Shown here: positions 1-59,487 of the stretch, in pieces
Numbering within the stretch: the stretch's first letter is position 1
How the letters are laid out: each line of letters starts with the position of its first letter
Origin: an uncultured Bacteroidales bacterium
GTDB taxonomy: Bacteria > Bacteroidota > Bacteroidia > Bacteroidales > UBA12077
Length of the DNA stretch: 59,487 nt
Direction: 5' to 3'
NCBI GenBank assembly: GCA_964587535.1
Contig: CAZPMA010000003.1
Location: forward strand, 1 to 59,487
Notes under the pieces: model-generated
Told to the model about the DNA's origin: nothing
Database searches by the model: none
What the model saw: the letters and a program-made list of their open reading frames with translations, nothing else
Program-made: the position numbers and the translations under genes

Positions 1-920
1 GCTCTTTTTGCTGAAATAGATGTTGAAAGATTTATATAATTTATCATTGCAATAACTATAATGATTAAAGCAATGCTTAAAAAAAGAAGTACAATCTGCT
101 TATTACCGTGTTTTACATAATCATCGTTAATATCATTGTTAAAATATATATCCGAAAATTCTTGAAGATTGAATTCAAAACCTTTATAGAATCTTTCACT
201 GAAGTCCTTTTTTATTCTTTCATTCAGATCATTTAAATTTACATTTTCGTTCAACATGATAAATGTGGCGAACATATTATTATAGATTGCCTTTGTGACA
301 TCATAATCCGGAAATCCCATTAAAAACTTTACTGAAGGGAAATTTGCAATGGCATCGTGTTTAAAACTTGAATTCGACGGATAATCTTCAAATACACCTT
401 GTACAATATAGTCATGTGTATTTTCAATTCTCATAATCTGACCCAGAGGATCAGAATCTCCAAATAGTTTCTGTGCCGTTTTTTGCGATATGATAATGGA
501 TTCATTTGTACTTAATAAATTACTTGTATTGCTTTTTAATATGTTAATTGAAAACATTTTTAAAAAGGATGAATCTGCATAGGCAAGATTTTCAATTTTA
601 ATTGATTTATTGTTCCCATATTGAAATATACGATCATATTCCACATAATATTGAGAAACATATTTTGCTTCAGGGTATTTATTAAGCGTATATTCGCCAT
701 AAGGAGCTGCTGTATAGGCATGATTGCCCTTATTATCTACTAATCTGTATATGCTATCTAAATTTTTATGATATTGATCTACATTCAGTTCATTATGGAC
801 ATACAGAAGAATTAGTATTGCAACAGCAAAACTTAAGGCTAAACCCCCAATATTAATTATGGCATATAATTTATTTTGGACAAGCCTTTTAATGGATGAT
901 TTGATATTTTGTAGTAACAT
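1..920 (-). CDS. MacB/FtsX-type ABC transporter permease, 3'-truncated by window edge (not in ORF track)
   Basis: Manual translation from ATG at 920: MLLQNIKSSIKRLVQNKLYAIINIGGLALSFAVAILILLYVHNEL...; ends at the edge with NYINLSTSISAKRA, the motif seen in the four complete permease paralogs here. Confidence 0.9.
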   Translation of the reverse strand, partial: MLLQNIKSSIKRLVQNKLYAIINIGGLALSFAVAILILLYVHNELNVDQYHKNLDSIYRLVDNKGNHAYTAAPYGEYTLNKYPEAKYVSQYYVEYDRIFQYGNNKSIKIENLAYADSSFLKMFSINILKSNTSNLLSTNESIIISQKTAQKLFGDSDPLGQIMRIENTHDYIVQGVFEDYPSNSSFKHDAIANFPSVKFLMGFPDYDVTKAIYNNMFATFIMLNENVNLNDLNERIKKDFSERFYKGFEFNLQEFSDIYFNNDINDDYVKHGNKQIVLLFLSIALIIIVIAMINYINLSTSISAKR

Positions 921-950
921 ATTTTTTATTTTTTGATTTGTTTTTATCAA

Positions 951-966
951 ACCAATGCACATGCCA
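951..966 (-). promoter_or_regulatory. sigma54-like -24/-12 promoter
   Basis: Minus strand TGGCAT-GTGCA-TTGGT, 30 nt upstream of the permease ATG; GG-N10-G spacing. Confidence 0.6.
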
Positions 967-1032
967 AATACATTTAAGTTTCAGATTATGAGATATTACT
1001 AGTTTTTTCCGAATCTGTTTCTTTTTTAAAAT

Positions 1033-1049
1033 TGTTCAGAAACTGAACG
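1033..1049. promoter_or_regulatory. Palindromic candidate enhancer (bEBP binding site)
   Basis: TGTTCAG-AAA-CTGAACG in the divergent permease/regulator intergenic region. Confidence 0.45.
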
Positions 1050-1113
1050 GTCGATTTTAATTATTGAACAATTACATGTAATTTTATCTAAAATAGCGTA
1101 TTAATTGTAAAGA

Positions 1114-2487
1114 ATGAAAACAAAGACAGGAAAGATTTTAGTTATTGATGATAATGAGTTTGTATTAAAAACAATTAATCAACTTTTAAAATACGAATGT
1201 GAATCTGTAACAACTTTTAAAAATCCCAATCAAATTCCTGCAGAATTAAGTAAGGGAAAATATGACATCATTTTATTGGATATGAATTTCTCTGCTGGGA
1301 TAAACACCGGTAATGAAGGTTTATTTTGGCTTAATGAAATTCTGAAAATCGATAAAGATGCTATTGTTATAATGATTACAGCCTATGGAGATATTGATTT
1401 AGCTGTAAGAGCAATTAAAAAAGGTGCTACCGATTTCATTACAAAACCCTGGGATGCTGAAAAGTTTATTACAACTGTTTTAAATGCAGTTAAGTTAAGT
1501 AAATCAAAACGTAAAAATGAAATTCTTGAAGTAAGGCAAGAACAATTGAATCAGGATATTAATAAGCCTTTTGAAAATTTTATAGGTTCATCACAAAAAA
1601 TGAAAGAAGTATTTTCGCTGATTGAAAAGGTTTCTAAAACAGATGCCAACATTTTAATTCTTGGTGAAAATGGAACAGGCAAAGAACTTATTGCACGCGA
1701 AATTCATAAAAGATCAGAAAAGGCAAAAGAAATATTTATGACAGTGGATATTGCTTCAATGCCCGAATCGATTATTGAAAGCGAACTTTTTGGTTATGTA
1801 AAAGGAGCTTTTACTGATGCACAAGAAGATAGAATAGGTCGATTTGAATCTGCTTCGGGAGGTACTCTATTCCTCGATGAAATTGGGAATTTACCTTTCT
1901 CAATCCAATCAAAATTGCTAACGGTACTGCAAAATAGGAAAATATATAGAGTTGGCAGTTCTAAAGAAATTCCCATCGATGTAAGGTTAATTTGTGCAAC
2001 CAACAATAATTTGGAAGAAATGGTTGAACAAGGTCAATTCAGATCAGATTTATTTTATCGAATCAATACCATACAAATTCAGTCTCCTGCTTTACGAGAA
2101 AGAGAAAACGATATTATTGAATTAGCCAATTTTTATCTCAATAAATTCGCTGATAAATATAATAAAGGAACTTTAACTATTTCAAAAGAAGCTCAAAACG
2201 AACTATTAAATTATCAATGGAAAGGGAATGTTCGCGAATTGATCCATACTGTGGAGAAAGCTGTTATTTTATCGAATAATAATTTGCTAAACGCTGAAGA
2301 TTTTTATTTAAATCCATTTCAAAACAAAACAGCAATCAATATTTCAAATAAGCTCGACGATGTAGAAAAAAGAACTATTGAGTATGTATTAGAAAAACAC
2401 AAAGGCAATTTAACAAAAACAGCAGAAGAGCTTAATATCTCAAGAACTACCCTTTACCATAAATTGAAGAAATATGAAATTCAATAA
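1114..2487 (+). CDS. Sigma54-dependent (NtrC-family) response regulator
   Basis: Receiver (VIDD, LLDMN), AAA+ Walker A GENGTGKE, GAFTDA loop, Walker B LFLDEIG, C-terminal Fis-type HTH. Confidence 0.95.
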   Translation: MKTKTGKILVIDDNEFVLKTINQLLKYECESVTTFKNPNQIPAELSKGKYDIILLDMNFSAGINTGNEGLFWLNEILKIDKDAIVIMITAYGDIDLAVRAIKKGATDFITKPWDAEKFITTVLNAVKLSKSKRKNEILEVRQEQLNQDINKPFENFIGSSQKMKEVFSLIEKVSKTDANILILGENGTGKELIAREIHKRSEKAKEIFMTVDIASMPESIIESELFGYVKGAFTDAQEDRIGRFESASGGTLFLDEIGNLPFSIQSKLLTVLQNRKIYRVGSSKEIPIDVRLICATNNNLEEMVEQGQFRSDLFYRINTIQIQSPALRERENDIIELANFYLNKFADKYNKGTLTISKEAQNELLNYQWKGNVRELIHTVEKAVILSNNNLLNAEDFYLNPFQNKTAINISNKLDDVEKRTIEYVLEKHKGNLTKTAEELNISRTTLYHKLKKYEIQ

Positions 2488-3823
2488 ATTCTTTATTAGT
2501 ATTGTATCAAGAATAATACTAATTGTATGTACATGTTTCCTTTTTGTGTTTTTTTCAGGAAAAGATGATCTCTTGCTTACGTCTATATTTCTTGTATTTC
2601 TGATTATTATTCAAATAGTTTTCTTAATTAGATATGTTAACAGAACAAACAGAGAACTGGCCGAATTCCTGATACATCTGCAACAAGGCGATACATCTGT
2701 TGTTTTTAGTAAAGAAAATATTGAAAAAACTTTTAAAGGCTTAAGAAGTAGTTTTGAAAAGATAAATACTGATTTTAGAGACATTAAAACAGAAAAAGCG
2801 CAGAAAGAACAATATCTTGATTTTATTATTAATAATGTAAAAACGGGTCTGTTAGCAACTGATGAAACTGGTAATATTGAGTTTGTTAATAATCAAGCTA
2901 AAATATTTTTAAATAAAAAAAATCATCGGCTAAGTAATATTAATACGCTTGATGATGAATTTGTAAAGATTTTTAAAAAAAAGAGTATTTCTGAAATACC
3001 TGTATTAAAAAAAACAATAAACGATGAATTGTTTTACTTAGCTTTTAATCTGTCTGAGTTTAAAATAAACAATAAACTAATAAGGCTTTTTTCAATTCAT
3101 GATGTAAAAAAAGAAATTGAAAGTAACGAGGTTGAATCATGGCAAAAACTCACCAGTGTTTTAACACACGAAATGATGAACTCAATCACTCCAATAACTT
3201 CATTAGCTCATGCAATTAAACGATACTTAAAGAATGATATTGGGTTAAAAGATAAACTGGAAATAAGTAATGAATTAATTTCTGATATTGTTGATAATGC
3301 AGATTTAATAGAAAACAGAGGAAAAGGCTTACTCGAATTTATAAATAACTACCGCACAATAACAAAGCTACCAAAACCTAAATTTGAAAAATTTAATGTA
3401 AAACCATTTTTACAAAAAATTATACTTTTATTTAATAAAGAGATTAACGAAAATGAAATAGAAATATCTTTAGATGTAAATCCTGAAAGCCTTGCTTTAA
3501 TAGCCGATATAGGAATGATTGAACAGGTAATTATTAATTTAATAAAAAACTCCATTGAATCATTTACTAAAAATACAAATCCTAAAATTGAAATAAAGGC
3601 CACGTTTAATAATAATCAAAAAACAATAATTAGTTTAATGGATAATGGAAATGGAATTGAGCCTGAAATTATGGATAATATTTTTGTGCCATTTTTCACA
3701 ACAAAGGAAAAAGGCTCAGGTATTGGTTTGAGCCTTTCCCGACAAATTATGCATTTGCATGGTGGTAATATTTTTGTGCGGTCTGAACCGAATAAGGAAA
3801 CAATATTTACGCTTCATTTTTAA
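2474..3823 (+). CDS. Sensor histidine kinase
   Basis: Two N-terminal TM segments, PAS-like region, H-box LTHEMMNS, N-box NLIKNS, G boxes DNGNG and GSGIGLSLS; overlaps regulator stop. Confidence 0.93.
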   Translation: MKFNKFFISIVSRIILIVCTCFLFVFFSGKDDLLLTSIFLVFLIIIQIVFLIRYVNRTNRELAEFLIHLQQGDTSVVFSKENIEKTFKGLRSSFEKINTDFRDIKTEKAQKEQYLDFIINNVKTGLLATDETGNIEFVNNQAKIFLNKKNHRLSNINTLDDEFVKIFKKKSISEIPVLKKTINDELFYLAFNLSEFKINNKLIRLFSIHDVKKEIESNEVESWQKLTSVLTHEMMNSITPITSLAHAIKRYLKNDIGLKDKLEISNELISDIVDNADLIENRGKGLLEFINNYRTITKLPKPKFEKFNVKPFLQKIILLFNKEINENEIEISLDVNPESLALIADIGMIEQVIINLIKNSIESFTKNTNPKIEIKATFNNNQKTIISLMDNGNGIEPEIMDNIFVPFFTTKEKGSGIGLSLSRQIMHLHGGNIFVRSEPNKETIFTLHF

Positions 3824-4284
3824 TTGACCAATGCCAAAAACTTCTTAAAATCGGGTTCGCCTTTAAAATCAAATAGCAACATAACTGTCTCGTTTTCACT
3901 TTCAACAAGCATTAACATCTCTGAACAACGCTTATTTTTCTTGTGCATTATCATTCTTACTTTTTCATCATATTCCTGCACGGTCATTAACTCTGTAAAT
4001 TTCCCTGATTTTATTCCTTCTTCTAAGCCAACTAAATCTTCTTTATAAAATCCATTCTCAGAAATTACGATTCTCATATCATCAATTTGTTTCAAAATTT
4101 CGCGTTCTTCTTTTTCAAGATCGCCAAAAGCTATCCCTACTTTAATTATAAAAGTTGGTATAAAAATTGAAAATTCTGAATTATCTCTTTGATAATCTTT
4201 TACTACATCGCGAAGTGTTTCCTGTGCAAACAAGCTTGGTATTGTAAGCATTACAACTACAATTGAAGCTATTATTCTTTTCAT
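3820..4284 (-). CDS. Exported DUF4252-like protein
   Basis: Signal peptide ending LFA-Q; length and pattern resemble Bacteroidota DUF4252 (recognised from memory). Confidence 0.65.
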   Translation of the reverse strand: MKRIIASIVVVMLTIPSLFAQETLRDVVKDYQRDNSEFSIFIPTFIIKVGIAFGDLEKEEREILKQIDDMRIVISENGFYKEDLVGLEEGIKSGKFTELMTVQEYDEKVRMIMHKKNKRCSEMLMLVESENETVMLLFDFKGEPDFKKFLALVN

Positions 4285-4370
4285 GACTTTTGTGTTTTTA
4301 ATGAATAATCTTTTTAAAAAGACGAATGAGATTTTAATTCGTTACAAATTATAAAAAAGAAGCTGTTTCA

Positions 4371-4448
4371 TACTTCGATAAACTCAGTATAACAGCTTCC
4401 AATTCTAATTGTCACACTGTCCCGATAGCTATCAGGATTGTCGAAGTG
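4371..4448. repeat. Inverted pair of REP-like palindromes; the second carries an 18-bp palindrome insert
   Basis: 4371-4393 tacttcgataaactcagtataac is a degenerate reverse complement of 4411-4448 gtcacactg[tcccgatagctatcagga]ttgtcgaagtg. Confidence 0.7.
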
Positions 4449-4467
4449 TTTACAATTATAAAAATTT

Positions 4468-5835
4468 CTAAAAATATTTTTCGGGATCAACATTCTCCCC
4501 ATCTTTCTTTATTTCATAGTGCAGATGTGAACCAGTTGACAAACCAGAACTTCCAACATATCCAATTACATCACCTTGTTTCACTTCTTGCCCTTCCTTT
4601 ACATTATAAGCAGAAAGTTGCGAATACAAAGTTGAATATTCATTTGCATGGTCAATAATAATATATCTTCCATATCCTTTGCCTTCGGTATGATTTTGTT
4701 TTACTGTACGAACCAAACCATTTGCTGTAGCATATACTGGAGTTTCCTTTGGAGCTTTAATATCAACGGCACTATGCATCATCTTCTTTTTTGAGATTGG
4801 ATGAATTCTAATACCAAACCCTGAACTTATTTTAACTCCTTCTACTCTTTTAACAGGGAAAATGGAAGGTATTTCTGTTGATCTTTTTTCAAGCATTTGA
4901 GATGTATCCTGTCTTTTAATATTCATTTCAGAACTTAGGTTTACCGTAAATGCCATCAACAATACTGCAACTAAAGGTAATATTAATAATGCTTTTAGCT
5001 TTGAAACTTTTCCTGATTTTATTCTTGTCATCATGTGTATTCTGTTTTTTGTTAGTGAATAATTAAACTGACTGGCAAGACTTACATTCAGACTTTTCTC
5101 AATTTGGCTAAGAATAAGCTTTTGATAAGCAATTTTGTCATTTTTCTTTATCAAGACTCCCCTATCGGCCAAATATTCATGAATTTCTTTAAATGCCTGT
5201 CTATACCTGTAAATGAAAGGATTAAACCACTGAAGAACAAGTATAATTTCAAGTAGAATTACATCAAATGAATGTTTCTGTTTTACATGTGTAATTTCAT
5301 GTAATAATAGTTCATTCGATCCTTCCCGATTCCCAATAGCTATCGGGATATCGGGAGTGCCAAAATCATCTTTATCTATAAAAATGTAATTAAAAAATGA
5401 GAATGGTGTACTAGATTCCTTTAAAAGAACTAGTTTATAAGTATCATAATTTATAATCTCATTGGCTTGTATTTTTTTTATAATTTTAAAAAACTGATTA
5501 AACAACCTTATAGAAAAAACGCTTATTATCAATAAATAAAAGAGCAATACAAAATTTATTTTAGGAAGTACTTGTAAAGCATTAGTTTCCAAAACTTCTA
5601 CTGCTGTACTAATCCCAATATACTCATTAAATTCAAACTGATTATGAGAATTAACCAATTCGTTTGAAACTGAAAATTCAAGAATTGGAACAATTAATGA
5701 AAATAACAGTCCAAATAAAAGAAAGTACCGGTTAAATCGAAACCATGTATCCCTTTTAAAGAATAATTCATAAAATAAATAAAACAAAGAAATTGATATT
5801 CCTGATTCTATGATGTAAATAATAAAACGATGCAT
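4468..5835 (-). CDS. BlaR1-like M56 peptidase fused to a C-terminal M23 peptidase domain
   Basis: N-terminal TMs, FSFFNYIF, HEITH zinc motif; M23 motifs HSAVD and HLHYE; coupled to the BlaI gene. Confidence 0.9.
   Translation of the reverse strand: MHRFIIYIIESGISISLFYLFYELFFKRDTWFRFNRYFLLFGLLFSLIVPILEFSVSNELVNSHNQFEFNEYIGISTAVEVLETNALQVLPKINFVLLFYLLIISVFSIRLFNQFFKIIKKIQANEIINYDTYKLVLLKESSTPFSFFNYIFIDKDDFGTPDIPIAIGNREGSNELLLHEITHVKQKHSFDVILLEIILVLQWFNPFIYRYRQAFKEIHEYLADRGVLIKKNDKIAYQKLILSQIEKSLNVSLASQFNYSLTKNRIHMMTRIKSGKVSKLKALLILPLVAVLLMAFTVNLSSEMNIKRQDTSQMLEKRSTEIPSIFPVKRVEGVKISSGFGIRIHPISKKKMMHSAVDIKAPKETPVYATANGLVRTVKQNHTEGKGYGRYIIIDHANEYSTLYSQLSAYNVKEGQEVKQGDVIGYVGSSGLSTGSHLHYEIKKDGENVDPEKYF
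5324..5356. repeat. Nested palindrome inside the M56 coding sequence
   Basis: tcccgat-tcccaatagctatcggga-tatcggga; read in frame as (T)PDIPIAIGNR(E). Confidence 0.8.
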
Positions 5836-6215
5836 TATTCAGACTTTTTCTTTTTTTTAATTTGTTCTTCAACTTGCTTTTTTAACTGTTCTAATTCACT
5901 TAAGCTAAGATCATTTTCCGAAGCAAAAAATGAAACTAGTTTGCTTGCCGAATTATTAAAGAATCCTTTAATAGCATGTTTGAAAAACACTTTTGTATAT
6001 TCCTTTTTACTTATTTCAGGATAATATTCGTTTGATTTTCCATAAGTTCTATATCCTATAAAACCTTTATTAACTAAAACTCTCACTACTGTAGAGATTG
6101 TTGTGTATGCAGGTTTTGGATCGGGATATTGATCAACAATATCTTTCAAAAATCCTTTTTCAATATCCCAGAGATATTGCATTACTTGTTCTTCAGCTTT
6201 GGTTAATTCTTTCAT
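5835..6215 (-). CDS. BlaI/MecI/CopY-family repressor
   Basis: LTKAEEQVMQYLW, PAYTTISTVVRVL, FFNNSASKLVSFF; upstream of M56 gene. Confidence 0.93.
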   Translation of the reverse strand: MKELTKAEEQVMQYLWDIEKGFLKDIVDQYPDPKPAYTTISTVVRVLVNKGFIGYRTYGKSNEYYPEISKKEYTKVFFKHAIKGFFNNSASKLVSFFASENDLSLSELEQLKKQVEEQIKKKKKSE

Positions 6216-6219
6216 GAGA

Positions 6220-6283
6220 CAAAGATATAACTATTTTTATAATTATACTACTATTTTTATAGTTTTTAGACTATTTTTATAAT
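6220..6283 (-). promoter_or_regulatory. Bacteroidota -7 promoter element plus three candidate BlaI operators
   Basis: TATCTTTG on minus strand at 6220-6227; ACTATTTTTATA at 6230, 6250 and 6270 (20-bp period); middle copy is the palindrome ACTAT-N4-ATAGT. Confidence 0.7.
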
Positions 6284-6528
6284 CATACATTCTAAATTCC
6301 TTATGTTTATTGGATTCTATACAATCCAAAATTTTAAATTTAGCCCAAATATAAGCAAGCAATTATTTAATTTATTGCTTTGTTTTGGTTTTTCATTAAA
6401 TCAAATGGTATAATTTTTGACCTTAAACGCTCAAATTAGAAGAAAATTTTAAATTATAATGTTTTAACCAATTTTTATTATTCCAATTATATTGTTAATT
6501 TTCAAAACCATTTCAAAATCAAAATACC

Positions 6529-7887
6529 ATGAAAAAACTACTACTCATTTTAAGTGTACTATTATTAGTTGCAGGTTGTGCATCAAAAAAATACACAAAG
6601 AAAGCTGTAAAATTTGAAGAATCAGGTCTTTATGAAGATGCTGCTGAATATTATTACCAAGCTGTCAAAAAGAAAGATTCTAATGTAGAAGCTAAGTTAG
6701 GTTTAAGAAAAAATGGTCAACTTACACTTGACCGAAAGCTTTCTGATTTTTCGATGGCCTATAAGCAAGCAGATTATAAGAAAGCGGTATATAATTATTT
6801 AGAAGCAGATAAATATTATAAAAAAGTAAAATCAGTAAAGGTTGATCTGGATTTTCCTGATCATTATAAAGAATATTACGAAGAAGCTAAAGGTGACTAT
6901 CTTAATAAAAAGTATGCAGATGGTGTGGATAAACTGAATCGTGAAGATTTTACTGCCGCATTAAGCGTTTTCGAAGAAATTAATAAAATAGATGCAGACT
7001 ATAAAGATGTTAAAGAATTATACATTACAGCTAAATACGAGCCAATGTATCGCGATGCGAATCAGTATTTAGAAACAGGTCTGTACAGAAAAGCTTATTA
7101 TACATTTGAGAATATTATTAAAGGAGCAGGAACATACAAGCAATCAGTTGCATTAAAAGATGAAGCACAGGAAAAAGGTACTATATCAGTATTAGTTGTA
7201 GATTTAGGTTCTTCTATTTTTGGGAATTCAAGATTTGCCCAAACCGCTACTACAGAACTAAAAGGTGAATTAAGCAAATTAAATAATCCCTTTTTAAAAA
7301 TTGTTGATCAGTCAGCAATTAATGCCAATATAATTAAAGATGGAAAAGTAAACATGCAAGCTGCAAACCTTGCTGGAGTAAACGCAATATTATCTGGTGA
7401 TATAGTTATCGCCCGAAGAATTAAAGGCGATCTTAACAAAGAAGAAAAAAGGGGATATTTAAAAGAAATTAATATAACAAAAAACGCGGAAGGAGAAGAA
7501 GTTAAAAAAACAGTTTACCACAAAATAATTTATTGGGAGTACACTCAAGAAAGCAGTGCCCAACTTAAAATAAATTATAGTTTAACATCTACTTCCAATA
7601 ACTCTGTGTTGGTTTCCGATGCAATAAATCTTTCAAATTCAGATAAAATACATTATGCAGTATTTGATGGTGATAAGGATAAAATTATCCCTGGTTACTG
7701 GAAATTTAAAAATATGGATTCTAAAGAAGATATAAGAAATGACAGTAGCAGTGATTTAAAGAAACTGGAAAATTTATTTAAAGCCGATAAAGAAGTTAAA
7801 TCGCCAGATATTTTACTTAACAATTTATTAAATGAAGCTGTAAGTAAAATTACGAATGATGTAAATAATTATAATCCGGAAAAATAA
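6529..7887 (+). CDS. Lipoprotein with TPR-like helical repeats and a C-terminal alpha/beta domain
   Basis: Lipobox LVAG-C; Tyr/Ala-rich helical repeats; function unknown. Confidence 0.75.
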   Translation: MKKLLLILSVLLLVAGCASKKYTKKAVKFEESGLYEDAAEYYYQAVKKKDSNVEAKLGLRKNGQLTLDRKLSDFSMAYKQADYKKAVYNYLEADKYYKKVKSVKVDLDFPDHYKEYYEEAKGDYLNKKYADGVDKLNREDFTAALSVFEEINKIDADYKDVKELYITAKYEPMYRDANQYLETGLYRKAYYTFENIIKGAGTYKQSVALKDEAQEKGTISVLVVDLGSSIFGNSRFAQTATTELKGELSKLNNPFLKIVDQSAINANIIKDGKVNMQAANLAGVNAILSGDIVIARRIKGDLNKEEKRGYLKEINITKNAEGEEVKKTVYHKIIYWEYTQESSAQLKINYSLTSTSNNSVLVSDAINLSNSDKIHYAVFDGDKDKIIPGYWKFKNMDSKEDIRNDSSSDLKKLENLFKADKEVKSPDILLNNLLNEAVSKITNDVNNYNPEK

Positions 7888-9233
7888 TGAGAAAATATTT
7901 ATTCATTCTTTTAGTTCTATTTTCATCATGTGCTGCAAAAAAACAAACTGCAGAGTTTGAAGCCCGACCTGATTGGGTAAAACAAAAACCAATTATCCCC
8001 GGATATTATGTTGGAATAGCATCCGTAAAAAAGGTAGGCACATCGGCACAATATATCGCAAAAGCAAGACAACAAGCTTTAGCAGATTTAGCTGAAAGTG
8101 TTTCTTCAAGTGTTAGTGCTACTTCGGTATTACATAGCATAGAAACAGAATATGGAGTTGCTGAAACTTTTGATCAAAAAATTCAAATAAGTACAGACGA
8201 CTATCTCGAAGGATTTGACCCTGTTAGTTCGTATGAAAATGAAAGCTCTTATTGGGTTTATTATAAAATATCCAAAATGACCTATCATGAGATGAAAGAA
8301 AAGAAAAAACAGGAGGCTGTTTCAACTGCATTAGCTAAGTATGAATCTGGTTTGAATGATCAAAATGAAAACAAACCACAGGAAGCTATGTCATTTTACT
8401 TACAAGGCTTACAGGCTTTAAAGCGATATCTTAACGAAGAAACACCAACTGATTTAAATGGTGAAAAAGTTGATATAGGAAATAAATTGTATGCATCAAC
8501 TACAGAAATTCTTAATGCCCTGGAGATTAAATCAGAACTTGGTGAAATTAATGTAAAACGTGGAAATGCCTATGATGATAATTTAAAATTTCTCGTAACA
8601 TATAATAACAATCCTGTTCAGGGAATACCAGTAGAGTTTAAATATACAGGTGGTTATTTGAAAAAAGATAAACAGGTATCTGATCTGAATGGATATGTTC
8701 AACTAGAACCTGAAGTGCTGAATTCCCGAAATGGTAAAGAACAGATAACTGCAGAGATAAACTTAAAAGAACTAGCTCAAAAATCAGTGGATGATGTGTT
8801 TATTAGAAGATTAGTAGTAAGTAAAAAACTAAAACCCGCTACAGTTCAGGTTAATATTATATCTCCTTCTGTAGTGCTAGTAATTGATGAAAAAAATTGC
8901 AATGAAGATGATTGCAATCAAATCAAAAATATCTTTAATGATAATGCAAAACAATATGGCTATGAAATAAGATCAGAAAATAATGCTGATTTTAAATTTG
9001 AATTATCATATACATATAAACAAGGAGAAAGAGCTGGCGGATTAGTTGCTGTTTATATTTCAGGTGAATTAAGAATAAAAAATGCTTCCGGAGATCTTTT
9101 GTGGGCAAAACAAACTGAAGATCTTAAAGGTGTTGGAAACAACATGGTTGCATCTAAAAACAAGGCCTATTCTGAATTATTAACTGCTCTGAACCGAAAA
9201 TATTTTAAACAAGGATTAGAAGAAATAAAATAA
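7887..9233 (+). CDS. LPP20-like lipoprotein
   Basis: Lipobox LFSS-C, RPDWV then YYVGIAS...ARQQALADLAE typical of LPP20 domains; TAATG coupling to the previous gene. Confidence 0.75.
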   Translation: MRKYLFILLVLFSSCAAKKQTAEFEARPDWVKQKPIIPGYYVGIASVKKVGTSAQYIAKARQQALADLAESVSSSVSATSVLHSIETEYGVAETFDQKIQISTDDYLEGFDPVSSYENESSYWVYYKISKMTYHEMKEKKKQEAVSTALAKYESGLNDQNENKPQEAMSFYLQGLQALKRYLNEETPTDLNGEKVDIGNKLYASTTEILNALEIKSELGEINVKRGNAYDDNLKFLVTYNNNPVQGIPVEFKYTGGYLKKDKQVSDLNGYVQLEPEVLNSRNGKEQITAEINLKELAQKSVDDVFIRRLVVSKKLKPATVQVNIISPSVVLVIDEKNCNEDDCNQIKNIFNDNAKQYGYEIRSENNADFKFELSYTYKQGERAGGLVAVYISGELRIKNASGDLLWAKQTEDLKGVGNNMVASKNKAYSELLTALNRKYFKQGLEEIK

Positions 9234-9251
9234 TATTTTTGATTTAATGAT

Positions 9252-9283
9252 AAAAAACGAGAGAATTTACTCTCGTTTTTTTT
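9252..9283 (+). terminator. Intrinsic terminator
   Basis: aaaaaacgagag-aattta-ctctcgtttttttt. Confidence 0.8.
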
Positions 9284-9345
9284 GTTTGATTAAACCTAAG
9301 ATTAAATTTTTACTCTAAATACTATCTAATTAATATCACACAGCT

Positions 9346-18491: not shown

Positions 18492-20912
18492 ATGTTTAAA
18501 AATTATTTAAAAATAGCTATTCGTAATATAATTAGACAAAAAGGATACATATTCATAAATGTTCTTGGATTATCAATTGGTATTGCATGCAGTATTCTCA
18601 TATTCTTATTTATCAATTATGAACTTAGTTTCGATAAATATCATGAAAAAAGTGATCGAATATATCGGGTTTACATTGATGGTAAAATAGCAGGGCAAGA
18701 AATTCAAGGTGCATATACATCATCGCCTTTGGCATCAACTTTAAAATCATCTTTCCCGGAAGTTGAAGATGCCTGCAGAATGGAAAAATGGAATGAAACC
18801 GTGGTTAGGTATAAGGAAAGTAATTTTATTGAAGAAGCATTTTTAATGGCAGATTCCAGTTTTTTTAATATCTTTTCGTTCCCATTACTTCAAGGCAATC
18901 CTAAAAATGCTCTGGCGAAACCTTATACTGTCGTTATCTCAGAATCGGCAGCGAATAAGATTTTCAGTAATACAGATCCTGTTGGAGAACTTATTAGAAT
19001 TGGCAGCGATACTAGTTATTACGAAGTAACAGGTATTATGAAAGATATTCCTGAAAACACACATTTCAATTGTAATATGGTTGCTTCAATAATAACTCGT
19101 GGTAACTGGGAAGAAACTGATTGGTTAAGTAACAATTATAGTACTTATCTGCTTTTAAAAGAAGGTACTACAGAAGAGCAGGTAGAAAGTAAAATTCCAG
19201 GACTACTCAAAGAACGTGTTGGACCATTAATTGAACAATTTATTGGTGTTACATTCGATGATTTTCTGGCAAAAGGGAATCGTTACGCCTATTACTTACA
19301 AGCTTTAACAGATATACATCTGAATACAACGATTAAGCATGATTTAAAACCTACTCATGATAAAAAATATGTGTTTATATTTTCCATAGTTGGTTTTATG
19401 ATAATTATAATTGCTTCCATTAATTATATGAATTTAGCAACTGCACGTTCTGCAAGCAGATCTAAAGAAGTTGGAATAAGAAAAGTAGCTGGTTCATCAA
19501 AAGTAATGCTTATTAAACAGTTTTTAAGTGAATCAATATTATTAACATTAATCTCAATATTAATTGCACTTTTACTTGTATTTTATTTACTCCCTCCATT
19601 TTCAAATACAATTCATATTCCACTTAATTTTGAAGTTTTGAATAATTGGTATTTGATTCCCGGAGTTCTGATCCTTTCGATTATAATTGGTGTTTTAGCA
19701 GGCAGCTATCCTTCTTTTTATTTATCATCATTTAAACCAACAGAAGTATTATATGGAAAACTCAAATCAGGGGTTAAAAATGGAAAAATTAGAAGCACTC
19801 TTGTGGTTTCTCAATTTATTATTTCTATTATCCTGATAACAGGTACTATAATTATGTTTAAACAAACCAGTTATATGATCAATAAAAACCTGGGCTTCGA
19901 CAAAGAACAATTGTTTGTTATTAGAAGGGTTCATACCTTAAGAACACAAATAAAATCATTTAAAGATGAAATAAACAAATTACCAGGTGTAATTGCTTCA
20001 ACGCATTCTACAATGGTTCCTGGTTATGAGAATAATAATAACTCGTATTTGATTAATGGAAGACCAAAAGATGAGCTTTATCCTATGAGCACGAACTGGG
20101 CTGATGCTGATTTTTTAAAGGTTTATAATATTAAATTAAAAGAAGGTGCATTTTTAAATAATGAAACAAATTCTAATACACTTAATTGCATCGTAAATGA
20201 ATCCACTTTAAAAGATTTTCATATTGATGATCCTTTCAATACAAAAATTGAGCAATTTACGGATGATGGTACAATCGAGTATAATATTATTGGAATAGTA
20301 AAAGACTTTCATATTAAGTCATTACACGAAAAAGTAACTCCTTTTATATTTTTACCCCAAAACGAAGATACAAATTGGGGATATATAACAATAAGAATGT
20401 CTTCAAATGATATTGCCAGAACAGTAAAGCAAATAGAAGATACCTGGAAAGAATTTACCAATAACGAGATTATGTTATCATTCTTTATGGATAAGGAATT
20501 TGAACAGATGTATAATCAGGAAAAAACAAATTCAAAGTTATCGGTATTATTTGCAATATTTGCTGTTATTATTGCCAGTTTAGGATTATTTGGTCTAACT
20601 TCATTTACAACTGAACAAAGAACGAAAGAAATAGGTATACGCAAGGCATTAGGTTCTTCTGTCACTAATATATTCTATTTAATTTCCAAAGACATTTTAA
20701 AGCTGGTTTTGATAGCTTCTGTTTTTGCAGTGCCAGTTAGCTTTTATCTATTCAGCAATTGGTTAAATAATTTTTATTTCAGAATAAAGTTAAGTCCAGT
20801 TGATTTTATATGGGGTGTAATTTTTACTGCCATAATATCCATATTAACCATAAGTTATTTAGCTCTTCGAGCTGCTAATATGAATCCTTCGACTTCATTA
20901 AGATATGAATAA
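18492..20912 (+). CDS. MacB/FtsX-type ABC permease (duplicated MacB_PCD/FtsX)
   Basis: MFKNYLKIAIRN, NYMNLATARSASRSKEVGIRK, EQRTKEIGIRKALG, ANMNPSTSLRYE. Confidence 0.93.
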   Translation: MFKNYLKIAIRNIIRQKGYIFINVLGLSIGIACSILIFLFINYELSFDKYHEKSDRIYRVYIDGKIAGQEIQGAYTSSPLASTLKSSFPEVEDACRMEKWNETVVRYKESNFIEEAFLMADSSFFNIFSFPLLQGNPKNALAKPYTVVISESAANKIFSNTDPVGELIRIGSDTSYYEVTGIMKDIPENTHFNCNMVASIITRGNWEETDWLSNNYSTYLLLKEGTTEEQVESKIPGLLKERVGPLIEQFIGVTFDDFLAKGNRYAYYLQALTDIHLNTTIKHDLKPTHDKKYVFIFSIVGFMIIIIASINYMNLATARSASRSKEVGIRKVAGSSKVMLIKQFLSESILLTLISILIALLLVFYLLPPFSNTIHIPLNFEVLNNWYLIPGVLILSIIIGVLAGSYPSFYLSSFKPTEVLYGKLKSGVKNGKIRSTLVVSQFIISIILITGTIIMFKQTSYMINKNLGFDKEQLFVIRRVHTLRTQIKSFKDEINKLPGVIASTHSTMVPGYENNNNSYLINGRPKDELYPMSTNWADADFLKVYNIKLKEGAFLNNETNSNTLNCIVNESTLKDFHIDDPFNTKIEQFTDDGTIEYNIIGIVKDFHIKSLHEKVTPFIFLPQNEDTNWGYITIRMSSNDIARTVKQIEDTWKEFTNNEIMLSFFMDKEFEQMYNQEKTNSKLSVLFAIFAVIIASLGLFGLTSFTTEQRTKEIGIRKALGSSVTNIFYLISKDILKLVLIASVFAVPVSFYLFSNWLNNFYFRIKLSPVDFIWGVIFTAIISILTISYLALRAANMNPSTSLRYE

Positions 20913-20938
20913 AAAAAACCCTTTAAAGGGTTTTTTTT
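20911..20938. terminator. Bidirectional terminator
   Basis: aaaaaaaaccct-ttaa-agggtttttttt between convergent genes. Confidence 0.8.
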
Positions 20939-21422
20939 AATCTATAAAACGTGTATCGGATTTTTTATCTCCCATTTTGTTTGATTTCCCTTCTAACCAA
21001 CCTACTTTTTCAACTTTAACACAATCAACATCAGGAATAAAAGGTTTAATATCAAGTAGTGGGGTATTATCTAATACGTCAATATTTTCTATAAATATTA
21101 CATTGCCTTCTATTTTATTTATTTTAACAACCGAGAAACCAATTGGATTAGGTCTTTTGGGTGCTCTTGTCGAGAAAATACCACGGATTTGATCATCCAT
21201 AAATGGCTTTACAATTAATTCATGGTTTTGAATTTTATGAAAATGATAAATTAAAATTGCATGAGAAAATCCATCAAGATCCTTTAAGCCATCAAGATAT
21301 TCATTTTCGAATTCAATAGTTCCTTTAACACCTTTTGCTCCTGTTTGTTGTATAGGCATACCTTCTCTTTTATCAAAAGGTGTTTTGATAAAACCAATAG
21401 GCTTGTATGTAATTTGTTGCAT
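20937..21422 (-). CDS. trmO: tRNA t6A37 N6-methyltransferase TrmO (TsaA)
   Basis: YKPIGFIK, GIFSTRAPKRPNPIG, TPLLDIKP. Confidence 0.88.
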   Translation of the reverse strand: MQQITYKPIGFIKTPFDKREGMPIQQTGAKGVKGTIEFENEYLDGLKDLDGFSHAILIYHFHKIQNHELIVKPFMDDQIRGIFSTRAPKRPNPIGFSVVKINKIEGNVIFIENIDVLDNTPLLDIKPFIPDVDCVKVEKVGWLEGKSNKMGDKKSDTRFID

Positions 21423-21425
21423 AAT

Positions 21426-22637
21426 TTATAATAAAAAAGATATTGGGAAGACATAAGTTACTTCAACAGGTATTTGATCAGAAAAGCCCGGTACCCAAAG
21501 AGGAGAAGTTCTTATTACTCGTTCAGCTTCCTTATTAAACATTTCATTATCACTTTCCAGCACTTCAAAATCTGTTAAGAGGCCAAATTGATTTACCTTA
21601 AATTTTGTCAGAACTCTTCCTTCTATTCCTTTAGATTCAGCCTGCTTAGGATATATTAATGATAAAACAACATGTTCGCTAAACTCTTTTGATGTACCCT
21701 CATTAAATAAAGGCATCGTTTCAACTTTATGGTGTAAGCTTTTTAAATAATTCATCTGATTTTCAAGATCAGTGCATGTTTTAGTACTATCGGATAACTT
21801 AAATGCCTTCGCATATTTTTTTTCAGGATTATTAACATTAAACTCCCACATACCTACCATATTTCCTTCTATAAATTGTCCTTTTACAGCTAACACACCA
21901 TTTCTATCAAACAACCTTATTTGTCCGTGCAACTTACCGTTCAAATAGTTTGTAACAGATATTATATATTTTTCTTCATTATTGAAGTAGTATTCTACCA
22001 ATTCACCACTACCTTCTTTTAAATTGCCTTTATATGATATTTCATCCGCATAATCGTCGTTTACATAAAGATTATATGGTAATCCATTATTATAATCGAT
22101 AGAAAGTATAATATCACCATTCTCATTAAATTTCTTTAAGAATCCATTACTACTATAATCAAAAATCTCCTTAACATTTTGGTTAGGATAATATACTTTT
22201 TTAGTTCCTACTCTATTTCCTTTCTCATAACTTAATTCACAAGCTAAATTTCCATTTTCATAATATCCAAAAGATTTTCCGTTAAGCATTCCGTTTTGAT
22301 AGTTCATCACTGAAATCTGCTTATCATTACTGAAATATTTCCATTCACCTTCCTTTTTCCCTTCCACATATTTTCCAACAATCTTAAATTTCTTACCTGG
22401 AGTATATGTCCATTCTCCAACTTGTTTATTGTTTTCAAACTGGCCTTCGATTTGTTTCTTCCCTTGATACTTATAAACAAAAGGTCCTTGTTTAATATTA
22501 TGATTTTCTTTTAAGACATAGAATATTTGAGATGTTCTAACTCTATCATCAATATTCTTTATTTTCTTTAAGTTATCTTGTGTAACCCCTGTAAAAGCAA
22601 TTCCTAATATTAAAGCTAATAAAATCCACTTCTTCAT
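21426..22637 (-). CDS. Exported MORN-variant repeat protein with C-terminal TonB_C domain
   Basis: Signal peptide; repeats like G.W.YY...G; C-terminal YPKQAESKGIEGRVLTKFKV...FNKEAERVIRTSPLWVPG. Confidence 0.85.
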   Translation of the reverse strand: MKKWILLALILGIAFTGVTQDNLKKIKNIDDRVRTSQIFYVLKENHNIKQGPFVYKYQGKKQIEGQFENNKQVGEWTYTPGKKFKIVGKYVEGKKEGEWKYFSNDKQISVMNYQNGMLNGKSFGYYENGNLACELSYEKGNRVGTKKVYYPNQNVKEIFDYSSNGFLKKFNENGDIILSIDYNNGLPYNLYVNDDYADEISYKGNLKEGSGELVEYYFNNEEKYIISVTNYLNGKLHGQIRLFDRNGVLAVKGQFIEGNMVGMWEFNVNNPEKKYAKAFKLSDSTKTCTDLENQMNYLKSLHHKVETMPLFNEGTSKEFSEHVVLSLIYPKQAESKGIEGRVLTKFKVNQFGLLTDFEVLESDNEMFNKEAERVIRTSPLWVPGFSDQIPVEVTYVFPISFLL

Positions 22638-22696
22638 GATTAATGTTTAATTATTTTAATAAAACCGTGAAATTAGTAAAAATAGCATTATAAAAA

Positions 22697-22722
22697 AAGT
22701 ACAAACTCAATGGTTTGTACTT
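22697..22722 (-). terminator. Intrinsic terminator
   Basis: aagtacaaac-tcaatg-gtttgtactt preceded by an A run (U tail on minus strand). Confidence 0.7.
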
Positions 22723-22743
22723 GCAATATTTTTTTTATTATGC

Positions 22744-23823
22744 TTATCTACCCCGCATATCAGGTATGTTTGTAAAATATTTTGTCCCAATATTTTTAGA
22801 CATATTTTTAGCTCCTTTTTCTGATACCGTTATCGCATGATTCCACCATAATGAAGTTGCTGTGTTTATATCATCACTTCGATAATATCTGTCTTTTCCT
22901 TTGTATACATCATTTGCATATCTATCTCCCATGGAAAATGGGTCATAAATCTCAAAGTAAAATTCATCATCGATTTGCTTGTATCCTTTCACAACAATAA
23001 AATGCCCCCATCCTGTTCCACTGGTAAAGTAAAATTTATCAACATGGTATTCCGCTTCAGATTCGTATGTGATGTAATACATATCTAAGCACAGAATTAA
23101 GATATTTCCTGCATCTATTTCATCCTTAATTATTTGCCTGGTTTCATTCTCATAAACAGATAAATCTATAATACTATGGGGTATAGAATTATCTGACAGG
23201 TAACTATCAATATCTGAAGTATACCACCAACCACCTTCCGGCCTATATGCAGCTCTTGCATCTTCAGGAGTTTTTGTAAAACTTTGATCCGACCACTTTG
23301 CTGCCATAGTTGTTGATGTTGGACCACAGTTTATACTAGAAAAAGTTCCAGTATTTCCCTGGTCAATATACCAACTATACGTTTTGTTTTGACTTAATGA
23401 TTCTGTTTCAAATTGCCCAAGCCCCCATAACACTGAATATGAATTGTTAGTTCCGTATACTTCCCAGTCTTTTGTAACTTTACCGTCTTCTGATTTAACA
23501 GAATATATTAAACACTGATTGTAATTATTTTCGGTTATACCACTTATTTGCGGAACACCATTAATCGTTGCACTGGCACCTTCTGATAATTCAAATTCAG
23601 CTACCACATTATTTACATTGTTTACTTCAAAAGGAAATTCAACTAATACAAACTGGTTATACTCATCTATTTGGGTAACTACATCGTATCCTAATATATC
23701 CAGACTTATTATTCCTGCAATTTCTGGTTTAACAATATAGTCTTCATCTTCAATATCATCTTTTTCACAGGAATAAAGAAACCCAAATAAAAGAAATACA
23801 ATTAAAATATAATTTTTTTTCAT
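22744..23823 (-). CDS. Lipoprotein with Ig-like domain and C39-like cysteine peptidase domain
   Basis: Lipobox LYS-C followed by EKDD; Q..NCGPTS, GHFIVVKG and YDP give a Cys-His-Asp triad. Confidence 0.78.
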   Translation of the reverse strand: MKKNYILIVFLLFGFLYSCEKDDIEDEDYIVKPEIAGIISLDILGYDVVTQIDEYNQFVLVEFPFEVNNVNNVVAEFELSEGASATINGVPQISGITENNYNQCLIYSVKSEDGKVTKDWEVYGTNNSYSVLWGLGQFETESLSQNKTYSWYIDQGNTGTFSSINCGPTSTTMAAKWSDQSFTKTPEDARAAYRPEGGWWYTSDIDSYLSDNSIPHSIIDLSVYENETRQIIKDEIDAGNILILCLDMYYITYESEAEYHVDKFYFTSGTGWGHFIVVKGYKQIDDEFYFEIYDPFSMGDRYANDVYKGKDRYYRSDDINTATSLWWNHAITVSEKGAKNMSKNIGTKYFTNIPDMRGR

Positions 23824-23966
23824 TGAATATTGTGTTAATAATTAAATAAATCATGTCTGTATTACACTGCCCATATTGTATTTATAGGGATAATTGGTTT
23901 TTTATTTTATATATAAAATTACTAAAACTAATTATCTATAATCAAAAAAACCAATATTTTTAATTA

Positions 23967-24560
23967 TTATCCTAATGTGCCAACAACTTCAAACCACACT
24001 TCACCATATCGATCAACAACAACTTTATAATAAGTTCCTTCAAATGAATAATAAACACGATCTTCAATATATACTTTTCTATATCCACGTGGTAGCGCAT
24101 CCACTCTGGCTCCAACAGGTGGTGCAACTGTTATATATTCATTTGAACGGGGAGCGTGTATGTAATATGTGCCATAGTAGTAAAAATAAACACTTGTACC
24201 TAATACAAAACGAATATGACCTGTGGGAACTGAACGCACTCTAACTCCTATTGGAGCTTTAGAAATCACATAATTATTACCAACAGGCTTATAAAAAATT
24301 CCATTGTGATAATGGTACCTTGAACCTGCTAGTACTCTGTTTTTTGATTTATGATGATTAACATTATAAGAATAACCCCAAATGGGCATATCCTTATATT
24401 TCATATGAGGAGTAATATCCTTATGCTTATTCTTTCGATTATTTTGATTAAAATAATTTCCGTTATGATTATTTGGTCTGTGTCTTTGAGCATAAAGAGT
24501 TTGAACTGACAAACCAATCACAACTATCAGAATTCCTGCAACAATATTTTTTGCTTTCAT
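23967..24560 (-). CDS. Exported DUF6515-like protein
   Basis: Signal peptide; repeated YY..G.YY....Y.VV.PP.GA.V..LP.G units. Confidence 0.7.
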   Translation of the reverse strand: MKAKNIVAGILIVVIGLSVQTLYAQRHRPNNHNGNYFNQNNRKNKHKDITPHMKYKDMPIWGYSYNVNHHKSKNRVLAGSRYHYHNGIFYKPVGNNYVISKAPIGVRVRSVPTGHIRFVLGTSVYFYYYGTYYIHAPRSNEYITVAPPVGARVDALPRGYRKVYIEDRVYYSFEGTYYKVVVDRYGEVWFEVVGTLG

Positions 24561-24591
24561 AACTCATGATTTTGTGGTTTACTAATTCAAA

Positions 24592-24607
24592 TTCAATATT
24601 TATGCCA
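24592..24607 (-). promoter_or_regulatory. sigma54-like -24/-12 promoter
   Basis: Minus strand TGGCAT-AAATA-TTGAA, 31 nt upstream of the ATG. Confidence 0.6.
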
Positions 24608-24710
24608 AATTGATAAAGAATTGAATATCAACACACAGAAGATTAGTTCAATACTAACACTAATTCAAATGTTAATTTGAAAATTATAAGCAAATATTTT
24701 CTTCAGGGGC

Positions 24711-27164
24711 TTAAACTTTATCAGAAATTAAGTCTTTTACCTTTTCCGTTAATGAATCAAAGTTAAAATCATCAGGGTAAACCGGTTTTAAGAAGCTCAC
24801 TTTAACTTTTGTGAAAGGCTTTGGAAACCTTGATCCCCTTGGAAGTGCGTCATAAGCTCCGGAAATTGCTACAGGCACAACAGGTACATTTAGCTCTTTA
24901 CTTAAAATAGCAAAAGTTTTTTTGAACTCTCCTACTGCTCCTGTTTTTGATCTGGTTCCTTCCGGAAAAATAATAATTTTCTTACCTTGCTTAAGAACTT
25001 CAGCCATCTTTTGGATAGATTCTTTCAAATCAAGGTTAATATCCATTATAATAACATTGTTCTTATTTGCCATGAAATTTAGAAACTTATTACTAATATG
25101 CTTTCTTTTTGCATAAAAATAAGTTTGTTTAATTACACTGCGTTTTAAAAATGCTGTAACAAACAAACCATCAATATAACTTTGGTGGTTAGGAGTTATA
25201 ATAGCAGGTCCTTCTGGAATATTTTCCAGTCCTTCTCCTTTAAATCGGAAATAAACTTTAAAAATGTTTTTAAATGATTTTATTAAAAAAGTTTGTGTAG
25301 GCCATGTTTTTGGCAACTTAAGATGAATTTTTTCCTTTAATATCTCAGACCAGTTTGGCATTTCCAATTTATGAAACATCTTATTTTCTTTAATATGCTC
25401 CACCATTTGCTTAATTGAAGGGAATTTTATTAAATGATCTTCATCTATTTTAACACCAAAAGTCTTTTCAATAAAATCGATTAATGTGATCTTACCCAAT
25501 GAATCCAATGCAATGTCAAACTCCAGATGATCATCGGGAGAAATAGTCATATCTACCTGACTTTCTAAAAAGGTTTTTATTGCATGGTATTCTTCACACT
25601 TAAGTTGCTCAGTTTGACCTTTTTTCTTTTCAGGTTTATCAAATAACTCAATTAACTTAAAACGCTGAATTTTACCTAATCTCGTACGTGGAATTTCTTC
25701 TTTAATTAAAGCATATTTCATAATACGTTTATACGAAGTAAGCTCCTTATTAAATTCAGGAATAACAGTTTCCTTAAAATATAAATCAAGATTTTTCACT
25801 TCTTTACTTGCAAGCACATCATACTCAGGAATAATAACAGCATGCAGAGAACCTTTATTATTAAAGACACCTGCTTCTCTAACAACATCAATTTTCTCGA
25901 GTTTAACTTCAAGCTCGTTTGGATTAATATTTTTACCATTTGGCAAAACAATTATATCTTTCTTTCGTCCTGTAATATATAAAAATCCATCTTTGTCCAT
26001 TCTTCCAAGATCTCCAGTATACAACCATCCGTCTTTTAAAACTTCGTTAGTTTCTTCTGGTCGGTTATAATATCCTTTCATGATATTTGGTCCTTTGGCA
26101 ACTATTTCACCATCTCTTATTTCAACAGTCAGACCAGGTAAAGCCTGGCCAACTGAGCCTAATTTCACTTTCTCTGGACGAGGAAATGTAATCATTGGAG
26201 CTGCCTCTGTCATTCCAAAACCTTCCAACACATAAAAACCTAATGTTTTAAAAAATTTACCAATTTCAATATTTAACGCCGCACCCCCGGCAACCATATA
26301 TTCAACATGTCCACCAAAACCTTCGTGTACCTTTTTAAAAATTTTATGTGCAAATTTCTTACTTCCAGAAGCTTTAACAATCTTAAAAAAGATTCGCCCA
26401 ATTAATTTAGCATCAATCTTTGCTTTTAGTCCTTTATACAATAATTCATAAAAACGTGGTACTCCAATAATAATATTTACTTTATTATTCTTTAAGGTTT
26501 CCAATATATCAGAAGACTGCATACTTGGAGACATTACAACTGTTCCTCCAACTGCTAATGGAGCTATCATGGATCCTGCCAAAGGAAAAATATGATGCAT
26601 GGGAAGTAGCATCAATACCTGCCTTTTATCTGTAAATATTTTTACCTTCTCTGATACTGCAACTACATTTGCTATCAGGTTTTTAAAACTTAACATCACT
26701 CCCTTAGGGCTTCCGGTAGTTCCTGAAGTATAAATTATAACTGCTGTATCTTCTTCATTATAATTAATTTCCAACTGATCATCTAGAACAGTTTGTGAGA
26801 AATTAATCTCATCAAAATTTATAAATTCAGGTTTATAATTTATTCTCTCCTGAATTTGTCCTATTTTTTCTTTGGTTGTGTTAGTATAAAAAACCAATTC
26901 AGGATTTGAATCATTTAAGATGTAAGAAACATCGTCTGGAGAAGCTAAAAAGTCAACAGGAACAACGGTACAATTATTAGTCCATCCTGCATAAAAAGCA
27001 AATATCCACTCTTCCCTATTTTCAGAGTATATGGTAATCTTTTTGTAAGACTTATCAGAAAATAATTTAGAAAACTGATCGATTTTTTTATTTATCTCTT
27101 TATAAGTATAAGTCTTATCTTTGGTTATAAGTGCTAAATTATCAGCATATTTATTGGTAATCAT
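24711..27164 (-). CDS. Acyl-CoA/ACP synthetase - carrier protein - 1-acylglycerol-3-phosphate acyltransferase fusion
   Basis: YTSGTTGSPKG, GFGMTEAAP, YTGDLG; carrier motif LDSLG; acyltransferase NHQSYID and FPEGTRS. Confidence 0.9.
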   Translation of the reverse strand: MITNKYADNLALITKDKTYTYKEINKKIDQFSKLFSDKSYKKITIYSENREEWIFAFYAGWTNNCTVVPVDFLASPDDVSYILNDSNPELVFYTNTTKEKIGQIQERINYKPEFINFDEINFSQTVLDDQLEINYNEEDTAVIIYTSGTTGSPKGVMLSFKNLIANVVAVSEKVKIFTDKRQVLMLLPMHHIFPLAGSMIAPLAVGGTVVMSPSMQSSDILETLKNNKVNIIIGVPRFYELLYKGLKAKIDAKLIGRIFFKIVKASGSKKFAHKIFKKVHEGFGGHVEYMVAGGAALNIEIGKFFKTLGFYVLEGFGMTEAAPMITFPRPEKVKLGSVGQALPGLTVEIRDGEIVAKGPNIMKGYYNRPEETNEVLKDGWLYTGDLGRMDKDGFLYITGRKKDIIVLPNGKNINPNELEVKLEKIDVVREAGVFNNKGSLHAVIIPEYDVLASKEVKNLDLYFKETVIPEFNKELTSYKRIMKYALIKEEIPRTRLGKIQRFKLIELFDKPEKKKGQTEQLKCEEYHAIKTFLESQVDMTISPDDHLEFDIALDSLGKITLIDFIEKTFGVKIDEDHLIKFPSIKQMVEHIKENKMFHKLEMPNWSEILKEKIHLKLPKTWPTQTFLIKSFKNIFKVYFRFKGEGLENIPEGPAIITPNHQSYIDGLFVTAFLKRSVIKQTYFYAKRKHISNKFLNFMANKNNVIIMDINLDLKESIQKMAEVLKQGKKIIIFPEGTRSKTGAVGEFKKTFAILSKELNVPVVPVAISGAYDALPRGSRFPKPFTKVKVSFLKPVYPDDFNFDSLTEKVKDLISDKV

Positions 27165-27317
27165 ATTTCTCAGCTTTTTATGTCAATACACACACAATCA
27201 AAATATTACATCACTCTATTCAAACAGAGTATTTATTGTTTCAATTCAGGGAGCAAATTTAAAGCTTTTTAGCTTTAATTAGGTTTTATTTCGATAAATA
27301 AACAACTAGGTAAAAAA

Positions 27318-27347
27318 AATGACCGGTTAAAATTTTAGCCGGTCATT
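27318..27347 (-). terminator. Intrinsic terminator of the M14 pair
   Basis: aatgaccgg...ccggtcatt hairpin preceded by A8. Confidence 0.75.
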
Positions 27348-27366
27348 AAAGAAAGGGTTATGTATA

Positions 27367-29112
27367 TTATTTTAAAGATTTAGTCTTTACAATATTTCCA
27401 GCCTTTTGTGATGTATATTCCACTTTAATTTCACCATTGCCAGAAACTAAAAATTGATAATCAATTTTACTATTTCCTTCAACTGTTAAGAATTGCACTT
27501 CAGGCTTATTTTCTTTGTATCTAACTTCATTTGTATACATATTATTTAATACTCCACCAGAAATAACTTTAATATTTTTACCGCTAACTTTTAGCATGTC
27601 CTTTGAATATATATTTTTACGAGAAGCATAAAAGCTCATTGAAGGAATTATTTTCTCATTATATAATCTTACACGCACCTGGTATAAGTTATTATCAAGT
27701 TTTTTCACATCAAAAATATCCATTTTTATTTCAGGTGTTTGCGATGCTGCATACATTACTGCAGATGCGTTCCTATGAACCAAATCCTGCAACATAAAAG
27801 TATGTGGTAAACGAGAACTCATCTTAACCCAACCGCCTATTTCAATATCGCCATAAACAGGGTGATTATAAGGAGTCCAATCTTTAAACAATACGCCATG
27901 CACAACATTATCATTAAACTTCAATCTTTCTCTTTGACGATTAATACTCTCACCAAACATGAAATCCTCTTTTTCTGTTGATTCTTTTTCGCCAGTATTA
28001 TATGTTTCCTGCTCTGTTCTAAAAAGCTCACCTACAAAACTATATGCACCAAATACTCCAAAAGTAAAATCAGTAAAATCACCATATGTAGTATACAAAT
28101 CTTTCCATGAGATTAAATATTCGTATCCAGGAATAATTTTCACAGCGTTTTTACCCAAATCATCATACACTCTAACATCATTAGGGTTTAGTGGACTTAA
28201 TTCTTTCGATCCAGGACCTCTTAGAATCATTCCACCATTATTATGAAATGCATAAACAACAATAATGTTTGGGCGAGCATATAAATAATCTGCAATAGCT
28301 TTTATTCCAGTACCAGAAAAAGGGAAATCGCCTGAACCAGATTGAACATAATTAGGTTGCCAGTTAAAACCCCAGTTTCTGTTTGGATCGACATAGCCTT
28401 CAGAATCTTCATTTATTTGTCCATCACCGTCATTATCAATCCCTTCGCGACCTAAAAGGGTGTATTCTCCCTTTTCACCTTCTTTAACCCGTACCATAAT
28501 TCTTGGATCTTCTGGATCTTGTTTCCATTTTCCAAAAGGATCTTTCATTCTCATTTGGCATATGCTTCCATCACCATCTAAATCATCTGGAAAATCTTCA
28601 TCAAACAGTCCATCACGATCATCATCCTTTGGTCTGCGCAAACCACGGTTTGTACTTGCAGTATTTGCATCCACAAAGAAATGATAACGTCCATCAACAT
28701 TTACACTTGGAATTAAATAATAAGAGTTTTTATCAACTAAATTCTTTATTTCAGGGTTTGTTTTATAATTCTTCAGCAAATAATCTGCAAAATATAGAAC
28801 TACTTCTCCTGCTTGTATTTCATTACCATGAATATTTCCATCAACATAAACACCAGGCTTAGATAATTTATCTCCTGTTGCTTTATTATTAATTTCCAAA
28901 GCCCAAATTTCCCTGTTTTCTTCGCTCTTGCCAAGCATAACAGCTTCTGTTAGATCAGGATAGACCTTATTTAAAGCTTTAATAGCCTGCACAACTTCAT
29001 CGTATGTATAATATTTGTCAAATCGAAGAGGGACATTAATATTCTGAGATGTACTTACTTTTGTTAAAAAAACAAAAAGTATTAATATGATTATTGATAT
29101 TGATTTTTTCAT
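27367..29112 (-). CDS. Exported M14 zinc carboxypeptidase (catalytic motifs intact)
   Basis: GNIHGNE (HxxE), DPNRNW, AFHNN, GELF; acidic DxDGDG insert. Confidence 0.88.
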   Translation of the reverse strand: MKKSISIIILILFVFLTKVSTSQNINVPLRFDKYYTYDEVVQAIKALNKVYPDLTEAVMLGKSEENREIWALEINNKATGDKLSKPGVYVDGNIHGNEIQAGEVVLYFADYLLKNYKTNPEIKNLVDKNSYYLIPSVNVDGRYHFFVDANTASTNRGLRRPKDDDRDGLFDEDFPDDLDGDGSICQMRMKDPFGKWKQDPEDPRIMVRVKEGEKGEYTLLGREGIDNDGDGQINEDSEGYVDPNRNWGFNWQPNYVQSGSGDFPFSGTGIKAIADYLYARPNIIVVYAFHNNGGMILRGPGSKELSPLNPNDVRVYDDLGKNAVKIIPGYEYLISWKDLYTTYGDFTDFTFGVFGAYSFVGELFRTEQETYNTGEKESTEKEDFMFGESINRQRERLKFNDNVVHGVLFKDWTPYNHPVYGDIEIGGWVKMSSRLPHTFMLQDLVHRNASAVMYAASQTPEIKMDIFDVKKLDNNLYQVRVRLYNEKIIPSMSFYASRKNIYSKDMLKVSGKNIKVISGGVLNNMYTNEVRYKENKPEVQFLTVEGNSKIDYQFLVSGNGEIKVEYTSQKAGNIVKTKSLK

Positions 29113-29118
29113 GACTTC

Positions 29119-31134
29119 CTAGAGTTTAATTTGTTTTTGGTCGTTACCTGCACTTTTTGATTCTAACTTAAAGGTAATAGAAGAAGACTTTGTTTTTATT
29201 AAATACTCAATCTTCTGATTACTCATTCCTTTAATGCTTAAAATTGGTGTTCTTTGTTTTCCTTCAAGAATTTCCATGTTAGCATCTTCTATTAATAACA
29301 CTGCAGGTACAGGACGCTCATTTCTATTACCCATTTCAACAGGGAAAGGTATGAATCTAACATTTTCAACCCAAACTTCAATTTTATAGATTCCTGACCC
29401 CAAATTTTCAGTTTTAACTTCTGCAATATTTAATTTTGGTGCCTTTTTTACAAGATCAAATATCCAGTTTAATTGAATATCAATATCTTTATCCACAGAA
29501 TCAATTAGTGGGGTCGTTTTCATATAAGGAACAAATCCACCAATTTCAACTTCACCTAGCGTTGGATGATTATATTTTTGCCACTCAACAAATCCTTTTC
29601 CCTGAAGAACATTATCACTGTACTCAAGCATTGCTAATTCTGTTTCATCAGATTTGCCATTATCTTTTTTACTACCACCCATTTTTTTCATCATTCCAGC
29701 CATTCTTTCAGGAGTAATTTGACCACCCTCAACCATTTTTATCACTTGCTCAGCACCAAATTGTGGAGGTGCATTATTTGCTTTTAGAAATTCAGCAATT
29801 TTTTCTTCGCCTAATGCAACAAATTCTTCAGAAGACATTTTCTCAAGCTTATCTATTGTTAATGCATCATCATCCGTTTTTTCTTCTTTCTTTTGTGGTT
29901 TTGGTATTGTAAAGAAATTCATGCTAAAACTTGGCACTCCATAGTGAAAGTACATCCATAATTCAAACGATCCGTCTTTTGCTGTTGCAGCATCTAATCT
30001 TTCTGTATTATACTTTTGTTCTTTTAGATATTCTTTATACTTATCAGCCAGTTCACTATATAAAGTAACATCTTCATCAACATGATTTACTACAGCACCT
30101 AAACCTAAGAAACTAGCTACCATATTTGATGTTAATGTCATACCAGCTGGAACCATTGGTTGAAATAATTCAATAATTTCTTCCATGGTATAGGTTTTAC
30201 TTCCATCAATATTAAAACGTTCAGCCATATCCTTTGGAATCTTAATATTAGAAAAATCGGCCGTACCTTTTCTTTCGGGCTTTGGAACATTTAAACAGTT
30301 ATTTGTTTCGCCAAATGTAAAGGCCATTGTGATTTCCGGATGTGCAAAAATAAAGGACATTAAGTTATAAGTCAACTCGTTACTTCCAGGCCAACGACCT
30401 GCAACTTTATTTTCAGGATTATGAAAAAATGGAAAATTAAATCCTGGATTTACTCCACCAACAGGATCTTCGTTATATTTTCCATCATTATCATTGTCTT
30501 TTCCTTCGGAATATATTTTAAAGATTCCCCTTTCTTCTTTTGCTTTATCAGCACGTTTCATCAAATGAGAGTTGTTTGGATCAATTATCCATTCTCCTTC
30601 GGGATGCTTAACACGCATTTTTGTAATATATCCATCTCCATTTAAATCTTCATATCCATCCTCGTCAGTTAAATCATCATTATCATCATTAATAGGCTCA
30701 AGATCTCTATTATTTTCATATTTAAACCCTTTAAAATATGAATTTAAGGCGTCAGCATTTAAAACAGGTAAAATATAAAATGTATTTGTTTTATATGCTT
30801 CAGAAGAAATAACTTTATCAATAAATTTTATCGAAGCATAAGATGATAATGGATTGTCACCGTCAGGGTTTGCCATTACAAAAATTGAAGGAATACTTTT
30901 GGTGTTAGATTTAACTTCTGTGCCAATTTCTATAAAACTTACACTGAGACCACCGTAGCTTTTCCCTAAATCATGGATCTTTACGATTCCTGAATTAGAT
31001 TTCTGAATTTCATTTAATTTCTTATTAATATCATTTGCATGGTAATAGGACTGAGCAAACATATTAAGCGCTAAAAACTGCATGCATAATGTTATACTCA
31101 CAATTTTTAAATAATACATAGTTTTTTTTAGCAT
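29119..31134 (-). CDS. Exported M14-like protein lacking zinc ligands (probable pseudo-peptidase)
   Basis: Collinear with its neighbour (LPVLNADA, DxNGDG insert, HPTLGEVEIGG) but ANPDGDN replaces HxxE and FTFGET replaces xFH. Confidence 0.78.
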   Translation of the reverse strand: MLKKTMYYLKIVSITLCMQFLALNMFAQSYYHANDINKKLNEIQKSNSGIVKIHDLGKSYGGLSVSFIEIGTEVKSNTKSIPSIFVMANPDGDNPLSSYASIKFIDKVISSEAYKTNTFYILPVLNADALNSYFKGFKYENNRDLEPINDDNDDLTDEDGYEDLNGDGYITKMRVKHPEGEWIIDPNNSHLMKRADKAKEERGIFKIYSEGKDNDNDGKYNEDPVGGVNPGFNFPFFHNPENKVAGRWPGSNELTYNLMSFIFAHPEITMAFTFGETNNCLNVPKPERKGTADFSNIKIPKDMAERFNIDGSKTYTMEEIIELFQPMVPAGMTLTSNMVASFLGLGAVVNHVDEDVTLYSELADKYKEYLKEQKYNTERLDAATAKDGSFELWMYFHYGVPSFSMNFFTIPKPQKKEEKTDDDALTIDKLEKMSSEEFVALGEEKIAEFLKANNAPPQFGAEQVIKMVEGGQITPERMAGMMKKMGGSKKDNGKSDETELAMLEYSDNVLQGKGFVEWQKYNHPTLGEVEIGGFVPYMKTTPLIDSVDKDIDIQLNWIFDLVKKAPKLNIAEVKTENLGSGIYKIEVWVENVRFIPFPVEMGNRNERPVPAVLLIEDANMEILEGKQRTPILSIKGMSNQKIEYLIKTKSSSITFKLESKSAGNDQKQIKL

Positions 31135-31667
31135 AATATTTTAGGTTAAATTTTATAAGTAAATTTAAGTGATTATTTGACTATCATTTTTTTGTAAAGT
31201 TTAAAAGTAAATAATGTCTATACAATAAGTTGAAAAATGGTTTTTTTCTTACATCGTTTTATTGAAAAAAACGCTATGTAACAAATTTTATGTACAAACG
31301 TCATAGTAATGAATGCTGCTCAATTAAAATAATGATAATTAGTCATTATCAGTTACTCTGTTCGCATAAAAAGTTGGGCAGCATTTACTACTTTTATTTA
31401 GTATATTTGATTTATTAATTTAATCAAATATGAATATAAATAAATTATTCAATATAATTATTATCAGCACAATATTAATTAGCTCTTGTAATTTTTCCCA
31501 AAAACCGAAATCAAAATCGTTATCTAAAACGGCTAATTCAACTTGAAATGTATATTTTGGCACGAATGTTTGATCTGATATGTAAAACATAAATTATTGA
31601 TTGGTGGAGCCAATAAAATACCATTTAACCATAAAAATAAAATAGGTCTCATCTTAATTAGGTTTTA

Positions 31668-34082
31668 TTATTCGTAACGTAAAGTGTGTGCAGGGTTTAA
31701 TCTTGCTGTTTTATATACTCTATAAACTATAATTGACATTGCAATAATTAGAGATAATAATCCTGATAAAATATAAATCCCCCAATTCGTATCAATATGA
31801 CGCGAATAACTTTCTAACCAGTTATTTGTAAAATAATAAGTTATAGGCCAAGCAATTAAATTAGCGATAGCCAGTAAAATTAAAAACTCTTTAGCCATTA
31901 ATAAAATGATAGCACTAATAGAAGAACCTAAGGCTTTACGAATACCAATTTCTTTTGTACGTTGTTCAGCTAAAAATGATGTTAATCCAACTAATCCCAT
32001 ACTAGCAATTATTATTGCTAATATGGTTAACATAACAGAAAAGCGTCCAAACTTTAATTCATCTTTATATAAGTCATCCAATTGTTGATTAAAAAAACTA
32101 TATTCAAATGGTCGTGTTGGCACAAACTCTGTCCAAGTATTGTTAATATGATTTAAGACTTCCTTATAATTATTTGAACTAAAACGAATCGAAATAACCC
32201 GAACGTCAAACACAGGACGTCTGGGCATATCTAAAATAAACTTATTTACAGGCCTGTGTAAGGACATTGCATTAAAATCCTTATAAACTCCAATGACACT
32301 TTCGTCGCCATCGCGAGATATTATTCTTTTACCGATAGCTTCTTCATTTGTCCATCCTAAATCACGGGCCATCGTTTCGTTTATCATAACAGCATTTATG
32401 GTATCACCAGGAAAATCACGTGAAAAAGCCCTTCCTTCAGCAACTTTAATTCCAAAAGTTTCAACAAAATCCCAATCTACCAAAAATGCAGGAATATAAA
32501 ACCTTTGTCCGGGAGTTAATCCTTCAATTTCAAAATCTCGGGTATTATGATTAATTCCAAGATAATCTTCTGCTCCTGTGACATAATCAATGTCTTTATG
32601 ACTTAACAACTCTTGTTTAAAGGCTTCATAGTTTCTAAACAAAGGACCCGTCATTTCAATATTAATAATCTTATCCTTTACAAAACCCAATTCTGCATTT
32701 CTTAAGTATTTTAACTGTGCAAATACAACAAGACTTCCAATTATTAGACTAATAGAAATTGAAAACTGAACTAATACTAATATTTTACGGGCACTTCCTG
32801 ATTTCGAACCTGATCTTAAACTTCCTTTAAGTACTTTCAAAGGTTTAAAAGAAGATAATATAAAAGCAGGATATGCTCCGGATATTAATCCAACAATAAA
32901 AGCTATAAGTACTATAAAACCGATTATCTTTAGTTCTATTAAAAATGAGTTAGTAATTACTTTTCCTGTGAAATTATCAAATGCTGGTAAAAGAAGTTCA
33001 ACAACAATAAGCGCAATAAGCATTGCTGCAAATGTTTGAATAACTGCTTCGCTCAAAAACTGAATAACAAGCTTTCTTTTTTGACTCCCAAACACTTTTT
33101 TTATGCCTATTTCTTTTGCTCTGCCTGCAGAACTTGCTGTTGCCAAATTCATAAAGTTTATGCATGCTAGTGCTAAAATTATTACAGCAACAATTGACAA
33201 AATATATACATATACAATATTACTGTTGGGGTGCATTTCATATACATGATGAGATTTAAGGTGAATATCTTCTATTGATTGCAGGTACAATGTTACATCT
33301 GAATCCTTTAAGTCATTATAATGATTTTCGTAGAATTCCGGAAATTTCTCATTTAACATTTCAGGATCTAAACCATCATAAAGCTCAACATATGTCCAAC
33401 ATGGATTCCAAATCCATGTTTGGGGAAATTGTCGGTTTGGGAAAAAGTTACGAAAAGTATTTAATGATCCTAGTATATCAATTTTAAAGTGTGATTGCGA
33501 TGGTAAGTCTTCTATTACACCTGTAATTTCAAAATCAATACCTTCTTCAAACCTTAAAACTTTTCCCATTGCAGGCTCATCGCCAAAATATTTTCTGGCT
33601 GTTGATTCTGTTAATACAATTGTGTTTGGCCTATCTAATGCGTTTTTAGGATTACCTTCAACAAAAGGAAAATTAAACACATCAAATACAGTAGAATCTA
33701 CAAACATAAAATGTGGTTCGTTAAAACGAATTACTTCATCATCACTTTTGCGATAATCAAAAAACCATTTATTCCTGAACTGATTAAAGAAACGAACCTG
33801 ATTCTTTACTATTCCAGGGTAATCTAACATTAATGTTGGTCCGCATGGAAATGAAACTGTTGCAGCATCCTCATCAACATCATTATTATTATACAATCTA
33901 TTTACGCGATAAATATTTTCAGAATTCTCAAAAAATTTATCATATTGTAACTCATCTTCAATATACAACACTATAAATATAAAACTGGCCAATCCTATAG
34001 CTAATCCACCAATATTGATTATTGAATAATTCCAGTATTTTAGAATATTTCGAAGTGCAATTTTTATATTATGTCTAAACAT
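31668..34082 (-). CDS. MacB/FtsX-type ABC permease
   Basis: NFMNLATASSAGRAKEIGIKK, EQRTKEIGIRKALG, LNPAHTLRYE. Confidence 0.93.
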   Translation of the reverse strand: MFRHNIKIALRNILKYWNYSIINIGGLAIGLASFIFIVLYIEDELQYDKFFENSENIYRVNRLYNNNDVDEDAATVSFPCGPTLMLDYPGIVKNQVRFFNQFRNKWFFDYRKSDDEVIRFNEPHFMFVDSTVFDVFNFPFVEGNPKNALDRPNTIVLTESTARKYFGDEPAMGKVLRFEEGIDFEITGVIEDLPSQSHFKIDILGSLNTFRNFFPNRQFPQTWIWNPCWTYVELYDGLDPEMLNEKFPEFYENHYNDLKDSDVTLYLQSIEDIHLKSHHVYEMHPNSNIVYVYILSIVAVIILALACINFMNLATASSAGRAKEIGIKKVFGSQKRKLVIQFLSEAVIQTFAAMLIALIVVELLLPAFDNFTGKVITNSFLIELKIIGFIVLIAFIVGLISGAYPAFILSSFKPLKVLKGSLRSGSKSGSARKILVLVQFSISISLIIGSLVVFAQLKYLRNAELGFVKDKIINIEMTGPLFRNYEAFKQELLSHKDIDYVTGAEDYLGINHNTRDFEIEGLTPGQRFYIPAFLVDWDFVETFGIKVAEGRAFSRDFPGDTINAVMINETMARDLGWTNEEAIGKRIISRDGDESVIGVYKDFNAMSLHRPVNKFILDMPRRPVFDVRVISIRFSSNNYKEVLNHINNTWTEFVPTRPFEYSFFNQQLDDLYKDELKFGRFSVMLTILAIIIASMGLVGLTSFLAEQRTKEIGIRKALGSSISAIILLMAKEFLILLAIANLIAWPITYYFTNNWLESYSRHIDTNWGIYILSGLLSLIIAMSIIVYRVYKTARLNPAHTLRYE

Positions 34083-34108
34083 GTTATTCGGGTTATTTAT
34101 TTCATATG

Positions 34109-34124
34109 TTCAAATGTCATTCCA
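34109..34124 (-). promoter_or_regulatory. sigma54-like -24/-12 promoter
   Basis: Minus strand TGGAAT-GACAT-TTGAA, 26 nt upstream of the ATG. Confidence 0.5.
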
Positions 34125-34180
34125 AATACTTTATATTATTGATTTTCTATATTTTAACCCAAATTATCTAATAATAAAAG

Positions 34181-34216
34181 CGTTCGTATTTGCACACAAT
34201 TGTGCTTATTCGAACG
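34181..34216. promoter_or_regulatory. Tandem candidate bEBP enhancer sites
   Basis: CGTTCG-TATT-TGCACA (34181) and TGTGCT-TATT-CGAACG (34201), 20-bp spacing. Confidence 0.6.
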
Positions 34217-34241
34217 CCTTTTATATACGTGATTTCTAGTT

Positions 34242-36620
34242 CTATTCGTATCTTAAACTATCAACCGGATTTTTTATTGAAGCAAGTATTGATTGATAAA
34301 TTACAGTTAACAATGATAGTGCAAAAGCCATTACTCCGGCCAGAATAAATACCCAAATGGTTATTTTATACTGATATGGATAATTTGCAAGCCATTTATT
34401 CATAAAATAATATGAAAATGGCCATGCTATTATATTTGCAATTAAGACCCACTTTGTCATTTCTTTAGCTAACATTATTATAATATTACTTATAGGAGCT
34501 CCCATAGCTTTTCTTATTCCAATTTCTTTTGTTTTTTTCTGAGCAGAAAATGCAGCTAATCCAAATAATCCAAGACAAGAAATAAGTATTGCAAAAATTG
34601 TAAATGCTCTCATAATATCCCCAATACGCTCTTCCGACTTGTAAAGTTTTTCGTATCCATCATCCAAGAATCCGTAATCAAATACAAAACCAGGATTGTA
34701 TTCTGCGAAAACCGACTCTATATCCTTTACCGTTTCGCTTATTTCATTACCCGAAATCCTGATAAAAATATATCTGTAATAATCAGGGACATTAATTAAT
34801 AGCAAAGGCATCATTTCCTGATCGGCTGGTAAAAAATGGAAATCATCCATTACCCCAATGATTGGATATTTTGTTTCGTCGCCCCGTGTTAAAAATTTTT
34901 CTGTAATTCCTTCTGTTCCAATAATATCAGCAAATGTTTTATTAATAACAACATTTAAATTTCCATATATACTCCTTGCTGTATCAGAAGCAAATTCTTC
35001 AGTGAAATACCTACCATCAAACATACCAATTTCAAAAGTTTTAGGAAAATCATAATCGGCAAACATAAGACCAACCAAAGGACTAATACTCGGATCTTTA
35101 CCTTCCCACTCCCATCCACCACCATTGCTACCAACAGTATAAGGATCATGATGTGAAGTGCGGCACATACTTTGAATGTTAGGGTTACTAAGTAAATCGT
35201 TCTTGATAAAGTTGTATCTATCCATCATTTTACCTTGGATGGGCACATAAATCATGTTTTCTTTATTAAACCCTAACTCTTTGGTCTTTAAAAAATCTAA
35301 CTGATTGTTTACTATTAATGTGCTAATTATCAGGCCAATTGATAATGAAAACTGAATTACTACTAATATTTTTCGGAATATGCCCCCTCTTGAACTATTT
35401 CCTTTGGATCCTTTTAAAGTACTAACAACCTTGAATGATGATAACACAAACGCCGGATATAAACCAGCCATAAAACTGGTAAAAATCCAAATTACTAAAA
35501 TACTGGTCAGAATGGTTATATCTGAATAATTCATTATTAACTCTTTACCAGCCATGTTATTAAATGCTGGTAGAAATAATCTCACTAAAATCAACGAAAA
35601 GTTCATTGCCAGAAAAGTGAAAATAAATGATTCACTCAAAAACTGGAGTATAAGTTTTCTTTTAGATGCGCTTAATACCTTTCTTACTGCAATTTCTTTT
35701 GCTCTGTTTTCGGCCCTCGCCGTGGCTAAGTTTGTATAATTAAAACAAGCTATAAGAAGAATGAATATGGCAATTATCCCAAATATACGAACAGTCTCAA
35801 TCTTACCACCGCCTTTTACATCGTATAAATGTAACCGTTTTAAAGGGTTTAAAAAGACGGTAGTTTTAATTGGGTTATCTACTGGTCTATCTCTAACTTC
35901 TTCTAAATAATCAGATATTTTTTCATTGAAAACTAAATAATCTACTTCGGGTTTTAAAAGTACAAATGTAACACACCAGTTACTATACCAATTATCTAAA
36001 TCCTGCCCAAAATCTTTTAACTTCTCGAATGGTATTAATAAATCAAATCGATTATTAATGTTTTTAGGAAAATCTTTAAATACACCTTGCACAATAAATG
36101 GCTCCTTATCATCAACTATTAATGTTTTACCTATAGCGCTTTCATCTCCAAAATATTGTTTTGCAATAGTTTCTGAAATTATCATAGTATTGATTCCACT
36201 TGCATAATCATTTTTAGTGCCTTCAATAAATTCTATGGTGTAAATATCTAATAACGAAGGGTCTCCTGCCGCTACGGTTTGCGTAAACTTCTTTTCGCCA
36301 TAATTCACCAAGCCTGTATAAGCCCTGGTATATCTGGCTGAAACTTCAACTTCAGGATATCTTTCCTTAAATGCTTTCGCTAAAGGTCCAGGATTTACCC
36401 ATACGTGATAATCTTCACCACTATAATTCTGAAAATGATTAACCATATGTATACGATCCAGGTTTTTATGATATTTGTTAAACTCTACTTCATCTTTAAT
36501 CCATAAATAAAGAAGAATGGTACATGCTATGCCAAAGGCTAGGCCAACAATGTTAAGGAAGGAAAATAGTTTACTTCTTAACATGATTCTTATCGACAAT
36601 ATAAAATTTTTTAGAAACAT
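34242..36620 (-). CDS. MacB/FtsX-type ABC permease
   Basis: NYTNLATARAENRAKEIAVRK, QKKTKEIGIRKAMG, KNPVDSLRYE. Confidence 0.93.
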   Translation of the reverse strand: MFLKNFILSIRIMLRSKLFSFLNIVGLAFGIACTILLYLWIKDEVEFNKYHKNLDRIHMVNHFQNYSGEDYHVWVNPGPLAKAFKERYPEVEVSARYTRAYTGLVNYGEKKFTQTVAAGDPSLLDIYTIEFIEGTKNDYASGINTMIISETIAKQYFGDESAIGKTLIVDDKEPFIVQGVFKDFPKNINNRFDLLIPFEKLKDFGQDLDNWYSNWCVTFVLLKPEVDYLVFNEKISDYLEEVRDRPVDNPIKTTVFLNPLKRLHLYDVKGGGKIETVRIFGIIAIFILLIACFNYTNLATARAENRAKEIAVRKVLSASKRKLILQFLSESFIFTFLAMNFSLILVRLFLPAFNNMAGKELIMNYSDITILTSILVIWIFTSFMAGLYPAFVLSSFKVVSTLKGSKGNSSRGGIFRKILVVIQFSLSIGLIISTLIVNNQLDFLKTKELGFNKENMIYVPIQGKMMDRYNFIKNDLLSNPNIQSMCRTSHHDPYTVGSNGGGWEWEGKDPSISPLVGLMFADYDFPKTFEIGMFDGRYFTEEFASDTARSIYGNLNVVINKTFADIIGTEGITEKFLTRGDETKYPIIGVMDDFHFLPADQEMMPLLLINVPDYYRYIFIRISGNEISETVKDIESVFAEYNPGFVFDYGFLDDGYEKLYKSEERIGDIMRAFTIFAILISCLGLFGLAAFSAQKKTKEIGIRKAMGAPISNIIIMLAKEMTKWVLIANIIAWPFSYYFMNKWLANYPYQYKITIWVFILAGVMAFALSLLTVIYQSILASIKNPVDSLRYE

Positions 36621-36651
36621 AACTTTGAATTTTTAGGTTTTATTACATTTA

Positions 36652-36667
36652 AACCAAACTTGTGCCA
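36652..36667 (-). promoter_or_regulatory. sigma54-like -24/-12 promoter
   Basis: Minus strand TGGCAC-AAGTT-TGGTT, 31 nt upstream of the ATG. Confidence 0.55.
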
Positions 36668-36824
36668 ATTTTACAATTATCTCTTTATCTGTACCTTATG
36701 TGTCATTGCTAAAATTAGCATAATTTAATTGCTTCAAAAACACACACGCAATGTCTCAAAATCATACAATTTATTTTGATTTAAATTAATTACGTACTAA
36801 ATTTGATTGTAAGATATTAAAAAT

Positions 36825-38192
36825 ATGAGTAAAGAAGGACATATATTAATAATTGATGACAACCAAAGTGTTTTAGACTCCATAAGTTTATTTTTAAAAT
36901 ATAAATTTCTGGAAGTAAGCACGTTAAATAATCCAAACCAAATAATCAATAAAGTTAGAACAATTGATTTTGATGTTATTTTGCTGGATATGAATTTTTC
37001 GGCTGGAATAAATACAGGGAATGAAGGTATTTACTGGTTAAATGAAATAAAAAAAATAAAAAAAGATTTACCGGTAGTAATGATAACAGCTTATGGCGAT
37101 TCTGAACTTGCTGTAAAAGCAATAAAAACCGGAGCTTTTGATTTTATTGAAAAACCATGGAGTAATGAAAAATTGCTTGCTACTTTAAAGGCAGCACTAG
37201 AACAGACTAAATCAAATAAAAAAATTCAAAAGTTAGAAAACGAAAAAAAAGCATTAACACAAAATACGAAAAAGGAAACAACAATTATTTATGAGTCTGA
37301 GCAAATAAGAGATGTAATGAAAACCATTGCAAAGCTTGCAAAAACAGATGCAAATGTTTTGATATTGGGAGAAAACGGAACAGGAAAAGAATTAATTGCT
37401 CAAAAAATTCATGAACTTTCAAATAGAACAAATGAAATATTTTTAAGTGTCGATATGGCCTCGCTAAATGAAAATTTGTTTGAGAGTGAACTATTCGGAC
37501 ATAAAAAAGGTGCTTTTACTGATGCTAAAGAAGATCGTATTGGAAAATTTGAAGCAGCAAATAAAGGAACATTATTTTTAGATGAAATTGGAAATCTTTC
37601 CTATTTAATGCAAGCTAAACTACTTACTGCCCTTCAAAAAAGGGAAATCACCAAAATGGGAACAAATGAATCAATTCCTGTTGATATTAGATTGATTTCA
37701 GCAACCAATAAAGATCTACAAAGTCTTATTTCAGAAGATCTGTTTCGTGAGGATCTTTTATATAGAATAAATACTGTTCAAATTTTAATTCCCCCGCTTA
37801 GAGAAAGAAAAAATGATATCATCCCCTTAACCAACTACTATTTAGAATTAATTTCAAACAAGTACAATAAACCAGGATTAAAGATAAATAACAAAGCCAT
37901 TGACAAGTTATTAAACTATAAATGGCCTGGAAATATAAGAGAATTAAAGCACTCTATTGAAAAGGCTGTAATTTTATCTGAATCAAATACTCTATCAGAA
38001 AATGATTTCCTTTTTGAAAAGCATGGTGATAAAGAAAACAACCTAAATGAACCAATATCATTAGAAGAAGGAGAAAAAATAATAATAAAATCAGCCTTAG
38101 AAAGAAATAATTGGAATATTAGTGAAACAGCAAAAGAATTAAAGGTTGGAAGACAAACACTTTATCGCAAAATTGAAAAATATGATATTTAA
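36825..38192 (+). CDS. Sigma54-dependent (NtrC-family) response regulator, paralog of 1114..2487
   Basis: LLDMNFSAGINTGNEG shared with the first copy; GENGTGKE, GAFTDA, LFLDEIG, HTH. Confidence 0.95.
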   Translation: MSKEGHILIIDDNQSVLDSISLFLKYKFLEVSTLNNPNQIINKVRTIDFDVILLDMNFSAGINTGNEGIYWLNEIKKIKKDLPVVMITAYGDSELAVKAIKTGAFDFIEKPWSNEKLLATLKAALEQTKSNKKIQKLENEKKALTQNTKKETTIIYESEQIRDVMKTIAKLAKTDANVLILGENGTGKELIAQKIHELSNRTNEIFLSVDMASLNENLFESELFGHKKGAFTDAKEDRIGKFEAANKGTLFLDEIGNLSYLMQAKLLTALQKREITKMGTNESIPVDIRLISATNKDLQSLISEDLFREDLLYRINTVQILIPPLRERKNDIIPLTNYYLELISNKYNKPGLKINNKAIDKLLNYKWPGNIRELKHSIEKAVILSESNTLSENDFLFEKHGDKENNLNEPISLEEGEKIIIKSALERNNWNISETAKELKVGRQTLYRKIEKYDI

Positions 38193-39537
38193 AAATTTGT
38201 ATTTCAATATAATCTTTCGAACAGCTTTAATTATTGGCAGTTGCTTTTTATTGGTTCTGGCTCATAATAAATATAATGATATTATTATTGATGCCAATTT
38301 AGTTGCTTTCATCATTATTCAGGTGGCACTCTTTATAAGAAAAATGAATTATACCAACAGGAATTTAATTGCATTTTTTGATTCATTAAAATATGATGAC
38401 TCTGCTGTAGTTATAAATGAAGATTTTTACAATCAGGACTTTTTAAGGTTAAGTAAAAGATTTCAAAAGGTAAACATACAAATACTAAAACTTAAGGAAC
38501 AAAATATCCAACAAGATATATATTTTAAAACAGTTACCGAACATGCATCAGTAGGCTTATTTGGTTTTAATCAATCTGGAAAAGTTAAACTATGTAATAA
38601 AGCTTTTAAGGAATTATTAAGTATTGAAAATATTTCGAATGTAAATCAACTTAAAAAGATTAATATTGATTTAGAAGACTTATTATTAAAAATAAAACCT
38701 TCAGAACAACAACTTTTTAAGATAAATGTGAACAACAAAATAGTTCAACTTTCTATTCGCGCTACAGAATTTAAAACTAAAGAAGAAAAAATTAAGCTTT
38801 TATCACTGCAGGATATTAAAACTGAATTGGATGAAAAAGAACTGGAATCATGGCAAAAAATGACTCAAATTTTAAGACATGAAATTATGAATTCATTAGG
38901 CCCAATATCATCAACTATAGATACCTTAAATGAAATAATAACTAATCCTGAAAGTAAAGAAGCTATTGGAATAGATAAGCTTAACGATGAGGTAATAAAG
39001 GATATAGCATCTGGTTTAAAAATCGTTCAGGAAAGAAACTATGGAATTCAGAACTTCATTGATAAATTCAGATCTATTTCAAAGATTCCGAAACCAAATC
39101 TCACTAATATTGACATAAAAGATCTAATAGTTGATATTGAGAAATTATGGGCAAAAAAATTTAAACAAAACAATATAACATTTAAAACAAATATTGATGC
39201 TGATATAAAAACAATATTGGCCGATAAAGCACAATTAGAACAAGTTCTTATCAACCTTTTAAAAAATGCTATTGAAGCTTTAAGCGAAACTGAAAATCCT
39301 CAAATAAGTATAAAAGTTTTATACAACCTGTCAAATAAATGTGCAATTCAGGTAATTAATAATGGACCACGTATTGAGAATGAAATTCTAGATACAATAT
39401 TCTTTCCTTTTTTTACAACAAAACAAGATGGTTCTGGAATTGGGTTAAGTTTATCGCAACAAATAATGCGACTGCATGGGGGGATTATTTCAGTACAATC
39501 AAATGAATCGGAAACAATTTTTAATTTACAGTTTTAA
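38182..39537 (+). CDS. Sensor histidine kinase, paralog of 2474..3823
   Basis: H-box LRHEIMNS, NLLKNA, GSGIGLSLS; start set at MIFKNLY (38182) by analogy to the first pair. Confidence 0.92.
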   Translation: MIFKNLYFNIIFRTALIIGSCFLLVLAHNKYNDIIIDANLVAFIIIQVALFIRKMNYTNRNLIAFFDSLKYDDSAVVINEDFYNQDFLRLSKRFQKVNIQILKLKEQNIQQDIYFKTVTEHASVGLFGFNQSGKVKLCNKAFKELLSIENISNVNQLKKINIDLEDLLLKIKPSEQQLFKINVNNKIVQLSIRATEFKTKEEKIKLLSLQDIKTELDEKELESWQKMTQILRHEIMNSLGPISSTIDTLNEIITNPESKEAIGIDKLNDEVIKDIASGLKIVQERNYGIQNFIDKFRSISKIPKPNLTNIDIKDLIVDIEKLWAKKFKQNNITFKTNIDADIKTILADKAQLEQVLINLLKNAIEALSETENPQISIKVLYNLSNKCAIQVINNGPRIENEILDTIFFPFFTTKQDGSGIGLSLSQQIMRLHGGIISVQSNESETIFNLQF

Positions 39538-39539
39538 AT

Positions 39540-39740
39540 CTAAATAAGGCTGGAAACAGGTCCATTCCATGAGCATCCTAAACAATATATGATTTCAATA
39601 TTAAAATCATTTAAATCCAAACTTGAATCCTTAGGCACTATCTTTCCTTCTTTAGAAATTTTTATTAATAATCTATTTCCCAAACTATCTTTCAAATAAA
39701 AGTTTGCAATCCCACATTGTGGGCATGTTTTATGTTTCAT
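39540..39740 (-). CDS. Small zinc-ribbon protein (66 aa)
   Basis: MKHKTCPQCG...IYCLGCSWNG, two CxxC pairs; start moved to 39740 because the longer track ORF runs through a terminator. Confidence 0.7.
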   Translation of the reverse strand: MKHKTCPQCGIANFYLKDSLGNRLLIKISKEGKIVPKDSSLDLNDFNIEIIYCLGCSWNGPVSSLI

Positions 39741-39763
39741 TTTTGATGTAAAAATAAAAAAAA

Positions 39764-39783
39764 GAGTGGCACAACTGCCACTC
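39764..39783 (-). terminator. Intrinsic terminator of the upstream permease
   Basis: gagtggca-caac-tgccactc preceded by an A run. Confidence 0.75.
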
Positions 39784-39804
39784 CATAACATAAATAATTA
39801 AATA

Positions 39805-42189
39805 CTATTCTACTCTTAGCGATTCTGCCGGATTTGTATTAGCAGCTCTCCACGCCTGGTAGCTAATAGTTATAAATGTTATTGCAACAGTTATTAATCC
39901 AGCCATAATAAATATAAATAATCCTAAATTTGTTCTATACACAAAGTTTTGTAACCAATCGCGCATAAAATAGAATGATAATGGAAACGCAATTGCAATT
40001 GCTATTATAACCAATATTATAAATTCTTTTGATATCAATTTAACTACTGTAACTTCACTTGCTCCAACCACTTTTCGAATTCCGATTTCCTTTGTACGCT
40101 GCTCAACGGTATAGGATGCTAAACCGAATAATCCAAGACAAGCAATTAAAATAGCTAAAACTGTGAATAGAGTAAAAATAAATCCTCGTTTTTCATCAGC
40201 TCCAAACTGTTCGTTAAACCTGTCAGATAAGAACGAATATTCAAATGGTGACGAAGGAAATATGTCATTCCAACGGCTTTCAATGTATCGAATTGTTCCC
40301 TGTACATCTTCATCAGTCATTTTAATATATACTATTCGATTGTTCACTCTGTAAAAGTATAACAATGTCTCAATCTCGTTATACATTCCTGTCTGATGAA
40401 AATCTTTCATAACACCAACAACTTCAGCTCTCAGAAAATCCTGTCCCCCACGACCTTGTAGTTCAACTTTTTTACCTAAAGGTTTGTCCCAGTTAAAACG
40501 CTTTGCCATAGTTTCATTAACAATTACTCCAAGTAATGTATCTGAAGGCATATCTTCCTGGAAATCCCTACCTTGTTTCATTTCAATACCAAGAGTTTCT
40601 ATAAAGTCATGATCAATACTACCCAGATTAACTCCTTTTTGCTGCATTCCATCATCAGTCTCTATATTTAAGATAATTTTACCTGATCCTTCTCCCACTC
40701 TTGTACCTGTTGAACCAACGTATTTTATATTAGGATTTTCCAGCATTGCTTGTTTAAGAACAGGGTATTTGTCTACCATTTCCCTTGTCGTAAACTGTAA
40801 ACTGATCACATTTTGCATATCATAACCCAGATCTTTTGTTTTTAAGTAACTTAATTGCTTAAATACAACTAATGTAGATACAATCATTGCAACAGAAATT
40901 GAAAACTGAATTACAACAAGAACTCTTCTGAACATCTTTCCGGATGACCCTTTTGTAACTTCTCCTTTAAGCACTGATACCGGATTAAACCTTGATAAAT
41001 AAAATGCTGGATAACTTCCACCAAAAATTCCCACAACCAATATAATTGCAATTAAACTAATAATTACTACAGGGCTATAAACTATATCTATATCAAATGA
41101 TTTTCCTGCCAACTGGTTAAATTTGGGTAATAAAAGAACCAAAATAACTATACTTAAAACAACAGATATAAAAGTTAACACTGTTGATTCTGTTAAAAAC
41201 TGGGTTATCAAGCTTCCCCGATGCGATCCAACCACTTTACGTAATCCAACTTCTCGGGCTCTTTTTGTAGAACGAGCTGTTGCCAGATTCATATAATTCA
41301 TAGTTGCGATTAATATTAAAAACAGTGCAACAATGGCAAAAATCATAACATAAGCAAGACTACCTGTAGGTTCTGGCTCACCTTGTGCAGTAGATTTTAA
41401 ATGAATATCCGTAATTCGCATTAATTGATATTCGATGTTAATTCCTAGTCTTTCAAAAATCTCAGCCATATACTTATCATACATTTCCTGAATTTTATCT
41501 TCAAACTCTTTATAATTTATATCTTCAGGTAACAAAATATATGTATAAACACCAAAATTACCCCAACTTTGTCCGAAATCAGCAGGTAAACTACTCCTAG
41601 AAATTAATCCTTCAAAACGAAAATGAGAATTCCGTGGGACATCCTTAATTACACCTGTTATTTTATAAGATTGATCTCCATTAACAATTGCTTTACCTAT
41701 AGGATCTTCTTGACCAAAATATTTAGCGGCAACAGTCTCTGTTAAAATCAACGAATTAGGTTCAATCAATGCAGTAGCCCGATTTCCTTTTATAAACTTA
41801 TATGTAAATACATCAAATACATTGGAATCTGCATAATAGAAATTTTCTTCATAAAACTCCTTATCTTCAAATTTAAATAACTCTCTCCCATTATCAATAA
41901 ATCTCACAGCAGCTTCAACTTCAGGATAATCTTGCACCACCTGTGGTGCAAAAGGAATTTGAGCTACTATCCATGTAAAATCATCGTCGGTTTCTGAAAT
42001 ATGTGAAGCAACACGATAGATTCTGTCACCTTTTTCGTGATAACGATCATAACTTAATTCATTTGAAATATAAATAATCAGAAACAAAGCACTGGCTATT
42101 CCCAAAGTTAAGCCCAGAATATTTAAACCGCTGTATGCAAAGTCTTTAAAAATATTTCGAATTGCAGTTTTAATAAGATTTTTAAACAT
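39805..42189 (-). CDS. MacB/FtsX-type ABC permease
   Basis: NYMNLATARSTKRAREVGLRK, EQRTKEIGIRKVVGAS, ANTNPAESLRVE. Confidence 0.93.
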   Translation of the reverse strand: MFKNLIKTAIRNIFKDFAYSGLNILGLTLGIASALFLIIYISNELSYDRYHEKGDRIYRVASHISETDDDFTWIVAQIPFAPQVVQDYPEVEAAVRFIDNGRELFKFEDKEFYEENFYYADSNVFDVFTYKFIKGNRATALIEPNSLILTETVAAKYFGQEDPIGKAIVNGDQSYKITGVIKDVPRNSHFRFEGLISRSSLPADFGQSWGNFGVYTYILLPEDINYKEFEDKIQEMYDKYMAEIFERLGINIEYQLMRITDIHLKSTAQGEPEPTGSLAYVMIFAIVALFLILIATMNYMNLATARSTKRAREVGLRKVVGSHRGSLITQFLTESTVLTFISVVLSIVILVLLLPKFNQLAGKSFDIDIVYSPVVIISLIAIILVVGIFGGSYPAFYLSRFNPVSVLKGEVTKGSSGKMFRRVLVVIQFSISVAMIVSTLVVFKQLSYLKTKDLGYDMQNVISLQFTTREMVDKYPVLKQAMLENPNIKYVGSTGTRVGEGSGKIILNIETDDGMQQKGVNLGSIDHDFIETLGIEMKQGRDFQEDMPSDTLLGVIVNETMAKRFNWDKPLGKKVELQGRGGQDFLRAEVVGVMKDFHQTGMYNEIETLLYFYRVNNRIVYIKMTDEDVQGTIRYIESRWNDIFPSSPFEYSFLSDRFNEQFGADEKRGFIFTLFTVLAILIACLGLFGLASYTVEQRTKEIGIRKVVGASEVTVVKLISKEFIILVIIAIAIAFPLSFYFMRDWLQNFVYRTNLGLFIFIMAGLITVAITFITISYQAWRAANTNPAESLRVE

Positions 42190-42340
42190 AGTATTTAGTT
42201 TTAATTTATATACGAATCAATTCGTAGTAAAAGTATACATTAATTCCCGTTTTGTCAATTTATAAATTGTTAAATATTTGTTAAAGTCATAATAACCGCT
42301 ATAAAATTCATTAAAAAAGTTGGAAACAAATTAATTACTG

Positions 42341-42356
42341 ATCTAATTTCATGCCA
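42341..42356 (-). promoter_or_regulatory. sigma54-like -24/-12 promoter
   Basis: Minus strand TGGCAT-GAAAT-TAGAT, about 150 nt upstream of the ATG. Confidence 0.45.
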
Positions 42357-42403
42357 TCACCTATTATTACATTGTTTATTAATTTATTAGATAATTTTTG
42401 AAG

Positions 42404-42449
42404 TATATCTTAATGCCCGATAACGGGCATTAAGATATAAAATCGAACA
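42404..42449. promoter_or_regulatory. Perfect 16-bp-arm palindrome containing a candidate enhancer, plus a second half site
   Basis: tatatcttaatgcccg-ataa-cgggcattaagatata (42404-42439; core TGCCCG-N4-CGGGCA); CGAACA half site 20 bp further. Confidence 0.5.
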
Positions 42450-42833
42450 CCTGAAAAATATTGATATTATTCATATCGAACTTTATTATCAAGTTCTATA
42501 CTTACTGATATTAAAATCCTTTCTAAGCATATATTAATGAATATAAAATTCACAGATAAGCAAGGTTTAAGTCAATCATTATCTAAGCTTTATAAATTAT
42601 GAGATTATATAGTGGAGGTATTTCTGTAATATCGAATGCTGAAAAAAACCATCCTTTAATTTAATATTTTAAAAATTAAAAGTATGAATTAAACTAAAAT
42701 CAAATTTGTTACTCTGATATATAAGACTATTGAATAGAATTAAAATTGAAAATTTTACAGATTACCTCATCTGTTTTATTGAATATATTTTTGTTTGCAT
42801 AAAATATTTTAGATCTTTAAAAAAAATACATCT

Positions 42834-44354
42834 ATGAAAAAAACATTATTACCAACTGTGTTTAAGCTAATAATCTTATCATTAGCTATTGGTTTTTTAT
42901 ATTCTTGTGAGAATAAAACCGAAGAGCTCAATAAATTTCTCACTCAAAAAGAAATTCAATACGAACAAATTTGTTTTGATTTGGGACAAGCCTACTGGAA
43001 TTTTTATTCTGATGAAAATGAATATGACCTGAAAGCACCCAAAGATGATTTTTATGCTTTATTAACAAATGACACATTAAATAATTTAATTGACACCTGG
43101 CACCTTAAAAAAGAAGAAATTAATGACACTATCTTAAAAAGAAGAATTGATATGTGGCACAATGTATTGCTTTCTGCAAAGGTTGAATATGATGCCGATA
43201 TCATGAAACTAAGAAATGAGCTTGAAGAAATGTTTGATGTTTCTGGTGAAGCAGATAAATCAAATTATGATTATGAAGGAAATATAGTAAAGCTTATAAA
43301 GATGCGTAATCAAAAATCTGTTGAATTAGGTTTTGATAATTATGCTCATCTAAGCTTTGAAGTAAATGGTTTGGGATACGAATGGTTTACAAACTTTGTT
43401 AAGGTATTAGATGAAGCAACTGTTGGTCCGTATACAGATTTGGTAAATGAATTAAAAAAGGAACAAAATATTAATGATTTTAGTCGAAAACAATTCTTTT
43501 ACTTTATTGGACAATTTTTTTCAAATAATAACCCCAGAAAAATCAATACAGATAATAATATTGAACTTGTAAAGGAATCACTGCACAATATTGGGATTAA
43601 TTATGACGAACTCCCTGCTAAATTGGTTGAAATGGAATTGCCTGACGGAATTGGCGGTCAGGGGCTTATGATTAATATACCGAATGATTTTCGTGCTGTA
43701 ATGACTTTAGGTATGGATATCTCTGTCTGGATGCATGAAATGGGACATGGTTTACATGGACTTTATAATTCAATTAACACTCCTATATTAGAAGGCTACG
43801 AATGGATCCCGGGTAATGGAAATGGCGCTTTTGCTGAAGGTATGGCAGAAACAAATGCAAGATTCGCACAAAATATCGAATGGCAAATAAAATACACCGA
43901 ACTAACAGAAGATGAGATTATAAAACGAAAAGAATTGGTAAATAAGTACGCACCTGTTTTCATAAGATATCATTTATTTTATTGTCTGAGAGAATTAAAT
44001 TTATATCTGAATCCTGAAAAGCCTTTTGAAGAAATTGATTTAGAGTTAGCTAAAAAATATTTTTTGATTGAAACAAATGACCTTCATTTAAGAGGTTTAA
44101 AAGATATGATCTATGTTTCTTATCCCCTGTATTTGCAAAATTACTTACTTGCTGATCTTGTATCAACCCAGATACACACAACACTGGAAGAAAAATTTGG
44201 AAAAGATTATGCCTTTAATAAGGATGTGGGAAAATATTTAGCTGATAAATTCTATAGTAAAGGAGAATACTTCGACTGGAATACTAGATTAGAAAACGGA
44301 ACAGGCAAACCACTTGACATTGAGCAATATTTGAAATTTTATAATATAAAATAA
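42834..44354 (+). CDS. Lipoprotein gluzincin metallopeptidase (M2/M3-like)
   Basis: Lipobox LYS-C; HEMGH plus downstream FAEGMAE third ligand; helical composition. Confidence 0.78.
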   Translation: MKKTLLPTVFKLIILSLAIGFLYSCENKTEELNKFLTQKEIQYEQICFDLGQAYWNFYSDENEYDLKAPKDDFYALLTNDTLNNLIDTWHLKKEEINDTILKRRIDMWHNVLLSAKVEYDADIMKLRNELEEMFDVSGEADKSNYDYEGNIVKLIKMRNQKSVELGFDNYAHLSFEVNGLGYEWFTNFVKVLDEATVGPYTDLVNELKKEQNINDFSRKQFFYFIGQFFSNNNPRKINTDNNIELVKESLHNIGINYDELPAKLVEMELPDGIGGQGLMINIPNDFRAVMTLGMDISVWMHEMGHGLHGLYNSINTPILEGYEWIPGNGNGAFAEGMAETNARFAQNIEWQIKYTELTEDEIIKRKELVNKYAPVFIRYHLFYCLRELNLYLNPEKPFEEIDLELAKKYFLIETNDLHLRGLKDMIYVSYPLYLQNYLLADLVSTQIHTTLEEKFGKDYAFNKDVGKYLADKFYSKGEYFDWNTRLENGTGKPLDIEQYLKFYNIK

Positions 44355-44372
44355 TTAACATTCCTGCTACTT

Positions 44373-44408
44373 AAATAAATGAGATCAAAAATTTGATCTC
44401 ATTTATTT
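44373..44408 (+). terminator. Intrinsic terminator
   Basis: aaataaatgagatcaaa/tttgatctcatttattt hairpin followed by T run. Confidence 0.75.
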
Positions 44409-44550
44409 TTGTTAAAAACTCTCATAAATTGTAATAAAAAGCTGTAACCAAACACTAATATTGTCGTCATAGATTAAGTATTATCAAAGTAAATACAATA
44501 TTTACTTTATATAGATGTTAATTTCAGAAAGAGTGAACCTAAAATAGCTG

Positions 44551-45441
44551 ATGAAAATACAAATTGAGAATCTGGATAAGATCTACAAAAACGGTAAAAA
44601 AGCGCTTTCAGATGTAAACCTTGAAATTGAAAATGGAATGTTTGGTTTACTCGGTCCGAATGGAGCTGGTAAATCAAGTTTAATGCGTATACTGGTTACT
44701 TTAATGAAACCTAGTAAAGGAAAAGTTAATGTGAATGGCTTTGATCTTTTAAAAGATCGTTCAGAAATAAGAAAAATGCTTGGATATCTACCTCAAGATT
44801 TTAGATTTTTTACCAAGTTAAAAACATGGGAGTTTTTAAGTTACGCTGCTGGCTTATCAGGCATAACAAGTAAAAAAGAAAGATCTGAGAAAGTCGATGA
44901 ATGGCTCGACAAAGTTGGCTTATTTGATGTAAGAGATCGAAGTGCCAACAAGCTTTCAGGTGGGATGAAACGTCGATTAGGAATTGCACAGGCATTGATT
45001 GGCGACCCTCAGATTATTGTAGTTGATGAACCAACAACGGGGCTTGATCCGGAAGAACGTATTCGATTCAGAAATATATTATCAGAAATTAGCCAAAGAG
45101 ATGTGATAATTATACTTTCTACACATATTGTTGGAGATATATCCAGTGTTTGTCAGGACCTTGCATTATTAAACAAAGGAAACGTTGAATTTAAAGGTTC
45201 GCCTGAAGAATTAATCAGTAAAACCAAAGGACACGTTTGGCAAGTAGCCACATCTGGTTTTGAGTATGAAATGCTTAAAGAAAAATATGCTATAATATCT
45301 ACTATTCCGGCTGAAGAAGGTTGGGAAGTTCAACTGGTTGGCGATGAACTTAATGTAAAAAATGCCATTGAAATTGAACCTAATCTTGAACATGCATATG
45401 TCTATTTTATGGAATACTTAACCAATAAAAACAGATTCTAA
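44551..45441 (+). CDS. ABC-2 type ATP-binding protein
   Basis: GPNGAGKS, LSGGMKRR, VVDEPT, STH. Confidence 0.95.
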   Translation: MKIQIENLDKIYKNGKKALSDVNLEIENGMFGLLGPNGAGKSSLMRILVTLMKPSKGKVNVNGFDLLKDRSEIRKMLGYLPQDFRFFTKLKTWEFLSYAAGLSGITSKKERSEKVDEWLDKVGLFDVRDRSANKLSGGMKRRLGIAQALIGDPQIIVVDEPTTGLDPEERIRFRNILSEISQRDVIIILSTHIVGDISSVCQDLALLNKGNVEFKGSPEELISKTKGHVWQVATSGFEYEMLKEKYAIISTIPAEEGWEVQLVGDELNVKNAIEIEPNLEHAYVYFMEYLTNKNRF

Positions 45442-48400
45442 TGAACTCATTTCAAATCATACGTATTGTAGCCAATTTTGAATTAAAAACCCTTCTGCGC
45501 AGTTGGTTCTTTAGAATATTTGCAGGATTATTTATCATAGGATTAGGTATTTTTAATATCGCTGTTTATGTTGACTCAAGTGGATCTCCTTGGCTATACA
45601 GAGCATTGCCGGCAGCTATTCCTTATGCCAATTTAATCATCCTTAACCTTGGACAGGCAATTGTCGCTGTTTTTCTTGCTTCTGAATTTTTAAAACAAGA
45701 TAAAAAAAATGATACTGTTGAAGTTATTTATGTACGTTCTATGACTAATGCCCAATACATTATTGGTAAAGCATTAGGTATTTTGTCTGTATTTATTATT
45801 TTAAATCTGATTATATTAATATTTGGTATTGGATTTTCATTCTTAAGCGGAGATTCAGCCAAAGGTATAGGCGAGTTTTTCTTATATCCTATATTTATTA
45901 GTATCCCTACCCTGATATTTATACTTGGCTTATCATTCTTTTTAATGACCTTACTTAAAAATCAAGCGATTACATTTATTTTATTGCTTGGTTATATAGC
46001 ATTAACAATATTCTATTTAAATGAAAAATATTATCACCTATTTGATTATATAGCGTACCAGGTTCCTATGATGAACTCTACCATTGGTGGTTTTGGAAAC
46101 ATACAGGAAATTATTATTCACCGAGGAATATACTTTCTTTTAGGAATTGGTTTAATCTTTTTTACTGTTTTTAAACTGGAACGATTACCACAATCAAAAA
46201 AGTTTAAGTCTTTCCCTTTATTATTAGCTTTTATATTTCTTTCTTCTGGTTTTTTTCTAGGATATAAATACATTTCAATTAAAGGGTACAATGTTGTTCA
46301 AAAGAAGGAAATGATTGCTCTTAATAATAAATATTGCAATCTTCCAAGAGTTCATATTGATGAAACAAACATTAATCTGGAACACACAGAAAAAACAATT
46401 CATGTTAAAACTGAATTAAACCTTTCCAATAAAACAAAAAAAAATATTTTCAACATTATATTTAGTTTAAATCCTTCATTACAAGTCAAATATCTTAAAA
46501 TTAATGGTCAGGAGACAGCATTTGAAAGAGATTTACATTTAATTAAGATTGATTACAAATCAGGACTTAAACCAAATGAAAAATTATTAATTACAATTGA
46601 ATATAAAGGACAAATCAATGAAAATACACATTCGTTAGACCAAGACTTTGAAGAATACAAAGATTATTTTCCAATGGAAATTTTTAAAGCAAGAAAACGT
46701 TTTGCTTACATTCAAAATGACTTTGTTTGCTTAACCAGCGAATCTTTATGGTATCCAACATCAGGAGTAACTTATGCAACAGATAAACCTGCATACTATC
46801 AACCTGACTTTACTAAATTCAGCTTAAATGTTAAAACAAAAAATGGATTAACAGCGGTATCTCAGGGAAATTCAGAATTAAATGAGAGTGGGGTTTTTGA
46901 ATTTAGAAATAGTGTAGCATTACCAAAAATAAGTTTATTAATAGCTAACTATAAAAAATATTCAATCGCAGTTGATTCAGTTGAATATGCCGTATATACC
47001 ACTCAAAAGAATGATTATTTCATAGATCATTTTACTGAATTTAAAGATACTCTGCCAGCAATAATTAGAGAATTAAGAGACGAATATGGTACCTTACTCG
47101 ATTTAAATTATGGATTTGACAGATTCTATTTAGCGGAAGTTCCAATTCATTTTGCTCTTGACAAACATATTTGGTCGGTAACCAGTGATGCAGTACAACC
47201 TGAAATAATATTTTACCCTGAAAAAGGTGTAATAATGGAAGAAACTGATTTCAAAAGAAGAAAGAAGCGTTATGAGAAAAGAATGAAAGAAAACAACGAA
47301 GAAGTCACCCCTGAAGAATTGCAGGTTAGAATATTTAAACGTTTTGTACGCGGAAACTTTATGGCTCCACCTACTGAATGGTATCAATTTAGTGAAGTTG
47401 TTGATAAATATACATATAGTTTAATCCCAAATTATTACAGCTTTGTAACTCATATTGAATCTGAAGATTATCCTGTACTTAATTTGGCCCTTGAAATATA
47501 TTTACGTGAACGAAATGTAAATAATTTATCATCCAATAGGTGGTTTTGGCGAGGAATAAGCAAAGGCGAAAAAATTAATCTTGAGCTTAAAGAAGCAAGT
47601 CTTGCTAACTTGTTAAAAAAAGGAGTTAAAAAAGGAAATGAAGATGATGAAGATGGGGATCCTCTTAAAATTAACGATATAATTCTTGCAAAAGGAGATT
47701 ATTTATTCTCATTATTCAGAGCTCGTTACGGCGAAGTGGAATTTAATAATCTTTTAAATGATCTAATTAATAATAACAGGCATCAATCAATTAAATTTCA
47801 AGATTTAGAAAGTGAAATTGTAAGTACATTTAATCATTCTATCTCCAACGAAATAGAAAACTGGTATACCAAAAAAGAACTTCCAGGTTTTTTAATAAAA
47901 GATCTGGAAACCTACAAAGTACTTGATGGTGAGTATACCAAATATCAGGTGAGGTTTAAAATTGCCAATCCGGAATCAGTTGATGGTATCATTTCTATGA
48001 ATATTGATTTAGATGATAAAAGCAATGCAAGTAATTTTAGATCAGATGAACCTGAGCAACCAGACTATACAAATAAAATTTTTATCCCGGCAAAAACAGC
48101 TAAGGAAATAGGTATTGTTTTTAACACAGAACCAACAAGAATGAATATTTACACAAATATCTCAGAAAATCTGCCTAATAATCTTATTTATGATTTTTCG
48201 GGTTTTGAAGAAACAAAGAAGATACCTGTTCTGGATAATATTAAGAAATATGAACTATTCACAGAAATTTCAAACCCTGGTGAAATAATCGTTGACAATG
48301 AAGATAAAGGATTTGAATATATACAGGAATTAAATGAAAGTTACTTGCGTACATTGATAAACAAAGAGAAAGTAGACAGGTATAAATATTCCGGATTAAA

Positions 48401-48797
48401 TTTCTGGAATCCACCATCAGAATGGAAACCTGTTTTAAGGTCTGAATTCTATGGTAAATATGTAAGGTCTGGTTATTACACTCGCACAGGAGATGGAAGC
48501 AGAATAGCTCAGTGGAATGCAGATTTAACTGAAGGTGCTTATTATGACATATATTGTTATATAGTTAAATTAAACATTGAATGGAGTCGTGAAAAACGTA
48601 AGCCAAATTATAATTTCAAAATATACAACGACGACGGCATTGATGAAGTTATACTTACCGATGAAGAGTTAGATCAAGGTTGGAACTACATTGGAACATT
48701 TTATATATCCCCTGCAAATGCTAAAGTAGAGCTAACTAATAAATCAGTTGGAAAAATGATATATGCCGATGCTATAAAATGGGTTAAAAACAATTAA
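45441..48797 (+). CDS. ABC-2 type permease fused to a large extracytoplasmic M1-aminopeptidase-like region and a C-terminal golvesin/xanthan-lyase-like beta-sandwich
   Basis: About 7 N-terminal TMs, ..DTVEVIYVRSMTNAQYIIGK..; SESLWYP and FSLNVKT...LTAVSQG are M1-like; no HExxH found; ends IIVDNED...GWNYIGTFY...IYADAIKWVK. Confidence 0.7.
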   Translation: MNSFQIIRIVANFELKTLLRSWFFRIFAGLFIIGLGIFNIAVYVDSSGSPWLYRALPAAIPYANLIILNLGQAIVAVFLASEFLKQDKKNDTVEVIYVRSMTNAQYIIGKALGILSVFIILNLIILIFGIGFSFLSGDSAKGIGEFFLYPIFISIPTLIFILGLSFFLMTLLKNQAITFILLLGYIALTIFYLNEKYYHLFDYIAYQVPMMNSTIGGFGNIQEIIIHRGIYFLLGIGLIFFTVFKLERLPQSKKFKSFPLLLAFIFLSSGFFLGYKYISIKGYNVVQKKEMIALNNKYCNLPRVHIDETNINLEHTEKTIHVKTELNLSNKTKKNIFNIIFSLNPSLQVKYLKINGQETAFERDLHLIKIDYKSGLKPNEKLLITIEYKGQINENTHSLDQDFEEYKDYFPMEIFKARKRFAYIQNDFVCLTSESLWYPTSGVTYATDKPAYYQPDFTKFSLNVKTKNGLTAVSQGNSELNESGVFEFRNSVALPKISLLIANYKKYSIAVDSVEYAVYTTQKNDYFIDHFTEFKDTLPAIIRELRDEYGTLLDLNYGFDRFYLAEVPIHFALDKHIWSVTSDAVQPEIIFYPEKGVIMEETDFKRRKKRYEKRMKENNEEVTPEELQVRIFKRFVRGNFMAPPTEWYQFSEVVDKYTYSLIPNYYSFVTHIESEDYPVLNLALEIYLRERNVNNLSSNRWFWRGISKGEKINLELKEASLANLLKKGVKKGNEDDEDGDPLKINDIILAKGDYLFSLFRARYGEVEFNNLLNDLINNNRHQSIKFQDLESEIVSTFNHSISNEIENWYTKKELPGFLIKDLETYKVLDGEYTKYQVRFKIANPESVDGIISMNIDLDDKSNASNFRSDEPEQPDYTNKIFIPAKTAKEIGIVFNTEPTRMNIYTNISENLPNNLIYDFSGFEETKKIPVLDNIKKYELFTEISNPGEIIVDNEDKGFEYIQELNESYLRTLINKEKVDRYKYSGLNFWNPPSEWKPVLRSEFYGKYVRSGYYTRTGDGSRIAQWNADLTEGAYYDIYCYIVKLNIEWSREKRKPNYNFKIYNDDGIDEVILTDEELDQGWNYIGTFYISPANAKVELTNKSVGKMIYADAIKWVKNN

Positions 48798-48830
48798 ATA
48801 AAAAAAGTAAACAATAAAATCACACATAAA

Positions 48831-50348
48831 ATGCTAAGAATAAAAATACTATTTATAGGCCTAATGATTTTCAGTGCTTTAATAACTCAAGGGCAAAAAG
48901 TACTCACTCTTGACGATGCGTTGAGTATTGCATTAGAAAACAGTCCTGAAATTAAACAATCAAAGTTTTCAATGGAACAAAACAGAGAGTATTTAAATGC
49001 ACAATTATCTATGCTAAAGACACAATTCTCACTAAATGTTTCCCCTTTTCAATATTCAAATAGCGAAACGTATAACGAGTATTATTCACAATGGTATAAT
49101 TCGGAAAATACATCATCAAACGGAGGCTTAATAATCTCGCAACCTGTAAAATGGACAGACGGTACATTATCTCTGAGAAATGATTTCGAATATAAATCAA
49201 CATCGACAGAAACATTTGATACTTATACTGATCCATTAAATCCTACAAAAGTATCTAACACCTATAGTGGATTTGATAACAATTTATATCTAAGCTATAA
49301 TCAACCTTTGTTTACTTATAACAGAACTAAGCTTAACTTAAAAAGATATGAATATAATCTGGAAAATTCTACGCTGGCATATTCGATTCAAATGCTAAGC
49401 ATGGAAAGACAGGTGACTCAGGCTTTTTATGCCATATATCAAAAGCAAATGGCTGTACAAATTGCCAATGAAGAATTTGAAAATCAAAAAATCAGTTTAG
49501 AAATAATAAAAAGTAAAGTTGAAGCGGGTTTATCTGCCCAGGAAGAATTGTTACAAGGTGAATTAAATTACTCAACAAGTCAATCAAACCATGATAATGC
49601 AGTGGTTGATCTTGAAAATGCAAAAGATGAATTTAAGCAACTTGTTGGATTACCATTAACTGATATTATTGAAATTAAAACAGACATTGAATATAAACCC
49701 GTTTTAATAGATTTAGACAAAGCAATAGAAAATGGTCTTGCTCAAAGATTGGAGCTTTCTCAAAGACAAATTGATTTAAACAATGCCGAATTAGACTTAA
49801 TCGAAACAAGCGCAACAAATGAATTCCGCGGTGACCTTGATTTATCAATTGGAATTATGGGTAATGATGAAGATTTTGCTTACATATATGATAAACCCAC
49901 ACGAAGTCCACAAGTTGGCATAACTTTTTCTATTCCAATTTTTGACTGGGGAGCAAGAAAATCCCAAATAAGAGCGGCTGAACTGGCAGTAGAATCAAAA
50001 GAACTTGATTTAAAATCAATGGAAAACGATATTGTGATTAGTATTCGAAAAATTGCACGTAACCTGCAAAACCTTAATAACCAAATTAAGATTGCAAAAC
50101 AAAATGAAAAGAATGCTCAGTTAACATATGATATCAATTTAGAAAGATATAGAAATGGCGATTTAACAAGTATTGATTTAGAAAGATATCAAAATCAGCT
50201 ATCGGAAAAGAAAATGGATTTAGCCAATGCTTTAATAAGTTATAAACTTGAGTTACTTAACTTAAAAATACAGTCGCTATGGGATTTTGAAAACAATACA
50301 TCATTCGTGCCACAAGAATTACAAAATAATATAAAAACTAAGGAATAA
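48831..50348 (+). CDS. TolC-family outer membrane channel
   Basis: Signal peptide, LTLDDALSIALENS, FSIPIFDWG, ERYRNGDLTSIDL. Confidence 0.9.
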   Translation: MLRIKILFIGLMIFSALITQGQKVLTLDDALSIALENSPEIKQSKFSMEQNREYLNAQLSMLKTQFSLNVSPFQYSNSETYNEYYSQWYNSENTSSNGGLIISQPVKWTDGTLSLRNDFEYKSTSTETFDTYTDPLNPTKVSNTYSGFDNNLYLSYNQPLFTYNRTKLNLKRYEYNLENSTLAYSIQMLSMERQVTQAFYAIYQKQMAVQIANEEFENQKISLEIIKSKVEAGLSAQEELLQGELNYSTSQSNHDNAVVDLENAKDEFKQLVGLPLTDIIEIKTDIEYKPVLIDLDKAIENGLAQRLELSQRQIDLNNAELDLIETSATNEFRGDLDLSIGIMGNDEDFAYIYDKPTRSPQVGITFSIPIFDWGARKSQIRAAELAVESKELDLKSMENDIVISIRKIARNLQNLNNQIKIAKQNEKNAQLTYDINLERYRNGDLTSIDLERYQNQLSEKKMDLANALISYKLELLNLKIQSLWDFENNTSFVPQELQNNIKTKE

Positions 50349-50375
50349 AATTTATAACAATAAAGTTAAGAAAAA

Positions 50376-50452
50376 AGTAATCAGTAATCAGTAATCTGAA
50401 ATCTAAAATTTGAAATCTGAAATCTGAAATCTGAAATCTGAAATCTAAAATT
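50376..50452 (+). repeat. Array of 11 imperfect heptamers
   Basis: (AGTAATC)x3, TGAAATC, TAAAATT, (TGAAATC)x5, TAAAATT. Confidence 0.9.
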
Positions 50453-50482
50453 AAATAAAACCATACAAATCAATATAAAAAA

Positions 50483-51532
50483 ATGAAAAAGCTCATACCA
50501 TTCATTATTGCTGTTGTTTTATTATCAGCATGTAACAACGAAGAAAAAGAACTAAATAAAGACATATCAGTGCCGGTATCTGTTATGGATTTAAAACTGA
50601 AATCTATCGAAAAATTCATAGAAACTACAGGAACTGTTTATCCTGTAAAAGAAATTAGCCAGCGATCTGAAATTGCAGGAAACTATATCTTACTCGTAAA
50701 TCCTGCTACTGGCAACAAATATGCTTTAGGAGATTATGTTAAGGAAGGAGATGAAATTATTCGACTAGAAGATAAAGAATACGAAAACAATGTTAAGATC
50801 AACTCTCTTAAGCTTAGCCTTGAAATTTCAAAACAAGTTTATGAAAAGCAGCAATCACTTTATGAAAAAGGGGGTGTTACCCTGAGTGAATTAAAAAATG
50901 CAGAAATTGAATACATCAATGCTGATTACAATTACAAAGATGCGCTTATTCGCTTAGAAAAAATGCATATTAAAGCTCCTTTTTCAGGAGTAATTGTCGA
51001 TTTACCATACTATACTCCTTCAACTAAAGTTGATGCAAGCTCATTAATGTTTAAACTAATGGATTATAGCAAATTATATATGGAAATCAGCTTAGCTGAG
51101 AAAGACTTGACTTACGTTAAATCAGGACAGAAAGTAAATATTACAAATTATACAATCCCTAATGATACATTAGTTGCTACTGTTAGCCAAATATCTCCAG
51201 CTATTGATGTTGATACACGATCTTTTAAAGCTATGATAAACATTAAAAACAATGATTTGCTATTGCGCCCGGGTATGTTTGCTAAAGGTGAGATTATTGT
51301 TGCTTCGGTTGATAATGCTATTGTAATTCCAAAAAACGTAATTCTTTCAAAACAACGTGGAAATACTGTATTTATTATTGATAAAGGATTAGCACAAGAG
51401 CGAATTGTAACTTTTGGTCTTGAAAATCCTAATGAAGTACAAATTATTTCTGGGTTAGAACAAAACGAAAGACTGGTTATAAAAGGATTTGAAACACTGA
51501 GAAACAGATCTAAAGTAAAGGTTATTAAATAG
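50483..51532 (+). CDS. Efflux periplasmic adaptor (membrane fusion protein), lipoprotein
   Basis: Lipobox LSA-C; GDYVKEGD, IKAPFSGVI, LLRPGMF. Confidence 0.92.
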   Translation: MKKLIPFIIAVVLLSACNNEEKELNKDISVPVSVMDLKLKSIEKFIETTGTVYPVKEISQRSEIAGNYILLVNPATGNKYALGDYVKEGDEIIRLEDKEYENNVKINSLKLSLEISKQVYEKQQSLYEKGGVTLSELKNAEIEYINADYNYKDALIRLEKMHIKAPFSGVIVDLPYYTPSTKVDASSLMFKLMDYSKLYMEISLAEKDLTYVKSGQKVNITNYTIPNDTLVATVSQISPAIDVDTRSFKAMINIKNNDLLLRPGMFAKGEIIVASVDNAIVIPKNVILSKQRGNTVFIIDKGLAQERIVTFGLENPNEVQIISGLEQNERLVIKGFETLRNRSKVKVIK

Positions 51533-51643
51533 TTGTTCAGTTCTAGATTTCGAGTTTCCAAAAAATATAAAACGTTAAAAAGATGCATTTGGCCAAATAT
51601 AGAAATAAAAATTCCTTGCGTCTTTACGAGAAAATAAAAAAGC

Positions 51644-54600
51644 ATGAAAAAAATAACACAATTCTCAGTAAATAATCCTGTTACCGTTTCGATGATTGTT
51701 ATCGGAATCATCTTGTTAGGATATATTTCATTTGAGCGTTTAAGTGTGGATTTATTCCCCGACATGAATGCTCCAAGAATATTTGTTGAGATAAAAGTAG
51801 GTGAACGTCCACCCGAAGAAATAGAAAAACAATATATAGAAGATCTAGAAGCTCAGGCTATTCGGCAAAAAGGAGTATCACAGGTCTCTTCAGTTTGTAT
51901 GGTTGGTTCTGCAAGGGTTACTGTTGAATACAATTGGGGTTCCGATATGGATGAAGCTTTCTTAGACTTACAAAAAGCACTTACAACTTATAGTCAGAGT
52001 GCAGAAATAGATGAGTTTACAATTACCCAGCACGATCCGAATGCTACGCCTATAATGATTATTGGAATGAAACATCCTGAAATATCAGATATGGATGAGC
52101 TTCGAAAGACTGGTGAGAATTACATTCGAAATGAACTTATTCGTTTGGAAGGCATTGCTGATGTTACATTAACAGGTACTGAAGAAAAAGAAGTATTGAT
52201 TGAGACCGAACAGTACAAACTGGATGCTTATGGTTTAACCACAAATCAAATTGTTCAAGAGATACAAAACATAAACAGAAATGTATCTGGTGGAACAATC
52301 GTTGAGATGGGTAAAAAATATATTATTAAAGGTACCAGCCTTATTGAAAAGATTGAAGATATTGAGAATATCGTTTTAAGCTATAAACTTGTAAACAGTG
52401 CCAATGAGCAATCGACAATTAAAGCCCCTATTTTTCTTAAGGATGTTGCTAAAGTTAGTTTTGTAAATAAAAACCCGCAAAATATTGTTCGAATAAACGG
52501 ACAAAGATGCATAGGGCTTTCGATATACAAGGAAACAGGATTCAATACTGTAAAAGCCGTTGATGATTTAACCGAATCGTTCGAATCCATACAAAAAGCT
52601 TTGCCCGGTTATGAATTTATTATTGTTCAAAACCAGGGAGAGTTTATTCAAACTGCCATCGACGAAGTTCAGGAAACAGCTTTGGTCGGTATTCTAATTG
52701 CTGTTTTTGTTCTTTTTATTTTCTTACGCAGATTAAAAGTAACTGCAATTATAAGTTTTGCAATTCCGGTATCAGTCATTGCAACGTTTAACTTAATGTA
52801 CTTTAATGGCCTAAGCCTAAATATTATGACCTTAGGAGGTTTAGCCCTGGGTGCAGGAATGCTGGTAGATAATGCCATTGTGGTAATGGAAAATATTTTC
52901 CGTAACATGGAACAAGGTATGTCGGTTCGAGAAGCTGCTATAAATGGAACAGCTGAAGTTGGTGGTGCAATTGTAGCTTCTACTTTAACCACAATTGTTG
53001 TTTTCTTACCAATTGTATATCTGCATGGTGCTTCTGGTGCACTTTTTAAAGATCAGGCTTGGACAGTGGCATTCTCATTACTAGCATCCCTTTTTGTAGC
53101 TATTTTAGTTATTCCTATGCTATTTAATTATGCTTACAGAAATAAAAGACATCAGAAGGAAATTAAGTCTGTACGTATTAAATGGTACGGGACTCTTTTA
53201 TCTAAATTACTTGACCGAAAAGGCCTGGTATTAATTTCAGCTTTAATTCTACTGGGATTAACAGTTTATATATTCCCATTTGTAGGGTCAGAATATTTGC
53301 CCAAAAGTGGAACCAATGAATTTAGTGTTGAAATAAAATTAAAAGAGGGCACTCAACTGGAACGAACTTCAGGGGTCGTTGCGAATATTGAATCAATGCT
53401 TAACGAAATGTTGGGTGATAAATTAGATATAATTTATAGTCAGGTTGGACCATCCAGCTCATCAAGCAATGAAAAATCTGTTTTTCAAAACGAAAATACA
53501 GCAATTCTTAAAATTCATTTGAATAAGGAATATATTAGGCAGTCTGAAATAATTATTACTAATGTTGAAGAATTGCTTAGTACTATTCCTGATGCTGAAA
53601 TTTCAATTATTCGTGATGAAACCGCATTACAATCAACATTAGGAACTGACGAAGCTCCACTGGTTGTTGAAATAAAAGGAAAAGATCTGGACATTTTGAG
53701 TCGGATCTCAGAAGAGATTAAATATAAACTTATTGATTTACCCGAATTGCTCAATATTAAAACAAATGTTGAAGAAGGTGCTCCGGAAATTGATGTTGTT
53801 ATAGATAGATATAAAGCCGGAGTTTATAATATGAGTGTAGAAGATATTACATCTCAGCTTAAAGATTTACTCATGGGTAAAGATGCAGGTAAATATGAAA
53901 AGAATGGAGAAATGAACGATATTACAGTTAAACTCCCGGATATAAGTTTATCAGAATTTTATTCCATAACACTTAAAAATGGAAGCCAAAATGTTCCATT
54001 GTATGAGTTAGCACATATTAAGAAGTCATTATCTCCAAAGCAGTTGTTCCGAAGAAATCAGAACAGGATTACCAAAGTGATGGCAGATATTGATCAATCG
54101 TTGGCATTCGATCAGGTTATTAAAAAAGTAAAAGAACAGATTGAAACTCTAGATATTCCGTTAGAATACGAGGTAAATATTGTTGGTGAAGAACAAAAAA
54201 GACAGGAAGCTATGTCAGGATTGAGTTTTGCTTTGATGCTTTCAATCATTTTGGTTTATATGGTTATGGCATCTCAGTTTGAATCACTGATCCATCCATT
54301 TACAATTTTATTGACAATTCCTTTAGCAGGTGTTGGAGCTATATGGGCATTCTTAATTTTAGGAAAGTCATTAAGTATCATGGCTTACATTGGAATAATT
54401 ATGCTGGCAGGTATTGCAGTTAATGATTCAATTATTTTAGTTGATGCCATTAACCAGTTCAAAGCCCAGGGTTTATCATTAAGAGAATCTATCATAAGTG
54501 CTGGTGAAAATCGTATCAGACCAATTATAATGACAAGTTTAACAACCATATTGGCCTTATTGCCATTAACATTTGGGATTGGAGAAAGTGCCGCATTAAG

Positions 54601-54724
54601 ATCTCCTATGGCTATTGCAGTAATTGCCGGTTTAATCACATCAACATTGTTAACACTGGTTGTTATCCCATGTGTTTACTATGTTTTTGAGAATATAAAA
54701 ATGAAATTTAGTAGAAATATCTAA
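51644..54724 (+). CDS. RND (AcrB/AcrD/AcrF family) permease
   Basis: LSVDLFPD, GMLVDNAIVVMENI, MASQFES, GIAVNDSIILVD, RIRPIIMTSLTT. Confidence 0.95.
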   Translation: MKKITQFSVNNPVTVSMIVIGIILLGYISFERLSVDLFPDMNAPRIFVEIKVGERPPEEIEKQYIEDLEAQAIRQKGVSQVSSVCMVGSARVTVEYNWGSDMDEAFLDLQKALTTYSQSAEIDEFTITQHDPNATPIMIIGMKHPEISDMDELRKTGENYIRNELIRLEGIADVTLTGTEEKEVLIETEQYKLDAYGLTTNQIVQEIQNINRNVSGGTIVEMGKKYIIKGTSLIEKIEDIENIVLSYKLVNSANEQSTIKAPIFLKDVAKVSFVNKNPQNIVRINGQRCIGLSIYKETGFNTVKAVDDLTESFESIQKALPGYEFIIVQNQGEFIQTAIDEVQETALVGILIAVFVLFIFLRRLKVTAIISFAIPVSVIATFNLMYFNGLSLNIMTLGGLALGAGMLVDNAIVVMENIFRNMEQGMSVREAAINGTAEVGGAIVASTLTTIVVFLPIVYLHGASGALFKDQAWTVAFSLLASLFVAILVIPMLFNYAYRNKRHQKEIKSVRIKWYGTLLSKLLDRKGLVLISALILLGLTVYIFPFVGSEYLPKSGTNEFSVEIKLKEGTQLERTSGVVANIESMLNEMLGDKLDIIYSQVGPSSSSSNEKSVFQNENTAILKIHLNKEYIRQSEIIITNVEELLSTIPDAEISIIRDETALQSTLGTDEAPLVVEIKGKDLDILSRISEEIKYKLIDLPELLNIKTNVEEGAPEIDVVIDRYKAGVYNMSVEDITSQLKDLLMGKDAGKYEKNGEMNDITVKLPDISLSEFYSITLKNGSQNVPLYELAHIKKSLSPKQLFRRNQNRITKVMADIDQSLAFDQVIKKVKEQIETLDIPLEYEVNIVGEEQKRQEAMSGLSFALMLSIILVYMVMASQFESLIHPFTILLTIPLAGVGAIWAFLILGKSLSIMAYIGIIMLAGIAVNDSIILVDAINQFKAQGLSLRESIISAGENRIRPIIMTSLTTILALLPLTFGIGESAALRSPMAIAVIAGLITSTLLTLVVIPCVYYVFENIKMKFSRNI

Positions 54725-54795
54725 ATAATCGCACTCAGATGTTTTTGTGAAGATATAATCCCGCAAAGATTCAGAGTCGCTACGAATATTACTAT

Positions 54796-55173
54796 ATGAC
54801 TGAAAACGAATTATCTAAAATAATAGTTAATACTTGTTATAATATACATGTTAAACTTGGTCCGGGATTATTGGAATCAGTATATGAAGAAATTCTTTTT
54901 TATGAACTAACAGCGCAAGGATTAAAAGTTGAAAGACAAAAAGCGATTCCAGTAATCTGGAATAATATAAAAATGGAAATTGGATTTCGTGCTGATTTGA
55001 TTATTGAAAATAAAGTAATAATTGAGTTAAAATCTGTTGAAAGCATTGCTCCTGTTCATCCAAAACAATTATTAACCTATTTAAGATTAACTAATATAAA
55101 ACTAGGCTTGTTAATCAACTTTAATGAAAAATTAATTAAGGATGGTATTACGAGAATAGTTAATAATTTATAA
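54796..55173 (+). CDS. GxxExxY protein (PD-(D/E)xK nuclease-like)
   Basis: LGPGLLESVYEE, FRADLIIENKVIIELKS, QLLTYL. Confidence 0.92.
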   Translation: MTENELSKIIVNTCYNIHVKLGPGLLESVYEEILFYELTAQGLKVERQKAIPVIWNNIKMEIGFRADLIIENKVIIELKSVESIAPVHPKQLLTYLRLTNIKLGLLINFNEKLIKDGITRIVNNL

Positions 55174-55225
55174 TTGATAAAATAAAATGTCTTGGCGTTT
55201 TAGCGCCATAGCGAGAAAAAAGAAT

Positions 55226-58200
55226 ATGAATTTCATTATAAAAAGAAAAACACTTATTGCAATGCTCTTTACAGGGCTTACAATGCTTGGATATATTTCA
55301 TATAAACAATTGGCAGTTGAGCTCTATCCTAATGCGACACTACCAATGCTTTATGTAAGTGTTGGGACTCCATTGGAAGTTGATCCAAAATACATGGAAA
55401 ACCAAGCTATTATTCCATTAGAAGGTGCAATAGGAACATTAGAAAACATTGAAGAAATAAATTCTACAGCAGGACAACAATCTGGCAGTGTAGCAATATC
55501 TTACGAAAAAGGAACTGATTTAAAATATGCTTATTTAAAGCTCATTGAAAAAATTGAGGAAACAAAAGGATCTATCCCTGAAGAATTTCAAGTACAAGCT
55601 TTCAAATTCGATTTGGAACAAATGAATAATATGTTCATGAGCATTGATGTTCGAGGAAGTGGTGGTGTTGATAGGGTAAGACATATTACGGATCAGGAGA
55701 TCATCAATAAAATAAAAAATATTGATGGTATTGCAAATGCAGAAGTCTTTGGTGGCCGAGAGAGATCTATTGAAATAGTTCTTCACCAGGATATATGCGA
55801 TAGCTATGGTATAACACCTGCCGACGTACGAACAGCTTTAAGTAATAACAGTAAATCAAGAACTTTTGTAGGTAAAGTAAGTAATCAAAACCAGCTACAT
55901 TTTGTAAATGTTCTATCAGAATTTGATGATATACAAGATATACACAACCTGGTTGTTAAAGAGCAAGGTAAAATAAAGTTAAAAGATATTGCTGAAATTA
56001 ATTACGGTGTAAAAGAGCAAGAATCGTATAGCCGAGTAAATGGTAAAGAAGCTGTTACCATAAGTTTAACTAAAGATTCGCAGGCTAACATCATAGCATT
56101 GGCAAATAATGTAAAGAGCCTGTTAAAAAATCTAAATAAAGAACTTTCGGCTAAAGATATTGAGTTAGTGATTCAAAGTAATAATGCTGAAACAATGGAG
56201 AATAATATCGATTCCATAATTCATTTAGCACTTATTGGCGGAATACTGGCTATTTTTATCCTATGGATATTCCTAAAAAACTTCAGATTGGTAATAGCAA
56301 TTGCATTGGCGATACCAATATCTGTTTATACGGCATTTAATTTCTTTTATGCTTTTGGAATAACCATAAATAGTTTAACACTTTTGGGAATGGCTCTGGC
56401 CATTGGAATGCTGCTCGACAATAGTGTGGTAGTACTCGAAAATATTTATCGTTTGGCAGCGAAAAACATAAACCCTGATCAAGCAGTAATACAAGGAACA
56501 AAAGAAGTATGGCGCTCCATATTTGCAGCAACCCTTACCACAGTAACTGTATTTTTACCTTTTGTGTTCTCAACTGATTTCTTTATCAGTTTAATTGGTA
56601 AACATATCGGAGTTTCAATTATTTCCACCTTACTAGTGTCTTTGGTAGTAGCCTTATTGCTTATTCCGATGATTACACATGCTTTTCTTAAGTACAGAAA
56701 AAATGATAAACCAATACAATTTGAAACCATTTCTTTCCACAATAGATTAATACAGATTTATAGAGTAATCCTTAAAACATGTATGCGAAAACCTGGAAAA
56801 ACTATACTTGGAGCATTAATTGTATTTTTCCTCACACTTTTAATCAGTTTAGGAATAAGCTTTATTTCATCAGAAGAAGCAGAAATCAAAGAGATTAAAC
56901 TATACGTAAGCTTACCTAGTGGAACTACCTTAGATGATACGGATATCGTAATTGCAGAAGCTGAAAAAAAACTGGAAGATCTGGAAGAAAAGAAAGATGT
57001 TTTAAGTCAGGTATATGAAGAGGAAGCTGTTATTACAATTACTTTAGTTGATGATTTCAAAGACATACGTAATTATTCGATCCCAAAGATCAAAAATGAA
57101 ATTATGGATCGAATTGAAGATTTAAATCCTGCAGAATTTAGCTGGGATCCACCCGCAAGTGGACGACGTTTTGGCAGCGATAGTTATGCCGACGACGAGT
57201 TTGGTCGAATGCTTGGAATCGGTGCTCAGCGCGAGAAAGTAATTATTAAAGGTCAGGATTTTGATAAAATGCTTAATCAGGCTAATGATGTTAAATATTA
57301 TTTGGGCCAGCTAACTTCTATTGAAAATGTTGACATACGTGTTCCAGATAAAAGACCAGAGCTAATGCTTAATTTAGATAAGCAATTAATGTCATTTTAT
57401 GATATCCCGGTAACTTCAGTGCTTTCTGAGTTAAACTCATTCCAACATGAATTTTCAAGTGGTATAAAATTCAAACAGGGAACAGATGAATACGACATTC
57501 AGATAAAGACACTTACTTATGAAGACCAAAAAGACAGAAATATTACTGATTTAAAAACCCTATCTGTTCGAAGCGGTCAGGGTTCACAATTTGAATTACA
57601 GGAAATAAGTAAATTCAATTTTACTGAAGGTTTATCAACCATTAAAAGAACAAATCAGGAAAAACAATTAGAAGTTGTATATCAGTTTATTGATGAAGTG
57701 CAAAGTGAAAAAGATTTATTAGAATCTGCCCGATTTGAAATTGATGAACTTATAAGCAATATGAGTTTACCTTCGGGTATTGCTCTTGAAGTTGTTCATG
57801 AAGAAGATAACTTGGGTGAATTTGGTTTTTTGCTGTTAATGGCATTTATCCTTATTTATATGATTCTTGCTTCGGTTTTTGAATCATTCTCAACTCCAAT
57901 AGTTATGATGTTTTCAATTCCAATGGCTGCCATAGGCTCCCTGGTATTATTAATACTTACAGGAACATCGTTAATGAATACAAATGTATTAACCGGATTG
58001 CTTATTCTACTTGGAATTGTGGTAAATAATGGAATTATTTTAATTGACTACTCCAGAGTTTTACGACGACGTGGGTATTCAGAATCAAGGGCATTAATGA
58101 TGGCTGGTTTAGCACGTGTAAGACCCATATTAATAACAGCCATTACAACAATAATTGCCCTTATTCCGCTTGCATTAGGAAAAGCCGAATATGTGCAACT

Positions 58201-59487
58201 AATTGGTGTTCCTTTTGCAATTACAATTATCGGCGGATTAACATTAAGTACAATTTTAACTTTAGTATTTATTCCCACCTTAAATTCAGGTCTGCAATCA
58301 TCGTTAAACTGGATTTATCAACAAAAAACCTACATTAAAATAGTTCAGATCGCAATTTGGGCTATTGGTAGTTACTTTATATTTACTGAGATTGACAGAA
58401 GAGTATGGCAGATTATTGTTTTCATATTATTGATTATTGCTGTTCCGGCAAGCATATATTTTATCCAGAACAGTTTGCGAAAAGCCAGTGAGAAACTAAT
58501 CGACGAGAAAGATGCCTTGAATATAAAAATCAGAAACCTTGTAAAGATTTATGATTGGGATAATCGCTTTATGCGTGAATGGAAATCAGGAATAAATATT
58601 CGTAAACGTTTAGGAATTGAACACGAATATAAATCTGCAAAAGATTTTGACCAGTTAATATGGCAAATACCCCTAATTGGCTTCTTTCTATTCTTTATAT
58701 ATTTTCATTTAGAAAGTGGATTATGGTATTTTATATTACCTATATTCTTATATATCATAACATTATATGTTTTAGATCCAATAAAAAAATATGTTTCAAA
58801 CTTAAAATATGCAGGCAAACATAAACTTGTAAGATTTCTATTGAGCGTAATTCAAAAATCATTTTTCTGGGGTTTCCCTGCACTTACTTTATTCTTATTT
58901 TATAAAAAGTATACACTTCTTGGACTAATAATTCCAATGGGTGTAATATGGTATTTCCTTATTTTAATAAAAGTTACATCGGATAATTTATACAAGAAAC
59001 AAGTTGATATTAACAGATTAAAGGGTAAATTTAAAAGCATCCGAAAAGGCTTTTATAAATTAGTTAAGGTTATTCCAATTATTGGTAAAAAGAAAGTTCC
59101 TTTTAAAGCACTTAAAGGTGTTTCGATTAAAATAGAAAATGGGATGTTTGGATTACTTGGACCAAATGGTGCTGGCAAATCAACATTAATGCGTATCATT
59201 TGCGGAATCCTTGAACCTAGCTATGGTCAGATAACAATTAATGGCATTGATGTTCGAGAAAAAAGAGAAGAGCTACAAGGTTTAATTGGTTACCTTCCAC
59301 AGGAATTTGGTATGTACGAAAACATGACTGCCTGGGATTTCTTACATTACATGGGTATACTCAAGAAAATCTATAACCAGGAAGAAAGAACTAAACGAGT
59401 AGAATATGTTCTTAATGCAGTTCATATGTTTGATAGTAAAGATGAAAAAATTGGTTCTTTCTCAGGCGGCATGAAACAACGTATCGG
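55226..59487 (+). CDS. RND permease fused to an ABC ATPase, 3'-truncated by window edge (not in ORF track)
   Basis: [15 protein letters not shown]..., [26 protein letters not shown]; manually read stop-free from 58202 into GPNGAGKS (59159) and FSGGMKQR in the same frame as the start. Confidence 0.88.
   Translation, partial: [1420 protein letters not shown]

Follow-up and report, generated by a model that had tools for sequence, protein, structure and literature searches.

A self-nested 18-nt palindrome in a BlaR1-like M56/M23 gene of a Bacteroidales bacterium and its probable origin from a dispersed hairpin element

The gene under study lies on the minus strand at positions 4468..5835 of the window, by which the whole analysed stretch of 59,487 nt is meant. 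It encodes a BlaR1-like M56 sensor-peptidase of 455 aa with a C-terminal M23 peptidase (Pfam Peptidase_M56 and Peptidase_M23). The gene of a BlaI-like repressor (Penicillinase_R; 5835..6215, minus strand) is situated just upstream in the same operon. The membership features of BlaR1/M56 proteins, a Peptidase_M56 domain with HExxH and an adjoining BlaI/Penicillinase_R repressor, are met by the host gene. At 5324..5356 the gene contains a 33-nt insert in which one 18-nt palindrome is placed inside another. With this insert the gene is intact and every invariant residue is retained.

The palindrome unit has the form TCCCGATAnnTATCGGGA and can also be written as TCCCGATA-nn-TATCGGGA, the master loop being AGCT. 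On the plus strand the nested double insert reads TCCCGAT-TCCCAATAGCTATCGGGA-TATCGGGA and it encodes (T)PDIPIAIGNRE. The inner copy, TCCCAATAGCTATCGGGA (5331..5348), has the loop AGCT, is read in the PIAIG frame and differs from the unit by one mismatch, A for G on the plus strand, which results in ATTGGGA on the coding strand. The outer copy is split into the arms TCCCGAT (5324..5330; ATCGGGA on the coding strand) and TATCGGGA (5349..5356; TCCCGATA on the coding strand). As the arm lengths of 7 and 8 nt add up to 15, the outer copy is 3 nt short; the middle 3 nt of the outer 18-mer were swapped for a second 18-mer, and the net gain of the second event was +15 nt. An earlier sequence-only reading had proposed exactly such a nesting with a net +15, which was borne out except for the mismatch in the inner copy. 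The insert DNA on the coding strand, TCCCGATA-TCCCGATAGCTATTGGGA-ATCGGGA, is translated as TPDIPIAIGNRE, nine codons before HEITH. A second copy of the element, TCCCGATAGCTATCAGGA, with one mismatch, is located at 4420..4437, 30 nt downstream of the stop codon of the M56/M23 gene. With up to two mismatches allowed, the unit was found twice in the window (4420 and 5331) and not once in 100 dinucleotide-preserving shuffles.

The spacer from FSFFNYIFI to HE was determined to be 25 aa in the window protein and 15 aa in insert-free orthologs, in agreement with the lengths of 25 and about 15 aa given in the sequence-only reading. The state of the site was assigned in 69 orthologs from a large protein collection. 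The site was empty in 39 of these, which have GSI instead of the insert. A single copy (PDNYRD/PDSYRD) was found in 12 orthologs, in three of them decayed, a double or compound insert in 5, a scar (DYRD/DYRN) in 4 and a 3-aa deletion in 9. The insertion would have been refuted if M56 homologs had shared the inserted residues without the palindrome; the 39 orthologs with GSI speak against this. Judging by the organism names of these orthologs, the organism of the window falls among Bacteroidales/Marinilabiliales MAGs. Among the same-genus orthologs, 12 of 16 read DYGSI-GSNELLLHE with no residues between, and the sequence of the empty M56 site is GATTATGGTTCGATCGGATCAAATGAA.

The two events of +15 nt that had been suggested from the spacer length were recovered as a series of alleles. 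The two closest relatives, with about 86% nucleotide identity, are empty (L162; TTTGGTTCT-ATC-GGATCG) and filled with a single copy (L161; TTTGGTTCT-CCCGATAACTATCGGGAA-GGATCG), respectively, and the sequence is lengthened by 15 nt at each step from the empty L162 to the single L161 and to the double state in the window. Four more filled/empty pairs of M56 sites, with nucleotide identities of 86-92%, were found in separate clades. A tree calculated with the columns of the insert excluded joins P0001 (double) to P0002 (single) as its sister at 95 and places P0003 (empty) outside. By this comparison of alleles the 33 nt in the M56/M23 gene are a real insert that was made in two steps. The inner copy is probably the younger and the outer copy the older, which rests on the grouping of P0001 with P0002 and on the presence of only an outer-type copy in P0002.

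At least 14 state changes at the M56 site were counted on the tree of the 69 orthologs with insert columns removed. Most of them are regarded as gains, because regaining GSI from a filled allele needs two separate deletions. In 120 homologs, all the element-derived peptides were located at one codon position. The nested events in the window and in G016 were independent, since the splits (8/7 and 9/6, respectively) and also the reading frames differ. As judged from the alignments and the tree, it is shown that the same codon position of the M56/M23 gene was struck repeatedly in different lineages.

Further variation was observed at the site. Degenerate copies of the element were found in L003, P0052 and P0055, a +12 form in P0066 and P0008, and the base following the unit is T, A or C among the filled alleles. 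The site is flanked by the direct repeats GGTTC..GGATC, where a slippage deletion took place in 9 orthologs. The scar allele, GATTAT-CGGGAT-GGATCA, is the exact product expected of a TTAT..TTAT slippage deletion from the single-copy allele.

AlphaFold models the insert as a coil (residues 162-169, pLDDT<50) between the strand 150-154 and the HExxH helix 170-185. Its position in a disordered loop ahead of the HExxH helix explains that the insert is tolerated by the protein. The model contains two further long low-confidence linkers, 54-90 and 298-317. As these are free of element peptides, the position is set by targeting and not only by tolerance.

The 18-mer was found far beyond this gene. 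Genome G000 (3.11 Mb, 30.9% GC) contains 11-15 copies. Within the genus, the pattern with up to one mismatch was present in 36 of the 37 genomes (1-59 copies per genome); within the order, 73 of the 201 genomes had it, representing 66 of 167 genera (up to 72 copies per genome). Exact matches were obtained in 15 of the 32 genomes that belong to other orders of the class (up to 45 copies per genome) and in 4 of the 114 that belong to other classes of the phylum, with 1 copy each. The reversed pattern, used as the control, gave 0 to 3 matches in total across the searches. The enrichment on which the earlier reading depended is therefore strong in the genome, genus, order and class, with the reversed control near zero. 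When one genome per species was considered, at least 120 loci were obtained, and 118 of the 120 matches listed were from Bacteroidota; among the matches listed were Bacteroidales, Flavobacteriales, Chitinophagales, Sphingobacteriales, Cytophagales and Saprospiraceae. One match listed, from a Nodosilinea MAG, is at chance level. The exact 18-mer was also present in 46 phage-contig stretches, the contigs having portal, capsid-like and terminase genes. The copy number was very patchy between congeneric genomes (72 vs 0, 46 vs 0, 58 vs 4). No Rfam family covers the 18-mer, and its sequence was not found in the literature searched.

The loop was AGCT in 90 of 131 copies, and the commonest variants, AGTT, AACT and AATT, correspond to C-to-T transitions from AGCT. 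The flanks of 177 unique copies contained about 0 bits of information beyond position -1, and at -1 only a depletion of T was detected. As the flanks are nearly devoid of information, the unit is sharply 18 nt long. The element had been called "mobile or expanding"; the first term fits and the second does not, because the same sharply bounded unit occurs at unrelated sites.

The nested copies allow the size of the event to be measured. Nesting was found in 14 of the 241 copies examined, and the lengths of the two outer pieces add up to 15 nt in eight of them, to 12 nt in three, to 11 nt in two and to 9 nt in one. The splits of the eight 15-nt cases were 5/10, 6/9, 7/8, 9/6 and 11/4, and the nested cases were mostly in non-coding DNA. 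Within the limits of such junction comparisons, the modal event is shown to add 18 nt and to remove 3 nt of the target, net +15, non-coding DNA included. The target loss was not constant (3, 4, 6 or 7 nt), and some copies were flanked by direct repeats of 4-13 nt or located in short tandem repeats; the variable target loss and the variable direct repeats are not expected of a precise transposase. A pure 15-nt insertion model was rejected, as no junction fits it. The modal +15 nt agrees with the earlier proposal of a frame-preserving size. Since 18 in and 3 out is seen in non-coding DNA also, the preservation of the frame is a property of the insertion process and not of selection only, and in this part the proposal had to be modified.

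About 95% of the copies were intergenic and about 5% were inside real genes. The latter, approximately 7 of 131, were in rnhB, an aroA/murA-like gene, a histidine kinase gene, sdaA, glnS, lpdA and the gene of a TPR protein. Two of the three frames of the unit are stop-free (PDSYRD and PIAIG), and all the in-gene copies were read in these two. The copy at G000 C11:8849 was rejected as a second coding copy, because the aldehyde dehydrogenase gene to which it had seemed to belong really starts downstream of it. Of the earlier idea that the element colonises open reading frames in frame, the open frames hold without exception, whereas the coding copies are only a small minority.

The second copy in the window is inserted into a REP-like hairpin of the ACACT-TCGACAA[GCT]C-AGTGT-GAC family (4411..4449, minus strand; empty consensus ACTTCGACAAGCTCAGTGTGAC), the loop GCT of which is replaced by the 18-mer. 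An inverted partner copy without an insert, ACTTCGATAAACTCAGTATAA (4372..4392, plus strand), forms a REPIN-like doublet with it. The downstream site was filled in L161 (CTTCGACAA-18-mer-CAGTGTG) and empty in L162 (CTTCGAC-TAGCT-CAGTGTG). The interpretation of TAGCT as a retained loop round which arms had been added was dropped, as the REP-like consensus AAGCT shows that GCT was replaced. In G000 about 25 copies of the REP-like hairpin were found, with a variable covarying stem and the conserved loop TTCGACAAGCTCAG, often as inverted doublets. The 18-mer stands in place of the loop triplet GCT in three REP-like copies (C28, C40 and that at 4420 of the window).

Other targets were identified near tRNA genes. 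At seven loci, an intact tRNA gene is directly preceded on its 5' side by a pseudo-copy of the same tRNA, in which the 18-mer replaces the D-loop bases GTT, AGT, AGTT or AGAT. A tRNA was within 300 nt of 11 of the 131 copies, about 10 times a rough, uncomputed estimate for random positions. Strong outer hairpins (flank duplex <= -10 kcal/mol) surrounded about 18% of the copies vs 6% of the control positions. In some cases (L038, L192 and L217) a terminator-like stem with a T run behind it is capped by a copy, and more than 70% of the copies had no obvious hairpin or tRNA context. It is inferred that the shared theme of the targets is DNA able to loop out single-stranded, be it in the loops of hairpins, at slipped direct repeats (as at the M56 site) or in the hairpin of the element itself. 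The preference for its own copies as targets leads to nesting.

The co-occurring RAYT or other transposase that the sequence-only reading had suggested looking for was not detected in linkage with the 18-mer in the Y1_Tnp neighbourhoods inspected. When the ORFs flanking 131 genomic copies and about 50 phage copies were clustered, no gene travelling with the element was found; the only recurrent neighbour was a small GIY-YIG gene after tRNAs, at three loci. The two Y1_Tnp genes of G000 had no 18-mer within 700 nt, and 14 Y1_Tnp genes in genomes with 0-72 copies had none within about 1 kb. RAYT/IS200 was excluded as a neighbouring enzyme, as none of the 16 Y1_Tnp genes inspected was near an 18-mer. 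The Y1_Tnp genes were more numerous in motif-rich genomes (7 vs 1; 4 vs 2), and about 126 nt downstream of one Y1 gene of G000 (C4) a member of the other, REP-like family was found.

A DUF559 protein, the gene of which would be bracketed by the repeat in a full-length form, was excluded as a linked enzyme, as DUF559 is missing from motif-rich genomes: it was not found in G000 (92% complete), G210 (46 copies) or G224 (58 copies), and only fragments were present in G103 and G234. Reverse transcriptase was rejected likewise, RVT_1 showing no contrast between rich and empty congeners. The 1.4-kb segment between two copies in L114 was not a carrier, encoding just an XRE-like protein and a membrane protein.

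The counts of GIY-YIG hits were in correlation with the copy number of the 18-mer in 201 genomes (rho 0.40, uncorrected for kinship or genome size). Four or more copies were found in none of the 79 genomes with at most one GIY-YIG hit and in 34 of the 122 genomes with more hits. A hairpin like the 18-mer was within about 600 nt in 3 of 10 tRNA-GIY-YIG cassettes inspected. However, congeners contradict the link (72 copies and 4 hits in G103; 0 copies and 17 hits in G234), and many GIY-YIG-rich genomes are without any 18-mer. Due to the weak correlation and its contradiction within genera, the involvement of GIY-YIG proteins can be treated as a lead only.

The insert could also be thought to have grown in place, from a short palindrome already present in the gene, by hairpin slippage or fold-back synthesis and independently of copies elsewhere. 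In many orthologs the empty site, TTCGATCGGA, is already close to a palindrome, and the nested form can be written as a tandem duplication of both arms, 8+7 nt. Nevertheless, the product is the class-wide 18-mer letter for letter and contains CCC/GGG at places where no more than CC/GG is present in the target, the same 18-mer occurs in the REP-like loop and in tRNA D-loops which lack such a seed, and the nested splits are often off-centre (5/10, 9/6, 11/4). Local growth can be regarded as excluded. It is also quite improbable that the 18-mer is mainly a functional motif under selection, such as a palindrome bound by a protein or the hairpin of an RNA or a terminator, with the coding copy being incidental. 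The exact sequence is kept across the whole class, many copies are intergenic, some of them cap the terminator-like stems, and the roughly 10-fold excess near tRNA genes, against the uncomputed expectation, would agree with a function. On the other hand, no Rfam family matches, the presence is patchy even inside genera, the in-gene copies decay freely, and copies reside in the D-loops of dead tRNA copies. Nesting destroys the outer copy and yet it is common. Moreover, a function at one locus would leave the arrival of the identical 18 nt at new sites unexplained, which makes selection unlikely as the primary explanation.

The main rival requires no dedicated mobility system. The existing copies would serve as templates during replication or break repair, by copy-choice template switching or short-patch gene conversion, at places that tend to slip or to form secondary structure, where short stretches common to the target and the element would guide the copying. 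Targets often have a few bases in common with the element (ATCGGA in several empty M56 alleles, AGCT/TAGCT in the loop of the REP-like hairpin and in the tRNA D-arm, whole copies in the case of nesting), and the M56 site lies between repeats at which slippage deletions are recorded. The variable target loss, the extra base T, A or C after the unit and the failure to find a linked enzyme also point in this direction. In contrast, the boundaries of the unit are sharp, and hardly any donor flank is brought along. The ATCGG match is missing from some empty alleles of insert-gaining lineages (P0039, TCTATAGGA; P0014, TCAATTGGT), and both copies of any microhomology are retained at the junctions instead of one. 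The copy number is bursty as well, and the patchiness between congeners (72 vs 0, 46 vs 0) is better explained by the gain and loss of an activity than by a universal repair process. Templated copying is held to be unlikely.

The preferred reading, which is considered probable, is that a non-autonomous hairpin element of 18 nt, dispersed through the class Bacteroidia and its phages, was inserted twice in succession to give the 33 nt. The sites filled by the 18-mer are empty in close relatives, and it is shown, from assembled sequences alone and without read-level polymorphism data, that the 18-mer is a discrete palindromic unit that has repeatedly entered new sites and this gene twice. The unit arrives as a sharply bounded 18-mer without conserved flanks; its own copies are its preferred targets, and REP-like loops, D-loops of redundant tRNA copies and terminator loops are hit as well. 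The copies are inferred to be made by an enzyme acting in trans, because no gene travels with the element. This enzyme would work on transiently single-stranded or looped-out DNA and would be encoded by the host or a phage, although none has been identified so far. Old copies decay or are partially deleted by slippage.

The closest described kinds of the 18-mer are the cyanobacterial SDR elements and the Rickettsia palindromic elements (RPEs). SDR4-6, the small dispersed repeats of Nostoc punctiforme and its relatives, reportedly the subject of Elhai et al. 2008, Genome Res 18:1484, are said to be hairpin-forming, 21-27 nt long and confined to Nostocaceae, to have no linked gene, to have their mobility inferred from filled and empty sites, and to insert into one another and into short palindromes by an unknown mechanism. 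The 18-mer is likewise a hairpin of less than 30 nt, dispersed in tens of copies, with filled and empty orthologous sites, nesting, no linked gene and an unknown mechanism. In distinction from SDR4-6, the 18-mer belongs to the class Bacteroidia and phages and not to Cyanobacteria, its sequence appears to be unrelated, its unit is a perfect 18-nt palindrome, its insertion signature was measured as 18 in and about 3 out, and it has one coding hot spot struck many times. The 2008 work of Elhai et al. on SDRs is cited in PMC3116915 and PMC5861425. HIP1, GCGATCGC, is reported as an insertion site of SDR5 (PMC5861425), and many of the empty M56 sites hold CGATCG.

In common with RPEs, the 18-mer is palindromic, lies in frame inside functional genes where it adds extra peptide loops, is absent from orthologs and has no associated transposase. 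The RPEs of Ogata et al. 2000, RPE-1 to RPE-8, are reportedly about 100-150 bp long and confined to Rickettsia. The 18-nt unit differs from them in its length and in its occurrence in Bacteroidia, and most of its copies are intergenic. RPEs are not known to nest in themselves at such a scale. The RPEs are reviewed in PMC3733652.

REP/REPIN elements with RAYT (Y1, IS200-like) transposases are short GC-rich intergenic palindromes that form hairpins in single-stranded DNA and occur in tens of copies, and REPs are known targets for other insertions (PMC3116915; PMC3733652). The 18-mer is also a short GC-rich palindrome present in tens of copies and able to form a hairpin in single-stranded DNA; about 95% of its copies are intergenic, and about 5% lie in real genes. 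Unlike REPs, it has no GTAG or CGTC tag in the flanks of the 177 unique copies and no doublet organisation, and the Y1_Tnp genes are not flanked by it; the Y1 gene of G000 adjoins a different REP-like family, which is itself a target of the 18-mer. MITEs, which are cut-and-paste miniature transposons with terminal inverted repeats, differ in that the 18-mer has no fixed-length target-site duplication, its modal event deleting 3 nt and others 4-7 nt, and direct repeats, of 4 to 13 nt, flank only some of the copies. Yeast mitochondrial GC clusters and the double-hairpin elements of Allomyces and chytrid mitochondria are small GC-rich palindromes of 30-80 nt situated in AT-rich genomes. Mobility is inferred for them too; they nest, occur occasionally in coding or rRNA sequence, and some have target duplications. 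In contrast to the 18-mer, they are organellar, eukaryotic, longer and of other sequence. SegB is a free-standing GIY-YIG homing endonuclease in the tRNA gene cluster of T4 (PMC2330249). In the Bacteroidia genomes examined small GIY-YIG genes adjoin tRNA genes similarly, but no cleavage or homing has been shown for the 18-mer system.

A broader interpretation is put forward tentatively and falls somewhat short of being likely. The 18-mer may be one family of widespread, essentially undescribed tiny hairpin elements, copied by an unidentified trans-acting enzyme of host or phage into transiently single-stranded loops (hairpin loops, slipped repeats and their own centres), with a small target deletion instead of a duplication. 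If units of 18 nt really move, they would be roughly the smallest mobile DNA on record and would set a lower size limit for it. An insertion chemistry with target loss instead of duplication, loop preference and self-nesting would be implied, and none of the usual transposase families accounts for this. The M56/M23 locus is an unusually clean natural experiment, with 0, 1 and 2 copies, scars and decayed copies over 69 orthologs, and it supplies a ready-made target sequence for an insertion assay. In the annotation of Bacteroidia MAGs, contig breaks and spurious ORFs are likely to result from the 18-mer hairpins. For protein evolution, the finding means that modules of 5 aa (PDSYR, PIAIG) are added to the surface loops of enzymes, and if the 18-mer belongs to a class of tiny trans-copied hairpins, this class would be a constant source of in-frame loop insertions in proteins.

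The loop of the 18-nt palindromic element (18-mer; unit positions 8-11) differed across all loci mostly by C-to-T changes of AGCT, with AGTT/AACT accounting for 21/131 and AATT for 7/131. In G000, the genome of the window's organism, AATT loops (4 copies) outnumbered AGCT loops (2). The C-to-T bias may have arisen from the deamination of methylated or single-stranded C. A sister palindrome, TCCCGAAAGCTTTCGGGA, which has the arms of the 18-mer and the loop AAGCTT, was also observed. It is stop-free in frame 1 and was detected in relatives, nesting with the 18-mer (compared loci L021:2029, L024:1873 and L026:2229). In the M56/M23 ortholog P0019, the sister palindrome appears to lie within the M56 insert, with the peptide SRKLPKVFGTG.

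The GSI residues of the empty insert site were wholly missing (DY-GS) in nine M56/M23 orthologs (P0049, P0057-P0063 and P0068), which had lost 9 nt from between the GGTTC and GGATC direct repeats. This deletion indicates that the M56 insertion hot spot is also prone to slippage. In relatives, the intergenic region 3' of the gene was occupied by GC-rich nested hairpins that differed by species (L233, L234, L237 and L239), exemplified by ATCCCCC..TTCCCCCTTTAAAAAAGGGGGA..GGGGGAT of L239. Hairpin repeats in general seem to use this downstream region as a landing zone.

At several loci, an intact tRNA gene (Arg, Ala, Asn, Gly, Pro or Met) was preceded, at a distance of 6-100 nt, by a truncated or decayed copy of itself. 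In these 5' copies, 3-4 D-loop bases were replaced by the 18-mer, as in G000 (contig positions C29:167-184 and C113:251-268) and in L126, L027, L156, L079 and L117. Small GIY-YIG genes (open frames of about 111 aa) were found adjoining a tRNA gene in tandem arrays with a period of 336 nt, e.g. at G213:C1:552859-555087 (L166) and in other genomes. G000 had a lone small GIY-YIG gene after tRNA-Pro, at C97:10644-10856.

In several genomes and phage contigs (phage contigs L175, L177, L185, L201 and L216; also L041 and L053), the 18-mer was directly adjoined by a hairpin composite, CCTCACCCC ... CTCTCC-GAAG-GAGAGGGG, which probably represents a further family of small hairpin elements. The compared genome G003 contained a repeated non-coding segment, about 500 nt long, in three copies that are about 90% alike (L022:2332-2853, L023:1926-2432 and L031:553-1058), with the 18-mer located about 100 nt from one end. 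A 60-nt piece of this repeat, 'hairpin + ACAAAAAA + 18-mer + CAAGAC', was shared with another genus (L137).

About 25 copies of a REP-like hairpin family were determined in G000, including 4372-4392 and 4411-4449 of the window, C11:17079/17112, C22:8454/8500, C52:6053/6079 and C4:4130. The 5-bp stem covaries (ACACT/AGTGT, CATAC/GTATG, CATCC/GGATG and others), the conserved loop is TTCGACAAGCTCAG, followed by GAC, and inverted doublets are frequent, in the fashion of REPINs. Since one copy lies about 126 nt past a 200-aa Y1_Tnp ORF (C4:3402-4002), these hairpins and the ORF may constitute the REP/RAYT system of G000.
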